Both the position numbers and the translations under genes were made by a program. Source: Sphyrna mokarran (taxonomy: Eukaryota). From it: a stretch of DNA of 64,000 nucleotides. Below, in pieces: positions 1 through 64,000 of this stretch (the stretch's first letter is position 1; the number at the start of each line of letters is the position of its first letter). The notes under the pieces were generated by a model. The model was not told where the DNA came from. It did not search any database and saw nothing but the letters and a program-made list of their open reading frames with translations. The stretch lies in NCBI GenBank assembly GCA_024679065.1, contig JAGIQG010000007.1, forward strand, positions 108,500,001 to 108,564,000, read 5' to 3'.

Positions 1-960
1 AAGGATCTCAAGCCAGTGCTGCTGGTACTAAACAAAAGGGTGAGGGGTGCTATTCAACATGCGGAGAGCACAACAAATAAATACTGGCATGTTTGCTTGT
101 GGATGCTCATGGAGAGAAGGTGGTTCCTCTTCAAAGGCACTTAGTGCCTGATTGAGGGACCTGGCATCAGAAGAGAGGGGATCCTCTGAGAACCAATCCC
201 TGACTTTACTGCCAACTTGCCCTCTCCCCATCCCTATGATGAAACCCAACACATCCTTCCCCTCCCAAATCCTCCTGTCCCCTGATACTTTACCATCACC
301 TGACACCTGTATCTGGATGCTACCTCAGTCCAAGGTCTTGGTCAGTCCATCCTCTCAGTGGTCTACTCAGGAGCTGCCAGGCTCTGATTGGCTGCAGCTT
401 TGCACACCCGAGTTAAGGCCCACTGCTGGCTTGTCAAGTGACTGAGTAGCAGCAGGCCGTCCAAGAAAAGTGACAACACAATCACCTCGCTGTCTGTCCA
501 CTGGCTGTTGAGACTCCAGTCACCACCTCAAGGTTCTGTCCATACTGTGCAGTGCATTAAAGTTCTTCTCTTTAAGGTAAGTTGAGCTATTTATACTTTC
601 CATTAATATCTTCATAAAGTATATAATGGCAGAATGGTAAATTCATTGTTTGGATGGTTATCCCATAGGCTACAGTGTAAAACCAGATATTGTAATGATT
701 GGTCTACTTCCCAATGTCATTGTGTCCAATTACAATAACATCGACACTGAGGATGCTCATTTACCCCTGCAGCACAGAGAAGTTTGATCAGGTCTGTAAT
801 CAGGTCCTACAGACCACCCCATGATCACTGATGCCTTCTGTATGATGTTAGTAGGACAAGGGAAGGGGATATTAAACAGAAATTTATGGAGTTGAGGTGG
901 AAGCTTAGGGCCAAAACAGACAGAGTGGTTATCTCTGGACTCTTGCCTGTGTCACGGGAT

Positions 961-1084
961 AGTGACTGGCCCTAATCTTGCCCTAACCAATCCTCTATTC
1001 TTAACATATCTAAAGAAAGCTTTAGGATTCTCCTTGATCCTATCAGCCAAAGTCTTCTCATGTCCCCTTTTAGCTCTCCTTAAC
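961..1084 (-). mobile_element. Inverted ~124-bp CR1 ORF2 segment inserted inside CR1 ORF1
   Basis: Reverse complement encodes LRRAKRGHEKTLADRIKENPKAFFRYVKNRGLVRARLGPVT and matches 1769-1891 with ~6-7 mismatches. ORF1 sequence is present on both sides. Confidence 0.92.
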
Positions 1085-2166
1085 AGAGAGAGGGAATGTT
1101 TGAACTCGTGGCTGCGTGGATGGTGCAGGAGGGAAGTGTTCAGGTTCCTGAACAATTGGGGCTCATTCTGGGATAGGTGGGACCTCTACAAGAGAGATGG
1201 TCTACACCTGAACCAGAGGGGAACCAATATCTTGGGGGGAAAATTTGCAAAGGCTATGCAGGGGGGTTTAAACTGATTCAGAGGGGGGGTGGGATCCTGA
1301 GTAGTTTGGATGTTAAGAGGGACGAGAATAGGGGGGTCATAGATGAGAACTGTAAAGCACAGCAGCGTACGGGTGGAGTAGGGCATGGTTTGAAATGCGT
1401 ATACTTTAATGCAAGAAGTATTTGCAATAAAGTGGAGGAACTTGCAGCTTGGATCAGTACCTGGAACTTCGATGTTGTGGCCATTTCAGAGACATGGATA
1501 GAGCAGGGACAGGAATGGATGTTGCAGGTTCCGGGGTTCAAATGCTTCAGTTGGAGTAGAGAAGGAGGTAGAAGGGGGGGAGGAGTGGCATTATTAGTCA
1601 AAGACTGTATCACAGTGACAGAAAGGATGTTTGATAGCACTTGTCTGTTGAGATAGTATGGGCTGAGATTAGAAACAGGAGAGGAGAGGTCACCCTGTTG
1701 GGAGTCTTTTATAGACCTCTTAGTGCACTGGATAGTTATAGATTAGCCAGGAGGGAGCTAAAGAGTGAGTTGAGAAGAGCTAAAAGGGGACACGAGAAGA
1801 CTTTGGCTGATAGGATTAAGGAGAATCCTAAAGCTTTCTTTAGATATGTTAAGAATAGAAGATCGGTTAGGGCAAGATTAGGGCCAGTCACAGACAGCAG
1901 TGGGAAGTTGTGCGTGGAGCCTGAAGAGATTGGAGAGGCACTGAACGAATATTTCTCTTCGGTATTCACGCAGGGAGATGTAAATGTAGTTGTGGAGAAC
2001 ACTGGGATACAGGGTTGCAAACTGGAAAGTATTGAAGTAGATAAGGAGGATGTGCTAGATATTCTTGAGGGTTTGAAGTTAGATAAGTCCCCTGGGCCGG
2101 ACGGGATTTACCCTAGGATTCTCTAGGAGGCGAGAGAGGCGATTGCAGAGCCTCTGGCTCTGATCT

Positions 2167-2960
2167 TTTTTTTTATTATTAAGCAACACAGCACGGGAAA
2201 CAGGCCCTTCGGCCCAACGAGCCCGCGCCGCCGTCATACCAAACACATTATCCTATTTTAATATTCCTATATAATAATATATATATTATTCCTACTATGG
2301 AAAATTTTCACCATAGGGACAATTTGTTACCCAATCAGCCTAAGAGCGAATTTTTGGGTTGTGGGAGGAAACCGGAGTGCCCGGAGAAAACCCACGCAAC
2401 CACGGGGAGAACGCGCAAACTCCCGCAGACACTGGCCCAATTCCAAGTGTCTGCACAGCCACATCGATAGTCTCTGAGCTGTCATGGTGCCCTTCAGGTG
2501 GTCCACATAAAGCACTCATATACGACATGAGGTACCAGGCAACCCATGAATCAACATCCAAGAGCTGTACCCGCACCACCTGCCGAATGCGTGCTAAAAT
2601 TATGGACCGAATTACCTGTGGAAAAAAGCCGTAGTTAAACAGTCCTAATATATCCCTCTATCTGCATACCGCTCATGTGGCTGTCCAAGAGACCCTTAAA
2701 CAGCCCCAGCATGCCTGCTCCCACCACCTTACTCGGCAGTGCATTCCACACCCCCACTACCCTTTGTGTGAAAAACTGCCCTCTAATATTCGTCCTATAC
2801 GTAGCCCCCCTCACCCTATGGCCATGACCTCTCGTCCTATCCATTTCTAAAGGTGGAAAAAGTTTACCTCCATTTACTCTATCTATACCCTTTATAATCT
2901 TATACACCTCTATGAGATCCCCTCTAAGCTGACGTCTTTCAAGGGAAAACAACCCCAGTC
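2167..2960 (-). mobile_element. 3' end of a second CR1 family nested in the first; its long 3' UTR contains a V-SINE core
   Basis: ORF 2635-2952 (FSLERRQLRGDLIEVYK...FFTQRVVGVWNALP) is followed on the minus strand by ~470 bp of UTR containing a V-domain (ggaggaaaccggag...gcaaactcc on +), then gggccgaagggcctgttt and an A-rich end. Host ORF2 resumes at ~2960. Confidence 0.9.
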
Positions 2961-4437
2961 TTCAGGTTACGGGTATAGTGCCGGAAGACTGGAGGATAGC
3001 GAATGTGGTCCCATTGTTCAAGGGGAATAGAGACTTTCCTGGGAATTATAGGCTGGTGAGTCTTACTTCTGTTGTGGGCAAAGTATTGGAGAGAATTATT
3101 AGGGATAGGATTTATAGTTATTTAAGAGAGAAATGAATTGATTGGGGATAGTCAGCATGGTTTTGTGAAGGGTAGGTCGTGCCTTAATAACCTCATTGAG
3201 TTTTTTGAAAAAGTGACCAAAGAGGTGGATGGGGGTAAGGCGGTTGATGTGGTATATATGGGCTTTAGTAAGGTGTTTGATAAGGTGGCCCATGGAAGGC
3301 TTCTGCAGAAAATGCAGATGTATGGGATAGAGGGTGATTTAGCTAATTGGATTAGGAATTGGCTAGCAGATAGAAGACAGAGGATGGTGGTTGATGGGAG
3401 ATATTCATAGTGGAGTTCGGTTACAAGTGGTGTACCTCAGGGATCTGTTTTGGGGCCCCTGCTGTTTGTAATTTTTATAAATGATCTGGATGAGGGTATT
3501 GAAGGATGGATTAGTAAAATTGCAGATGACACTAAAGTCGGTGGAGTGGTAGATAGTGAAGAGGGGTGTTATAGTTTGCAGAGAGACTTGGACAAGTTGC
3601 AGAGCTGGGCTGAGAGATGGCAAATGGAGTTTTATGCAGAAAAGTGTGAGATAATTCACTTTGGCAGAAAAAACAAATGTGTAGAGTATAGGGCTAATGG
3701 TAGGACTCTTAATAGTGTTGAAGAACAGAGGGATCTTGGTGTATATGTGCTTAGACCCCTGAAAGTTGGCAATCAAGTCGATAAGGTTGTTAAGAAGGCA
3801 TACGGAGTCTTAGCTTTTATTGGTAGGGGGATTGAATTTCGGAGCCGCAACGTCATGTTGCAACTGTACAAACCTCTAGTGCGGCCGCACTTGGAGTATT
3901 GTATACAGTTCTGGTCCCCGCATTATAAGAAAGATGTGGAGGCATTGGAGAGGGTACAGAGGAGTTTACCAGGATGTTGCCTGGTATGGAGGGCAGGTCT
4001 TATGAAGAGAGGCTGAGGGATTTGAGGTTGTTTTTCGTTAGAAAGGAGGCGGCTAAGAGGGGACCTAATCGAAACATATAAGATGATTAGAGGTTTAGAT
4101 AGGGTGGACAGTGATAGCCTTTTCCCTAGGATGGAGAAAGCTAGCACGAGGGGACATAGCTTTAAATTAAGGGGTGGTAGTTATAGGACGGATGTCAGAG
4201 GTAGGTTCTTTACCCAGAGGGTGGTAAGGGTATGGAATGCCCTGCCTGCTGCAGTTGTAGATGCGCCAGGTTTGGTGGCATTTAAGAGGTTAGTAGATAA
4301 GTTTATGGACGAAAAGAGAATGGTTTAGGTTAGAGGGTCATTGCTTTTTCCTAATTGGTCGGCGCAACATCGAAGGCCGAAGGGCCTGTTCTGTGCTGCT
4401 ATGTTCTATGTTCTATTCTGCCTCTACAATCCAGGAT

Positions 4438-4641
4438 GTGGAAATACCAACGTTGGACTGGGGTAAGCACAGTAAAAAGTCTTACAGCACCAGGTTAAAG
4501 TCCAACAGATTCATTTGGAATCACAGCTTTCATGATCTTCGTCACTCAACTGATGAAAAAGCAGCGCTCCGAAAGCTCGTGATTCTAAATAAACCTGTTG
4601 GACTTTAACCTGGTGTTGTGAGACTTCTTATTGTGACCATC
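4438..4641. mobile_element. Penelope-like element terminal fold-back (inverted pLTR arms)
   Basis: 4468-4530 is an imperfect inverted repeat of 4572-4635. TSD atccaggat at 4429-4437 and 4642-4650. Same sequence as the ends of the GIY-YIG-bearing copy at 34370-35697. Confidence 0.85.
4546..4581 (+). ncRNA. Minimal hammerhead ribozyme motif (stem II damaged)
   Basis: CTGATGA 4550-4556, GAAA 4571-4574, then GCTC and gtg. Stem II reads aaaagc/gctcc versus ggagc/gctc[c/t] in other copies. Confidence 0.65.
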
Positions 4642-5015
4642 ATCCAGGATTGCTTTGGTTAGCTGGGAATGTTTCCTCTTCCTATCCCACTGGAGGAGAA
4701 TCTCCCACAACCTCATGGCCTAGAATCCCCATGCAGAAAATTACTATCAAACCATGGGGCTGCCTTTGCCTGTACTCTAGGTAATGCAGCCTTATTGTCT
4801 TTTCAACATCTGTACCAGTGGTTGAGGAAGTGGAACAGCCAGTAGTCATTGTGAGCACTTCAAAAGGACTTAGCCTGTTAAAGAGAACAATAGGCTTTTA
4901 TTTGCAGCAAATACTCACTTGATATACTTGCACTTTGTGTTGTCCTCCTAATCCTGCAGCTATGTGGTCTGCTACTCAACTGCTACTTAATCAGAGGTGC
5001 AGTCTTTCAGATAAT

Positions 5016-5135
5016 GGCCAGAATTTTACTGATTTGCCCATCCCGAATCCAGGGTGAGTGAAGCTTACAGAACAGAATTCTCCATTGACCTTGGATGGGG
5101 TTTTACAAGCCTGGCCAACGTATTAAATTCCGATC
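5016..5135. mobile_element. Short MITE-like TIR element
   Basis: Starts ggccagaattttac. Internal cagaacagaattctc.attg is shared with 36434-36556, which ends gtaaaatactggc. Confidence 0.45.
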
Positions 5136-5385
5136 ACATTTTAATGCTTAGGTAGACACAAAAGTTCTCATGCCCTATTCAAAGGAGAATTGGGCTCATC
5201 CAAAATCCCTCCCGCCACTAACACTGCCAAATCATATCGTTTGGAACTTTGTTGTGTACAATTTGTTGTGTTATCTGTACAGCAACAGAGGAGTGTAAAT
5301 TACCTTGGAATATCTGGGGATGTCAGAAATTCCATACAAGTGCAAGATTGTTCTTTACAAGCCTGGTAAAGGGGCACAAATACTC

Positions 5386-5579
5386 TTTTAGAACATAGAA
5401 CATAGAACAATAGAGCACAAACAGGCCCTTCAGCCCACGAGTTGCACCGATCACATCTACCAATCCACAGACCTATCTATAACCCCCTATCCTATTCTTT
5501 TCCATATACTCATCCAGAACTCTCTTAAAAGACCCCAGTGAGTTTGCCTCAACAACCTTTGACGGCAGTCAGTTCCATT
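5386..5579 (-). mobile_element. CR1 3'-end fragment with TSD
   Basis: (catagaa)n tail. TSD cacaaatactc at 5375-5385 and 5580-5590. Same family as 60240-60524. Confidence 0.88.
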
Positions 5580-6189
5580 CACAAATACTCATTATTTACT
5601 TATTATTTACTTATTATGTACAATTCCTAATGTCATTCACAGTATTTATACACAAGTTGAACTTTGAGAGATGTATAGAAAAGGATAGAAAACATCCTTA
5701 AAGTGAAGAAAGTAATATGCACTTCCATCATTTGGTCTTATGCTTGGCAATTTAAGTCTATAAATACTTTATAATAATCATCCCAATGAGGTTGGTGTAG
5801 AAAATCACTTTATCAAGTGTATTCATCATGCAAGATACAATACTCCTGCCATGCATCATTCAGTAATTTTCTTACCTCCTTGTATTTCCTAAGAATTTAA
5901 TGAAACATTATGTGAAATGCTAGCACCGAAAGCTGCTGCAAAGATCAGTTGCTGAAATGGAAACTTTATTCTTATCAGCAAGGGTTTGAGAATTTTGCCA
6001 GTCTCATACAGCAACACAAGAATAAGTTCACAGCAACTAGAGTGATATTCCTCAGTTATGACACTATAAATAAAAGTGTGTTTAGCAATAAACCTCTGTG
6101 CGTGACAGCAAAATCTCTTGGCTTAAAAAGAATTACAAAGGTCACTACTCCAAAGAAAACTAGATATTCAGTTTTCTGATGGACAAGTG

Positions 6190-6635
6190 AACAAGGAGGC
6201 CACTATACCCCTTGAGTCTCCTCTGCCATTTAATAAGATTACGGCTGATCTGTTAAGAACCTCAAATCTACATCCCACCTACCCCGGATAACCTATCACC
6301 CTCCTGCTTACCAGGAATTTCTCCACCATTGCATTATCAATATTTAAAGACTGCTTCCATTACCTTTTCAGAAAGAGAGTTCAAAGACTCAGTCCACTGC
6401 AAGAAATAGTTTTGTCTCATTTCCATTTTAATTGAGTGACCCCTTAATTTTAAAGTGTAACCTCCTGTTTCTAGATTCTCCCACAAGACGAAACATTCTC
6501 TCCACAACCACCTTGCCAAGATCCCTCAGAAACATATATGCTTCAATCAAGTTGCCTCTTACTCTTTTAACTCCAATGAATACAGGCCTTGATGGTCTAA
6601 TCTTTCCTTATAAGGCAACCTGCCCATTCCAGATG
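6190..6635 (-). mobile_element. Old CR1 ORF2 C-terminus and 3' UTR
   Basis: RLPYKERLDHQGLYSLE and LETGGYTLKLRGHSIKMEMRQNYF on the minus strand. Confidence 0.75.
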
Positions 6636-7122
6636 CTGACCGGGTCACTGCAATGCACCAATCTGTGCACGAGACCTGCACTGCCAGCCTCCCGATCGTT
6701 GTCCAGCCCCGTGAACACACATGGTTGACCATGGAAGTTTCCCACAGCCCAATTACAGGCCCTCCAAACTTGTCTGGACCAGCCTCAAGATCCCCCCCCT
6801 CCCCACCCCAATCAGCCCGCCTCAATCTCCTCCCACTAGCAGACACAATGCTACCCCTTCCGCCAGGCCGTTCCTATCTGATGCCCAGCTCCAATCGTGG
6901 CCTCCCTCCCACTGCTGCTGATCCCTCTGCAGAATGACAGCAGGACCCCTCCCACACCAATCAGCACCCAATATGTCCCATCCTCCCTTCGGCATTGGCA
7001 CTTTGCGGTTGGGTACTGCTAGGGATGATGTAAAGATGCCGACGTTGGATTGGAGTGGTAAGAACTCAGTAAGAATTTAGCAACACCAATTATTAATCCA
7101 ACCGATTTATTTGATAGTAAAA

Positions 7123-7159
7123 TAGCGAGCTTTCAACACTCCCGTGTCTTCATCAGGCA
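7123..7159 (-). ncRNA. Minimal hammerhead ribozyme motif (mirror copy)
   Basis: Exact reverse complement of the motif at 7167-7203. Confidence 0.8.
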
Positions 7160-7165
7160 CGGCAC

Positions 7166-7203
7166 TTGCCTGATGAAGACACGGGAGTGTTGAAAGCTCG
7201 CTA
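7166..7203 (+). ncRNA. Minimal hammerhead ribozyme motif
   Basis: ttgc CTGATGA a GACAC ggga GTGTT GAAA GCTC gc; core at 7170-7176 and 7192-7195. Confidence 0.8.
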
Positions 7204-8337
7204 TTTTACTATCAAATAAATCGGTTGGATTAATAATTGGTGTTGCTAAATTCTTACTGAGTTCTTACTGCTAGGGAGCCAGGATGGCGCTGGCAATGCC
7301 AGGGGCATCGCCCTCACCCCTGATGTTCGGGGGTCCTCGATGGCTGCCCTTCATTACAGTGGGGTTTAGCTGCCAGTTCCCTGCTCATGGGGAGCTGTTT
7401 TAAACCCCACTAGAGTGAAACACAGCGATGGAGGGAAGGGTGATGAAACATAAGCAGGTCCAGAGATTTCAGTCCCATGCCAGATAATAACATTCAAATG
7501 GTCATTTATATACTTTATACAATTCCGCGGTAGAAATTAACGAAGAGCTGGCATTGCCAGAAACCCAGTGCCCCAAGATTCGTAGAAGCCGCGGCGGCCA
7601 GTGGGAAGCCCGCTAGAAGGTCTCCGTTTTAACAGCACAGCGTCACAATCTTGAACAGAATATAAATAAATCAAACAAAATCAACTGGCTTGTTAGAGTA
7701 AAAAGATCAGAAAATTATAATTTTCATGAAATAAAGCTTATTTTCTGCATTTCTGAAATGTATTCTTGAAGTATTATGTAAATGTCCTCTTAGAAAATAG
7801 TTTTTCAAAGAAAACTTTGAACCAATTTTACAGATGAATTTTACAACCTGCTTGAAGTTTCTAATATCCCAGAGGTGCTCAGATGTTTAGTATCAATGTT
7901 AAGTCTTTTATATATTACAAAGAACGTGCAGCAGATAGACAAGCCATTCAGACCAAACACTTTGTGCCAGTCTTTATGCTGCACACAAGCCTCCTTGTAT
8001 TTTACATCACTTCACTCTGCAAACATGTCATTCCATTCCTCCCTCCCCATTGTATTAGTTCAGTTTTCCCTTAAATGCATTTATGCCATTAGCCTCAGCT
8101 ACTCCACGTGGTAGCATCGAGGTATATAAACAAGTTTGGATTGTTAGTGACTATCTTCCATGTAAGGCCTGTAACTATAAAGTAAAGATTTCTAAAACTT
8201 CATTTGTTTTAACATAATGGAGGAGTTTTATGCCAGGCTGATTGGTGAGCATAGCAGAAGCAGTAGTGAGTGGCTCACCAGCTCCCACCAGTCCCAAGGT
8301 CCCCACACACTTATACAATGGCAGCCAATTACTTACT

Positions 8338-8710
8338 TTTTTTATTCATTCATGTGATGTGGGCTTCGCTGTCTAGACCCTGCATTTATTGCCCATCCCG
8401 AATTGGCCTTGAACTGAGTGACCTGCTTGGCCATTTCAGAGAGCAGTTAAGAATCAATCACATTGCTGGGGGTCTGGAGTCACATATAGGCCTGACCAGC
8501 TGAGGATGGCAGATTTTCTTCCCTAAAGGGCATCAGTGAACCAGATGGGGTTTTGCAGCAACCGATAATTGTTTTGTGGCCATCTTTAGGCTTTTAATTC
8601 CAGATTTTTATTGAATTCAAATTTTGCCATCTTCCGTGGTGGAATTCGAACCCAGATCACCAGAACCTTCACATGGGTCCCCGGGTTTCTAGTCCAATGA
8701 CAATACCACA
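8338..8710 (-). mobile_element. tRNA-derived SINE sharing both ends with the LINE at 53797-57327
   Basis: B-box GGTTCGAATTCC on the minus strand (~8641-8652). Body matches 57105-57327; tail gcaataaatgc...gcccacatcacatgaatgaat matches 53797-53850. Confidence 0.8.
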
Positions 8711-10212
8711 GAGGGACAGCCAGACAATCTGAGGCTATGGTGGGAAATAAAGGCAGTAAATGAGATTGCTGATGGTCACCTGCGGTTAGGCAGATTACAG
8801 GATGTGTTCCTCACCAACTCTTTGGATGGTAGGAAGAGAAATCCCACCAACAGAAACACTCAGTCTACAGTTTCTGATTCAGAGGTGAAGATCCTATCTA
8901 CCATTTTAGCCAAGCTGGTAATGCACACATGCCACTTGAATCCTGGCCAGCCATATAATTAAGAGATTGCATGTCTGATCACAATCACATCTATTGCAAA
9001 TTTGTGAAAATGTTCCAAAGCTTTCAATGTAACCTGCAATAATATGCATAAGAACCACTGTTCCAAGAACTGCTCAGCTTGAATATTCACTGACAGCCAA
9101 CAAGATGGCATTTGTGTGGTGTTTCAGAACAGCTTGTTCTACCAGGAAGCTCTACAATGCTGCAGCAACACCCTTTATAAATGGGTCATAAACAAAGCTG
9201 AAAAGACAGCTTGATGGTACCAAGCAGAGTTTTATCAACAGGAGTGCATATTTAAGAACCGTGCTCACTTGCCACCCTTATTGAATAGACTTTGGGAATA
9301 GAATATTTGTAAAATGAATCTTGCTGGGTCACTGACAAGTGTTTGGGAGAGTTTTCTGTGATTACAGAGAAACAAAATTCAAAAGAGAATTGTGTCACTG
9401 TCATCATATTTTCTACAGTATAAGCATTTTAAACGTACTTTGTTGGCTATAAAATGATTTAAGGCTTCTAGAAGTTGTGAAAGCCACTAAATAATTGCAA
9501 GTCTTTCTTGTTCATGCCTCTAAGAAAGATCTACTTTGTTAGGCCTGCAATTATCTCATTTTCAATTACATATCCAGGGTGTAACACCAAGGTGCCAGAA
9601 TGATTCATTTGGATGCAGCTTATATTGTATTGTGTGTTTGTAAACAAAGGAAAATGCTGGCTAAGCACCTTGTATTGAAAAGATTGACTTTTGAAAATTT
9701 TGAAACTATTGACCCAAAACTTTCCTTCTCTAAGGTGGAAGAAGGTCATTCTCTGGAGGGATCCTGAAGATGCACTGGGGGAACCCAGAGAGATCCTGAC
9801 ACAATGACTACATGGGCATTGCCTGTAAAGTTTAAAGCTGTGAAAGATAAATACCCTGCACCGTGAACCATCTGATATTCCAATTTAAATTGGAGAATTC
9901 AGATAATTCCAGCTCTTTTAGCAGAATAGTTACCCAGGCAAAGTTAGAAGAATTAAGACCACTTCTAACTTTTGGATAATGATGGACTGATTGCCCCAGC
10001 TACCCAGCCAATCGCACCCCCCCCACTTCCACTGGTGCCCTGGCTACTATCCCCCCACCACTGACCCTCTGACTAGCCTCCATCCCCGACTATCCTTCTG
10101 ACCCACCCCAACTACCTCCTCAGTGTCCTGATTATCTCCCACCTACCAACTATTCTCTTGACTCTCTAAACATCCTTCCCTACCACCTCCTAACACCCAT
10201 GTACACTAGAGT

Positions 10213-10395
10213 GATGAAGATTTACAGCATGGAAACAGGCCCTTCAGCCCAACTTGTCCATGCAGCCCTTTCTTTTTCAAAACCCCTAAACTAATCCCAA
10301 TTGCCCACATTTGGCCCATATCCCTCTATTCCCATTGGTACCCATGTAACTATCTAAATGCTTTTTAAAAGACGATATGCACCCGCCTCTACTAG
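10213..10395 (-). mobile_element. CR1 3'-end fragment
   Basis: acagcatggaaacaggccctt tail motif; same family as 55425-55635. Confidence 0.75.
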
Positions 10396-11089
10396 GCTTC
10401 CTCCAACCAAACGTTGACCACCCCTGACTGCCTGGCTCCCAATATTCACCCACCCCCAAAGACCACCCTAACCCTTCACCTATTCACCGTATACTCTTGC
10501 TTTCTTCCCTGCTTCTCAAAATGGATTTGACCTTTAAATCTAACAAGGTTATGGTAACTAGTGCTACAAAAGGGGGGATTTCCCCTGATGTTGCTGCCCT
10601 GCACTACTAGAATCTCAGAACTGCTTCACTGCATATTTCTCACCAAGCCCGGGACAGGAAATCAGACAAGAAATGTGTACTTCCTGATCTGGGTACACAA
10701 AAAGGAGTGGAGTGACAATCTGATTGTGATTGGTGCTGCATAGAGGTCTTATTCTGACATATGAGTGCTAATGTCTTCAGAATAGCAAATTATAGACTCC
10801 AATCTAAATCCAATCTGAATATACAGGCCTGATTTCTCTTTGGGTGTCAGAAAATCAACGTTGGAATTGTTTCAATGATCCAATGCTGCCATTGAGGATC
10901 AGTCAGAGACTCCCATTTTTATGGGGTAGACTGTTCATTGGCTGGAATGTAGATTTGCCAGCCAATTAACAGCATAGTGAATGGAACTGCATGACTAAAC
11001 TAATCCACCATGGCAGCAATTACTGTGATTTATTTACTGTATAACACATGAAACAGAGAAGACAGAGGCGAGACCCTGGAGCAGAGCTG

Positions 11090-12720
11090 CCCTTTGCAGA
11101 AGCCAAATGGATGGTTATCCTGGAGGCAATGAGGGAAAGGAAGGAAACCCTCTTCGAGTGACAGGATAAGGCCGCTGTTCGTGAACAAGCAGGCCTCGAT
11201 TGAGTTGGCAGATAATGTGAGCTGGCAGAGTGTGGTCATATTAAATGGATCCAGTGCATCTTATTCACTTGGACAAGATAAGTGGATTGCTAAATCCCCA
11301 GGACAGACCTCTGGGTATGCAACTTCGAGCAGCCACGCAAGCTGAGGAGCCTGAGGTGCATAATGCTGTGGAATGTGTAAGGAATGTGTGGTTGGGGTAT
11401 ATAACTGATCCCTCAGCAAGGCTCAAAGTAACAGCTCTGCTGAGAACCTGCCAGCTCTGATAAATGAAACTTCAAAGGAACATGAGCTGTTAGCATTGGG
11501 CATTGAGGCCAGCAATGCCCTAGCTTTCTCCCTCTCTTTTTTCCTTGAAGAAAGAAGAGGCTCACAATGCCTACACCAAAAGCCCACTCCAGAGGGGTCT
11601 CCATCCATCACATTGTTGCTGCCATGAAAGAGGGAACCATGGAAGTAGCTGAGACTACGAGCAAGTTGGGGAAGGCAGGGTGAATAGTGGTGGAATGCAT
11701 TGGTTGCACTCCACTACGACATGCTGAACACTCTGCTTGTTTGAGCACCCTCAGCAGTGCTGAAGTTCCTGCTTTCTAAGGCTTGTTCTCACAGTGCCTT
11801 CTTGTTTCTTCCACTGGTTCTGACATCAAGGTACAAAGCCTGAATCCTGCATTATCACCAGTCCAAGTGCTGACAGAATGGACCCCAGATCAAGCACCAT
11901 CACATCTTCCAGAATTACCGTTCATCAGTTCAGATACAGTCACGTTGCGAGGGGTCTTGCATAAATAGAATAGCCCTGGACGATGAGCACAACAAAGTGC
12001 AGGAGAAGGTATTGGATGTATAAGCAGTTGTGATCAGTTTCCCTCAGAGGATGGAGTGCAGACATAGCCCTGTTCAGCTGGGTGCAAACGCAGGCTCCAG
12101 GAGTCACAGGAAAGGAAGCTTTACTTTGACCAACAGCAGTAGATACACATCCATATGCCAAAGTTCTCTGAGATAGTGTGGACTCAGGGCTGAGAATGGA
12201 ATCCACCAGCTCATGTACACCACCATGGCTGAGAACATGAACTCCTCCACTGACAGAGTGGTCAACCTCATAGAAAGCCAAGTGTGGTATGACACAACGT
12301 GCATGCAAGGATTGCATACTGACATTCACAGAATGCATCCACTTGTAACCTTCAACTGTTCTGTAGCGTTGATGGTGCTGAGATATTTTTGAAGGGATGC
12401 CAGTTATGCCCCAACTGGTATTCTCCTGCAGACAAGATGATGATAAAGAGAATGATGATAAAGGTGCCACCCCTCACGGGACACCATCATCATCAATGAC
12501 CTTCTTAGCTCCTGTGACTGACAGTGTCTGTACAGCAGGAGCCAGAGACACAGGCTGTCCTTGTAATAATGCAAATTCAGCAGCTCTGGAAATGCTGCCA
12601 GAAGGCACCTGCACAGACCCAATGGCATCTCTATGCCAATGGCTTGAATGTCCCTTTCAGTCATTTTTCTTACATTCACCTGTTCCTGCCCCAGGAGCAG
12701 CCTGTGCATCCCCACCTAAA
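11090..12720 (+). mobile_element. Decayed Harbinger-type Myb/SANT ORF remnant
   Basis: ILEAMRERKETLF...NKQASIELADNVS...WIQC resembles a Myb/SANT-like domain. Downstream MAENMNSSTDRVVNLIESQ is coiled-coil-like and resembles 58270-58500. Heavily degenerate. Confidence 0.4.
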
Positions 12721-13160
12721 TGTCAACATATCTCTTAACAAGCTTCTAATCAGCTCTTTAACAATCTTAATTGAATGTATTAACAAATTGTCTGAGTTTT
12801 TGGGGCCAGCCTCCTCCTGCCCTGACAAAATTCACTGGTGGCTGAAACAGCAAACACTAACCAGCATGGTGACCAGTTCTGGTATTTTCATCATCCATTC
12901 ACCTTTACAAAGAGTCTACATTCAGTTTTACTCTTGTAATAGATATTCTTTTATCGCATAGTAATGATAGACTAATGCAGATAGAGTAGACTGGATATAT
13001 CTGTGTGAATTATAAGGCATTAATCCAATCAATTGATGCAAAAATAGCAGAATATATATTAATTAAATTTGGGAAATATGTCTTTATAATCCCCATGCCA
13101 ACTCACCCAATTGGGCAGACTTCAGGAACCGTGGTAAGAAAAACTAAAATAAAGGTCTAT

Positions 13161-13298
13161 GGACAGGATTTTCTAGCTGTGTTTGCCCCAAGACTGGAAA
13201 ATTCCACTGGAGGTCAACGAACCTTTGCTTGACTCCACAGACCCCTCATCCCCACCTGCTATGATTCCCGTGGAGGGCGGGATGGGAAAATTTCACCC
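13161..13298. mobile_element. Short MITE-like TIR element
   Basis: ggacaggattttc...gaaaatttcaccc; related copy at ~29900-30013. Confidence 0.5.
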
Positions 13299-13444
13299 TA
13301 AGTGTCTGTTTCACGCAACAATTCTTATTTAATTTTAAAGTACATAGATTCTTTGCCATGCTGACAAGCTACCAGAAAGACTTATATGAAGAATATTTAG
13401 CATTAGAGTGTGGCTTCACATTTCGATATTTCACGTGCATGGTG

Positions 13445-13840
13445 TTATTTTGGTATGGAAAATAAAGTATTTATTGACAACAAAACTTAAATTGAACTTC
13501 ACATCGTTATTATGAAATAATAAACATACAAACAATCCTGGGCCATCTTCTGGTGATGGGAAAGTTAGGAACAGCATAACCTTCTTCTAGAAGATGTTCC
13601 CATAGCCATCCCACAATCTTACCCTTTGGCAACCACTTGAGCTTTGAGGATTGCAGCTTTCCCTCGGCCAGGCCCGTTCCCTGTTTTTTTCCTTGGGAGC
13701 ATTTTTCAGCATGTCCAGGAAGATGAAATTCTGATGCCAAGCATGTAGACCTGCTCCGGGTGAGCCAGACATCCATTGTGGTATATTACGTTGATATTAG
13801 ACTTTGACAGTTCATTTATCCTCAGCCTTGATTCGCTTTT
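13445..13840 (-). pseudogene. SNRPD3: Processed pseudogene of small nuclear ribonucleoprotein Sm D3
   Basis: Across frameshifts the minus strand reads KRIKAED.MNCQ.SNINVIYHNGCLAHPEQVYM, FIFLDMLKNAP, GPGRGKAAILKAQVVAKG and GMGYGNIF*KK. Vertebrate SmD3 reads [33 protein letters not shown]...LPDMLKNAP...GAGRGKAAILKAQVAARG...GMGRGNIFQKRR. AATAAA at 13475-13470 and a residual A tract at 13451-13445; no introns. Confidence 0.93.
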
Positions 13841-14196
13841 GCATTTCTTAGTGAGAAGCGTAAATGGACCAATGGGGCAGGTTATGCAGTTAGTGCCGAG
13901 AAGTCAAAACTTAATATAAGCTGTTGCCCTGAAGTCATAAGTTACTAACAGTTTATATTTACTGTTTTATTGATAGGCACTCTAATACCTTGTTCAAGAA
14001 AATCGACTTCACAGAGTGGAATTTCTAAAATGCAAATGATCGCAACTGAAATTCTCATTAGCTATTTGTAATTGTGGTTTAATAGAATAAACCAACTGTT
14101 TAGAGGCCTCTCTTCAAAATAATATAACATGGTATCACTACAGAAAATAACTATTACAATTAACCGATTTTCGCTCATTGACCCTTTTCTTATAAA

Positions 14197-14500
14197 GAAT
14201 CCCAACAATGCAGAAAGAGATAATTCGGCCCATTGAGTCTGCACTGCCCACAATCCTGCCTACGTCCTATTTCCGTAACCCTAAATATTTACCCTACTCA
14301 TCCCCCTGACACTAGGGTCAATTTAGCATGGCCAATCAACCTAACCTATACATCTTTGGAGTGTAGGAGGAAACTAGAGCTCCCAGAGGAAATCCACGTG
14401 GGGATAATGTGCAAACTCCACGTAATGAACCAAGGCTGGAATTGAACCTGGGGTCCCTGATGCTGTGAGGTAGCAGTGCTAATCGCTATACCATTGTGCC
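14197..14500 (-). mobile_element. HE1-type V-SINE
   Basis: tRNA-like head (tggcacaatggtatagcgattagcactgc...ggttcaattcc), V-core and CR1-type tail. Confidence 0.85.
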
Positions 14501-17500
14501 ACTTTCTTTTTTTTAAACTTCAACTGCTAGCTGCCCTGTCCCCAACAATTTAGGGGCAACTGCTCTGTGATTTCCAGCTTACCACACTGTGTATGTGAAC
14601 TTAGGTTACTGCATTTCTCAGTGGGTTCTCATTTTTAAATGAAGATCTTATGATTACTTAGTGATACTAACACCACAAAAGTCAAATGCAAATGATTATT
14701 TTTATGATTGCATTGTGTACTTAAAACTGTCAGAATGTTTTTTTTCCCCTCTTTTATTGATTGTTCCAACAGAAAGCAGCTCTCCATAGATGGTTAACCC
14801 ATCTATTCTCCAGCCATGTGGTGACACATAATTTCATAGGTGATGGTGGATAGTATGGGTGTTTTTGTTTTGACTTTTAAAGTTTACTACAGCTTTTAAA
14901 TAGCTTCAGTTTTCATTGTAATACTGTTATATGAAGCAAATGCTCACATCAGAGGTGGTTCCCAAGCATTCAACAATTAAGTTAATGTGAGATCCAATGC
15001 CTAATCCCTAAGTGATTGACCTGATCAATTGTGAAAAACAGAGTCATGAGCATCTTAACTGTCACTAAGTAAGTCATATATTCCAAGTGTTGACTCTTGT
15101 GGAGGGTACATAACTGGTATGAGGAATCATATCATGGAGAGAGCAAAGATTCTGCCCATTTCCAACTGGACTGCAATTCTGCTGTATTTGTGGGCTGGAG
15201 TGATAGCCACATTAAGGCCCCCATTTTGATGCAAAGATCGCCTTGTATTGTTCTGTTTATTATTATACAAGGAAGAAAAGAGATATAAAGCAAATATAGT
15301 TTGCTTTATATAGTTTAAATTAGAGCCCTTAGGCATTCTAAAGGGCTTTATAAAAATTTTACTTTTAAAGTATTATCAGTGTTGCACTGTGAGAAGGCTT
15401 GCAACAAATTTGCACACAGGAAGCTCTTGTAAAGAACAATGTGATGTGCAGTCATCTATAGTGGGAGCATTTGAAGCTTTATGGATAAAATACTTAAAGT
15501 TTTGATGAGCTTTATACACTATTTTTCATAATGTTCAGTCTGTTTTGTTTCTGACATTTTTAGCACCAGTCATAAAAACATTTTCATTCTTTTTAACTCC
15601 CTTTTTAAAGGGCTTCAGATAAAATTCTTAAATTATTTATTCTTTGGATATCAGCATTACGGGCAAGTCCTTTAATGAACCATTTAGGATTTTACAATAA
15701 TTGCTTTTTATTTCCAGTTGTTTTAAATTGATTCCAAATACTTTGAACTGCTGATGTGGGATATGAACTCGTGTTTGCTGGATTATCAGGAGTGGTCTGG
15801 ATTGCTAGTTTGTAACATTAGCAAAACATCACAGTATGTGCTGGTTGTGTTATTAAAGTGGCGTGAGATGAGAAAAGATGCACCAAGATTAGTAAGCACA
15901 GAAACAGATCTGCAGATTTTAGCATGCCCATCTTTCATTGACTGATCACTAATGCTACTAGGTTAAACAGTTGCGAAAAATACCATCTGCATAAAAAAGT
16001 AAAAGGTTATTTATTAGTCACAAATAAGGCTTACATTAACTGCAATGAAGTTACTGTGAAATTCTTCCTTGCCACCACAGTCTGGCATCTGTTCGGGTCA
16101 ATGCAGTTAACCAGGTGTAAAAAGCAACTATAGAAATCTAGCAATATGAAAACAGCAGTGCCACCATTGGCAGAGTCACCATTACCCACAACTGTTATAA
16201 ATTGTATCATCTTGACCAATACTGCACTATCAGCTACTACACTGCTCTTACATATACCAAGGCAGTGGCTAATGTGTCATCCATCACTTCTCTTTTCTCA
16301 CCCATGTAGTCAGTCTAACACTGGCAATGGCAAAACTTTTAGTGACAAAAATATGAAACATTAGAAACTTTCAAAGAGAACTGGATAACTACTGGAAGAG
16401 AAGAAAATTACAGGACTATGGGGAAAGAGCAAGAGAGTGGGACAAAGAGCCAGCACAGGTATAATGAATAGACTCCTTCTATGTTGCAAGATTCTAGTTC
16501 TAAACAGGACACACCTAGTTTAATGCATTTCCCAAAGTTGCTGATTGCTGATGTGTACCCAAGCTGAAGTCCATCCTTTTTGTAGGTTATATTACAGTTG
16601 TTAAAGCACTTGGACAATATGAATCTGTCAACATGTTTAAATTGCAACTTTAGAGTGTAGCATGGTAAGGTATGGGTATGTATGACTTGCAATTAAAGTC
16701 TGTGTGAAGATTTTGTATGCAGTAAGAGTAAGCAACCGACAAAATTTTGATACCAATTTACAGGATATCTTGCACACATTTCAATTATTGTTATATTTCA
16801 GGGTTTTGAGGTATAAAACCCTCCTAATCAATACTACTGCTTTTCAAAATCTTAATTTCTAACACGAGGGTTCTTCATTATGTTTGACTGGACAAGGTAT
16901 GAATAACTAGTATTAATGAGTCAAGCAGAATTTATTAAGCATGTTTTACCTATACTTAACAAAAAACAGTGAATTCAACAAAAAAAAACAGTGAAGATAA
17001 CATCTTATCCTTTAAGTTTCTCGGATTCCTTGAGCATTGCCAGCAAGGTGATACCTTGCTTATCTCTGTTTTTTTGAGTGACATTGAACTGTGTCCAGAA
17101 GCTATGGTAACACTGTCCCAACAAGATTCCAATTTTCTGACTTGAATCTCCATTTCTTATTATTCTGGAATCCTTTATTTGAAAATAGTCCAAAATCATG
17201 TCTTTACTGATTTAGGCTGCAAGCCATTTTGTGTCACCCCATCTCTGTAACTAGAACCATGTAGACTAAAGACAAATGTTTGTCCATTGTTCCCCTGGCT
17301 TCCAGAGGTAATTCATTACAAACAAATAACACATTTCCTTTAGATATAGAACAGTCAACAAGCCACATCCTCTTGTCAATAATGCACCTATCATAAATAT
17401 TCACATTAACATACTTTAACCCATTCCTACAAGTACCAACACTTAAGAACAAATGTTAAAAACACTTCCTATCACAAGTCAAAACAGAATCATTTCTCTC

Positions 17501-19218
17501 TAATATAGGTGTTTTGCCCTAAAAATATGACTAATCAATCAAATCAATGCATGGATTTTGTTTAAAGATCAGGGTGGAATTCTCCCAAAAAGTGTCATAA
17601 TGGCATGATTGGATTCGTGTTTTGGGAAGTGGCTGAGAAGATCACAAACATTATGGCGCCAGATGCAAAACCGATTTTTAGACCCACCGCTATTCTCCAC
17701 AATTTGCGCCAGGAGCTGTAAGGTCGGAGAATTGCCCCAAAGTGTCCTTCAAAGAACAAACTACTTTCCAGCTACATCTTTAAAATTGTTTTTCAAAACT
17801 TAATTACAGCATTGGACTACTGAATCCATGCTCTGAAGCAAAGTAAAATTGTGAGACAATTAAGTGTAGTTTCTACAAAGAACAGCTTTCCTGTAAATGA
17901 TTTCAGCTGCCTTGACTGCCCAGTATTTCACAAAGAAAAACTCCTAAGTAAACCATTTAACTTAAACAGTGGTAAAAGAATAAAATCTAACAATTTACTG
18001 ACCAACAGCAAACCCTAAAAATGAATAGAATTATCAAATCTTGCAATCATATCCTTTACTCCTGAGCAAATCTTTGTAGAGAGTATATTTAAATTAATTT
18101 AATAAACTGATGATGCAAACTTGGACACAGTTAAATTTTCATGCCACTTGCATAATTGACCCATGAATCTCATAACTTTTGATCTTAAAATTTCCTTCTA
18201 CAACATATAATAATTAGCTAAACACAGATAATGAAAACTTGCTGGTGATGAGGATTGCGCTCAAGGGGAAACTCCATTAACAGCGACAGGACCTCCCTGC
18301 TTGCAGAGGGAGAGGAAAATCCCATCCAAAGTAATTTCATCTTTGGTCAATCAGATACCCAGCGATATGATGAAATACATAAGAAAAATGTTGAAATTGA
18401 TTAATTCAGGAACTGCTAATCTATAAGTGAGTGAGTCGATAATAGAAGCTGAGTTGCATATTCTTATTATTTCATAATATTAAAAATTGTACAAAATTGA
18501 TGTATGTCATTGAATATCTCATTCACGGGCCGATGTAAAATAAGCTAGTTTATTGGTTACATTTTTGGCTTGTTCCACTCAGGTTATTTTCAACAATATT
18601 TTTGGTAAGTATTAGGTGGTGCATATGAGATCAAAATATCTGATATATGCAAGAAGAAGCCTGGTGTTACAATCTCTAGTTCGCGCTTGATTAGTTAGAC
18701 ATTGAGCTGAAAAGATGTATATAAGGCAAGCCAAGGAATGACTTACAATGCTGGCCTGAAGAGAATGTCTCCTACAGACCTGTGAAATTAATAATATGAA
18801 TGAAATCCAATAGATGAGGAGTGGCATTCAAAGCAAGTGCAATCAGGAAATTTACTAGAAATAATTGGTGATATCTCATACATCCACTCAGCCAAAGACA
18901 TAATTAGTAGGGTTTGGAGGTTGAAAGAGATACTTCAAGTCACCAATGAAATTCCTACTTTCACCTAAAGGTAGAACTAGGAGAAATTACCATGGGGAAT
19001 GTGGAAATGGCAGGGACATTAAGCAGATACTTTTGCTAAGACTTTTTGGTCCAGCTGCGGCGGGTTTTCTTACAGCAGATGTGGCAATCTATTTAAATCC
19101 CCTTTGGCATCAGCAGGACAGGAAGTTCCTGCCAGTGGGAGGGGCTAGAAAATCCCACCATTTGCACCTTCACATATATTGATGAAAATTGGATTGAGCT
19201 CAGCTAAATTTTTTTTTT

Positions 19219-19482
19219 AAGATGGCACTGGAGCAAGGTGACTTCTTGCAAGCTGTGCCCAGCATACATTTTAATTCTATCTTTTACTCTCTCCTATGCT
19301 TCTAAAACTTCGTTCTAACTCTTTTAAACTCTCTAACAATGCTCTAATTCAATCTGTTAGCATTCTGCACGCTCTCGTTTCCTTCTCTATGAATGGTATG
19401 CTTTGTCGGTACAGCGTGCAGGAGACAATATTTTTCACTGTATATTAATACATGTGACCATAATAAATCAAATCAAATCAAA
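19219..19482 (+). mobile_element. Short non-autonomous retroelement with (ATCAA)n tail, possibly Rex1/Babar-related
   Basis: Begins aagatggc; ends ttttcactgta...catgtgaccataataaatcaaatcaaatcaaa; no ORF. Confidence 0.5.
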
Positions 19483-20594
19483 ATGTCTTTGTAAACTAAA
19501 TAGTCTGGCAACATTCACTCACCAATTTCACACAATAAGATTGGCCCTTGAGTAAGGTGTCTGAGGATGTGCTTGAAGAGATAATTGTTCCAGCATCTAA
19601 TTTTAGGAGTTAAAAGGAAATAATTGGGAGGGGAATGATTTCTCGTTTTTTGTTGATTGATTTCGAGGCAGACATTACAGACTGCAAACTGTACAGGAAG
19701 ATTATGATGGCCATGATTAACATTAGTCTAAGAAAAAAAGATATATACAACAACTTTCACAACTCTGATGTGTCCCAGAACACTTTTCAGTGATGAAGTA
19801 AATCTTTTTGAAATGTAGTCACTGTTTCAATAACAAAGTAAAACATGGTCTTGACATAATAAAGCTTAAGAAAGCAAACACAATGATAGAAAATGAAATC
19901 CATTATCTCATAAGGGGATTACAACAAGCATTAGTAAAGATGTTCTTACTCTGAGTTGGTTTTCACTGTGGATTTCCAGTCAAATGCCCTGTGACCTTTT
20001 AAGGTTATGGCAGACAGAATAAAGTTTTTTTTTAACCAAAATCATCCTTCACCTGCAAAAAAAATCACTAAGTTAATCATTAATTCCACTTCTGCCATTT
20101 CAGCAAAATGCTTTTGGTGAAACTAGGGTCTAAAGGCAATGTACTTTTTTGTTTAAAGAGCCATTAATTATGCAAAGTATATTTCAGTACCCTTTGCAAA
20201 ATTGCAATGATTAACTTGCGTTCATTTCACATTGATTTCTGAGGATAAGGATTTATATCACACACAGCAAATTCAGCACTTTTATTTTATAGGTTACATA
20301 ATCTTATTTTTCCATTGCTATCCGTGCCAACTTTTGATGAAGAGGGTGTGAAATAGGTTGGCATTTTATCTTTCATTATATTCCTCATTTAAAAAGGCAG
20401 TTTTTCAAGTGAGCAGCTGGAAAGGTGATGGGAAAGAATAAATAATGCAAACATTAAAGCCCCTTCATCCACAGCAATTTTGTCTCTTCCGTCGTCATTA
20501 ATGGAATTTCCAGTTGTTATTTCAAAGTGCCACAAATATTGGATGCTGCAACCTCTCACTATCAGGTTGTATTTTCTCCTTTGAGAAGAAAATG

Positions 20595-21905
20595 CAATTT
20601 CTAAATTGGAAGAGGGTGAACTGCAGTGAGATAGGTGGGACTCTAACCAAGGTAAAATGGAACCAAAGACTGACAGGAATAACTGTGGGAAAAGAATGGC
20701 TGATGTTTAAGCAGGATATGCTTCAGATACAGGCTAGAACCAATCTAACAAGAGGGAAAGATGGGGACAGAGCACCAACACTGATATGATGGGTAAATGG
20801 CCTTCTCCTGTGCTGTAACAATTCTATGATTCAAAGCCAGGACTCTTTTGATAATGAAACAAAAATGAAAGCCAATGACACAAATCTTAATTACTTGAGA
20901 GGGGAGTGAAGAGGAAAATAAGACCGGCAGAGGTAGAATATGAACATAGAATGGCAGTTAATATAAAAGAAAACACAAACACATATAAATAGGAAGTGGA
21001 TAGTGAAAGGTGGGACTATTTGAAAGAAAGAGGGTGATAAATGCTTAGAGGTACAGACCAAGGCTAGAATACATAATGAGTATTTTGACACCCTTATTCA
21101 AGAACAAGTTTAAGGACAGTCCTAATAACTACAAGCCAATCAATTTACCACCAATAAGGATAAGGTAATAGAAACATAAGCAGGGAAAACAAAAGCTGTC
21201 ATGGAGAGGTTCAAATTAATTAAGGAGTGTCACATGGATTTGTGAAAGGCAGATTGTAATTGACTAATCTACTTGAATTTTCAGATGAAGTAATAGAGAA
21301 AGTTGAAGGGAATGAAGTGGACGTTGTCTATATAAATTTTAAAAAATCATTTGACAAAATACACATAATGGGCTGGTTAACAAAATCGGCCAAGAATACA
21401 TAACGAGGCTTAGCTGAGCACTCAGGCATCCATCTGCAGCAGCCCACACTCTTATTCCCACCTTGATAAATATTGGGAATGGGGCTGGGTCTTGGCAGCC
21501 ATTTGTAAAGTCAAACGATTAAGTAGAAATACAGGGAAGCTGTGCTGAACTCTTATAACACTCTGATTCAGCTACAACTTGAGTTTTGTATCCAGTTCCG
21601 GTCAGCACATATTCACAAAGGCTTTAGGGTCCTTGAAAAGATGCAGAGGAAATTTACCAGAATGGTTCCAGGGTCAAAGGATTTTCTCTGCAAGGTCAAG
21701 TTGGAGAAGCTGGGTTCTTCCCTTGGAATGAAGGAGGTTAACGAAGATTTGATCAAGGTGTACAAGTTACAACAGGTTGAGATAAAGGAGACAAAGCAAA
21801 GCTGTTCCCATTAGCTAATGATATAAGCGCACACAGATTTAGGATTTTGGACATGAGAAAGAACATTTTTGCAAAACAAAAGGTTAATGATCTGGAACTC
21901 GCTGG
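20595..21905 (+). mobile_element. Old fragmented CR1 ORF2
   Basis: HGFVKGRL*LTNLLEF near 21233; LNSYNTLIQLQLEFCIQF...FTRMVPG in ORF 21542-21814. Confidence 0.75.
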
Positions 21906-22749
21906 CTAAAAATTTGGAATCCAGGTAAGTCTGAACATCCTGAAGTCTCCAACTCAAGAGTCAGGATATTAGCAAGCATCCTGGGAACCAGGGAATTTGC
22001 CATTGGAAGTTTAAATTTCCTGGGTAATTCCCATGTAAGTCATTAGGTCAGGACTTCCACAGAGTCCTGGCATACATCCCAGTTATATGTCCGGTCTCTG
22101 ATGATCCAGTGACTGGCAAATTTAGGCCATGATTATTTAATCACTTGAACTACAATCAAATCATTATTACTTTCAATATTTTAAAGAAACCTTTAACCTG
22201 CATAAAAATAACAAGCAAGAAGCTGGAAGCAATTATATTAAATCCAACTTTATTCTGCATCTACTTATATCTGGATCATTCATGTTTAATCAGTGAACAT
22301 TGATTTCTTTTTTTGGGAAATTGTACTTGCAAAGTTGTTGAATCTGGCAGAATTAATCCCAGTAGAAATAGTCATTAACCCTGTTTTTTTTTAAATGAGC
22401 GCAGCATTTAACCACTGTGTATTTAAATTTAGATGTTCACCATTGGATTTAATAACTGCTTCCTATTATAATTTGCTTGCATTATCTAGCTCCCTGCCAG
22501 TCTTACAGCACAGTATATTGAAGCATCAAAGAGCTACTTGTCCATACCATTCCAATCACTTTCTTCAGGTCATTAAAGGAAGGGGCTCAGATTTGCAACA
22601 GTGATAAGCTCCCCTTGTCCAGACTGTCACTGGCTGCACATTCTTTGTCATCTGTATACCAGAGCACCCACCATTAGTGTTCATCAATGGAAAACGATAC
22701 ATTAATTTTGAGTTTATGTCTGCTCATAGAAACAGGATCATGCAGGCTT

Positions 22750-22905
22750 GTAACTAGAACAGAGGATGCCAGGAAAACTCAGCAGGTCTGCTAGCATCTA
22801 TTAGATGAGAAACAGTGTTAACATTTCGAGTCATTTGACTAGATTTTAAAGCATTCTGTGTTCTTGTTTTAGATTCTATCATCTACAGTACTTTATTTAT
22901 TTTCA
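22750..22905. mobile_element. Old remnant of another PLE-type terminal repeat
   Basis: aaaactcagcaggtctgctagcatc...gttaacatttcgagtc; related to the 39-bp insert at 49074-49112. Confidence 0.4.
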
Positions 22906-23299
22906 TGTAAGTTTGTGTTCGTTATCTTCCCAAAGGTCACAATTAATTTATTCTGCTACAATCAACTATTTTACAGTACTCAGTCCTCCTAGAATTGTGA
23001 CAGGATAACGATCAGGGTGAAGGGGTAAGACATACTCTAATCGCATGGCTCACTAAAAAGCCTCATAATTCACAGATTAGGTACACAGATATAAACAAAG
23101 CAAAATAATTGTAGAATACATCCTATGAATGCTGAAACAAAAATTCAAATAGATGGACTGATCTGATGGCTTCCTACAAGGGAGGTACATCCTGTATAAC
23201 TTGACCATATAGTGAAACCTGCATTTGGAGGAAGCACAGGAGCAGCAGCCATCCTTGTTAGGTGAGTTAAACTCAAGTGAAGGCAAGAAAAGAACAGGA

Positions 23300-23612
23300 G
23301 AGCCACTGCAATTTCTAGCAGCAATCTGGTGAAAAAGATGGTCTAGACAGAGTAGATGTGGTGAAACTGCTTCCATAAGAGAGAGGATTGAGATCTGGAA
23401 GATACAAATTTAAGATTAATGACAAAAGAACCAAAGGCAATGGTTAGGATCTGGAATGCAGTTGTGGTTTTCAGACAGCTATTGAATAAGTACCTGTAGG
23501 AGAATAACAAGGAAAGGATGATTTAGTGAGACTAGCTGAGTTGCTCATGCAAAAAGCTAGCAAGGACATGATGGGCTGACTGGTCTCCTTTTTCGTTTTA
23601 TTGACTTTCTGA
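23300..23612 (+). mobile_element. Old CR1 3' fragment
   Basis: Degenerate GLDRVD...KFKI...IWNA and a CR1-like UTR (atgggctgactggtctcctt). Confidence 0.6.
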
Positions 23613-24384
23613 TATTAAGATAGTCATTTCAGTGATCTGTTAGTCTGCCCATTCCCCTGCCCTCTGCATTTAACATTCTTCATTATTATCCTCCAATATC
23701 CCTTCATTCAAATAGTTTCCATATCAATAATCAGAAGTTGATATAAAACCAGACCAAAGTGCCAATATGAAAAAGATGATATGATTAACATTTCTTGACA
23801 AACACAATAATTGCCTTGCATTCATTTCTCAACCAAGGGGTATACTTATGGTGCCTTTGTTCGAAGGTTTCCTGACTTTACTCCTGCCATGCTATAAGGT
23901 GCTGCTCTACTGGTTTCAACAGAGCTGCTGGAAGCTATTCCTCATGCTAGGATCATTGAAATACTCATAGCCAAAGATTTTTAATCTTCAGGTAAATGAC
24001 AAACAGATGCAGTCTGTTTGGCTCAGGATGCCATGCTGCTATCGTGTTGGGAGTTGTTTGAGAGAGAGGGAACAGATATGCTGACACTCAGAGGAGGCCG
24101 TATATACTATTGCATCGCACCATACCACTGCTATTGACTGAGACTGATCATTTACACTCATCTGTGAAACAGCAGACTCCAGAAAATCAGTGACTTCTTA
24201 GAGATTACCATCTATTAAGTTTCCTAATCTATTCAAGATGGACGTCTATCCTTTCTTTGTAGTTTATGTTGTAGCCATTTATGCTTCCTCCAAAGCTGCA
24301 AAGCTTAGACACACTGTCTCTTGTTTCTGCATCCCCCAAGAAGACCACTTTTCAAGGAATTCAACAGATTGCTGACTCCATATG

Positions 24385-24566
24385 AGATATTTGGGTTAGA
24401 TATGTGGTACATTGGCCATGTTAAATTGCCCCTCAGTGATAGGGGGATTAGCCAGGGTAAATACTTGCAGTTATGGGGTTAGGGTCTGAGTGAGATTGTG
24501 GTCGGTGCAGACTTGATGGGCTGAATGTCCTCCTCCTGCACGATAGAATTCTGTGAAATTCTATGA
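24385..24566 (+). mobile_element. HE1-type SINE, 3' half
   Basis: attggccatgttaaattgcccc...gtcggtgcagacttgatgggctgaat...ttctatga. Confidence 0.75.
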
Positions 24567-25489
24567 TGATATGACACAGGCCAATAACAGCATCATTCAC
24601 CCTTCCAGATGCAAATTGAAATCTTAGGCAAGTCTTCCAATACCTTAATATAACAGATGATATGCAGCAAAGAGATTTTCTTGAACTGGATGCTTGAAAT
24701 CTTCACTTCCATTCAACTCAGCAGAACTGAAAGAAAATTTCATCCTCCAATAAGCTGTCACCTCAGGATGTCTGTACCACTAGTATCTGCTGCTGCTGAG
24801 TTATATTTGGTGTTTTGGCATGTGCAAATCCCTTCCAGCTCAATAGCTAACTTATGTTTTGGAAATTATGAAACCAGTGAAGGTGCCACCTTCAGGAGCT
24901 TTGCCTCCTACAAAATGTCACATCCAGGAGCCACTTGCTGCTGATAAACCCAGAGGAAAGAGAAAAATGATGAGTCTGGCCATCAATAAGTGGTCATAAG
25001 AATTGTAAATCTTGCTGAATATTTGTTGATGTGAATGAACAATTACAAATAAATTAATGGGAAGCTATTTAAGTACATGAGCAGGGATAGAATGAAAGGA
25101 TATGTTGATAGGTTGAGTTCAATAACCTTGGACCAGATAGAACGAGATAGAACTTTCAGCTTCTCCTTCCATGATCCTCATGACTCTACTTGGGCTATTC
25201 TTCTCTGCAATCTTTTGCATTCTTTTAGTGAGGGTTATTATGTTCAGTACAGTCTTGATACTTTCCCTCACATTGTGCGTGCCTCTTGTTGCAGAGACAG
25301 TGAGAATGAGTGACTATTGAAAAGGTAAATGAAAATGTGTGGGGTTTATGTATATGGTGCATGTATTGAGCACAGGAAAAGAGGCAATATGTAATAAGGA
25401 TGGAGAGCTGATGAATATAAAAGGAAGTATATTTAAGTGAGGAAGCAGTGCCTGAAGGTGATTTGGTTTGTACATGTGCTAGAATGTGA

Positions 25490-25870
25490 GAAGACAGCAA
25501 TGTGCATTTATTCAGAACTTTTGCCGTCGAGAAATTTTTCCAGGGACTTCACAGGAGTATTTTGACACAAAATGTGAGGCCAAACCACATAAAGAGTTAT
25601 TAGGACAGTTGACCAAAAGCTTGTTTGAAGAAGTAAATTTTAAAGTGTGTTCCAAAGGAGGAGAGTAAGATAAAGAGATAGAAAGGTTGAAGAGGGAAAT
25701 CCAAAGTTTAGAGCATTGGCGGGTGCGACATGGCCACCAATGATGGAGCAACTAAAATCAGAGATGCTCAAGAAGCGAAACTTGGAGAGTTCAGAGATCT
25801 TGAAGGTTGTAGGACTGGAGGAAATTACAGATCTAAGGAGGAGCAAGAACCTTTGAGGCATTGCTAAACA
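25490..25870 (-). mobile_element. L2-like LINE 3' fragment
   Basis: Minus strand has ALNFG.P.S...LEHTLKFTSSNKLL-like C-terminal sequence (decayed LWNSLP...FKTLLKTYLF) followed by a tail. Confidence 0.45.
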
Positions 25871-25910
25871 GGGACTAAGAGAAGAGAATTATTCTTGAAA
25901 AATAGTAAGA

Positions 25911-26258
25911 AATAGAACATAGAACATTACAGCGCAGAACAGGCCCTTCAGCCTTCGATGTTGCGCCGACCAATTAGGAAAAAGCAATGACCCTCCAAAC
26001 TAAACCATTCCCTTTTCGTCCATAAACTTATCAACTAACCTCTTAAACGCCACCAAACTTGGCGCATCTATAACTGCCGCAGGCAGGGCATTCCATACCC
26101 TTACCACCCTTTGGGTAAAGAACCTACCTCTGACATCCGTCCTATAACTATCACCCCTTAATTTAAATCTATGTCCCCTCATGCTAGCTTTCTCCATCCT
26201 AGGAAAAAAGCTATCACTGTCCACCCTATCTAAACTTCTAATCATCTTATATGTTTCA
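25911..26258 (-). mobile_element. CR1 3' end (young family, as 851-4416)
   Basis: ORF 26000-26245 MIRSLDRVDSDS...FFTQRVVRVWNALP; (catagaa)n tail. Confidence 0.93.
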
Positions 26259-26261
26259 TTA

Positions 26262-26850
26262 AGGTAGGAACCGGAGCAGGCAAAAATAGGAACAGGAGCA
26301 GGCTGTTTGGCTTCTCAAGTCCGCTCTGCCATTCAATAGAATCATGGCTGATCTGACGTTCCTCACGTTTATTTGTCTGCCCTTTCCCTGTAACGCTTGA
26401 TCCTCTTACTGATCAAATATTTCTCTATTTCAGCCTTAAATATACACGAGGACTCTGCCCCCACAGCTGTCTGTGGCAAGGAGATCCAAAGACTCTTAAT
26501 CCTGCGAGAGAAGAAATTCCTCCTCATTTCAGTCTTAAATTTTCACCCCTTTATTCTGAGACTATGCCTTCTGGCCCTAGACTCACCCATAAGAGGAAGT
26601 GTCCTCTCACACTTGCCCTATCAAGTCCCTTAAGAATCCTACATGTTCCAAAGAGATCATGTCTTATTCTTCAAAATTCCAATGAGTAAAATTCCAACTT
26701 GTTTAACCTTTCCTCGTAAGACAATCCCTGTATACTGGGGATCATCCTAGTGAACTTCTCTGAACTGCCTCTGATGCAGTAATATGTTTCCTTAAGTTAA
26801 GGGGTCCAAAACTGCTCCCAGTGCTTCCGATGTGGCCTCACTAGTTCTTC
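26262..26850 (-). mobile_element. CR1 3' fragment, older family
   Basis: ggaacaggagcaggc tail and degenerate ORF2 C-terminus; similar to 49293-49833. Confidence 0.8.
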
Positions 26851-28347
26851 TTTAGTTTAGCAAGACTCCCGTTTGTGTAGTATAAGAGCAAAGGAAGATT
26901 TTACTGAAAATTTGTGATTGTGTGCTGACTAATGTGATGATGAAGGAAGGGGGATAAATTTTGTACATGGTTGGGGGAGGGATGAAAACGGTGTTGTCAG
27001 CTGTTTTTCAGAAAGGTAGGCAGCTGTAGAGCTCCACTAACCTTTACAGTTCTGTGAGATTGTTGATTATCTCAGATCCTGGGGATGCTGGCCCTGACCC
27101 TGTCAGCCAAAGCTACCAACACTGTCCAGATGTGTCACGGGTTGACCCTGCAGTTGGTGGGAACAGGACCTCCATCCTGCCCTGACTTTCTCCAGTAGAA
27201 CTTTCAGGAAATCTGGGGCCAGTTTCTCAGCACTGTTGGCATCAAATTCCATGCACGGAATGCAGCCATGCTTTAAGGGGTGTGTTTTTATTTAAATAAG
27301 TGCAAAATTGTGCAGGTCATGAGACAAAATTTCCCGATTCTTGTTTTAATTGACTCAGCAGCTTCAGACCTGGCCTAATGCTTGTCAGGTAATGTAGACT
27401 TTCTGTCCCTGTCCACTCTGTTTGTGCCCCAAGTTAAAACAGATGCATAAGGTTCCTTACTGTCTCTTTATTACTCAGTTGTTTAAAATTTGGACACTGG
27501 AATAGACTGCATTCATGTAAAAATATTAATTGCTCTTTCCTGATCTGGGTTATTTCTGCATTTGTTTCCATTATTGCTGATGCAATAAATTTTGCTAATT
27601 AATTTTCAGTTTTTTTTATACTGCAGTATGCATTTTCACTCTAACATTAATCATTTCATGTTGGTAAAAACCCAACTATTTAATGTTCAGGGAATAAAAC
27701 CTACTGACATAAGTAAAACTCCTCTTACGATTCTGACAGTTTAACTTATTGGCGTAGGTTGTCATTTGACAAATTATATTCCAACACTAAAAGTATTACT
27801 CAGTGGCTTGAATCCTCCAATCTGCACATCCCTGTATCACTGCAACTGAACAAAATTTCTGTTCACAGGAACGGAACTGGAGAATCCCAGCCATGGGTGA
27901 GGTCATAGAGTCTCTTCCATCTTAATTGCTATTGCTTATCAGGATAGATATCTGAACTGTTAATGATATCTCTGAGTTATCTTTCATTCCCCTGTTCAAT
28001 GCTTTGAGACTTTGCCAGGAGGAAGCAAACTTGCAGCAGACACTTAAGGGTGGATTTCCCAAATTGAAACTTCCATTATGGAGCCTTACATGCAAGAGCA
28101 CAACTCAGAAAAATCATTATTTCCATGAGTTTGCTATTCATTTATATTGTTGGATTCCTCATCAAGAATGCACATTTGAAAAATCTGTCTTTCTCTATCA
28201 CTGGTGTGGTTGCATTTTGTTGATGTTTTGATGTGAATAATGGGTTGTGGGCAGCACTACAGCAGAACTACAATCAAATTGAGTGGATTCTGCACCAAAG
28301 TATTTCATATCCCCAGGAAGACCTGTACCTAGACTGTTAGTAAAAAC

Positions 28348-28627
28348 ATAGAATTCCTACAGTGCAGAAATAGGCTATTTGGTCTAATGGGTTTCCAATG
28401 ACTCTCTGAAATACCATCCCACCCAGGCCCTCCATTTCACTCTACCCATAACCTCATGCATTTACCATGGCCAATCCACCCAACCTCCACAGTTTTGGAC
28501 TGTGAGAGGAAACCGGAGGATTCGGGAAAACATGCAAACTCCATATGGACAGTGACCCTAGGCCAGAATCAGACCTGGGTCCTTAATGTTGTGAGGCAGC
28601 AATACTAACCATTATGCAACCATGCCT
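28348..28627 (-). mobile_element. HE1-type V-SINE
   Basis: Tail catagaattcctacagtgcag, V-core gaggaaaccggag, tRNA-like head. Confidence 0.8.
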
Positions 28628-29754
28628 CTAGTCAATGCAAAGTAAGTCAAAAAGGCATTATGTTGACTAGCTTCAGTTTAAGATGAGAATGTGCATAGAG
28701 ATAAAACTACACCTTATTGTCTATTCATAAACTCAGTTTTCTCCTCCAAATCTAAAAATGCAAAGAAACCTCTGAAAGTTTTCCATCCTCATGCACTTTG
28801 CCATTCGTTAAATTATAGCTGCGAATATTTAGGCCAGAGAAGAGCAGGCATTTAAGGGCCTCACCCCATAGCTGTTGGTATTAACCTAGTGGTGAGTAAG
28901 ACACTTGCCCTGAGAGGAGCAGGGTTGCTTGTAGATTTCTGAGCAACAAGGGGATAGGTTTCTTATTTGAAGGCACTCAATGCCTAGTGGAAGGACTAGC
29001 ATTGGGAATAGAATATTCACTGAGAGCCACCCCATTCCAATCCCCCACCCTTACCTGTAACTCCACCCACAATCTACTCCTAGCATCATTAACCTGTGAT
29101 TGGGGGCCCAGCAACATTTGTATGCCTTGGGTGGGTTTTGTACTGGCAGTAACCACCACTGCTTGCTCGTGACACTGATGTTGAATGAGACTGTGGCACC
29201 TAATTTGTCAGAGCTTCCCAAAAAGAGATCACACGGTGCTCTCGCCACCTTGCAGCCAATGGACAAGAATCTGTCACTTCCAATGTGTCTCATTAATTCT
29301 CCCATGAACCAGTAGTGTTCTTGAATAATATTGTCTGCTTTCCCTTGCATGAGAAGCTATTCATTAGTATATTTAAGGGTCATACTTTGTGCAGTTTTAT
29401 TTCTGCAACTGAAAATGTGTCCATCTCCCATCAACAATTTGTTTTTGAATCAAAACAATGACTTGAAAAAGAGAACGATTAACTCAGTGCATCGATGTAC
29501 ATTAGTCCGTTTTTTAGCAAGTGAAATATTGTTTAATACTTAAAATCTTTTTGAAAGGCACCAACTGAGACCATTGTATACTTTTTAAAAAAGGCGTGAA
29601 TTGGAAAAGTGTCACCAAATGATCACAAACTGGCACAATTCGTGGAAACTCTCCAGACTCATTACTTAGATCTGAGGGCTTAGCAGGTTTTGTGACTGGG
29701 CCAGCCTCCACAATTTTTTTAAAACCTCAGTAATTGCAGAGACTCAATGTCATC

Positions 29755-30335
29755 ATTGTAACAAGGAAGTTTACCAGGAATGTGCCAGAGATGTGGAATT
29801 TTAGTTTTCTGAACAAACCTGAGATGTTGAATTTGTTCTCTTTAGCTTAGAGATGGTTAAGTAGAGATTTATTTCAGACATTCAAGATTGGATGTTATGG
29901 CCTTGCTCATCTCAAAACTGGAAAATCCTGCCTGAGGTCATCAGATCTTCCCATGGCCTGCCCCTTGTCTGCTCTGCTTCCCATGGCAGGTGGGATGGTA
30001 AAATTCCAGCCCCAAAGTCATGAATGATTTTGATGGGGTAAAATAAGGAGAAACTATTTTTTGCAGCAGCAGGAGGTCAGTAATAAGGGGACTGACATTT
30101 AAGCTAGTTGCCAAAAGAGCCAGGAGTGACATGAGGAGACTTTCCTTTATTAGTGAGTTGCAATGATTTGGAATGCTCAGCCTAAAATGCTTGTGGAAGC
30201 AGATTTAAAAGGGAATTGTATAAATACCTGAAATGGGGATAATTACAAGCCTTTGGCAAAAGATCAGGGAAATCTGACCAATTAAATAGTTCTCATGAAG
30301 AGCCAGTACCGCCTTCCTCTCTGTTGTAAGACACT
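29755..30335 (+). mobile_element. Old CR1 3' fragment interrupted by a MITE (~29890-30013)
   Basis: VQGSLPGM/FTR, LFSLA, GLTFKL motifs; the MITE matches 13161-13298. Confidence 0.6.
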
Positions 30336-33300
30336 ATGAACAGGTTCTTGAGCTCACCAGGTGGGTCTGAGTTAAATAGTCCTCCAGCCAGTGTGCTCCT
30401 TTCCCATTCCAATTTGCCTAGAGTTCATTTCGGCATAGGCAGGAAGGGGGTGGTGGCTTGGCTACCATCTGAACAGGTAGCTGACAAGACTCATTACAAG
30501 CGTATCCAAGTCAATTAAAAGAGGCCAGTTGCTTCTCTCCTGCAGCAGGGACCAACTTAGGTGCCTGGATGTGAGCTCCTTGTTTGCAGACAGAGGCGGG
30601 GTGAGTGGCCAATGCTCTAGACAGGTGTACAGACTCTCCCTAGTTGCGTAGATACAACTGCAGTAGTAGGCTGGTCTGTAGCAGGCCTCCCTTTCACCCC
30701 CAGAGTGATTACAGAAAGTATTTTTAAATTTAGATCTAGGAAACTTGGAGAGTGGACACCTCTATTTTGGTGCATTCTCTCCCTTACTTCCCCTTTGTTG
30801 CAGCCAGTGATTATTTTCAAGCTCAACGGCCTCTGATTGGCCCAACAGCTTTCAAATTCCAACTACTGTTTTTAATTGGACGGGAAGTCAGTGAAAATCG
30901 AGGCCATTGGTTGTTTCACCCGGGAGTGGGCTTCAGCCCAGGAAATGGTCCTAACTTGTATTTTGCATCCTGCCCTATAATTCTTTTAATGCAATAGTAC
31001 TGTGCAGACTAGGGACTGTATTCCTAAGGGCACAACAATTTAAAATTGTCATGCTTATTGAATTTGGATAAAATTCACTTTGTTTCATTGCTGGAATTGA
31101 AGGAAAGTTGTCAGAAACTCAGTACAAAGCACAATCTACTCATAACTTCCTATGACACTGTTATGGGTGGAGGTTTACATGCACAATTCCCATTCCTGAC
31201 TTAAAGTATTGAAATAAAGCACCAGATCTTCCTCTGGCTTTGGTGCACCTGAAGTGCATCTGACCTGTGCACTTTTACAGTGCTGAAGCTGCACACCTGA
31301 CCCATGTATCACTTCACATGCCAATTTTGCCTTTTCAGCATCAGACTCACAATGCATTTTGTAAACCGTTGAAAGTGCATGAGGAGTGCGGGTATGGAGG
31401 CAGACCAGTCAGCAAGCCCTGTCTCCAACACAGTATTCCAGTTCCCGACAGCAATTAAAATACAATCCTCACCTCCCTCATCATTCTCTCTATCCCCTAT
31501 GCAACCCTATGATCCCTCAGATCATTCATGCCACTACATGCGATCTCTTTGCCCCCATGCATCCTACATGGCCCCTCATATCACTAGTGCTACCTCATGT
31601 CACCTCCAAACCTCCATGTATCCTTCATGGCTACTCACCCACTATGTATTATGTATGGTTCTCAGATGCCATTGCAACATCAATGGAATCTTCCATGTGA
31701 AAACAAATTGTAATACCTGTATACCTGTTAGCTTGAATCAACAAACTAGAAACCATTCCAAAGGCACAATCTGTTATTACAACTTTTTGAAACTGTCAAT
31801 CATTCTCAAGTGAATTGAACACTTAAATATCCTAAAACCCAATTAGCACTAGAAACTCAGCCAAACATTCAGAATGGTCACATCTGTCCAAACAATAGAA
31901 ACTATCTGGGAAGGAAAGAACACAAGATGTTCATTTCAATTTCAAAGCACAGTGTCTGCCAGTCAATGTGAGTGGTTAGATTTTTCTTAAATGTAGATTT
32001 GTTATGGTGCTGAAACCAATTTTTTTAACAGCCAGAGCCATTTAAATCACATAGAAAACATAACAGCGCAGGCTGATGGGAATTTTATAACATTTTTCAC
32101 TGCATTACTGCGCTTTTTGCATTGCAAAACTACTGTAATGCATGTGAACAAATATTTAAGACTGGCCAATGTAAGGGTCAACTCATCTTTAAGGACAGAT
32201 CTCAAGGATGAATCACTGCACTGAAACCTCATTCATGTTACAATGCAGCACCTAATATTAACGAGAAGCTCTGAAAAGACTGAACAAGCCACCTACCGAA
32301 AAAGCATGGAGGAGGAAATCTGATTTTTATCCCCTATTTAAAATAGGGAACCTGAGCTCACTGGCATGTGTTTATAGATGAGATGGTCCCAACCTGCAAA
32401 ACAGTCAGAGGAAAATGCACCATAACGTGTCTCCAAACCCAGATGAACATTCTGCTCAAAAACTTAAGCAATATTACATGGCAATAGGATGTTTGACAGG
32501 AAAATATAGGATTTTTTACTGGTAGGAGTTGATCTCCTGTGACATCACATGTGGTAGTTCAGACAATACGACTATTCTTTCATTCTTTCCACCTCTCTCA
32601 ATCCTCCTCCTACCCTAATCCTGAACCCATGTAGCATTCTGTTTCTCCTGCGCTTTCTGCTCTTAGTTCAAATAGTCTGGGAAGCTTGCATCAAATTTTC
32701 TTAATTACTAATCTCCTGATCGCCTCTTTTGTGCTAGTTGAAATTCTAACTGTATCTCTGCCCTCAAGAGGGATCCAATTTCATCAGTTTCACTTAATGT
32801 TCTTCTTCAAGGCACCTCTGATATATTTGTATGTTTTTTCACATTGTTGTTTAGTCCCAAGACTATTTCACACATAGTAAATTATGCAACTACTTCAATA
32901 ATGTAGGTAAATTAGAAGCAAATTTTGTCGTAACAATTTCCTAACCCTAGAAAGGATCCCAAGTGCATTATATTCATCAGATCTAACGTTTCTAAAATAG
33001 TGTTCATCCCTTTTAAGTGCCTTATGTAGACTATCAATAACATGCTCCAATGCTGAACGACGCCTGAAAAATGTCACACTTTTCTTGCTTGATACGTAGA
33101 CCATTGAAGTATCATCCGGATAACATTGTACACCACTTAAAATTTGATCCATCTATCTTTAGAATAGGACTAATGTAGATGTTATCCCAAAAGCTAATCC
33201 TTTATAACGAAAAATATCCTTTGTGAATAACAATGGTCAGCAATGGTTGTGATTCAGAGGCTACATTCATCTGTAAATATCCCTGTGAAAGATTAATCTG

Positions 33301-33490
33301 CCTACCTGATAATCCAGCAAACAAATCTTCAATTAAAGGAAGCAGATATTGATCATCACATAATACTGGATTTATGGTTCTTTTAAAGTCACTACAAATA
33401 TGAACTGTATGACATGTACAATTGGGGTAACGCAGTCAATCATTGTATCTAGCTCTAACACACCAATCAGATACACAGGTTGTACTAATA

Positions 33491-33830
33491 TATAAGATGA
33501 TTAGAGGTTTAGACAGGGTGGACAGTGATAGCCTTTTTCCTAGGATGGAGAAAGCTAGCACGAGGGGACATGGCTTTAAATTAAGGGGTGGTAGTTCTGG
33601 GATGGATATCAGAGGTAGGTACCCAGAGGGTGGTAAGGGTATGGAATGCCCTGCGAGCTGCAGTTGTAGATGCGCCAAGTTTGGTGGCGTTTAAGAGGTT
33701 AGTAGATAAGTTTATGGATGAAAAGAGAATGGTTTAGGTTAGAGGGTCATTGCTTTTTCTTTACTGGTCGGCGCAACATCAAAGGCCAAAGGGCCTGTTC
33801 TGCGCTGTAATGTTCTATGTTTCTATGTTT
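33491..33830 (+). mobile_element. CR1 3' end inserted in Gypsy
   Basis: YKMIRGLDRVDSDSLFPRMEK, tail tgttctatgtttctatg, TSD ctaatat at 33485-33491 and 33831-33837. Confidence 0.92.
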
Positions 33831-34767
33831 CTAATATCCTCTTCAGTCTTAGGGTAACTTGCAAATTGTAGTGCTGTTGTTTTAAGACGCATTGGATTAC
33901 TATTAGACGTCATCTTGAGTTTCACTTGAATTCCTTTCATTGAGCCAGGTCTCTCTTTGAAAACACTCTGGAAGGTACTGTAGGTCTGTTTTGAAACAGT
34001 GTGTTGACAGTACTCCAGTTAAGTATTATCTTCTTGAACCATGATCTCCCAAATAGAGCTGGAAAATTACTGCGGGCCACATAGAGAGGCAATTCCGTTG
34101 TTCACTCAACTCTATGTTAACCATGATGTAAAATTTTAATGGCCCAATCTCTTCCATGTATGGCTTTAAAATCACATCAACCAATTTTAAAGGAAGCAGC
34201 ATCATCTTTCTCCATATGTTGTCTCAAGAATTAAATACATAGCAGCACCAGTATCAACAGTTTTCCCAATAAGTTGACCACTCAACTTCAAAATCACCCT
34301 AAATCTGTGATTTACCCTGTATTGATGTTAAGTTGGAGTTCTTCATCATATTCCTGGACATTTTATTCTGACAATACCAGGGTAAAGTTCAACAGGTTTA
34401 TTTGGTAGCAAAAGCCACTAGATTTCGAGCGCTACTCCTTCGTCAAGTAAATGGGAATTCCATTCACAAATGGGGCAGACAAAGGCACACACTCAATTTA
34501 CAAAATAATGGTTGGAATGTGAGTCTTTACAGGTAATCAATGTGAGTGGAGACAGGGTTAAGCACAGGTTAAAGAGGTGTGTATTGTCTCCAGCCAGGAC
34601 AGATAGTGAGATTTTGCAAGCCCAGGCAAGTCTTGGGGGTTACAGATAGTGTGACATGAACCCAAGATCCCGGTTGGGGCCATCCTCATGTGTGTGGAAC
34701 TTGGCTATCAGTCTCTGTTCAGTGATTCTGCATTGTCATGCGTTGTGAAGACTGCCTTGGAGAATGC

Positions 34768-35057
34768 TGCAGAAGAGGATGTCGCGAAGCATGGTACACT
34801 GGGGAGACCATGCAGATGTTATGACAATGGATGAATGAACACCACTCGACAAATACCAGGCTGGAGTGTTCTCTTCCTGTTGGGGAACACTTCAGCAGTC
34901 ATGGGCATTCAGCCTCTGATCTTTGGATAAGCATTCTCCAAGGCAGCCTTCATGACACACGACAACGCAGAATTGCTGAGCAGAGACTGATAGCCAAGTT
35001 CCGCACATAAGAGGATGGCCTCATCTGGATTTTGGGTTCATGTCACACTATCTGTAA
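34768..35057 (+). pseudogene. PLE GIY-YIG endonuclease C-terminal fragment
   Basis: CRRGCREAWYTGETMQML*QWMNEHHS...LPVGEHFSSHGHS...RRIAEQRLIAKFRT*EDGL (YxGET, H, E and GLN-like motifs); two stops. Confidence 0.85.
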
Positions 35058-35263
35058 CCCCTATGATCTGCCTGGGCTTGTAAAATCTTACTAACTATCC
35101 CAGCTGGAGATAAAATACATCTCTTTAACCTGTCTTAACCCTCTCTCCACTGACATTGTCTGTACCTTTTAAGACTTGATTACCTGTAAAGACTCGCATT
35201 CCAGCTATTATTTTGTAAATTGAGTTTGTGTCTGCCCTGTTTGTGAACAGAGCTCCCTCTTAC

Positions 35264-35563
35264 AAAAAACAAAGAACAAAACAGCAAGGGAAACAGGCCC
35301 TTCAGCCCAACGAGCCCGCGCCGCCACGCTGATGTTCCCACCTTTACCCGTGATCCCTGTCCATGTTTATAGATCTATGGATTAAAAATCAAATTTGAGA
35401 CAATTTAGGGAGAATTTGTTTTGCCAATTAGCCTAAGAGCACATCTTTGGGATGTGGGAGGAAACCGGAGCACCTGGAGAAAACCCATGCAAGCACGGGG
35501 AGAATGCGCAAACTCCCTCAGACACAAGCCCAAATCCATGTATCTGCACAGCACAGCGATAGT
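35264..35563 (-). mobile_element. Headless V-core element related to the CR1 3' UTR at 2167-2475
   Basis: Shares gggaaacaggccctt..cccaacgagcccgcgccgcc, gcctaagagc, the V-core and tctgcacagc..cgatagtc. cttac is duplicated at 35259-35263 and 35566-35570. Confidence 0.85.
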
Positions 35564-35565
35564 CA

Positions 35566-35603
35566 CTTACCTGACGAAGGAGCAGTGCTCTGAAAGCTAG
35601 TGG
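35566..35603 (+). ncRNA. Minimal hammerhead ribozyme motif
   Basis: tac CTGACGA a GGAGC agt GCTCT GAAA GCTA gtg; core at 35571-35577. Confidence 0.75.
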
Positions 35604-37198
35604 CTTTTGCTGCTAAATAAACCTGTTAGACTTTAACCTGGTGTTGTGAGACTTCTTACTGTGTTTACCGTAATCCAACCCCGGCGTCTCCACATCGTTT
35701 TATTCTTCACAGTCGTAATTCTTTTCTTCCATGTTGTAAATTATTTTTATAAGATGCAACTTTGTTGTTCTTCTTGAAGGTATCCAAAATCTTTGTATGA
35801 ATATTCTTCCTCGGAAGAGTGAACTAGCCCAGCAAGTTTTTGCAATATGACCCAGTTTGCCACAATTCTTGCATTAACTCTCCTTTTTCCAACATTAACT
35901 CCTTGAATGGTCAATTTTTTCACATCTGTGACATGCTTGTTGCTGATTTGACTTCTTATGGGCAGTTCTTAACTTGTGGATCTTCACTCCTGAATCAAAT
36001 TTTGAAGGAAACCTCATTAGCAGCCAGTTCCATTAACATTGCAATTTCTACTTCTGTCTTTAAAGTCAAAACATATTCAGTAATCAATCTTCTTTGGATA
36101 AACTTATTTTGGAGACCACAAACTAGACGATCTTGAAGAGTATCTTCTAATGACTCACCAAACTCTCAATGTTGTGCCAGCATTTTTAAGGTTGCCACAA
36201 ACTGAGCAAAGCTTTCACCTTTCACTTAATTCCTTCAGTAGAACCTGAACCGTTCTGCTATCATCAATAGCTTTGGAAAGTAATGCTCTTCAAAGATCTT
36301 TGTCAAGTCTTTGTAAGTTTTAGTTCCTTGCTTTGATGAACCACGTTTCAGAGCAAATTGAAGATTCTCCTTCTTTTTACGAGCAACTCATTTTCAATTT
36401 TATTTGCTTGTACAAAGTACTGAAAACACTCTGATAGAATTTTATTGGCATGCCCACCTCGATTTTGGGGCAGGTGAGGCTTGCAGAACAGAATTCTCTA
36501 TTGGCTTCCAATGAGATTTTATGAGCCTCGTCTAAGTGAGATTGTAAAATACTGGCTCATGATTGAAAGGGCCAATGGTACCTAATTGATCTGCCATTTC
36601 TCTTGCAGGCACTAGAAACTCTAGAATACTCATTCTTTTTTACTGTCTTGTCGGTTTTTAACCTGGAGATCGTTAACTTGATTTTCTTTTCAAACTGTAT
36701 AACAAAGCATTCCTCTTTTCCAGAATACTGCCTGGAATCTCATCCTTTTCCCTCTTTTAAAACTACACAGGGGGCTTTTTACTTACTTGATCTTTCCGGC
36801 ACTGGCACTTCAATCTTTAATGCTGTTATTGAATCTCTCCAACCTTCTAATATTCAAAGTCTGAAGACCCACAATGTATTTTTTTCTCCTGAGGATGTGT
36901 TCTCAATGGAACAAAATCCAAACACGCCATCGATTTTCTTTATGTAAAGTCTAAACTATGTTAGGGGCTGTGGGTTTTACACAAAAAGAAAAAGATGTGG
37001 ATTAGGCACACACATTGAAACTAACAAGAATAGATTTATTGTAAGAGATCTTTTGTTTTAAGAGTACAAAGTAAAAGTAAAATGCAGCACTTGCAAAACC
37101 CTAAAGACATCACCATCAAATCATATGATCGACTCTTCAAGCAATCATGTGACCACTTAAATATATAACCGTCTCTAATTCCCCAGCGCAATCGTTAA

Positions 37199-37320
37199 CC
37201 TTCCAACATAGTCCTCCAACCCTCCAGCACAGTGCTCCAACTCTCCGGCACAATCCTCCAATCTTCCAGTACAGTCCTCCAACTCTCCAGCACAGGCCCT
37301 CAAGCCCTCTGGCACAGGCA
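37199..37320. repeat. Degenerate 21-bp tandem repeat, ~6 units
   Basis: Consensus ~cyctccagcacagtcctccaa; produces the CWRVGGL periodicity in ORF 37137-37337. Confidence 0.8.
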
Positions 37321-38385
37321 CTTAAACCTTTTGGCATAGGTTTTCACCCTCTGGCACCGTCTGTCACTCTCCAAAACAGTCTCTCACTCTCTAAAACAGT
37401 TGCTAACTTGCCAGTAAAATATGACTGCAGCAAGAATGCTGGTCATAATCAGCCCAGGTATATATAACTTTTTCAATTTGTTCTTTAACTCATTCTGGGC
37501 CGGGGAGGGGGGTGGTGGTGAAGAAGTGCTATTGCGGACCCGACAACAATCTATTGACTTTCGTTGTCAAGTGCATTTCTACCTCCCCTGTCCCTTCATC
37601 CACCCCCCTCCCAACACCTCTGTACACAACTCCCCTTATTGCAATCTCTCCTCATTTCCCACTTACAATCATTCTTTAGCTATCTATGAATCTGACTAGA
37701 ATTTGAATCATCTACCACTTTTAAGCAGGAGTCATTGTTGGAATATGTAGTTGAGCCCTGGTGCTCACCTCAGTCTCCTGTTCCGTGAATTTCAGGCAGC
37801 TTGATCCCCACTTTAACATTGCAAAACCCTGTATAAATACAGTACTTTTTTGTGCTTTTTATATTCAGTTTGATTCTCTGTTATTTAGGAATCTCATATT
37901 TATCATAAACTTTGGTTTTCTGTCCCACAATGTCTTGTACTTGTGTCTTGCCCATTCACTGGGTGCTATTTTACCATTTTGATTCCAAGTGTTGGCTGGA
38001 TTTGAAATTGGAAGTATTTCAGATCTGACTTTTAGACTGTTCTCAGGCGTCCTATACACACTTCAGCTGAAAAACTGTGAGCAATTCTGAATTGCGTTGC
38101 AGAAGCCTGTGGGTGGGGTTTAACATGCCCGAAATCCTGCACCTCCGATTGGCACCTTCAATTGCACATGTACAGAAATAAAGAGCTGGAATGCGGCTCC
38201 CCTGTCACATCGCTCCCGACCAGCTAATGCCTCCCTCTGACCCTCACAGATATTGCTCCATCCCCACAAGTAATCCCACAAGATTACTCTCCCTCACCAC
38301 CCAGACTGATTGCGGGCCCCTCCCCTCTTATGCCCCCCACGAATCTCAGCCAGAGTGGAAGTGGACTCCCTCCTTCTCCCTCACT

Positions 38386-39708
38386 GGTCACAGGCAGAGT
38401 GACAGCAGACCTCGCTTCACTATCATTGATCACAGGCAGAGTGACAGCAGACCTCGCTTCACCATCATTGATCACAGGCAGAGTGACAGCAGACCTCGCT
38501 TCACTATCATTGATCACAGGCAGAGTGACAGCGGACCCTGCTTCCCCATCACTGATCACAGGCAGAGTGACAGCGGACCCTACTTCCCCATCATTGATCA
38601 CAGGCAGAGTGACAGCAGACCCTGCTTCACCATCACTGATCACAGGCAGAGTGACAGCGGACCCTGCTTCCCCATCATTGATCACAGGCAGAGTGACAGC
38701 AGACCCTGCTTCCCCATCACTGATCACAGGCAGAGTGACAGCGGACCCTGCTTCCCCATCACTGATCACAGGCAGAGTGACAGCGGACCCTGCTTCCCCA
38801 TCACTGATCACAGGCAGAGTGACAGCGGACCCTGCTTCCCCATCACTGATCACAGGCAGAGTGACAGCGGACCCTGCTTCCCCATCACTGATCACAGGCA
38901 GAGTGACAGCGGACCCTGCTTCCCCATCACTGATCACAGGCAGAGTGACAGCGGACCCTGCTTCCCCATCACTGATCACAGGCAGAGTGACAGCGGACCC
39001 TGCTTCCCCATCACTGATCACAGGCAGAGTGACAGCGGACCCTGCTTCCCCATCACTGATCACAGGCAGAGTGACAGCGGACCCTGCTTCCCCATCACTG
39101 ATCACAGGCAGAGTGACAGCGGACCCTGCTTCCCCATCACTGATCACAGGCAGAGTGACAGCGGACCCTGCTTCCCCATCACTGATCACAGGCAGAGTGA
39201 CAGCGGACCCTGCTTCCCCATCACTGATCACAGGCAGAGTGACAGCGGACCCTGCTTCCCCATCACTGATCACAGGCAGAGTGACAGCGGACCCTGCTTC
39301 CCCATCACTGATCACAGGCAGAGTGACAGCGGACCCTGCTTCCCCATCACTGATCACAGGCAGAGTGACAGCGGACCCTGCTTCCCCATCACTGATCACA
39401 GGCAGAGTGACAGCGGACCCTGCTTCCCCATCACTGATCACAGGCAGAGTGACAGCGGACCCTGCTTCCCCATCACTGATCACAGGCAGAGTGACAGCGG
39501 ACCCTGCTTCCCCATCACTGATCACAGGCAGAGTGACAGCGGACCCTGCTTCCCCATCACTGATCACAGGCAGAGTGACAATGGACCCTGCTTCACCATC
39601 ATTGATCACAGGCAGAATGACAGCGGACCCTGCTTGCCCATCATTGATCACAAGCAGAGTGACAGCGGATCGTGCTTCACTATCATTGATCACAGGCAGA
39701 GTGACAGC
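38386..39708. repeat. 42-bp minisatellite, 31.5 units
   Basis: Unit gatcacaggcagagtgacagcggaccctgcttccccatcact; 20 identical units at 38722-39561 and variant units at both edges. Confidence 0.98.
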
Positions 39709-40074
39709 CTTGCGCCCCCACTCATCTGGATGCTCGGCGCTTACCTCCTCATTATTGGAGCACATAATCAGACTTTTGTAGAGCATATCTGTTTTGCACC
39801 AAGTCTGGATAGGTGAACATGATGATAAAGGGGGAAATGCCAGTAAGATTGGGCGTACAGCCCCATTAAGTCAATTTAATTGCATGCAAATGATTTAAAT
39901 GGCCGTTGCGCCCATTTTGGGTACGATCCCAATTACAGCATTTTTGGGCCTTGGTAGAGGGAACCGGCACAGAGACGGGCACAAATCACGCTACTTGTCT
40001 CATGCCCAACTTTACCAAGTTTTTGCACTCAGAACTGGATGGTAAAATCAGGCTCACTGTATGTTAAAGATTTA

Positions 40075-40880
40075 GATGTTAGCTGAGAAAGCCACATGCC
40101 CAAGTTTGACAATGACCCAAATATGAACAGCACATGTAAAGCAGTGTAAATGAGAGCCTGATCTTACAAAGAATTATTAATCGATTAAATAATTAGGCTA
40201 AACTATGACAAATGGATTTCAGTGCAGGCAAGTATGAGTTCATCCACTTTGGATCTAACAAAGAAAGATCAGAGTACTTTCGAAAAGGCAAAAAACTAGA
40301 AGCGGTGGAAGTCCAAAAAGACATGAAGATCAAAGTAGCAAGATCATTAAAATGTCATGGATAATTAGAGAAAATATTCAAAGCGGGCTTCTATTTAGAG
40401 GACTTGAATGCAAAGAGATGGAAGTCGCTCTATAGCTATACAAAGTATTAGTTCAAAGACACCAGGTTAGTCTGTTATGCACACTTCAAAATTAGAAGGA
40501 ATATATTGGAATATATTGGCCTTGTTAGCAAGCGTAGCATATATTTGCTAGAACAATACCTGGACTTTTCAGGGTTAAGTTATGAGGAGAGTTTAAAAAA
40601 AAAGATATTTCACTAGCTGGTCAATCTAGGCCGAGGGGACATAGTCTAAAAATTACAACCAGATCTTTCAAGAGCAACATTTCTGTGTTAGGAAACACTT
40701 CTGCATACAGGTGCTAAAAGTTTGGTATTCTGTTCCATTAATAGCGTTTGAAGCTGTTTGGTCAAATGTTAATTTTAAATCTGAGATTGTCAGATTTCTC
40801 TAACAAAAGTGTCAAGGGATATGAGGAACAGATGGCTATAGAAAGCTAGCTCACACCTCAGCCATAATATCACTGAAGTG
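40075..40880 (+). mobile_element. Old CR1 RT C-terminal fragment
   Basis: KFDNDP, QMDFSAGKYEFIHFG, GLSYEESL and SRPRGHSLKI-like motifs. Confidence 0.7.
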
Positions 40881-40899
40881 CAAGAACTTTTCCCCATGG

Positions 40900-41740
40900 A
40901 GCTTTAGCTTTTGAAGCTCTTCCTCCCTCCACTTTGGAGAATATGTTCATTCTATACCCAAATCTCCTCCTCTTTAAAAGTCTTCATTGTGCAATTACTA
41001 TTTTGCCAATCGATTTTTTGATTGCAATCCATTAAAACCTGAATTGTTTTTAGCTCACTGAAATTAGCCATCCCTCAGTTGAGTATTTTTTTATTGTAGA
41101 TTGTTCATTGTCCATGTCTATCAATATACTGAATCTGATGGTATTATAACCATGGTTCCCCCATTGAAATATGCTCCACATGCTCTGTTCCATTCCCCAG
41201 GAATAGATCTATCACTGCTTCCTTTCTAATTGGGTAGGAAGCCTATTGCTTAAAAAAGTTCTCTTGTATGCATTGCGGAAATTCATTTCTCCTTTTCTTT
41301 GCCCTTTGTACTCTTATTGCCCCACAAAAAATTAGGATAGTTGAAATCCTACGTTATCACTACTTTGTAGCTTTTGCGTATTTCTATTCCTTTTTGCTGG
41401 CAAATTTGATCTTCTATTTCCTTTCCATTATTTGGTAACGTACAATATACATCAGGAATAAGATTATTCTTCAATTCTATTCAAATAAATTCAATCTTTT
41501 ATTCCTCAACTTTATTATACCTTTCTAGTGCTATAATAATTTGAGTGATTGTTAATGCCTTTCTTTTTTCTCTTGTCTTTCCTGACTGTTTTGTCGCTGA
41601 CAATACTAAGTTCTCAGTGGTCTCCCTGTTGAGCCAGGTCCCTGTTGCCTTCTGTCATAATATGATGTAACATTTTGTGTCTGCAGCTCTTCACCCATAT
41701 TTATCATGCAACCTGCATTTCTGTATCTGCATTTCAAACC
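40900..41740 (-). mobile_element. Old CR1 endonuclease-region fragment
   Basis: Minus strand YRNAGCMIN.GEELQ and VVIT*DFNYP-like motifs; very degenerate. Confidence 0.5.
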
Positions 41741-43029
41741 TATCTTAGCCTGCTGCCGCCCTTTGCTTGATCACTTCTACTTCTCAACTTTGCTTTAGAG
41801 CTTTTTCAATTCTCCCCGGTCTACAGTACGACCTTATTTCTCCTGTGTTATGTCTCACCTTTCTGTCACCCCCAGAGAAATTACTTTGCAATCATATTTG
41901 GATACTTTGAAAAGTGTGTTGTGAGTTCAGCTGCAATAACAGCCTTGTTTCTCTGAAACTTTGATGTTCTAGAAACAGCCAGTTTACAGAAATGGTACTT
42001 TCACGCATCTTTAAATTTAGTGTCCGTGCAAAGCTGAAACACTTTACATTGCACTAGGTCTGCCAAAAATACAAATATATATGGATTTTTTGTGACCTCA
42101 GGACATTCTAAAGTGCTGCTGTTGAAGTGTAGTCATTATGGCAATGTAGGAAAATGCAGTAGTCAGTTTGCCGGCAAAATCCCAGAGCAACAAAAAAAAT
42201 GATCAGATAATTCTGTTGGAATGTTGTTGACGGATGAAGCTATTGGCTAGAATATCAGTAAAATTCCTTGCTGTCCCTAGAATCATGCCTTGGGATCTTT
42301 TGAAGTTACCTAATGTCTCATTTGAAAGAGAACATCTCTAACAGTGCAGCACTCCTGCAGTACTGCTGTCAGGGAGGGGAATTTTAACAGGCAGAGGGAA
42401 GTAGATTTGAGTTATTGCCCAGAGTTAAATCCTGTAAAAGATGATGTTGGCTTGGAATTGGACATCACCCTGCCCTCCACTGGGTTTCACCCACATAAGA
42501 TCAGCTTTCTCAACTTGTGTGAGCACAGTGTCCAAGGGGCTCAAGTTTTCAGAGCAAGTTGTGGGTGACAGTGACTCCTAAAACAAGATGTCCTTTCCAG
42601 TCAACCAGGTGAGCGTATGTTGCCAGTGGCTATCAAGGTAGGTTGCCACAGGAAGGCCACCTGGCTTTCTGTCTCTCCCGGAAGTAATGTGTTCTCTTCT
42701 TCTGCAAGAAGAGAAAGAAGATAATTATGTTAGAAGTGGTTTGTGTGATGTGAAGAGATGGCAAGAGAGAGAAGCGATGAGTGACTGTGAAATAGGATGT
42801 CAATGAATGTAAGTGTTGGCTGTTCAAATGGACATATGGGGAGGTGCCTTGAGAGGGAAGGTGTAAGTTAAGCAATGAATCACGTGCGAATAAACTTACT
42901 ATAATCAGTTGCTCTTCCATGTGAAACTTTGTGATAGACATCAAGTCCGTTATAGTTTCAACAGTAACAAGTAAAGTCTTTGGTCTAACTTATTTCCACA
43001 TCCATCTGGGCAAAGGAAAGTTACATTTT

Positions 43030-43055
43030 TATATATATATATATTATATATATAT
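43030..43055. repeat. (TA)n microsatellite
   Basis: tatatatatatatattatatatatat. Confidence 0.9.
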
Positions 43056-43460
43056 GCACAAGTGAATGAGTCAGATGGACCTAAAATTATACCTGTGAAT
43101 GAATCTTAAATGCAAAACTTCAATTACTGAGAAATACATGACTACTTCTGACACCTGAAAAATATTCTTCATTGTGCTCATGAATAGTAATTAAATGTCC
43201 AAATGTTCAAAATCATGCATTATGTACGGAATGTCTAATGAATGACTGCTTATTGGTCCTATTTATGTCAAGTGAATATTGATGGTTTTTTTGAAATTGA
43301 GTTGCTTCTAGTTGCAAGAGTAAAATAAATTGTGCATCTATTCCAATCATATACTACTGATGTTGCAGCAACAAATTTGGACTGGAGAATGTTTTTATAA
43401 AATTTGGAATGGAACATCCTGATGATTATTGTTTACATTGAGCCAGATGTCTGGCTATTC

Positions 43461-45706
43461 ATAGAATCTCTACAGTGCCAAAGGAGGCTATTCAGCCTGT
43501 CAGTCTGCATTGACTTTCATAGAACATAGAACATTACAGCACAGAACAGGCCCTTCGGCCTTCGATGTTGCGCCGACCAATATAAAAAGCAATGACCCTC
43601 CAAATTAAACCATTCCCTTCTCTTCCATATACTTATCAACTAACATCTTAAACGCCACCGAACTTGGCGCATCTACAACTGCTGCAGGCAGGGCATTCCA
43701 CTCCCGAACCACCCTTTGGGTAAAGAACCTACCTCTGATATCCGTCCTATAACTATCACCCCTTAATTTAAAGCTGTGTCCCCTCGTGCTAGCTTTCTCC
43801 ATCCTAGAAAAAGGCTATCACTGTCCACCCTATCTAAACCTCTAATCATCTTATATGTTTCAATAAGATCCCCTCTTAGCCGCCTCCTTTCTAACGAAAA
43901 CAACCTCAAATCCCTCAGCCTCTCTTCATAAGACCTGCCCTCCATACCAGGCAACATCCTGGTAAACCTCCTCTGTACCCTCTCCAATGCCTCCACATCT
44001 TTCTTATAATGTGGGGACCAGAACTGCACACAATACTCCAAGTGCGGCCGCACTAGAGTTTTGTACAGTTGCAACATGATGCTGCGGCTCCGAAATTCAA
44101 TCCCCCTACCAATAAAAGTTAAGACTCCATATGCCTTCTTAACAACTTTATCCACTTGACTGCCTACTTTCAGGGATCTATTGACACATACACCAAGATC
44201 CTTCTGTTCCTCAACACTATTAAGAGCCCTACCATTAGCCCTATACTCTACACATTTATTGTTCCTGCCAAAGTGCATTACCTCACACTTTTCCACATTA
44301 AACTCCATTTGCCACCTCTCGGCCCAGCTCTGCAACTTGTCCAAGTCACTCTGTAAACTATAACACCCCTCTTCACTATCTACCACTCCTCCGACTTTAG
44401 TGTCATCTGCAAATTTACTGATCCATCCCTCAATACCCTCATCCAGATCATTTATAAAAATTACAAACAGCAGGGTCCCCAAAACAGACCCCTGAGGTAC
44501 ACCACTAGTCACCGAACTCCACGATGAATATCTCCCATCAACCACCACCCTCTGTCTTCTATCTGCTAGCCAATTCCTAATCCAATTAGCTAAATCACCC
44601 TCTATCCCATACATCTGCATTTTCTGCAGAAGTCTTCCATGGGCCACCTTATCAAACGCCTTACTAAAGTCCATATATACCACATCAACCGCCTTACCCC
44701 CATCCACCTCTTTGGTCACTTTTTCAAAAAACTCAATAAGGTTAGTAAGGCACGACCTACCCTTCACAAAACCATGCTGACTATCCCAATCAATTCATTT
44801 CTCTCTAAATAACTATAAATCCTATCCCTAATAATTCTCTCCAATAATTTGCCCACAACAGAAGTAAGACTCACTGGCCTATAATTCCCTGGAAGGTCTC
44901 TCTTCCCCTTCTTGAACAATGGGACCACATTCGCTATCCTCCAGTCCTCCGGAACCACACCCGTAACCAACGACGACCTGAAGATCAGAGCCAGAGGCTC
45001 TGCAATCTCCTCTCTTGCCTCCCAGAGAATCCTAGGGTAAATCCCGTCCGGCCCAGGGGACTTATCCAACTTCAAACCCTCGAGAATTTCTAGCACATCC
45101 TCCCTATCTACTACAATACTTCCCAATTTGCAACCCTGTACCTCAGTGTTCTCCATAGCTACATTTCCAGCACTCTGCGTGAATACCGAAGAGAAATATT
45201 TATTCAGTGCCTCACCAATCTCTTCAGGCTCCACGCACAACTTCCCACTGCTGTCTATGACTGGCCCTAATCTTGTCCTAACCAATCTTCTATTCTTAAC
45301 ATATCTGAAGAAAGCTTTAGGATTCTCCTTAATCCTATCAGCCAAAGTCTTCTCATGTCCCCTCTTCGCTCTCCTCAATTCACTCTTTAGCTCAAAGACA
45401 GAGCTAAAGGGTACTTTCTGACAGAGTACCTTACCCAGACCCACTCCTCTCACCCTATCCTCATAATCTCACATATATACGCTGATAATCCCACTAACCT
45501 ACACATCTTGGGGCACTAAGGAACAACTTACCATGGCTAATCCACCTAATCAGCACACTTTTCTCTCTATGAAGGAAACTGGAGCACCCAGAGCAAACCC
45601 ACGCAGACACGGACAGTTTGCAAACTCCATACAGTCACACAAGCTGTGAATCAAACTTAGGTCCCTGATGCTATCAGGTAGCAGTGCTAACTATTGTGCT
45701 ACCGTG
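43461..45706 (-). mobile_element. HE1-type V-SINE split by the CR1 at 43519-45412
   Basis: Tail at 43461-43518 and remainder at 45413-45706 join into one SINE; actttc is duplicated at the junctions. Confidence 0.8.
43519..45412 (-). mobile_element. Young 5'-truncated CR1 with complete RT domain, two frameshifts
   Basis: ORFs 44764-45453, 43763-44767 and 43605-43802: NYRPVSLTS, VYMDFSKAFDKV, GVPQGSVLG, FADDTK, HLEYCVQFWSP. TSD actttc at 43513-43518 and 45413-45418. Confidence 0.96.
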
Positions 45707-45799
45707 CAGGCTCATTGTAAACCGTTTTTAGTGAGTCATTTCAGGGACTTTCTGACACTAGGGAAATGATTGTAATATTGTCCATTTTGAAATTACTTC

Positions 45800-46220
45800 A
45801 CAAGATGTGCAAGTCGCTGGCTAGGTGAGCATTTTTATTGCCTATCTCTAATTGCCTTAAAGAAAGTGGTGGTGAGCTACTTGTTGAAATGCTGCAGTCC
45901 ATGTGGTTAGGCAAACCCATGGTGCTGCGCACAGCCAGTTAGAGGGAAGCAGTACTTTAGTGGTAATATCACAAGACTAGTTATCCAGAGGCCTAGGCAA
46001 ATGCTTTTGGGACACTATTTTGAATCCCTTTACAGCAGCTGGTGGAATTTAAATGCAGTTAACAAACTGGAATTAAAAAGCTAGTCCAGGTGATGGTGAA
46101 AGAATTGTTGTAAAGAGCCCTGTAGTTAACTAATGCCATGCTTGACCTAGTCTACATCTGACTCCAGAGCCACAACAATGTGATTGACTTTGAAATGGCC
46201 TCATAAGCCACTCCGTTGTC
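45800..46220. mobile_element. 3' tail (minus, 45800-45930) abutting the tRNA-like 5' head (plus, 45945-46220) of the LINE/SINE family at 53797-57327 and 8338-8710
   Basis: Tail gcatttttattgcctatctctaattgcc...gtggtggtgagc; head tagtggtaatatc...tgaatccc...ggtggaattt...tgactccagagccacaacaatgtg. Confidence 0.7.
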
Positions 46221-46342
46221 TCAAAAATCCTTTTAAGAAATTTAAGTTTATTGATTTGTTTTCAGAAACCTCATTATCATGCTGACAACTCTCTGTAAAT
46301 ATATTGAAAGATGTAGTTACAATCATTTGCGGATTGGATATC

Positions 46343-46556
46343 ACACACACCGTATTTTGCACAGCCTGCACCATGTGGGAATTCTTAGACGCTTCTTGCA
46401 GTCAGGATGAGTACATGTGCAGGAAGTGCCACAGGTTTGATCAGCTTGAGAGCTGAGTTTCAGAGTTTGAGAATCAGCTGGAGGCACAGCGGTGCATCCA
46501 CGAGGCTGAGAGCTTTGTGTATAGCACACTTTTAGATGTGGAGACTCTGCAGCTCA
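46343..46556 (+). mobile_element. CR1 ORF1 N-terminal zinc finger/leucine zipper fragment
   Basis: VFCTACTMWEFLD...DEYMCRKCHRFDQLES*VSEFENQLE; homologous to 63649 onward. Confidence 0.8.
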
Positions 46557-46569
46557 AGGAATTGCAATC

Positions 46570-47790
46570 AAATTGTTTACTTTGCAAATGCAAAGTCCCC
46601 AGGCCAAGCAGTTTGTTCCTGTCCTACTGTGTTGAGTGTGGATAGGCTTCCATTGAGAGTGGATTGGACATTCTTCTAATATGTGGTGCATAGTTTGCTC
46701 TTTCCTATAGGCACATAAGAGGCTGGCAGTAATGCCCCATCTGTGGAGTATGGCCAAACAGATGCCATAGTTGGTCTGAACCCATTGAGAATGGACCGCT
46801 CTTTCCTTGGAAGGTTAAAATCAGGCAGCAGTTATGTCCGGTTTGAGACCAGGTACTTGCTTGTCACGGCCAGTGATTCCTATTCATTTCTCTGGGTGGA
46901 ATTTCTAAATAAACAGTCTCATAGATATACTAGCAGACTTCTTCTAACATATGCTTCCGAGGATTTACTATATCGTATCCACAGGTCCCTATCACTGTGT
47001 TTGAACTGTTTGTCTGGTAATACCTGTGCAGTAAAGCTAGGACAGGCTGTTCCTCAGTCTTTGAGGGTTGGCTGATGTTTCAAGATTGCAGTTGTTGATT
47101 TGGGCTTCCCCTGACGTCTACATCTGATTCTGGTTTTCATGTCATCTGGCTGGGGTGGGTCTTCTGGGTCTGGTCAATCTTGCCACAAGGTGAAAGGAGC
47201 TGGAGATTGTGCTGTTCAGCTGCCAGTTGAAGGTGCTCTCTGGAGATGCCATTGAAGAAGGAACAAAAGCAGAGAGAACAGGGGCTTCAGATTCTCCCTT
47301 TTACCCCTCTCCTCATGCCCTTCCCAAAGATTTTGTGTCTTGTGTCCATTACTAGCATCGGGCAGGGGCTGGAAGATCCAATGAGGTGACTACTTTCCAT
47401 ATTTGGAGGTCACAGAACATGGTTTAAAATTGGCATCTGTCAAGTGCTGCCCTTGTAACTCTATGCCTCTGGCCTCCTGCTGAGCTGGATGCCACCATGT
47501 CTGGGTAGCATTCGTCTATCAAAACAGCCTCACTGGAGATGTAAACAGCGGTTCATTCAGTAAAAGTGTGCCGTTAGCACTTGGCCAGGTAGTTCCAGGC
47601 CTGTCTGGTTTCTATGGGAAATTGATTGTCCAAGATGTGACTGCTTAAATAGTATCTGTTCCAGCTCTGCAGTTTGCAAATTGCAGAACCAGCTAGTTTG
47701 AATTTTGACATCTTCATTTCGAGTTTTTACCCGTGCTCGTGAAAATCATATCAATATTTCTACAACAGTCTTTGGAATTATGGGTCACCT
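46570..47790 (-). mobile_element. Vingi/Ingi-like LINE C-terminal remnants
   Basis: LHRWGITASLLCAYRKEQTMHHILEECPIH (CCHC-like end) and RVKTRN...KLAGS near 47690-47735. Degenerate and probably interrupted. Confidence 0.5.
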
Positions 47791-47799
47791 GATCACAAG

Positions 47800-48968
47800 G
47801 GTGCAATCTCAACGAACAAATTTGACTGAATTGTTTGAGGAGGTGACGAGGTATGTAGGTGAGGGCAGTGCAGCTGCTGTAGTCTCAATGGACTTCAGTA
47901 AAGCCATTGACAAGGTCCCGCATTGGAGACTGATGAAGAAGGTAAGAGTCTATGAGATCCAGGGCATTTTGGCAAATTGGATCCATAATTGGCTTAGTGG
48001 CAGGAGACAGAGGGTGAAAGCTGAAGGTTGTTTGTTGGAACCTGAAGTGTATGTTCAATGGTATACCACAGGGATCAGTGCTGGGTTCCTTGCTGTTTGT
48101 TGTGTAAATTAATGATCTAGATGTGAATGTGAGGAGTATGATTAGCAAATTCACAGATGACACAAAAATTGGTGGTGTGGCAAATGGCAAGGAGAACGAC
48201 TTAGTCTACAGGATGATATAGATGGGCTGAAATTTAACTCTGAAAAATGTGAAGTGATGTAGTTTGGGAGGACCAAAAGGGCAAGGGAATGACTAGTAGA
48301 ACACAAAGAAGTGCAGAGGATCAGAGGGCCCTTAAGATGCAAAGATGTTCAAAGATCCCTAAAAACAATAGAGCAGGTAGTTAAGGTGTTAAGAAGGCAT
48401 ATGGAATACTTGTTTTTATTAGTTGAGGCACAGAAAATAAGAGCAGGGAGGTTATGATGGAGCTGCATAAAATGCTCATTAGGCCGCAGTTGGAGTACTG
48501 TTCAGTTCTATAAGAAGGATCTGATTGTATTAGAAAGGGTGCAAAGAAGATTCAGGGCGATAATTATGAAGACTGGCTGGTTAGGTTAGAGCAGAGAAGG
48601 CAAAAGGGAGACCTGATCAAGGCATACAAAATTACGAGGGACATAGATAGGATAGATAGAAAGGATCTTTTAGATGAATCAATATTCAGGGGCATAGATT
48701 TAAGATCAGGGGCAGGAGATTTCAAGAGGATATGATGAAATTTTTTTTCACCCAGAAGGTGGTTCAAATCGAAACTCTACCTGAAAAAGTGGTAGAGGTG
48801 GGAACCCTCACAGCATGCAAGAGACACTTAGATGACCGCTCGAAACACCATGGTATACAAAGCAACGTTCCAAATGCTGGAAAACAGGATCTAAAACGAT
48901 AGATGTATTATATACAGTGATGACAGGCTTAGCTAAAGGGCCTTCAGCCATGCTGTAGAACTCTATAA
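47800..48968 (+). mobile_element. Old CR1 RT to 3' UTR
   Basis: TNLTELFEEVT...MDFSKAIDKVPH, GIPQGSVLG, KFTDDTK, FFTQKVV. Confidence 0.88.
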
Positions 48969-49292
48969 CAGCTTGCAAATAGAAAACTGAATTGTCTAAT
49001 GTGACATTACTTTTCAATCTATGACCCACATCTGATTCATGCCAGGTTAATTGAACGGGCATCTTTCTGTATTAAAAACAGAATATGCTGGCAAAACTCA
49101 GCAGTTTTTGCAGCATCTTTCTGTATTGCCCTTGAGGATCTTACATATCTCTGGTTCCAAGTAGTTTCTGACTCAACACGAATCTAACTAAATTTTTGGC
49201 AAACGTTGGTGATCTTGTGAAGTACAGGCTTAAGAATGTCTTCATCAATGACCTTTCCCTCATCATACCATCAGAATGGGGATGTTAAAAAT

Positions 49293-49833
49293 ATAAGAAC
49301 TAAGAGCAGGTGTAGGCCATCTGGCCCCTCAAGCCTGTTCTGCCATTCAATAAGAAGATGGCTGATCTTTTTGTGGACTCAGCTCAACTTACCCACCCTC
49401 TCAACATAACACTTAATTCCTTTACTGTTAATCATTTACTGTTCAAAAATGTATCTATCCTTGCCTTAAAAACATTCAATAAGATAGTTTCAACTGCTTC
49501 ACTGGGCAGGGAATTCCACAGATTCACAATCGGCTGTGTGAAGAAGTTCCTCCTTTAATTCAGTCCTAAATCTGCTTCCCTTTATTTTGAAGTTATGCCC
49601 ACTAGTTCTAGTTTCACCCGCCAGTGGAAACAACTTCTTTGCTTTTATCTTATCTATTCCCTTCGTAATCTGATATGTTTCAATATGATCTCCCCTCGTT
49701 CTTCTGAATTCCATTGAGTATAGCCCCAGTCTACTCAGTCTCTCCTCATAAGCCAACCCTCTCAACTCCGGAATCAACCTAGTGAATCTCCTCTGCATCC
49801 CGTCCTGTGCCAGTACATCCTTTCTCAAGTAAT
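49293..49833 (-). mobile_element. CR1 3' fragment
   Basis: ORF 49499-49843 YLRKDVLA...MQRRFTRLIP...YEERLSRLGLYS. Confidence 0.88.
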
Positions 49834-49834
49834 G

Positions 49835-49965
49835 ATTGCACAATGCTCAATGCCATTCACAACTCCAGATACTGAAGCAATTTGTGCCAACTGTATCACG
49901 ACCTAGACAACATTTAGGTTTGGGGCTGATTAGTGGCAAGTAACATTTGTACCACATACATGCCA
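49835..49965 (+). mobile_element. RT fragment of the LINE family at 53797-57327
   Basis: DLDNI*V.AD*WQVTFVPHTCQ matches ADKWQVTFAPHKCQ. Confidence 0.7.
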
Positions 49966-51589
49966 GTATATTACTTAGTACATGATTACAATGTGACATA
50001 GAATACCTATCCACAGAACAGTTAATTCCCAGCTCTTTGTGAATGATATAACAATATAATAATAGGTGACTAAGATAAAAATTTGATTCCTTGTGTCTTT
50101 ACACAAGAGTGAAAGGTACTAGATGTGAAATCATGTGCAAACTTAGACTCTCTAAAGAATTAGGAATTGTTGATTTAAGGAAAATTATTTGGCATAAAGT
50201 GTAAATTTTGTTCTTGGAGTCAGCTGTAGCACTCAAGAAATCTGAGAGTTTTTGAGATCTGATGGGATAGTGAGACTAAGTATATTGATGGACAAATAAA
50301 GCTAAGGAGAAAGACATCAAGGATAAGAGTTACTGTTTGGTCATGCAAGAGACATGAAAGAACTGTCTAAAGAACTAAAAGGAACAAGCTTTTTATGTCA
50401 ATGAATTTTGAAGGGCATACTAGGGTCAAAGCTATTTTAAAATTACTTTCTTTAATGCTCATCAATGAATATATCCCTTGTTAGTCAAGGTTTATATTTT
50501 AATACAATTTTTAAGGCATTATGAGAAGGAAATGAAAGTAATTGGAAATTATTAGGTGACGATAAAACAAGCTGCAGATTTTTTATTACCTGTTTTGTGC
50601 TCCCACTAAAACCAGTTTCATTTTGATCATATAACTTTTTTGTTTCATATGTATACCTTTTCAAAATTTGTAAAATCTATAATGTAATCCAAATGCCACA
50701 ATTCATTTGGTGGAACACAAGTCAATTAGGTTAAATATAATAAATGGCAGTCTCCAGTGCCTTGTTCCACTTCCAGCGCAGATTGCATCTATATTTGCAT
50801 TCCAGTGTTTTAATGTAATTTGCCATTTCAAAACACATGGTCATGGACACTCATGCTGAAAGAACAAAATTTGAATGGTTCAAAGAGTGTCTTTCACTGA
50901 GTTATTGGCCTTCCAGTAGTAGTTGTGTTTATCTCAATGTGTATCCTGGGGAATAGCCCATAGAGTACAGAATCTGGTGTTTATGAGGCTGCTTGGTATA
51001 AACCTCAGAAAAACCCTGCATCTCTTTCCAGATGCTGTTTTTCAATGCCAATTCTAGAAGAAAATAGGTGATGATCTCTTCCCCACCACAACAGCTTTGA
51101 GGACACCTGATGTGTGAGAAGAAACCGAGGTGTTGGATGTGTGAGAAGAAACTGAGGAATGGTCAGACAGTTCTTCTTGTTCCCAGTTTTGGTGCCTAAT
51201 TTAAAATTCTGATGATGAAACATTCAACCAAATGACTTTGTTGTCTTGTGAATGCAACCACTCATCAGGATCTGCCATCTCTTCTGACTACATAATGCGT
51301 CACACACTGCCAACTATCAGAAAATGCTTGAATAACGAGTGCGTTGCCAGACCTCTTTTTCAAGCTTGCCCCATCCCCACCTTTTTCAGTGTATGAACTT
51401 TGATTTGTCACCAATATTTCTCAATTGAATAATAATGACCGCTTTGATTTTGCATGAATGGACATGAATACGTGTAGAATATTAATAGGAACACTATAGC
51501 ACAGTAATTATTATTGAAGTTGCACACTTCAAAGTGTCATGCTGTTCTTACTCATTAAACATTGCTGATTTTTAAAGTGTTAATTTGGA

Positions 51590-52335
51590 AGTGTGAGGGG
51601 ACTCATTTTGGCAGGAGGAAAATGGACAGACAGTATAAATTACGGGGAGAAACTCTAAAGGGGTTGCAGGAACAGGGGTTCTCAGTGTATATGTGCATAA
51701 GTCATTGAAGATGGCAGGTCAGGTTGAAAGCTCAGTTAATAAAGCACACAGTAACTTAGATATTATTAATAAGGACATTGAGTACAAGAGAAAACAGGTC
51801 ATGTTGAACTTGTGTAAGACATTAGTAAGTGGAGTACTTTCCAATTCTTGGCACCGTATTTGAGGGACTTGAATGTGTAGGCAATGGGGAGAGTACAAAG
51901 GAGATTCACAAGAATGATTCCAGGGATAAAAGAACTGTCTGAGGATGGATTGGAGAGGTTGGGCTATTTTCCTTGGTGAAAAGAAGGCTGAGAGGAGACT
52001 TGACAGAGTTATTCAAGATCTTGAGGGTATTTTCAGGGTACATAGTGAGAAACTGTTTCCACACAAAAAGACCATCAAGAATTAGAGAGCACGGATTCAA
52101 AATAATTGATAAAAGGAATAAAGATGTTGGGAGGAATTTTTTTCTGGAACAAACTTTCTGAGAGGGTGATGGAGACAGTTTCATTTGTGGTATTCAAAAT
52201 GAATTGGAATTCCAACTGATTTGAGAGAATATGCAAAGCTACAGAGACAAGTGGAACTATGTAGCTTGCTCTTTCAGAGAACCAGTGCAGACTCAATGGC
52301 CTCTTTCTGCATTGATAAAGATCCTGTGATTCTGT
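51590..52335 (+). mobile_element. Old CR1 3' fragment
   Basis: VMLNLCKTL, VQRRFTRMIPG, KRRLRGDLTELFKI. Confidence 0.82.
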
Positions 52336-52539
52336 AATTTGAAAGGATTTAAATTGCAGGAGCTCCTTCTTGTCACTGATTCACTGTTGGGATACCTCAG
52401 CATATTTGCTTTGGGTATTAATTCCATTTCATTAACTGTCTCACATTCAGCAGAGACAAGTGTGAACGGAGATAAGCCTTGCAGTGGAATATTGTAGAAA
52501 ATTCTAAATCCAAGTTCTCTCTCAGGGTCACAAAATCAG

Positions 52540-52765
52540 AGAATGATTCCAGCACAGAAGAAGGCCACTCGGCATGCGGTGCCTATGTTAGCGCTCTGCA
52601 CCTCGTCCCACCCCTGCATTTTTTACATTGCTCTACAAACCCTTTCTCTTCAGGTCTTTTTAAAGGACCTGATCAAACCTGCCTCCACCACAGTGTCAGG
52701 CAGTGCATTCCGGATCTTAATCACTCATTATGTAAAGGTGTTTTTCCACATCTCACCTTTTCCTT
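52540..52765 (-). mobile_element. CR1 3' end fragment
   Basis: agcacagaagaaggccactcggc tail; IRNALPDTVVEA on the minus strand. Confidence 0.7.
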
Positions 52766-52792
52766 GACTCAGTGTGAGGTATATAAATTACT

Positions 52793-53689
52793 GGGCCAAA
52801 TCCTCCGAGAAGTGATAATCACGAGTCACACCTCCCGTTTTTTATGCTAATACGGAACTCTGCATTTCTGGCCAATCTTCTGAACAGGGCTTCCACAGAA
52901 ATACAGAATGTATCTGTTCCAGGAGTCCTTCTTCACTGGGGGAGCAAAGCCAGGCACCCCTTTGAAGGTACCAGTGCTGTATTTTGATAAATCTTCAGCC
53001 ACTAACTGAGAAACATTGGGACTTTTAAGAAGCTTTCAAGAGTGTTAGTGAACAAGTATAAACGTGGCAAGTGGATAGGGTGCCTGCTGAGTAAAGTGGT
53101 AATGTGGCAGTGTGGGTACAGTGGCAGTGCTGGTAGGTGACAGAGCGGGTAAGGTGGCATGGTGCTAGATGGAAGAGTAGGTAGAGTAGACTGTGGAAGG
53201 GTGGGTAGGATGATACGGATTTGGATCAAGATGGGGTCGGGAGGAGTCTGGAGTCAGGAGTAGTTATTGGGTTGTGGGACGCAGAGGGTGTGGAGAATCA
53301 AGGAACTCAGAGGGTCTTGGAAGAGTCACAGGGTAGTAAGAGCTTTAGGGAGGAGTTTGAGAATCAGAGCGGTTTGTAGGAATCTGGTGTGACAGTGGGT
53401 AGTTGGAGGGAGTTGTCTAGCTACCTAGGAGTCAAAAATGGTTTTCTCTCCTGTCTAATATTTGACTATTCGGGTAAACGGAATCAGAATCCTCCAAAGC
53501 CTCTAACACTAGTTCAGAGCTGGAGATCTTTTTGTAAGATTCCAGATGCAGGGGAATTATCCATTTGAAGCTAATAGTTCCCAAGCAATTCCTATGGAGT
53601 CCTTGTGTTGGAATCTCCACGGGGTCCTGGAGTGCATCCTCCAGGATACATTCTATTTCCAACCATCCAGAGACTGAATGATCTGGCCC
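52793..53689. mobile_element. Non-autonomous TIR element (Harbinger-like ends)
   Basis: gggccaaatc...gatctggccc termini with a G-rich interior. The right part resembles 21915-22130; a mirror-oriented C-rich relative lies at ~9880-10750. Confidence 0.45.
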
Positions 53690-55059
53690 AGAATGTTTCA
53701 GAATTCGATCTTTCAACTGATACAGTTACTATATTTTGGAACTGGGGGTTTAAATATACATAGATGAAATGGGCTGTGTGACCTGTGTTGGAGTCTTTTT
53801 TATTTGATTATGGTTTGTGGGCATTGCTGACCAGGCCAGCATTTGTTGCTTCTCCACGGTTGTTCGTCAGAAGGTGCTGGTGATAGCCTTCTTGAACCAT
53901 TGCATTCCCTGAGGTGTGGACACATCCAGAGTGCTGATAGGGAGGGAATTTCAAGATTTTGACCCAGCGACAGTGAAGGAATGGCAGTATATTTTCAAGT
54001 CAGGATGGTGAGTGACTTGGAGAGGATGCCCAGTTGGTGCCGTTCCCAGGTACCTGCTGCTCTTGTCCATTTAGATCTTAGTAGCTAAGGGTTTTGAAAG
54101 TGTTGTCTAAGGGACCTTGATGAGTTCCTGCAGTGCATCTTGTAGATGGTACACATGATGCCATTATTTGTTGGTGATGAAGGGATTGGATGTTTGTGAA
54201 AGGATAGTAATCAAGCAAGCTGCTTTATCCTGGATTGTGTTAAGCTTCTTGAGTGTTGTTGGAACTGCACTCATCTAGGTAAGTATTCCTTTCCACTCCT
54301 GAGTTGTGGACAAGCTTAGGGGAATCTGAAGATGAGTTACTTGCCACAGGATTCTTATCCTTTGATGTATTCTGATAGTCACAGTATTTATATGGCTAGT
54401 CCAGTTCAGTTCCTGGTCAATTGTAACCCCCAGGATATTGTTACTGCGGGATTCAGCAATGGTAATACCTTTGAATGTCAAGGGGTGATGATTAGATCCT
54501 ATTTTGTTAGAAATGATCATTGCCTGGCATTTGTGTGGTGCAAATGTTACTTGCCACTTGTCAGCCAAAGCATGGTATTATTCAGGTCTCGCTGCATTTT
54601 GATATGGACTACTTCATATCTGAGGAGTCATGAAAGGTGCTGAACATTGTGCAGTCATCAATGAATACGCCTACGTCTGACCTTATGATGGAAGGAAAGT
54701 GATTGGAAAAAAATAGCTGAAGATGGTTGAGCTGAGGACAGTACCCTGAGGAACTCTTGCAGAGGTGTCTTGGAGCTCAGATGATTGACCTCAAGCATCA
54801 CAACCATTTTCCTTTGTGCCAGGTATGACTCCAATCAGCAAAGAGTTTGCCCCCTGTTATCCATTGATTCCAGATTTGCTAGGGTTCCATGATACCATCC
54901 TCGGTCAAATGCCTCCTGCACTCTTCATTAACAGCACGTTGACCCACTGTCTTGGTAGTAATGGTAGAGTGGAGATGTGCCAAGTCATGAGGCTATAGTT
55001 TATGGGGGAATGTAATTCTACTGATGATGATGACATACAGAGCCTCATTGAATCCATAC

Positions 55060-55276
55060 ATGTAGAAGGAGGCCACTCAGTCCAGCGTATCTACACCGAC
55101 TGTCTGACAGAGCATCTTGTCTTGACAGAGGCCCATCCCCTGCCCTTCCTTAACTCCACATATTTACCTCCACCTAACTTGCACACCTTTGGGCTGTGGG
55201 AGGAAACCTGCACACGCGGAGGAAACCTATGCAGACATGGGAAGAATGTGCAACTCTACGCAGACAGTGACCCAAG
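55060..55276 (-). mobile_element. HE1-type SINE fragment
   Basis: gaaggaggcca tail and V-core gtgggaggaaacc...gcagacatggg. Confidence 0.75.
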
Positions 55277-55424
55277 TTTCAAATTGCTGGATCTGTTCAA
55301 GGTCCATCCCATTTAGCATGGTGGTAGTGCCACACAACACAATGGAGGGTATCCTCAATGTGAAAATGGAACTTTATCTTCTGGGGATTATGCAGACATT
55401 ACTCTTATTAATATTGTCATGGTC

Positions 55425-55635
55425 ACAGAGGGTGATGAATGTTTGTAAGAAGTAGAGGTGGGTACAATTTTGTCTTTTAAAAAGCATTTAGACAGTCACA
55501 TGGATAAGGTGGGTATCGAGGGATATGGGCCAAACGCCGGCAATGGGAATAGTTAAATGGCTACAAAAAGGGGAAGTGTGGACGAGTGGGCCAAATGGCC
55601 TGTTTCCATGCTGTAAACTGCTATGTCTCTATGAC
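55425..55635 (+). mobile_element. CR1 3' end fragment
   Basis: TQRVMNV...FKKHLD and ggcctgtttccatgctgtaa tail. Confidence 0.75.
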
Positions 55636-55733
55636 TGATGCATCTGCAGCTGGCAGGTTGGTGGGGATGAGGTCAAGTATGTTTCCTCTTGCTGGTTCCC
55701 TTACTACACAATCTAGCAGCTATGACATTTAGG

Positions 55734-56552
55734 GTGCTGATGCTGGTGTTGGACTGCGGTAAACACAGTAAGAAGTCTGACAACACTAGGTTTAAGTCCA
55801 ACCGACTTATTTGATAGTAAACTTGCAAGCTTTCAGGGTTTGCCCCTTTGTCAGGCGAATGGAGAGTTCTGGCCTCAGACAGAACAGATAACAGCACAGA
55901 CAGTTTACAGATTACTGATTAGAATGCGAATCTTTACACCTAACCTGCTATTGAAGTCTTTAGTGGCCAACAATGTGAGTGGAAGAAGCATTAAGCCCAG
56001 GTTAAAGAGATGTGTATTGTCTCCAGACAGTACAGTAAGGTTTTGCAAACCCAGGCAAGTCATGGGGGTTACAGATAGTGCGACATGAACCCAAGATCCC
56101 AGTTGACACCATCCTTATGTGTGCAGAACTTGGCTATCAGTCTCTGCTCAGCGACTCTGCACTGCCGTGTGTCGTGAAGGCCAACTTAAGAATGCTTACC
56201 TGAGGTTGAATGTCCGTGACCACTGACCTTGGCTCAGCAAGGATCCTGGGTTCATGTCGCACTATCTGTAACTTGGGTTTGCAAAACGTCATTTACTATC
56301 CTGTCTGCAGACAATACACATCTCTTTACCTGGGCTCAATGCTCCTTCACTCACATTGTTGGCCACTTTATGGTTAGTTGTAAAGACTTGCATTCTAATC
56401 AGTAACCTGTAAACTGTCTGTGCTGTTATCTGCGCTGTCTGAGGCCAGAACTCTCCATTCGCCTGGTGAAGGGACAAACACCAAAAGCTTGTGAGTTTAC
56501 TATCAAATAAATCAGTTGGACTTAAACCTGATGTTGTCAGACTTCTTACTGG
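55734..56552. mobile_element. Penelope-like fold-back, second subfamily
   Basis: Left arm (55765-56100) is inverted relative to the right arm (56240-56550). TSD atttagg at 55727-55733 and 56553-56559. Degenerate hammerheads at 55823-55858 (-) and 56459-56494 (+). Confidence 0.88.
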
Positions 56553-57327
56553 ATTTAGGACCCTTCCAGCTTGGTCTGTGTGGTACTACCGAGCCACTCT
56601 CAGTGATGGGCTTTAAGTCCTCAACCCAGAGTATGTTCTGTGCCTTCACCATCTTAGTGCTTCCTTCAAATGGTATTCAACACGGAAGAGTAATGATTCA
56701 TTAGCTGTGGGGGAACAGTATGCGATAATCAACCGGAGGTTTCCTTGCCGCCATGAGACTCTACGGGATCCAGAGTCGATATTGAGGGCTCCCCTCTCAA
56801 CTGTATACCACTGTGCCATCACCTTTGCTGGGTCTGTTCTGCCAGTGAGTCAAGACATACCTAGGGACTGTGATGTGTTGTCTGGGACATTATCTTTAAG
56901 GTATGTTCCGTGAGTATGACAATGTCAGGCTGTTGCTTGACTAGTCTGTGACAGCTTTCTCAATTTTGACAGATATTAGTAAGAAGGACTTTGCAATGTT
57001 GACAAGGCTGGGTTTTCCATTATCGTTTCCAGTGCCTAGATTGATGCCCAGTGGTCTGTCCAGTTTTATTCCTTTGTGTTTTCTTTGTAGTGATTGATTA
57101 CAATTGAGTGACTTGCTAAGCCTTTCGGAAAGCAACCACATTGCTGTGGATCTGGAGTTACAGGTAGACTAGGTCAGGACGCAGACTTCTTTTCCTAAAC
57201 ACATTAGTTAACTAGAGTTGGGATTTTTTTTCATGAATTAACACTTGTTTCACGGTCATTATTAGAATTTTAATTACAGATATTTTATGGATTTTAAATT
57301 CCACCATCTGCTGTGGTGGAATTCAAA

Positions 57328-58033
57328 GCAAGAAATCTCACGACACCAGCTTAAAGTCCAGCAGGTTTATTTGACAGCACAAGCCACAAGCTTTTGGAGC
57401 ACTTGCTGTTCCTTCATCAGGTGAGTGGGAGTTCTGTTTTCAAACAGGGCATATAAAGACAAAACTCAATTTATAAAATAGTGGCTGGAATACAAGTCTT
57501 TACAGGTAATCAAGTCTTAAAGGTTCAGATAACGTGAGTGGAGAGAGGGTTAAGCATAGGTTAAAAAGATGTGTATTGTCTCCAGCCAGGACAGTAAGTG
57601 AGATTTTGCAAGTCCAGGCAAGTCGTGAGGGTTACAGATAGTGTGACAAGAACCCAAAATCCTGGCTGAGGCCATCCTCACGTGTGCGGAACTTGGCTAT
57701 CAGTTTCTGCTGATAGATCAGAGGCTGAATGCCAGTGACTTCGAGTAAGCGTTCTCCAAGGCGGCCTTCGCAACACACGAACAATGTGGAATCGCTGAGC
57801 TTAACCTTGTGCTTAACCTTCTTTCCACTCACATTATCTATACCTTTAAAACTTGATTACCTGAAAAGACTTGTGTTCTAATCATTATTTTGTAAATTGA
57901 GTTTGTGTCTGCATATGCCCTGTTTGTGAACAGAACTCCCACTCATCTGATGAAGGAGCAGCGCTCTGAAAGTTTGTGACTTGTGCTACCAAATAAACCT
58001 GTTGGACTTGAACCTGATGTTGTGAGTCTTTTT
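57328..58033. mobile_element. Penelope-like fold-back
   Basis: Minus arm encodes QQKLIAKFRTREDGLSQDFGFLSHYL (GIY-YIG end). Inverted arm at 57800-58033. Hammerhead cores at 57414-57420 (-) and 57947-57953 (+). Confidence 0.88.
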
Positions 58034-58269
58034 GTGAGGAATTACAGGAGGCTAGAAGATGGGCAACAATAAAGGCACAGATCATGATAGAAAGGAGAAT
58101 GTTACCTTCTTGAGAGATGATAACATTTATGTTTATGTGTTCACTGCCACAGCATCTCTGCAATCCTAACAATCCTAACTGGATGTCTGTGACTCTCTCA
58201 AAGCCTCTTGTGTTCACAACTACAATATCAGCAGTCTGAGCTTTTATGACAAAGGACTGACTTTGAATT

Positions 58270-59880
58270 ACAGGATTCTGAGCTTCCACTCAGTGCTCAT
58301 GTATTAGTGGCAGCTAAATGCTGCAATAGAAGCTGAGCTGTCAGCCATCAGATGCTGCATCATGGTTAGTTCTGCAGATATTCAGATGTAGTTCACTATC
58401 TTGTCCACACTGGAAAGCAAAGTACTGGACTTCTCCATGCTCCTTAACGTTGCACCCAGGCTGTCTGGTTGGTCTGACAAAGCACTGTGCATATGGGCCA
58501 GCCTACATGATCAAAGTGCTCATCTGAATTCTCTGCACAGAACTCACGTGTGACTTCATTGTTAGGCGAGCTAGCATTTATTCTACCTTTGTCAACTGTC
58601 CTAGCCAGACATGCTTGGTGGCTCATTACATGCAGATCCCATTTTGAAAATGTCCTTCAATTGGGCAAATAGTTAGTATCTGAGCTGGTGACTGCAAGAA
58701 TGATAGCGAGTGACATGTTGCTTTTTGTCACTCTCCACCTTTCCCTGCACAGCCTGGCAATGTAGTTTGAAAGAAAAAGGTGCAAGAGGAAGAGGGACAA
58801 AGCAAGAGGGCTAGAAGTGCGTGTCTACCTCATCTGTAGAATCAGATGAGATTATGGGAAGGGAAGGGAAATGGGGTGTGAAAAGGAAGATCGTCGATAA
58901 GAGTGCTTTGATGGTTTGAGCTCTGCCACTCATTAACTCAGCAATCACTGTCTGCTTCAATCAAGTAAGAATTTAGCAACACCAATTTTTAATCCAACCG
59001 ATTTATTTGATAGTAAAATTGCGAGCTTTCAACACTCTGTGTCTTACTCAGGCAAATGCAGTGTTCTGGTCTGCAATAGCACACATCAGCACAGACAGTC
59101 AGAGATTGCTGATTAGAATGCGAATCCTTACATCTAACCTGCTATTCAAGTGTTAAAGTGGCGAACAATGGGTGTGAAGGGAATCCTGAGCATTGTTAGA
59201 GAATTGTGTATTTTCTCCAGACAGCACAGTAAGTGAGGTTTTTTGCTAACCCAGGCAAGTTACGGGGGTTACAGATAGTGTGTCATGAAGCCAAGATCCC
59301 TGTTAAGACCGTCCTCATGTGTGCGGAGCTTGGCTATTAGTCTCTGCTCAGCGACTCTGCGCTGTCGTGTATCACGAAAGCCTTCAATCAAGGGCATACC
59401 TATTCCTAGTTAGTTTGTTCTATGTTCTTTGTCCTGCAAAAGAGATGGAAATGCGTCAGTGAATGTGGTGCAATCTATTTTGATGACAAACATGCCAAGG
59501 TTAAATAGATGGTAGTGTGTACAAGCTGTGAAATGTGGGTGTGAGGCTTGCAGCCATGCTAACTATTTGAGAGTGATGTTAGATATGAGTCATGATTAAC
59601 AGAGATTGCTGCCACGTCAGCGATGGTGGTGTGGTGTTTTGTACACTATGTAGGGTTAGTGGTGCAGTGGGTGAGATATGGCATTTGAAGATATGTTTAC
59701 TCACTTGCTCACTTTTGAGATGTTTGGACTATCTTGCACCACTGCCTTCTCATCTGCAGAACTTCCTGTGAATAGACCCCCTCTCTCCTTATCACTTCCT
59801 GCATCAAAGTTTCCAGCCCACTGTCCTCTATGCTGTACCTTTTCTGCTTATTTCACACATCAAAGCTGCTTTTAAAACAG
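58270..59880 (-). mobile_element. Decayed Harbinger-type accessory ORF remnant
   Basis: MHSALSDQPDSLGATLRSMEKSS...MMQHLMADSSASIAA; resembles 12100-12350. By-eye resemblance only. Confidence 0.3.
58966..59381 (-). mobile_element. Penelope-like 3' end, single arm (subfamily of the 7026 fold-back)
   Basis: Encodes DTRQRRVAEQRLIAKLRTHEDGLNRDLGFMTHYL. TSD cttcaatcaag at 58955-58965 and 59382-59392. Hammerhead variant at 59019-59055. Confidence 0.9.
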
Positions 59881-60239
59881 TGGTGGTGGGATACGGCCCT
59901 TAGGTTGGCAATAATTAAGGGCCTCAATTGGCAGCAGGGCAGGAAGACCTTCCTTAGGCCAGTTAGTTCATCACCAGCAAGTTCTTACTGGCATCACTTC
60001 TTGCTTCTGCACCACTGCCTATTCAGGTTGCATTCTTGGATGTCTGAAAATGGGAAAGGCAAAAACTGTAAAGTGCAGCAAGAGGAGAGGCAAAAACCAA
60101 AACATTTATTCTTACCCTGACTGCAGCTTGTAAATTGGAAGAGTTTTTTGGATGCAGATCAGTGGGATGTCAGAAGGAGAATTATGTATATCATCATGTT
60201 AAATGATTTCAGCCTTGCAGCAGGCCACAGAGAAGGTAA

Positions 60240-60524
60240 TAGAACATAGAACACTACAGCACAAACAGGCCCTTCGGCCCACAATTTGTGCCGAACACAT
60301 CAAAACCTACCCAGCCATAGACCTATCTATAACCCCCAATCCCATTGGATCCCATATACTCATCCAGAAGTCTTTTAAAAGACCCCAGCGAGTTCGCCTT
60401 GACCACCACCAACGGCAGCCGATTCCATTCACTCACCACCCTCTGAGTGAAAAACTTTCCCCTAGCATCCCCTCTGTACTTGCTTCCCTGCACCTTAAAT
60501 CTGTGCCCTCTCGTCGCGACCATT
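60240..60524 (-). mobile_element. CR1 3' end
   Basis: ORF 60323-60523 TRGHRFKV...FFTQRVVSEWNRLP; tail tagaacatagaac. Confidence 0.9.
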
Positions 60525-61405
60525 AATGGTGACCATTAAGACCAGTAATGTGCCACTAATGGTAGTGTAATATATTTGGATGAGGCGCCAGTCATGTTTC
60601 AGTAGCTGATATTGTTGGAGAACTGTTAGATGTAACAGAGGGACATGGGTTCACATGGACGTGGATGGAGGGCATGAATTTTCCTGGATGGGACATGGGG
60701 TGGATACGTGGAGAGGGGCGGTACGGGTAGGGGTGGCTAGAGACTGTAACTGCTCTGAGTACGTGGGCTGTATTTCCAGAGCATTAATATAGGCCTCTCA
60801 TCACTATGGCCCCTAACCCAACTTAGTGCCAATGAAGTCCAATCCATGGCTTCTTTTAGACGTACAATCCTTTTTCCAACCTACTCAGGACAAACAACAG
60901 GGCCCATGCTGAGATGAAATAAGCAGCTATTATAGACTTCACTATATAAAGAAACACTCTTCAATAAAATCAGTCAGTACATTTAAATTCAATTTCTTAT
61001 AAAAACAACCATTTGTCTTCAGAGTCCCATATCAAAGACTGCTAACTCATTAACAAACTCTTGGAGCTGTCAGTAAAACAGTGAACTTCACAGCCCCCCA
61101 CTGTGATAATGAAAGGTTGTAGGAATAGTCAATCAGTAAAAATACTATAATGATAAATGTCAGACACGTACCAATAAAATGCTATTGAAATAGCAAACAC
61201 TGATTTTTTTTTTGGACACAGCAGGCTTTTTTTTTTCAAATTAAAGAGCAAGGGATTTAAAAATTTGACTGATTTACAGTTTCACAGACCTTACCCACTT
61301 TTTATAAGCGTGCATGTCTACCCTTTAAAAGTTGTAAATCTCACAGTCTGGGAAACATACTTTTTTCCAGCAAAAATGGAACTTAACACTGAGTTCAAAT
61401 GATAC

Positions 61406-61523
61406 ATAGAACATAGAACCTTACAGCGCAGAACAGGCCCTTTGGCCTTCGATGTTGCGCCGACCAATTAAGAAAAAGCAATGACCGTCTAACCTAAACC
61501 ATTCCCTTTTCATCCATAAACTT
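61406..61523 (-). mobile_element. CR1 3' UTR fragment (young family)
   Basis: catagaacatagaac...gttgcgccgaccaatt...ccataaacttat. Confidence 0.9.
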
Positions 61524-62007
61524 ATGGATGATGTGATACCCGATATCACATCACCCCCTCCCAATCTTTCTCCTACCAGCAAAAATAGGATCTGACGGAA
61601 TGGAAGGTAGGACTTCTGGATCCAGAATTCCTGCGCCATTTTAGATCAAGCGCAGAATCTTCATGATTCACCAAAAACCTGGGCTCTTGTCACTCCTGTA
61701 ACCTTTAGACCCATTTTGATTGGGATGTCAGCCTTCGGCATTTTAATGAGGCTAAACCATGATGAGTGATAAATCACGGCGCCACTAGTTGGGTCCATTG
61801 CCAAGAGAGTTGTCTCTCCGTGAACGCACTGACTCTTGCTGGGGAAGGGATTCAGAGGCATGCAAACGCTCAAGGACCTCACACTTTTTTTATCCTGGTG
61901 TCCAGTATGTGTGTGCATTGAAAGGCTATTTGAACACTGAGGGAATCACATTTGAGCTTAATTTTGTCTTCTTCATTCAATATTCACACATATATGGAGT
62001 ACATATA

Positions 62008-62307
62008 TTTTTATTATTTATAATTGACACAAATAGACTTATATTAACAGTGCAATTAAGTTATTGTGAAAAATCCCCTAGCCACCACTTTCTGGTGCCT
62101 GTTTGGGTACATTGAAGGAGAATTTAGCATGTCCAAAGCACCTAACCAGCATGTCTTTCAGACTGTGGAAGGAAATCAGAGTACCTAGAGGAAATCCACA
62201 CAGACATGGGGAGAACATGCAGACTCTGCGCAGACAGTGGCTCTAGTTGGAAATCAAACTTGGGTCCCTGGCGCTGTGAGGCGTCAATGCTAACCACTGT
62301 GCCACCC
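62008..62307 (-). mobile_element. V-SINE with a different 3' tail
   Basis: tRNA-like head and V-core at 62120-62307. The tail (ttattgtgaaaaatcccctagccaccac) resembles 16000-16115 rather than the HE1 tail. Confidence 0.75.
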
Positions 62308-63309
62308 AAATTAGCAAACAATGAAGAATGGGGACTGTCTCACCTTTTCCTTTTCCAAAAACCAAGAGCTCCGAAGCCAATTTTAGTGTGTCTTATGTGG
62401 ACTGGGTGAGATAGCTTACTCAATTTGTAGCAAGCTAGAGAAAACTGGCAGTGCCTTCCCCCATCCCCTCAGATTCTCTTCCGATCTTTTGAGGGCAGGC
62501 AGCAAGGTAAGGGAAGCTTAAAAGCTGAGTGAGATCTTTGGCCTTATACAGCTGCCAGAGAGTGCAAAAACTAATATCCATTCTGCATCTGCCAGTTTCC
62601 ACTTCAAGTTACATACTCTATGGGAAACTGATCTTTTAAAATACAAATCTCTCCACCCTGAGGTCCTTTGTGCTGTCAATGAGAGGGACTCTTGGATGTA
62701 TCTAGCACCATCTTTACTCAGGAAAACTTCTATGAAATGTATTATATGATACATTTCTCATATATCTGCCCTGACACTTCAAGCAGAAGTTTGATAGGCA
62801 CAAAAATGGGTCTGTAGTCCTTTCATATCTCAGCTTGTCTGGATTATGATTTTTAGGGCATGATGTAAATTTGAGGGGCTATGCTTTCTCTAAGACTTGC
62901 TAAATCAGCAGAATAAACAGTTCTGGAAAGCTAACAGCCTTTCAACTGTGCTTTTGGAACAAGCTGTTTTTGCTTTGCCAGGGACTGTACATGAAAGCTG
63001 CACAGTGAGAAGTTGCCATCTCATGAATTGTAAAATATTTTGTAATACAGGCTGCATGCTGAATTTCCCTGTGATGTGCAAACTTTGTGGTAATGTGATA
63101 CTGCAATAATGCACTTACAAAGAAGATTTACACCGTTTTATATTCTGACACTTCAAAACATTTTCAATAACAGAAAGGAGCAAACATGGTGATTTTTTTA
63201 AAAATTAAATTGTAATCCATTGATATAATAGGCATAGGACTTGCAAGAATCCTTCTCCCATCTCACTTCTATAATGTGGGTAAATACTTACACCTATAAA
63301 TTAGAGTGT

Positions 63310-64000
63310 CCGCTGAATGCCTGTCCAAGTTCCCTTGGAGCAGCACGGAGAGGCAGCGATTTGGGAGAGCGTGAAGTTTGAGTGTTAAGTAGTTTTTAAC
63401 TTTTCTCTTTGTTTAAAATAGCGAGCGGGGGTAGTTTTTGCCGTTTTTATTTAAACTAACTGGAAACCGGAAGTCGTCATTAGGAGGCTGCCAGTAGTTG
63501 TAGTTTTCTCTGTCTCTATAAATTGGTACAGAGAGGAAACCCGATACTCTACACAGGTAGAGTATCCCACCCTCCCACCTCCTCTAACCTAATAATAAAA
63601 GTGTGTGAGAAGTTTTTTTTTCTCTCTCCTGGAAATTAAAGTACAGGGATGGCAGTGCAGGCAGTACGTTGCACCTCCTGCGGTATGTACAAGGTGAGGG
63701 ACACCAGTAGAGTTCCTGCTGATTACACCTGCAGCAAGTGTGCACATTTGCAGCTCCTTGAAGATCGTGTTAAGGAGCTGGAGCTGGAATTAGAGGAACT
63801 CAGGGTAATTCGAGAGGTTGAGGAGGATATTGGCAGGAGTAACAAAGAGATAGTCACTCCTAAAAGTGATTCTTGGGTAACTATTAGGAGGAGGGGTAAG
63901 AAGCAATCGGGTAGACAATCCCCTGGGGCTGTTCCCCTCCAAAACAAATTTTCTGTCTTGGAAGCTACAGTTGAGGAAGAATCAACTGGAGATGACCAAA
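63310..64000 (+). mobile_element. 5' end of an apparently full-length CR1 (5' UTR + ORF1), cut by the window edge
   Basis: Relatively CpG-rich UTR with accggaagt at ~63467, followed by an open ORF1. The 5' boundary is approximate. Confidence 0.85.
63649..64000 (+). CDS. CR1 ORF1p N-terminus (zinc finger + leucine zipper), open to the window end
   Basis: MAVQAVRCTSCGMYKVRDTSRVPADYTCSKCAHLQLLEDRVKELELELEELRVIRE...VPLQNKFSVLE. No stop within the window, so it is absent from the ORF track. Confidence 0.9.
   Translation, partial: MAVQAVRCTSCGMYKVRDTSRVPADYTCSKCAHLQLLEDRVKELELELEELRVIREVEEDIGRSNKEIVTPKSDSWVTIRRRGKKQSGRQSPGAVPLQNKFSVLEATVEEESTGDDQ

Follow-up and report, generated by a model that had tools for sequence, protein, structure and literature searches.

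Structure of the insert

Positions 7014 to 7277 of the window (the whole 64-kb stretch of DNA analysed) hold a 240-bp hairpin between the two copies of a TSD (Table 1; element positions, +n or -n, are counted from the C of the CUGAUGA core). The arms are 100% complementary across 102 nt and enclose a 7-nt loop; arm alignment and flank comparison bear out the perfect 102-bp arms, the 7-nt loop and the 12-bp TSD described in an earlier note on this DNA. That note also took the insert to be a ribozyme plus downstream terminus, mirrored, but the mirroring is incomplete: 32 nt of tail sequence, overlooked earlier, separate the left TSD copy from the left arm and have no partner on the right side, where the first 3 nt of the TSD overlap the arm end. 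The view that the arms stop 3 nt upstream of the core holds for the left arm alone; the right arm reaches 12 nt upstream, the two being joined over 2 shared nt, and the "loop" is parent sequence. The insert has no ORF because both arms stop just past the ribozyme, and this copy is probably a dead end. A host coding exon was not found in the 64-kb window; its long ORFs are pieces of LINE RT and a 42-nt tandem array.

Table 1. Features of the insert and its flanks.
Feature	Positions	Strand	Basis or remark
TSD, left copy, 12 bp	7014..7025	.	flank comparison
PLE tail, 32 nt, on a single side, +99..+130 from ribozyme C3	7026..7057	-	tail terminates on the start-codon A of the ORF
Left arm, inverted pLTR piece, +98 to -3, tail-bearing	7058..7159	-	
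Minimal hammerhead motif, helix I just 2 bp	7127..7156	-	core search and pairing check
2-nt microhomology at the head-to-head joint	7158..7159	.	same joint in L034 minus the T>G change
Loop, parent pLTR sequence 5' of the ribozyme, T>G variant	7160..7166	+	variant at 6 other places
Right arm, tail-less pLTR piece; element sequence -12 to +98 is 7158-7268	7167..7268	+	
Minimal hammerhead motif; predicted cut after 7199	7170..7199	+	core search and pairing check
TSD, right copy, 12 bp	7266..7277	.	its first 3 nt are shared with the pLTR end

Hammerhead motifs

Each strand carries one hammerhead core, as had been proposed (CUGAUGA...GAAAGCU, at 7170-7198 on the plus and 7128-7156 on the minus strand); four such core motifs were observed in the 64-kb window vs 0.08 expected. 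An Rfam search returned no match reaching the gathering score, and the ribozyme 33-mer has 2,287 exact matches in the 2.77-Gb genome. The conserved core and helix II of a minimal hammerhead are present, helix II comprising 5 bp with a G-U closing pair, and helix III is a 4-nt palindrome of the dimer type. A helix I of 4-5 bp was found on neither strand: it consists of 2 bp, a mismatch and 1 bp on the plus strand and of 2 bp on the minus strand, and is 4 bp long in the older copies at 58964 and 35564. Metazoan PLE minimal hammerheads, as outlined by Cervera and de la Pena (2014; PMC4209133), similarly have the core boxes, an extra nucleotide before helix II and a palindromic helix III stub, but combine a helix I of 4-5 bp with G10.1-C11.1, in place of the 2 bp and G10.1-U11.1 of the shark insert. 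Opposite-strand pairs of minimal hammerheads reported in the same 2014 paper lie 100-700 bp apart, whereas the cores of the shark insert are only 13 nt apart.

The whole insert is predicted to fold into a 102-bp stem (-181.4 kcal/mol, z -28), while the isolated ribozyme stretches fold no better than shuffles (z -0.13 to 0.84). The predicted fold supports the earlier suggestion that a transcript would bury its hammerhead in the stem; whichever strand is read, the antisense arm would be transcribed first. A check for expression listed no RNA record, although run X2 may be of RNA. Since helix I is weak, helix II closes with G-U, helix III is of the dimer type and the stem spans 102 bp, both hammerheads are predicted to be inactive, with nil cleavage. 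Dimer-type hammerheads with a short helix III are described as showing no cleavage as single motifs in the part of the literature considered here (PMC4209133).

The parent element

That the insert is a PLE insertion is virtually certain. The parent unit is ~3 kb long and its long ORFs match RVT_1 in 4/4 copies and GIY-YIG in 3/4 (Pfam), the latter slightly below threshold (scores 21.2-21.4 against a cut-off of 22.6, E 3e-4) and with the motif seen directly. The 893-aa ORF of L092 contains DKG and YIDD, a C-x4-C-x2-C linker at residue 755 and VY..YIG at 793. In two copies (L119 and L231) the tail continues into the ORF, its end being the start codon. Stretch 335-1479 of L119 is a complex copy that includes a partial tandem; there the tail enters the ORF and then jumps back to the pLTR.

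Parent copies thus possess the ORF typical of EN+ PLEs, RT with a C-terminal GIY-YIG, and the Zn-finger-like motif between RT and EN that marks the Neptune clade; the inverted 5'-truncated pLTR, the 32-nt tail at one end, the TSD and the hammerhead motif in the pLTR complete the set. The Neptune-type layout of RT, Cys linker and GIY-YIG has been described (Craig et al., 2021; PMC8557442), and an inverted truncated pLTR, a one-sided tail and a TSD form the PLE signature as summarized in published accounts (Arkhipova et al., 2013; PMC3846280; PMC8557442). EN+ PLEs of the Neptune clade share with the shark family, as far as these accounts describe them, the RT and C-terminal GIY-YIG ORF, the Cys linker, an inverted 5'-truncated copy, a tail of 30-40 bp at one end, a TSD and the pLTR hammerhead; the shark insert differs in that both arms end just past the ribozyme, leaving no ORF. 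In Adineta Pen2a and Anolis PAc, as partly documented, the tail ends inside the ORF, whereas in the shark family it ends at the start codon. The parent is a PLE with a Neptune-type Cys linker, a putative Neptune member by domain layout. The insert is a young, real, dead-end PLE copy of known architecture.

Two-armed copies are a regular product of the family

The locus is ordinary in itself; its value is that of one data point in a young family whose joints can be counted. The first 100 ribozyme 33-mer matches on contig C1, 99 of them retrieved, gave an unselected sample of 68 insertions, comprising 39 with two head-to-head arms, 28 with one arm and 1 complex copy (at BLAST sensitivity). The 28 single-armed insertions imply, at that sensitivity, that two-arm products are not obligatory. 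When arms ending at or downstream of -25 are called short and those extending beyond -25 long, both arms are short in 18 of the two-arm insertions, both are long in 20 and the classes are mixed in 1 (Fisher p 3e-10). Short near-identical hairpins therefore make up 18/68 sampled insertions, which, extrapolated from contig C1 alone, would correspond to roughly 400 genome-wide. The fallback offered in the earlier note, a one-off PLE truncation, fits the loop, which is unique, but is incomplete, as such hairpins are a regular product of the PLE family. Among long copies, two PLE insertions 9 kb apart (L077 and L105, G000:C1:14232400-14245200) have the same joint (-627/-2184), probably through local duplication.

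A probable origin by priming from two target ends

The insert is a young, doubly 5'-truncated PLE copy, and it probably arose when two reverse transcriptions, each primed by the target, converged head to head. The PLE endonuclease would cut both target strands ~12 nt apart; priming would take place from one target end at the tail end (the AUG) and from the other some 35-45 nt further upstream, at the pLTR end; each cDNA would extend over the short region as far as a putative RNA 5' end 15-20 nt upstream of the ribozyme; and the cDNA 3' ends would pair over 2 nt and be filled in, by analogy with L1 twin priming. In LINE-1 twin priming, a single RNA is primed from both ends of the target, and microhomology joins the products. 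There the second primer copies a different, upstream part of the RNA, whereas in the shark insert both would copy the same part, giving a palindrome.

Several family counts point to two copying events. Among 103 short two-arm copies, a selected set, 100 have the tail on a single arm and 0 have it on both; the other 3 have a tail with an insertion, a short tail or belong to an older subfamily. The tail arm is the longer in 40 of these 100 copies, the tail-less arm in 53, and 7 have equal arms; in the present insert it is the tail-less arm that is longer. When the tail-less arm is longer, each arm has sequence that the other lacks; such a pair requires two rounds of copying and cannot come from one folded-back cDNA, barring a subsequent deletion at the centre. 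TSD length ranges from 10 to 15 bp across the family (12-14 bp in 76/85), clean TSDs being found in 85/98 pairs. In the 85 clean-TSD copies, target overlap at both outer ends averages 1.8 nt vs a rough chance value of 0.4-0.7, a figure that may be inflated by the TSD search, which takes the longest match.

The two arms of short pairs share the 50/50 allele at +33 in 67/70 cases, which indicates that they mostly derive from one RNA or one locus. Long arms, by contrast, disagree at upstream variable sites at near independent rates (e.g. 6/8 at -557 and 5/10 at -296), a pattern at odds with a single RNA having served both arms of long copies.

An experimental parallel exists in the Anolis Poseidon PAc system, where, in the portion of the study considered here, the PLE protein cuts and extends both strands in vitro, reverse transcription starts at two sites bounding the tail, and the ribozyme is not required for insertion (Frangieh et al., 2024; PMC11167929). 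The Anolis starts occur without target homology, unlike the overlap of ~1.8 nt at both ends of the shark copies, and head-to-head joints such as those of the shark family are left unexplained in that portion (PMC11167929). The formation of tandem and inverted PLE ends is called undefined in a section of another report (PMC8557442). A literature search on PLE twin priming and inverted ends found no such account by title or abstract start, which is not proof of its being unpublished.

Arm ends near the ribozyme

Arm ends cluster just upstream of the ribozyme. In the 99 arms of the 68 unselected insertions on C1, 36 ends fall at -1 to -25 and 4 at -26 to -50 (hand count; p 2e-7). Genome-wide, 71 breaks are found at -15 and 59 at -20, vs 25 at -24, the sole control position for this pile-up, and 1,630 copies run past -25; breaks that were checked proved to be true ends in 29/30 cases at -15, 27/30 at -20 and 22/25 at -24. 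Single-arm copies end at these two positions as well, both G residues, and abut target DNA there. The simplest reading of the pile-up, drawn from DNA ends only, would be an RNA 5' end at -15/-20.

Splicing was considered as a cause, both ends following AG, and was rejected because single-arm copies show unrelated flank upstream and not a common exon. Ribozyme-cut RNA was also considered as a possible template: true ends are more frequent at the cut site (41 among 46 matches) than at one control position (11/11), a comparison confounded by a 5-bp inverted repeat at the cut site that accounts for many joints there, and clean single-arm ends, 9 at the cut site vs 3 at the control, do not differ significantly (hand count; p 0.15). 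In L181-L210, arms ending at -15 are mostly preceded by T, possibly an untemplated addition at an RNA end, and often by filler copied from nearby element sequence.

Alternative origins of the palindrome

The strongest competitor, which we regard as unlikely but worth weighing, accepts a PLE origin and derives the palindrome from a single cDNA or antisense template that folded back and primed itself, trimming of the centre following afterwards. Centre deletions are known from long palindromes, and such a deletion after insertion could be an alternative source of loops in either orientation. Recurring joints coincide with short inverted repeats in the parent, with 3-bp arms at -8/-3 and 5-bp arms around +30, as fold-back would have it, and the near-constant sharing of alleles between arms (67/70) suits it as well; in the relevant passage, Arkhipova et al. 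(2013; PMC3846280) interpret junction palindromes as self-priming. Against this stand the 53/100 copies, including the present insert, in which the tail-less arm is longer and each arm has sequence absent from the other, together with the 3/70 short pairs that differ at the 50/50 site, the filler of up to 20 nt in some joints, the priming-type overlap at both outer ends and a multi-kb asymmetry that occurs in both directions (L076 vs L092 and L093). Overall, the counts for the one-arm tail, for either arm being longer, for length classes and for ends at -15/-20 favour two-ended priming over self-priming.

From the counts, exact outcomes can also be predicted for the in vitro PLE assay already in use. 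A more tentative extension, which we put forward as a speculation, is that the shark family documents, genome-wide, the way in which PLEs come by inverted ends: an enzyme acting as a dimer would start on the same 5' portion of the RNA from either target end, a perfect hairpin of 240-280 bp would thus be the default outcome (~1/4 of insertions), arm ends would map the start sites of the element, and the hundreds of hairpins would act as dsRNA sources silencing the parent.

The earlier note had raised the prospect of an orientation-independent mini retroelement family and had named recurrence of the loop as the point to check; such a family would be non-autonomous and copied as a unit. Copies of ~238 nt, 96-98% alike, do occur on many contigs, and one junction has 13 exact matches genome-wide; the exact loop of the insert, however, has 1 match in the 2.77-Gb genome, a result that the note itself had set as refuting a family. 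The joint of the insert recurs in L034 apart from one T>G, a change that occurs at 6 other places. A 5-nt slip at the common junction might also have produced the loop by duplication, but the T>G is already present in parent sequence at those 6 places. The commoner junction, a neighbour of that in the insert, is found in either orientation relative to the tail (7 vs 6) and with differing family alleles at +32/+33, which implies that these junctions formed independently; it recurs in the CUGAGGA variant, and the tail-less ends of its copies range from +86 to +100. It represents repeated outcomes guided by a small inverted repeat of the parent, not copies of one master, and junction positions across the family are spread out. 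A shared combination of junction, orientation and ends was not found among the copies, and the mini-element reading is largely refuted, its probability being very low. Non-LTR retrozymes, as partly described in a preprint (bioRxiv 10.64898/2026.07.22.740005), likewise have a short PLE-derived unit with a hammerhead, but are head-to-tail tandems able to form dimeric ribozymes; head-to-tail units were not found in the shark insert, a single head-to-head pair. Upstream of its match, L223 has a tandem run of a ~22-nt unit holding the ribozyme first box, present at least 4 times.

Slightly less probable still, and hardly to be expected, is an older insertion whose arms have stayed identical through conversion of one by the other, or which is retained for a dsRNA or ribozyme function, for which the absence of any arm difference and the great stability of the hairpin could be cited. 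Identical arms, however, are found in 40 of 69 short pairs sharing at least 75 nt, a selected set assembled from several searches; the remaining 29 pairs have 35 differences in 6,409 paired nt, mostly at CpG, with few shared private changes. Conversion, as invoked earlier, is not needed for perfect arms because many sibling pairs are perfect too and youth suffices; the other option of that note, a very young insertion, is upheld. In addition, the unpartnered tail departs from the common family form at 1/32 nt, and helix I is weaker than in the older subfamilies.

There is next to no chance that the palindrome is a fold-back read or assembly artefact: although a loop-spanning contig was absent among the 8 of 103 matching records listed, the TSD that the earlier note had asked for is present, as are the one-sided tail and the asymmetric loop, clean TSDs occur in 85/98 sibling pairs, and contigs of run X1 (possibly the sample from which the genome was assembled) cross both outer junctions (6600-7054 and 7247-7700) with zero differing letters. 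An empty site was found at none of 288 fetched loci, run X3 covering 6855-7000 only.

Other repeats in the window

The repeats of the window look like those of a cartilaginous fish. Five further PLE insertions, all of older subfamilies, lie at 4430-4650, 34360-35700, 55730-56560, 57330-58040 and 58964-59385, and four of them are head-to-head. The copy at 4438, earlier described as cut near the core, does have a left arm ending inside the ribozyme, but it belongs to an older subfamily and has one core, not two, because of that cut. The copy at 58964 has a broken core, CUGAGUA, yet a 4-bp helix I. A 42-nt tandem array at 38368-39708 (31.9 copies matching at 96%) has three frames open over more than 500 codons and is likely a minisatellite. 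Young LINE copies with RT-like ORFs, 90-95% alike, which we take to be CR1-like, are found at 960-4420, 25910-26265, 33487-33821, 43519-45468 and 61406-61525.
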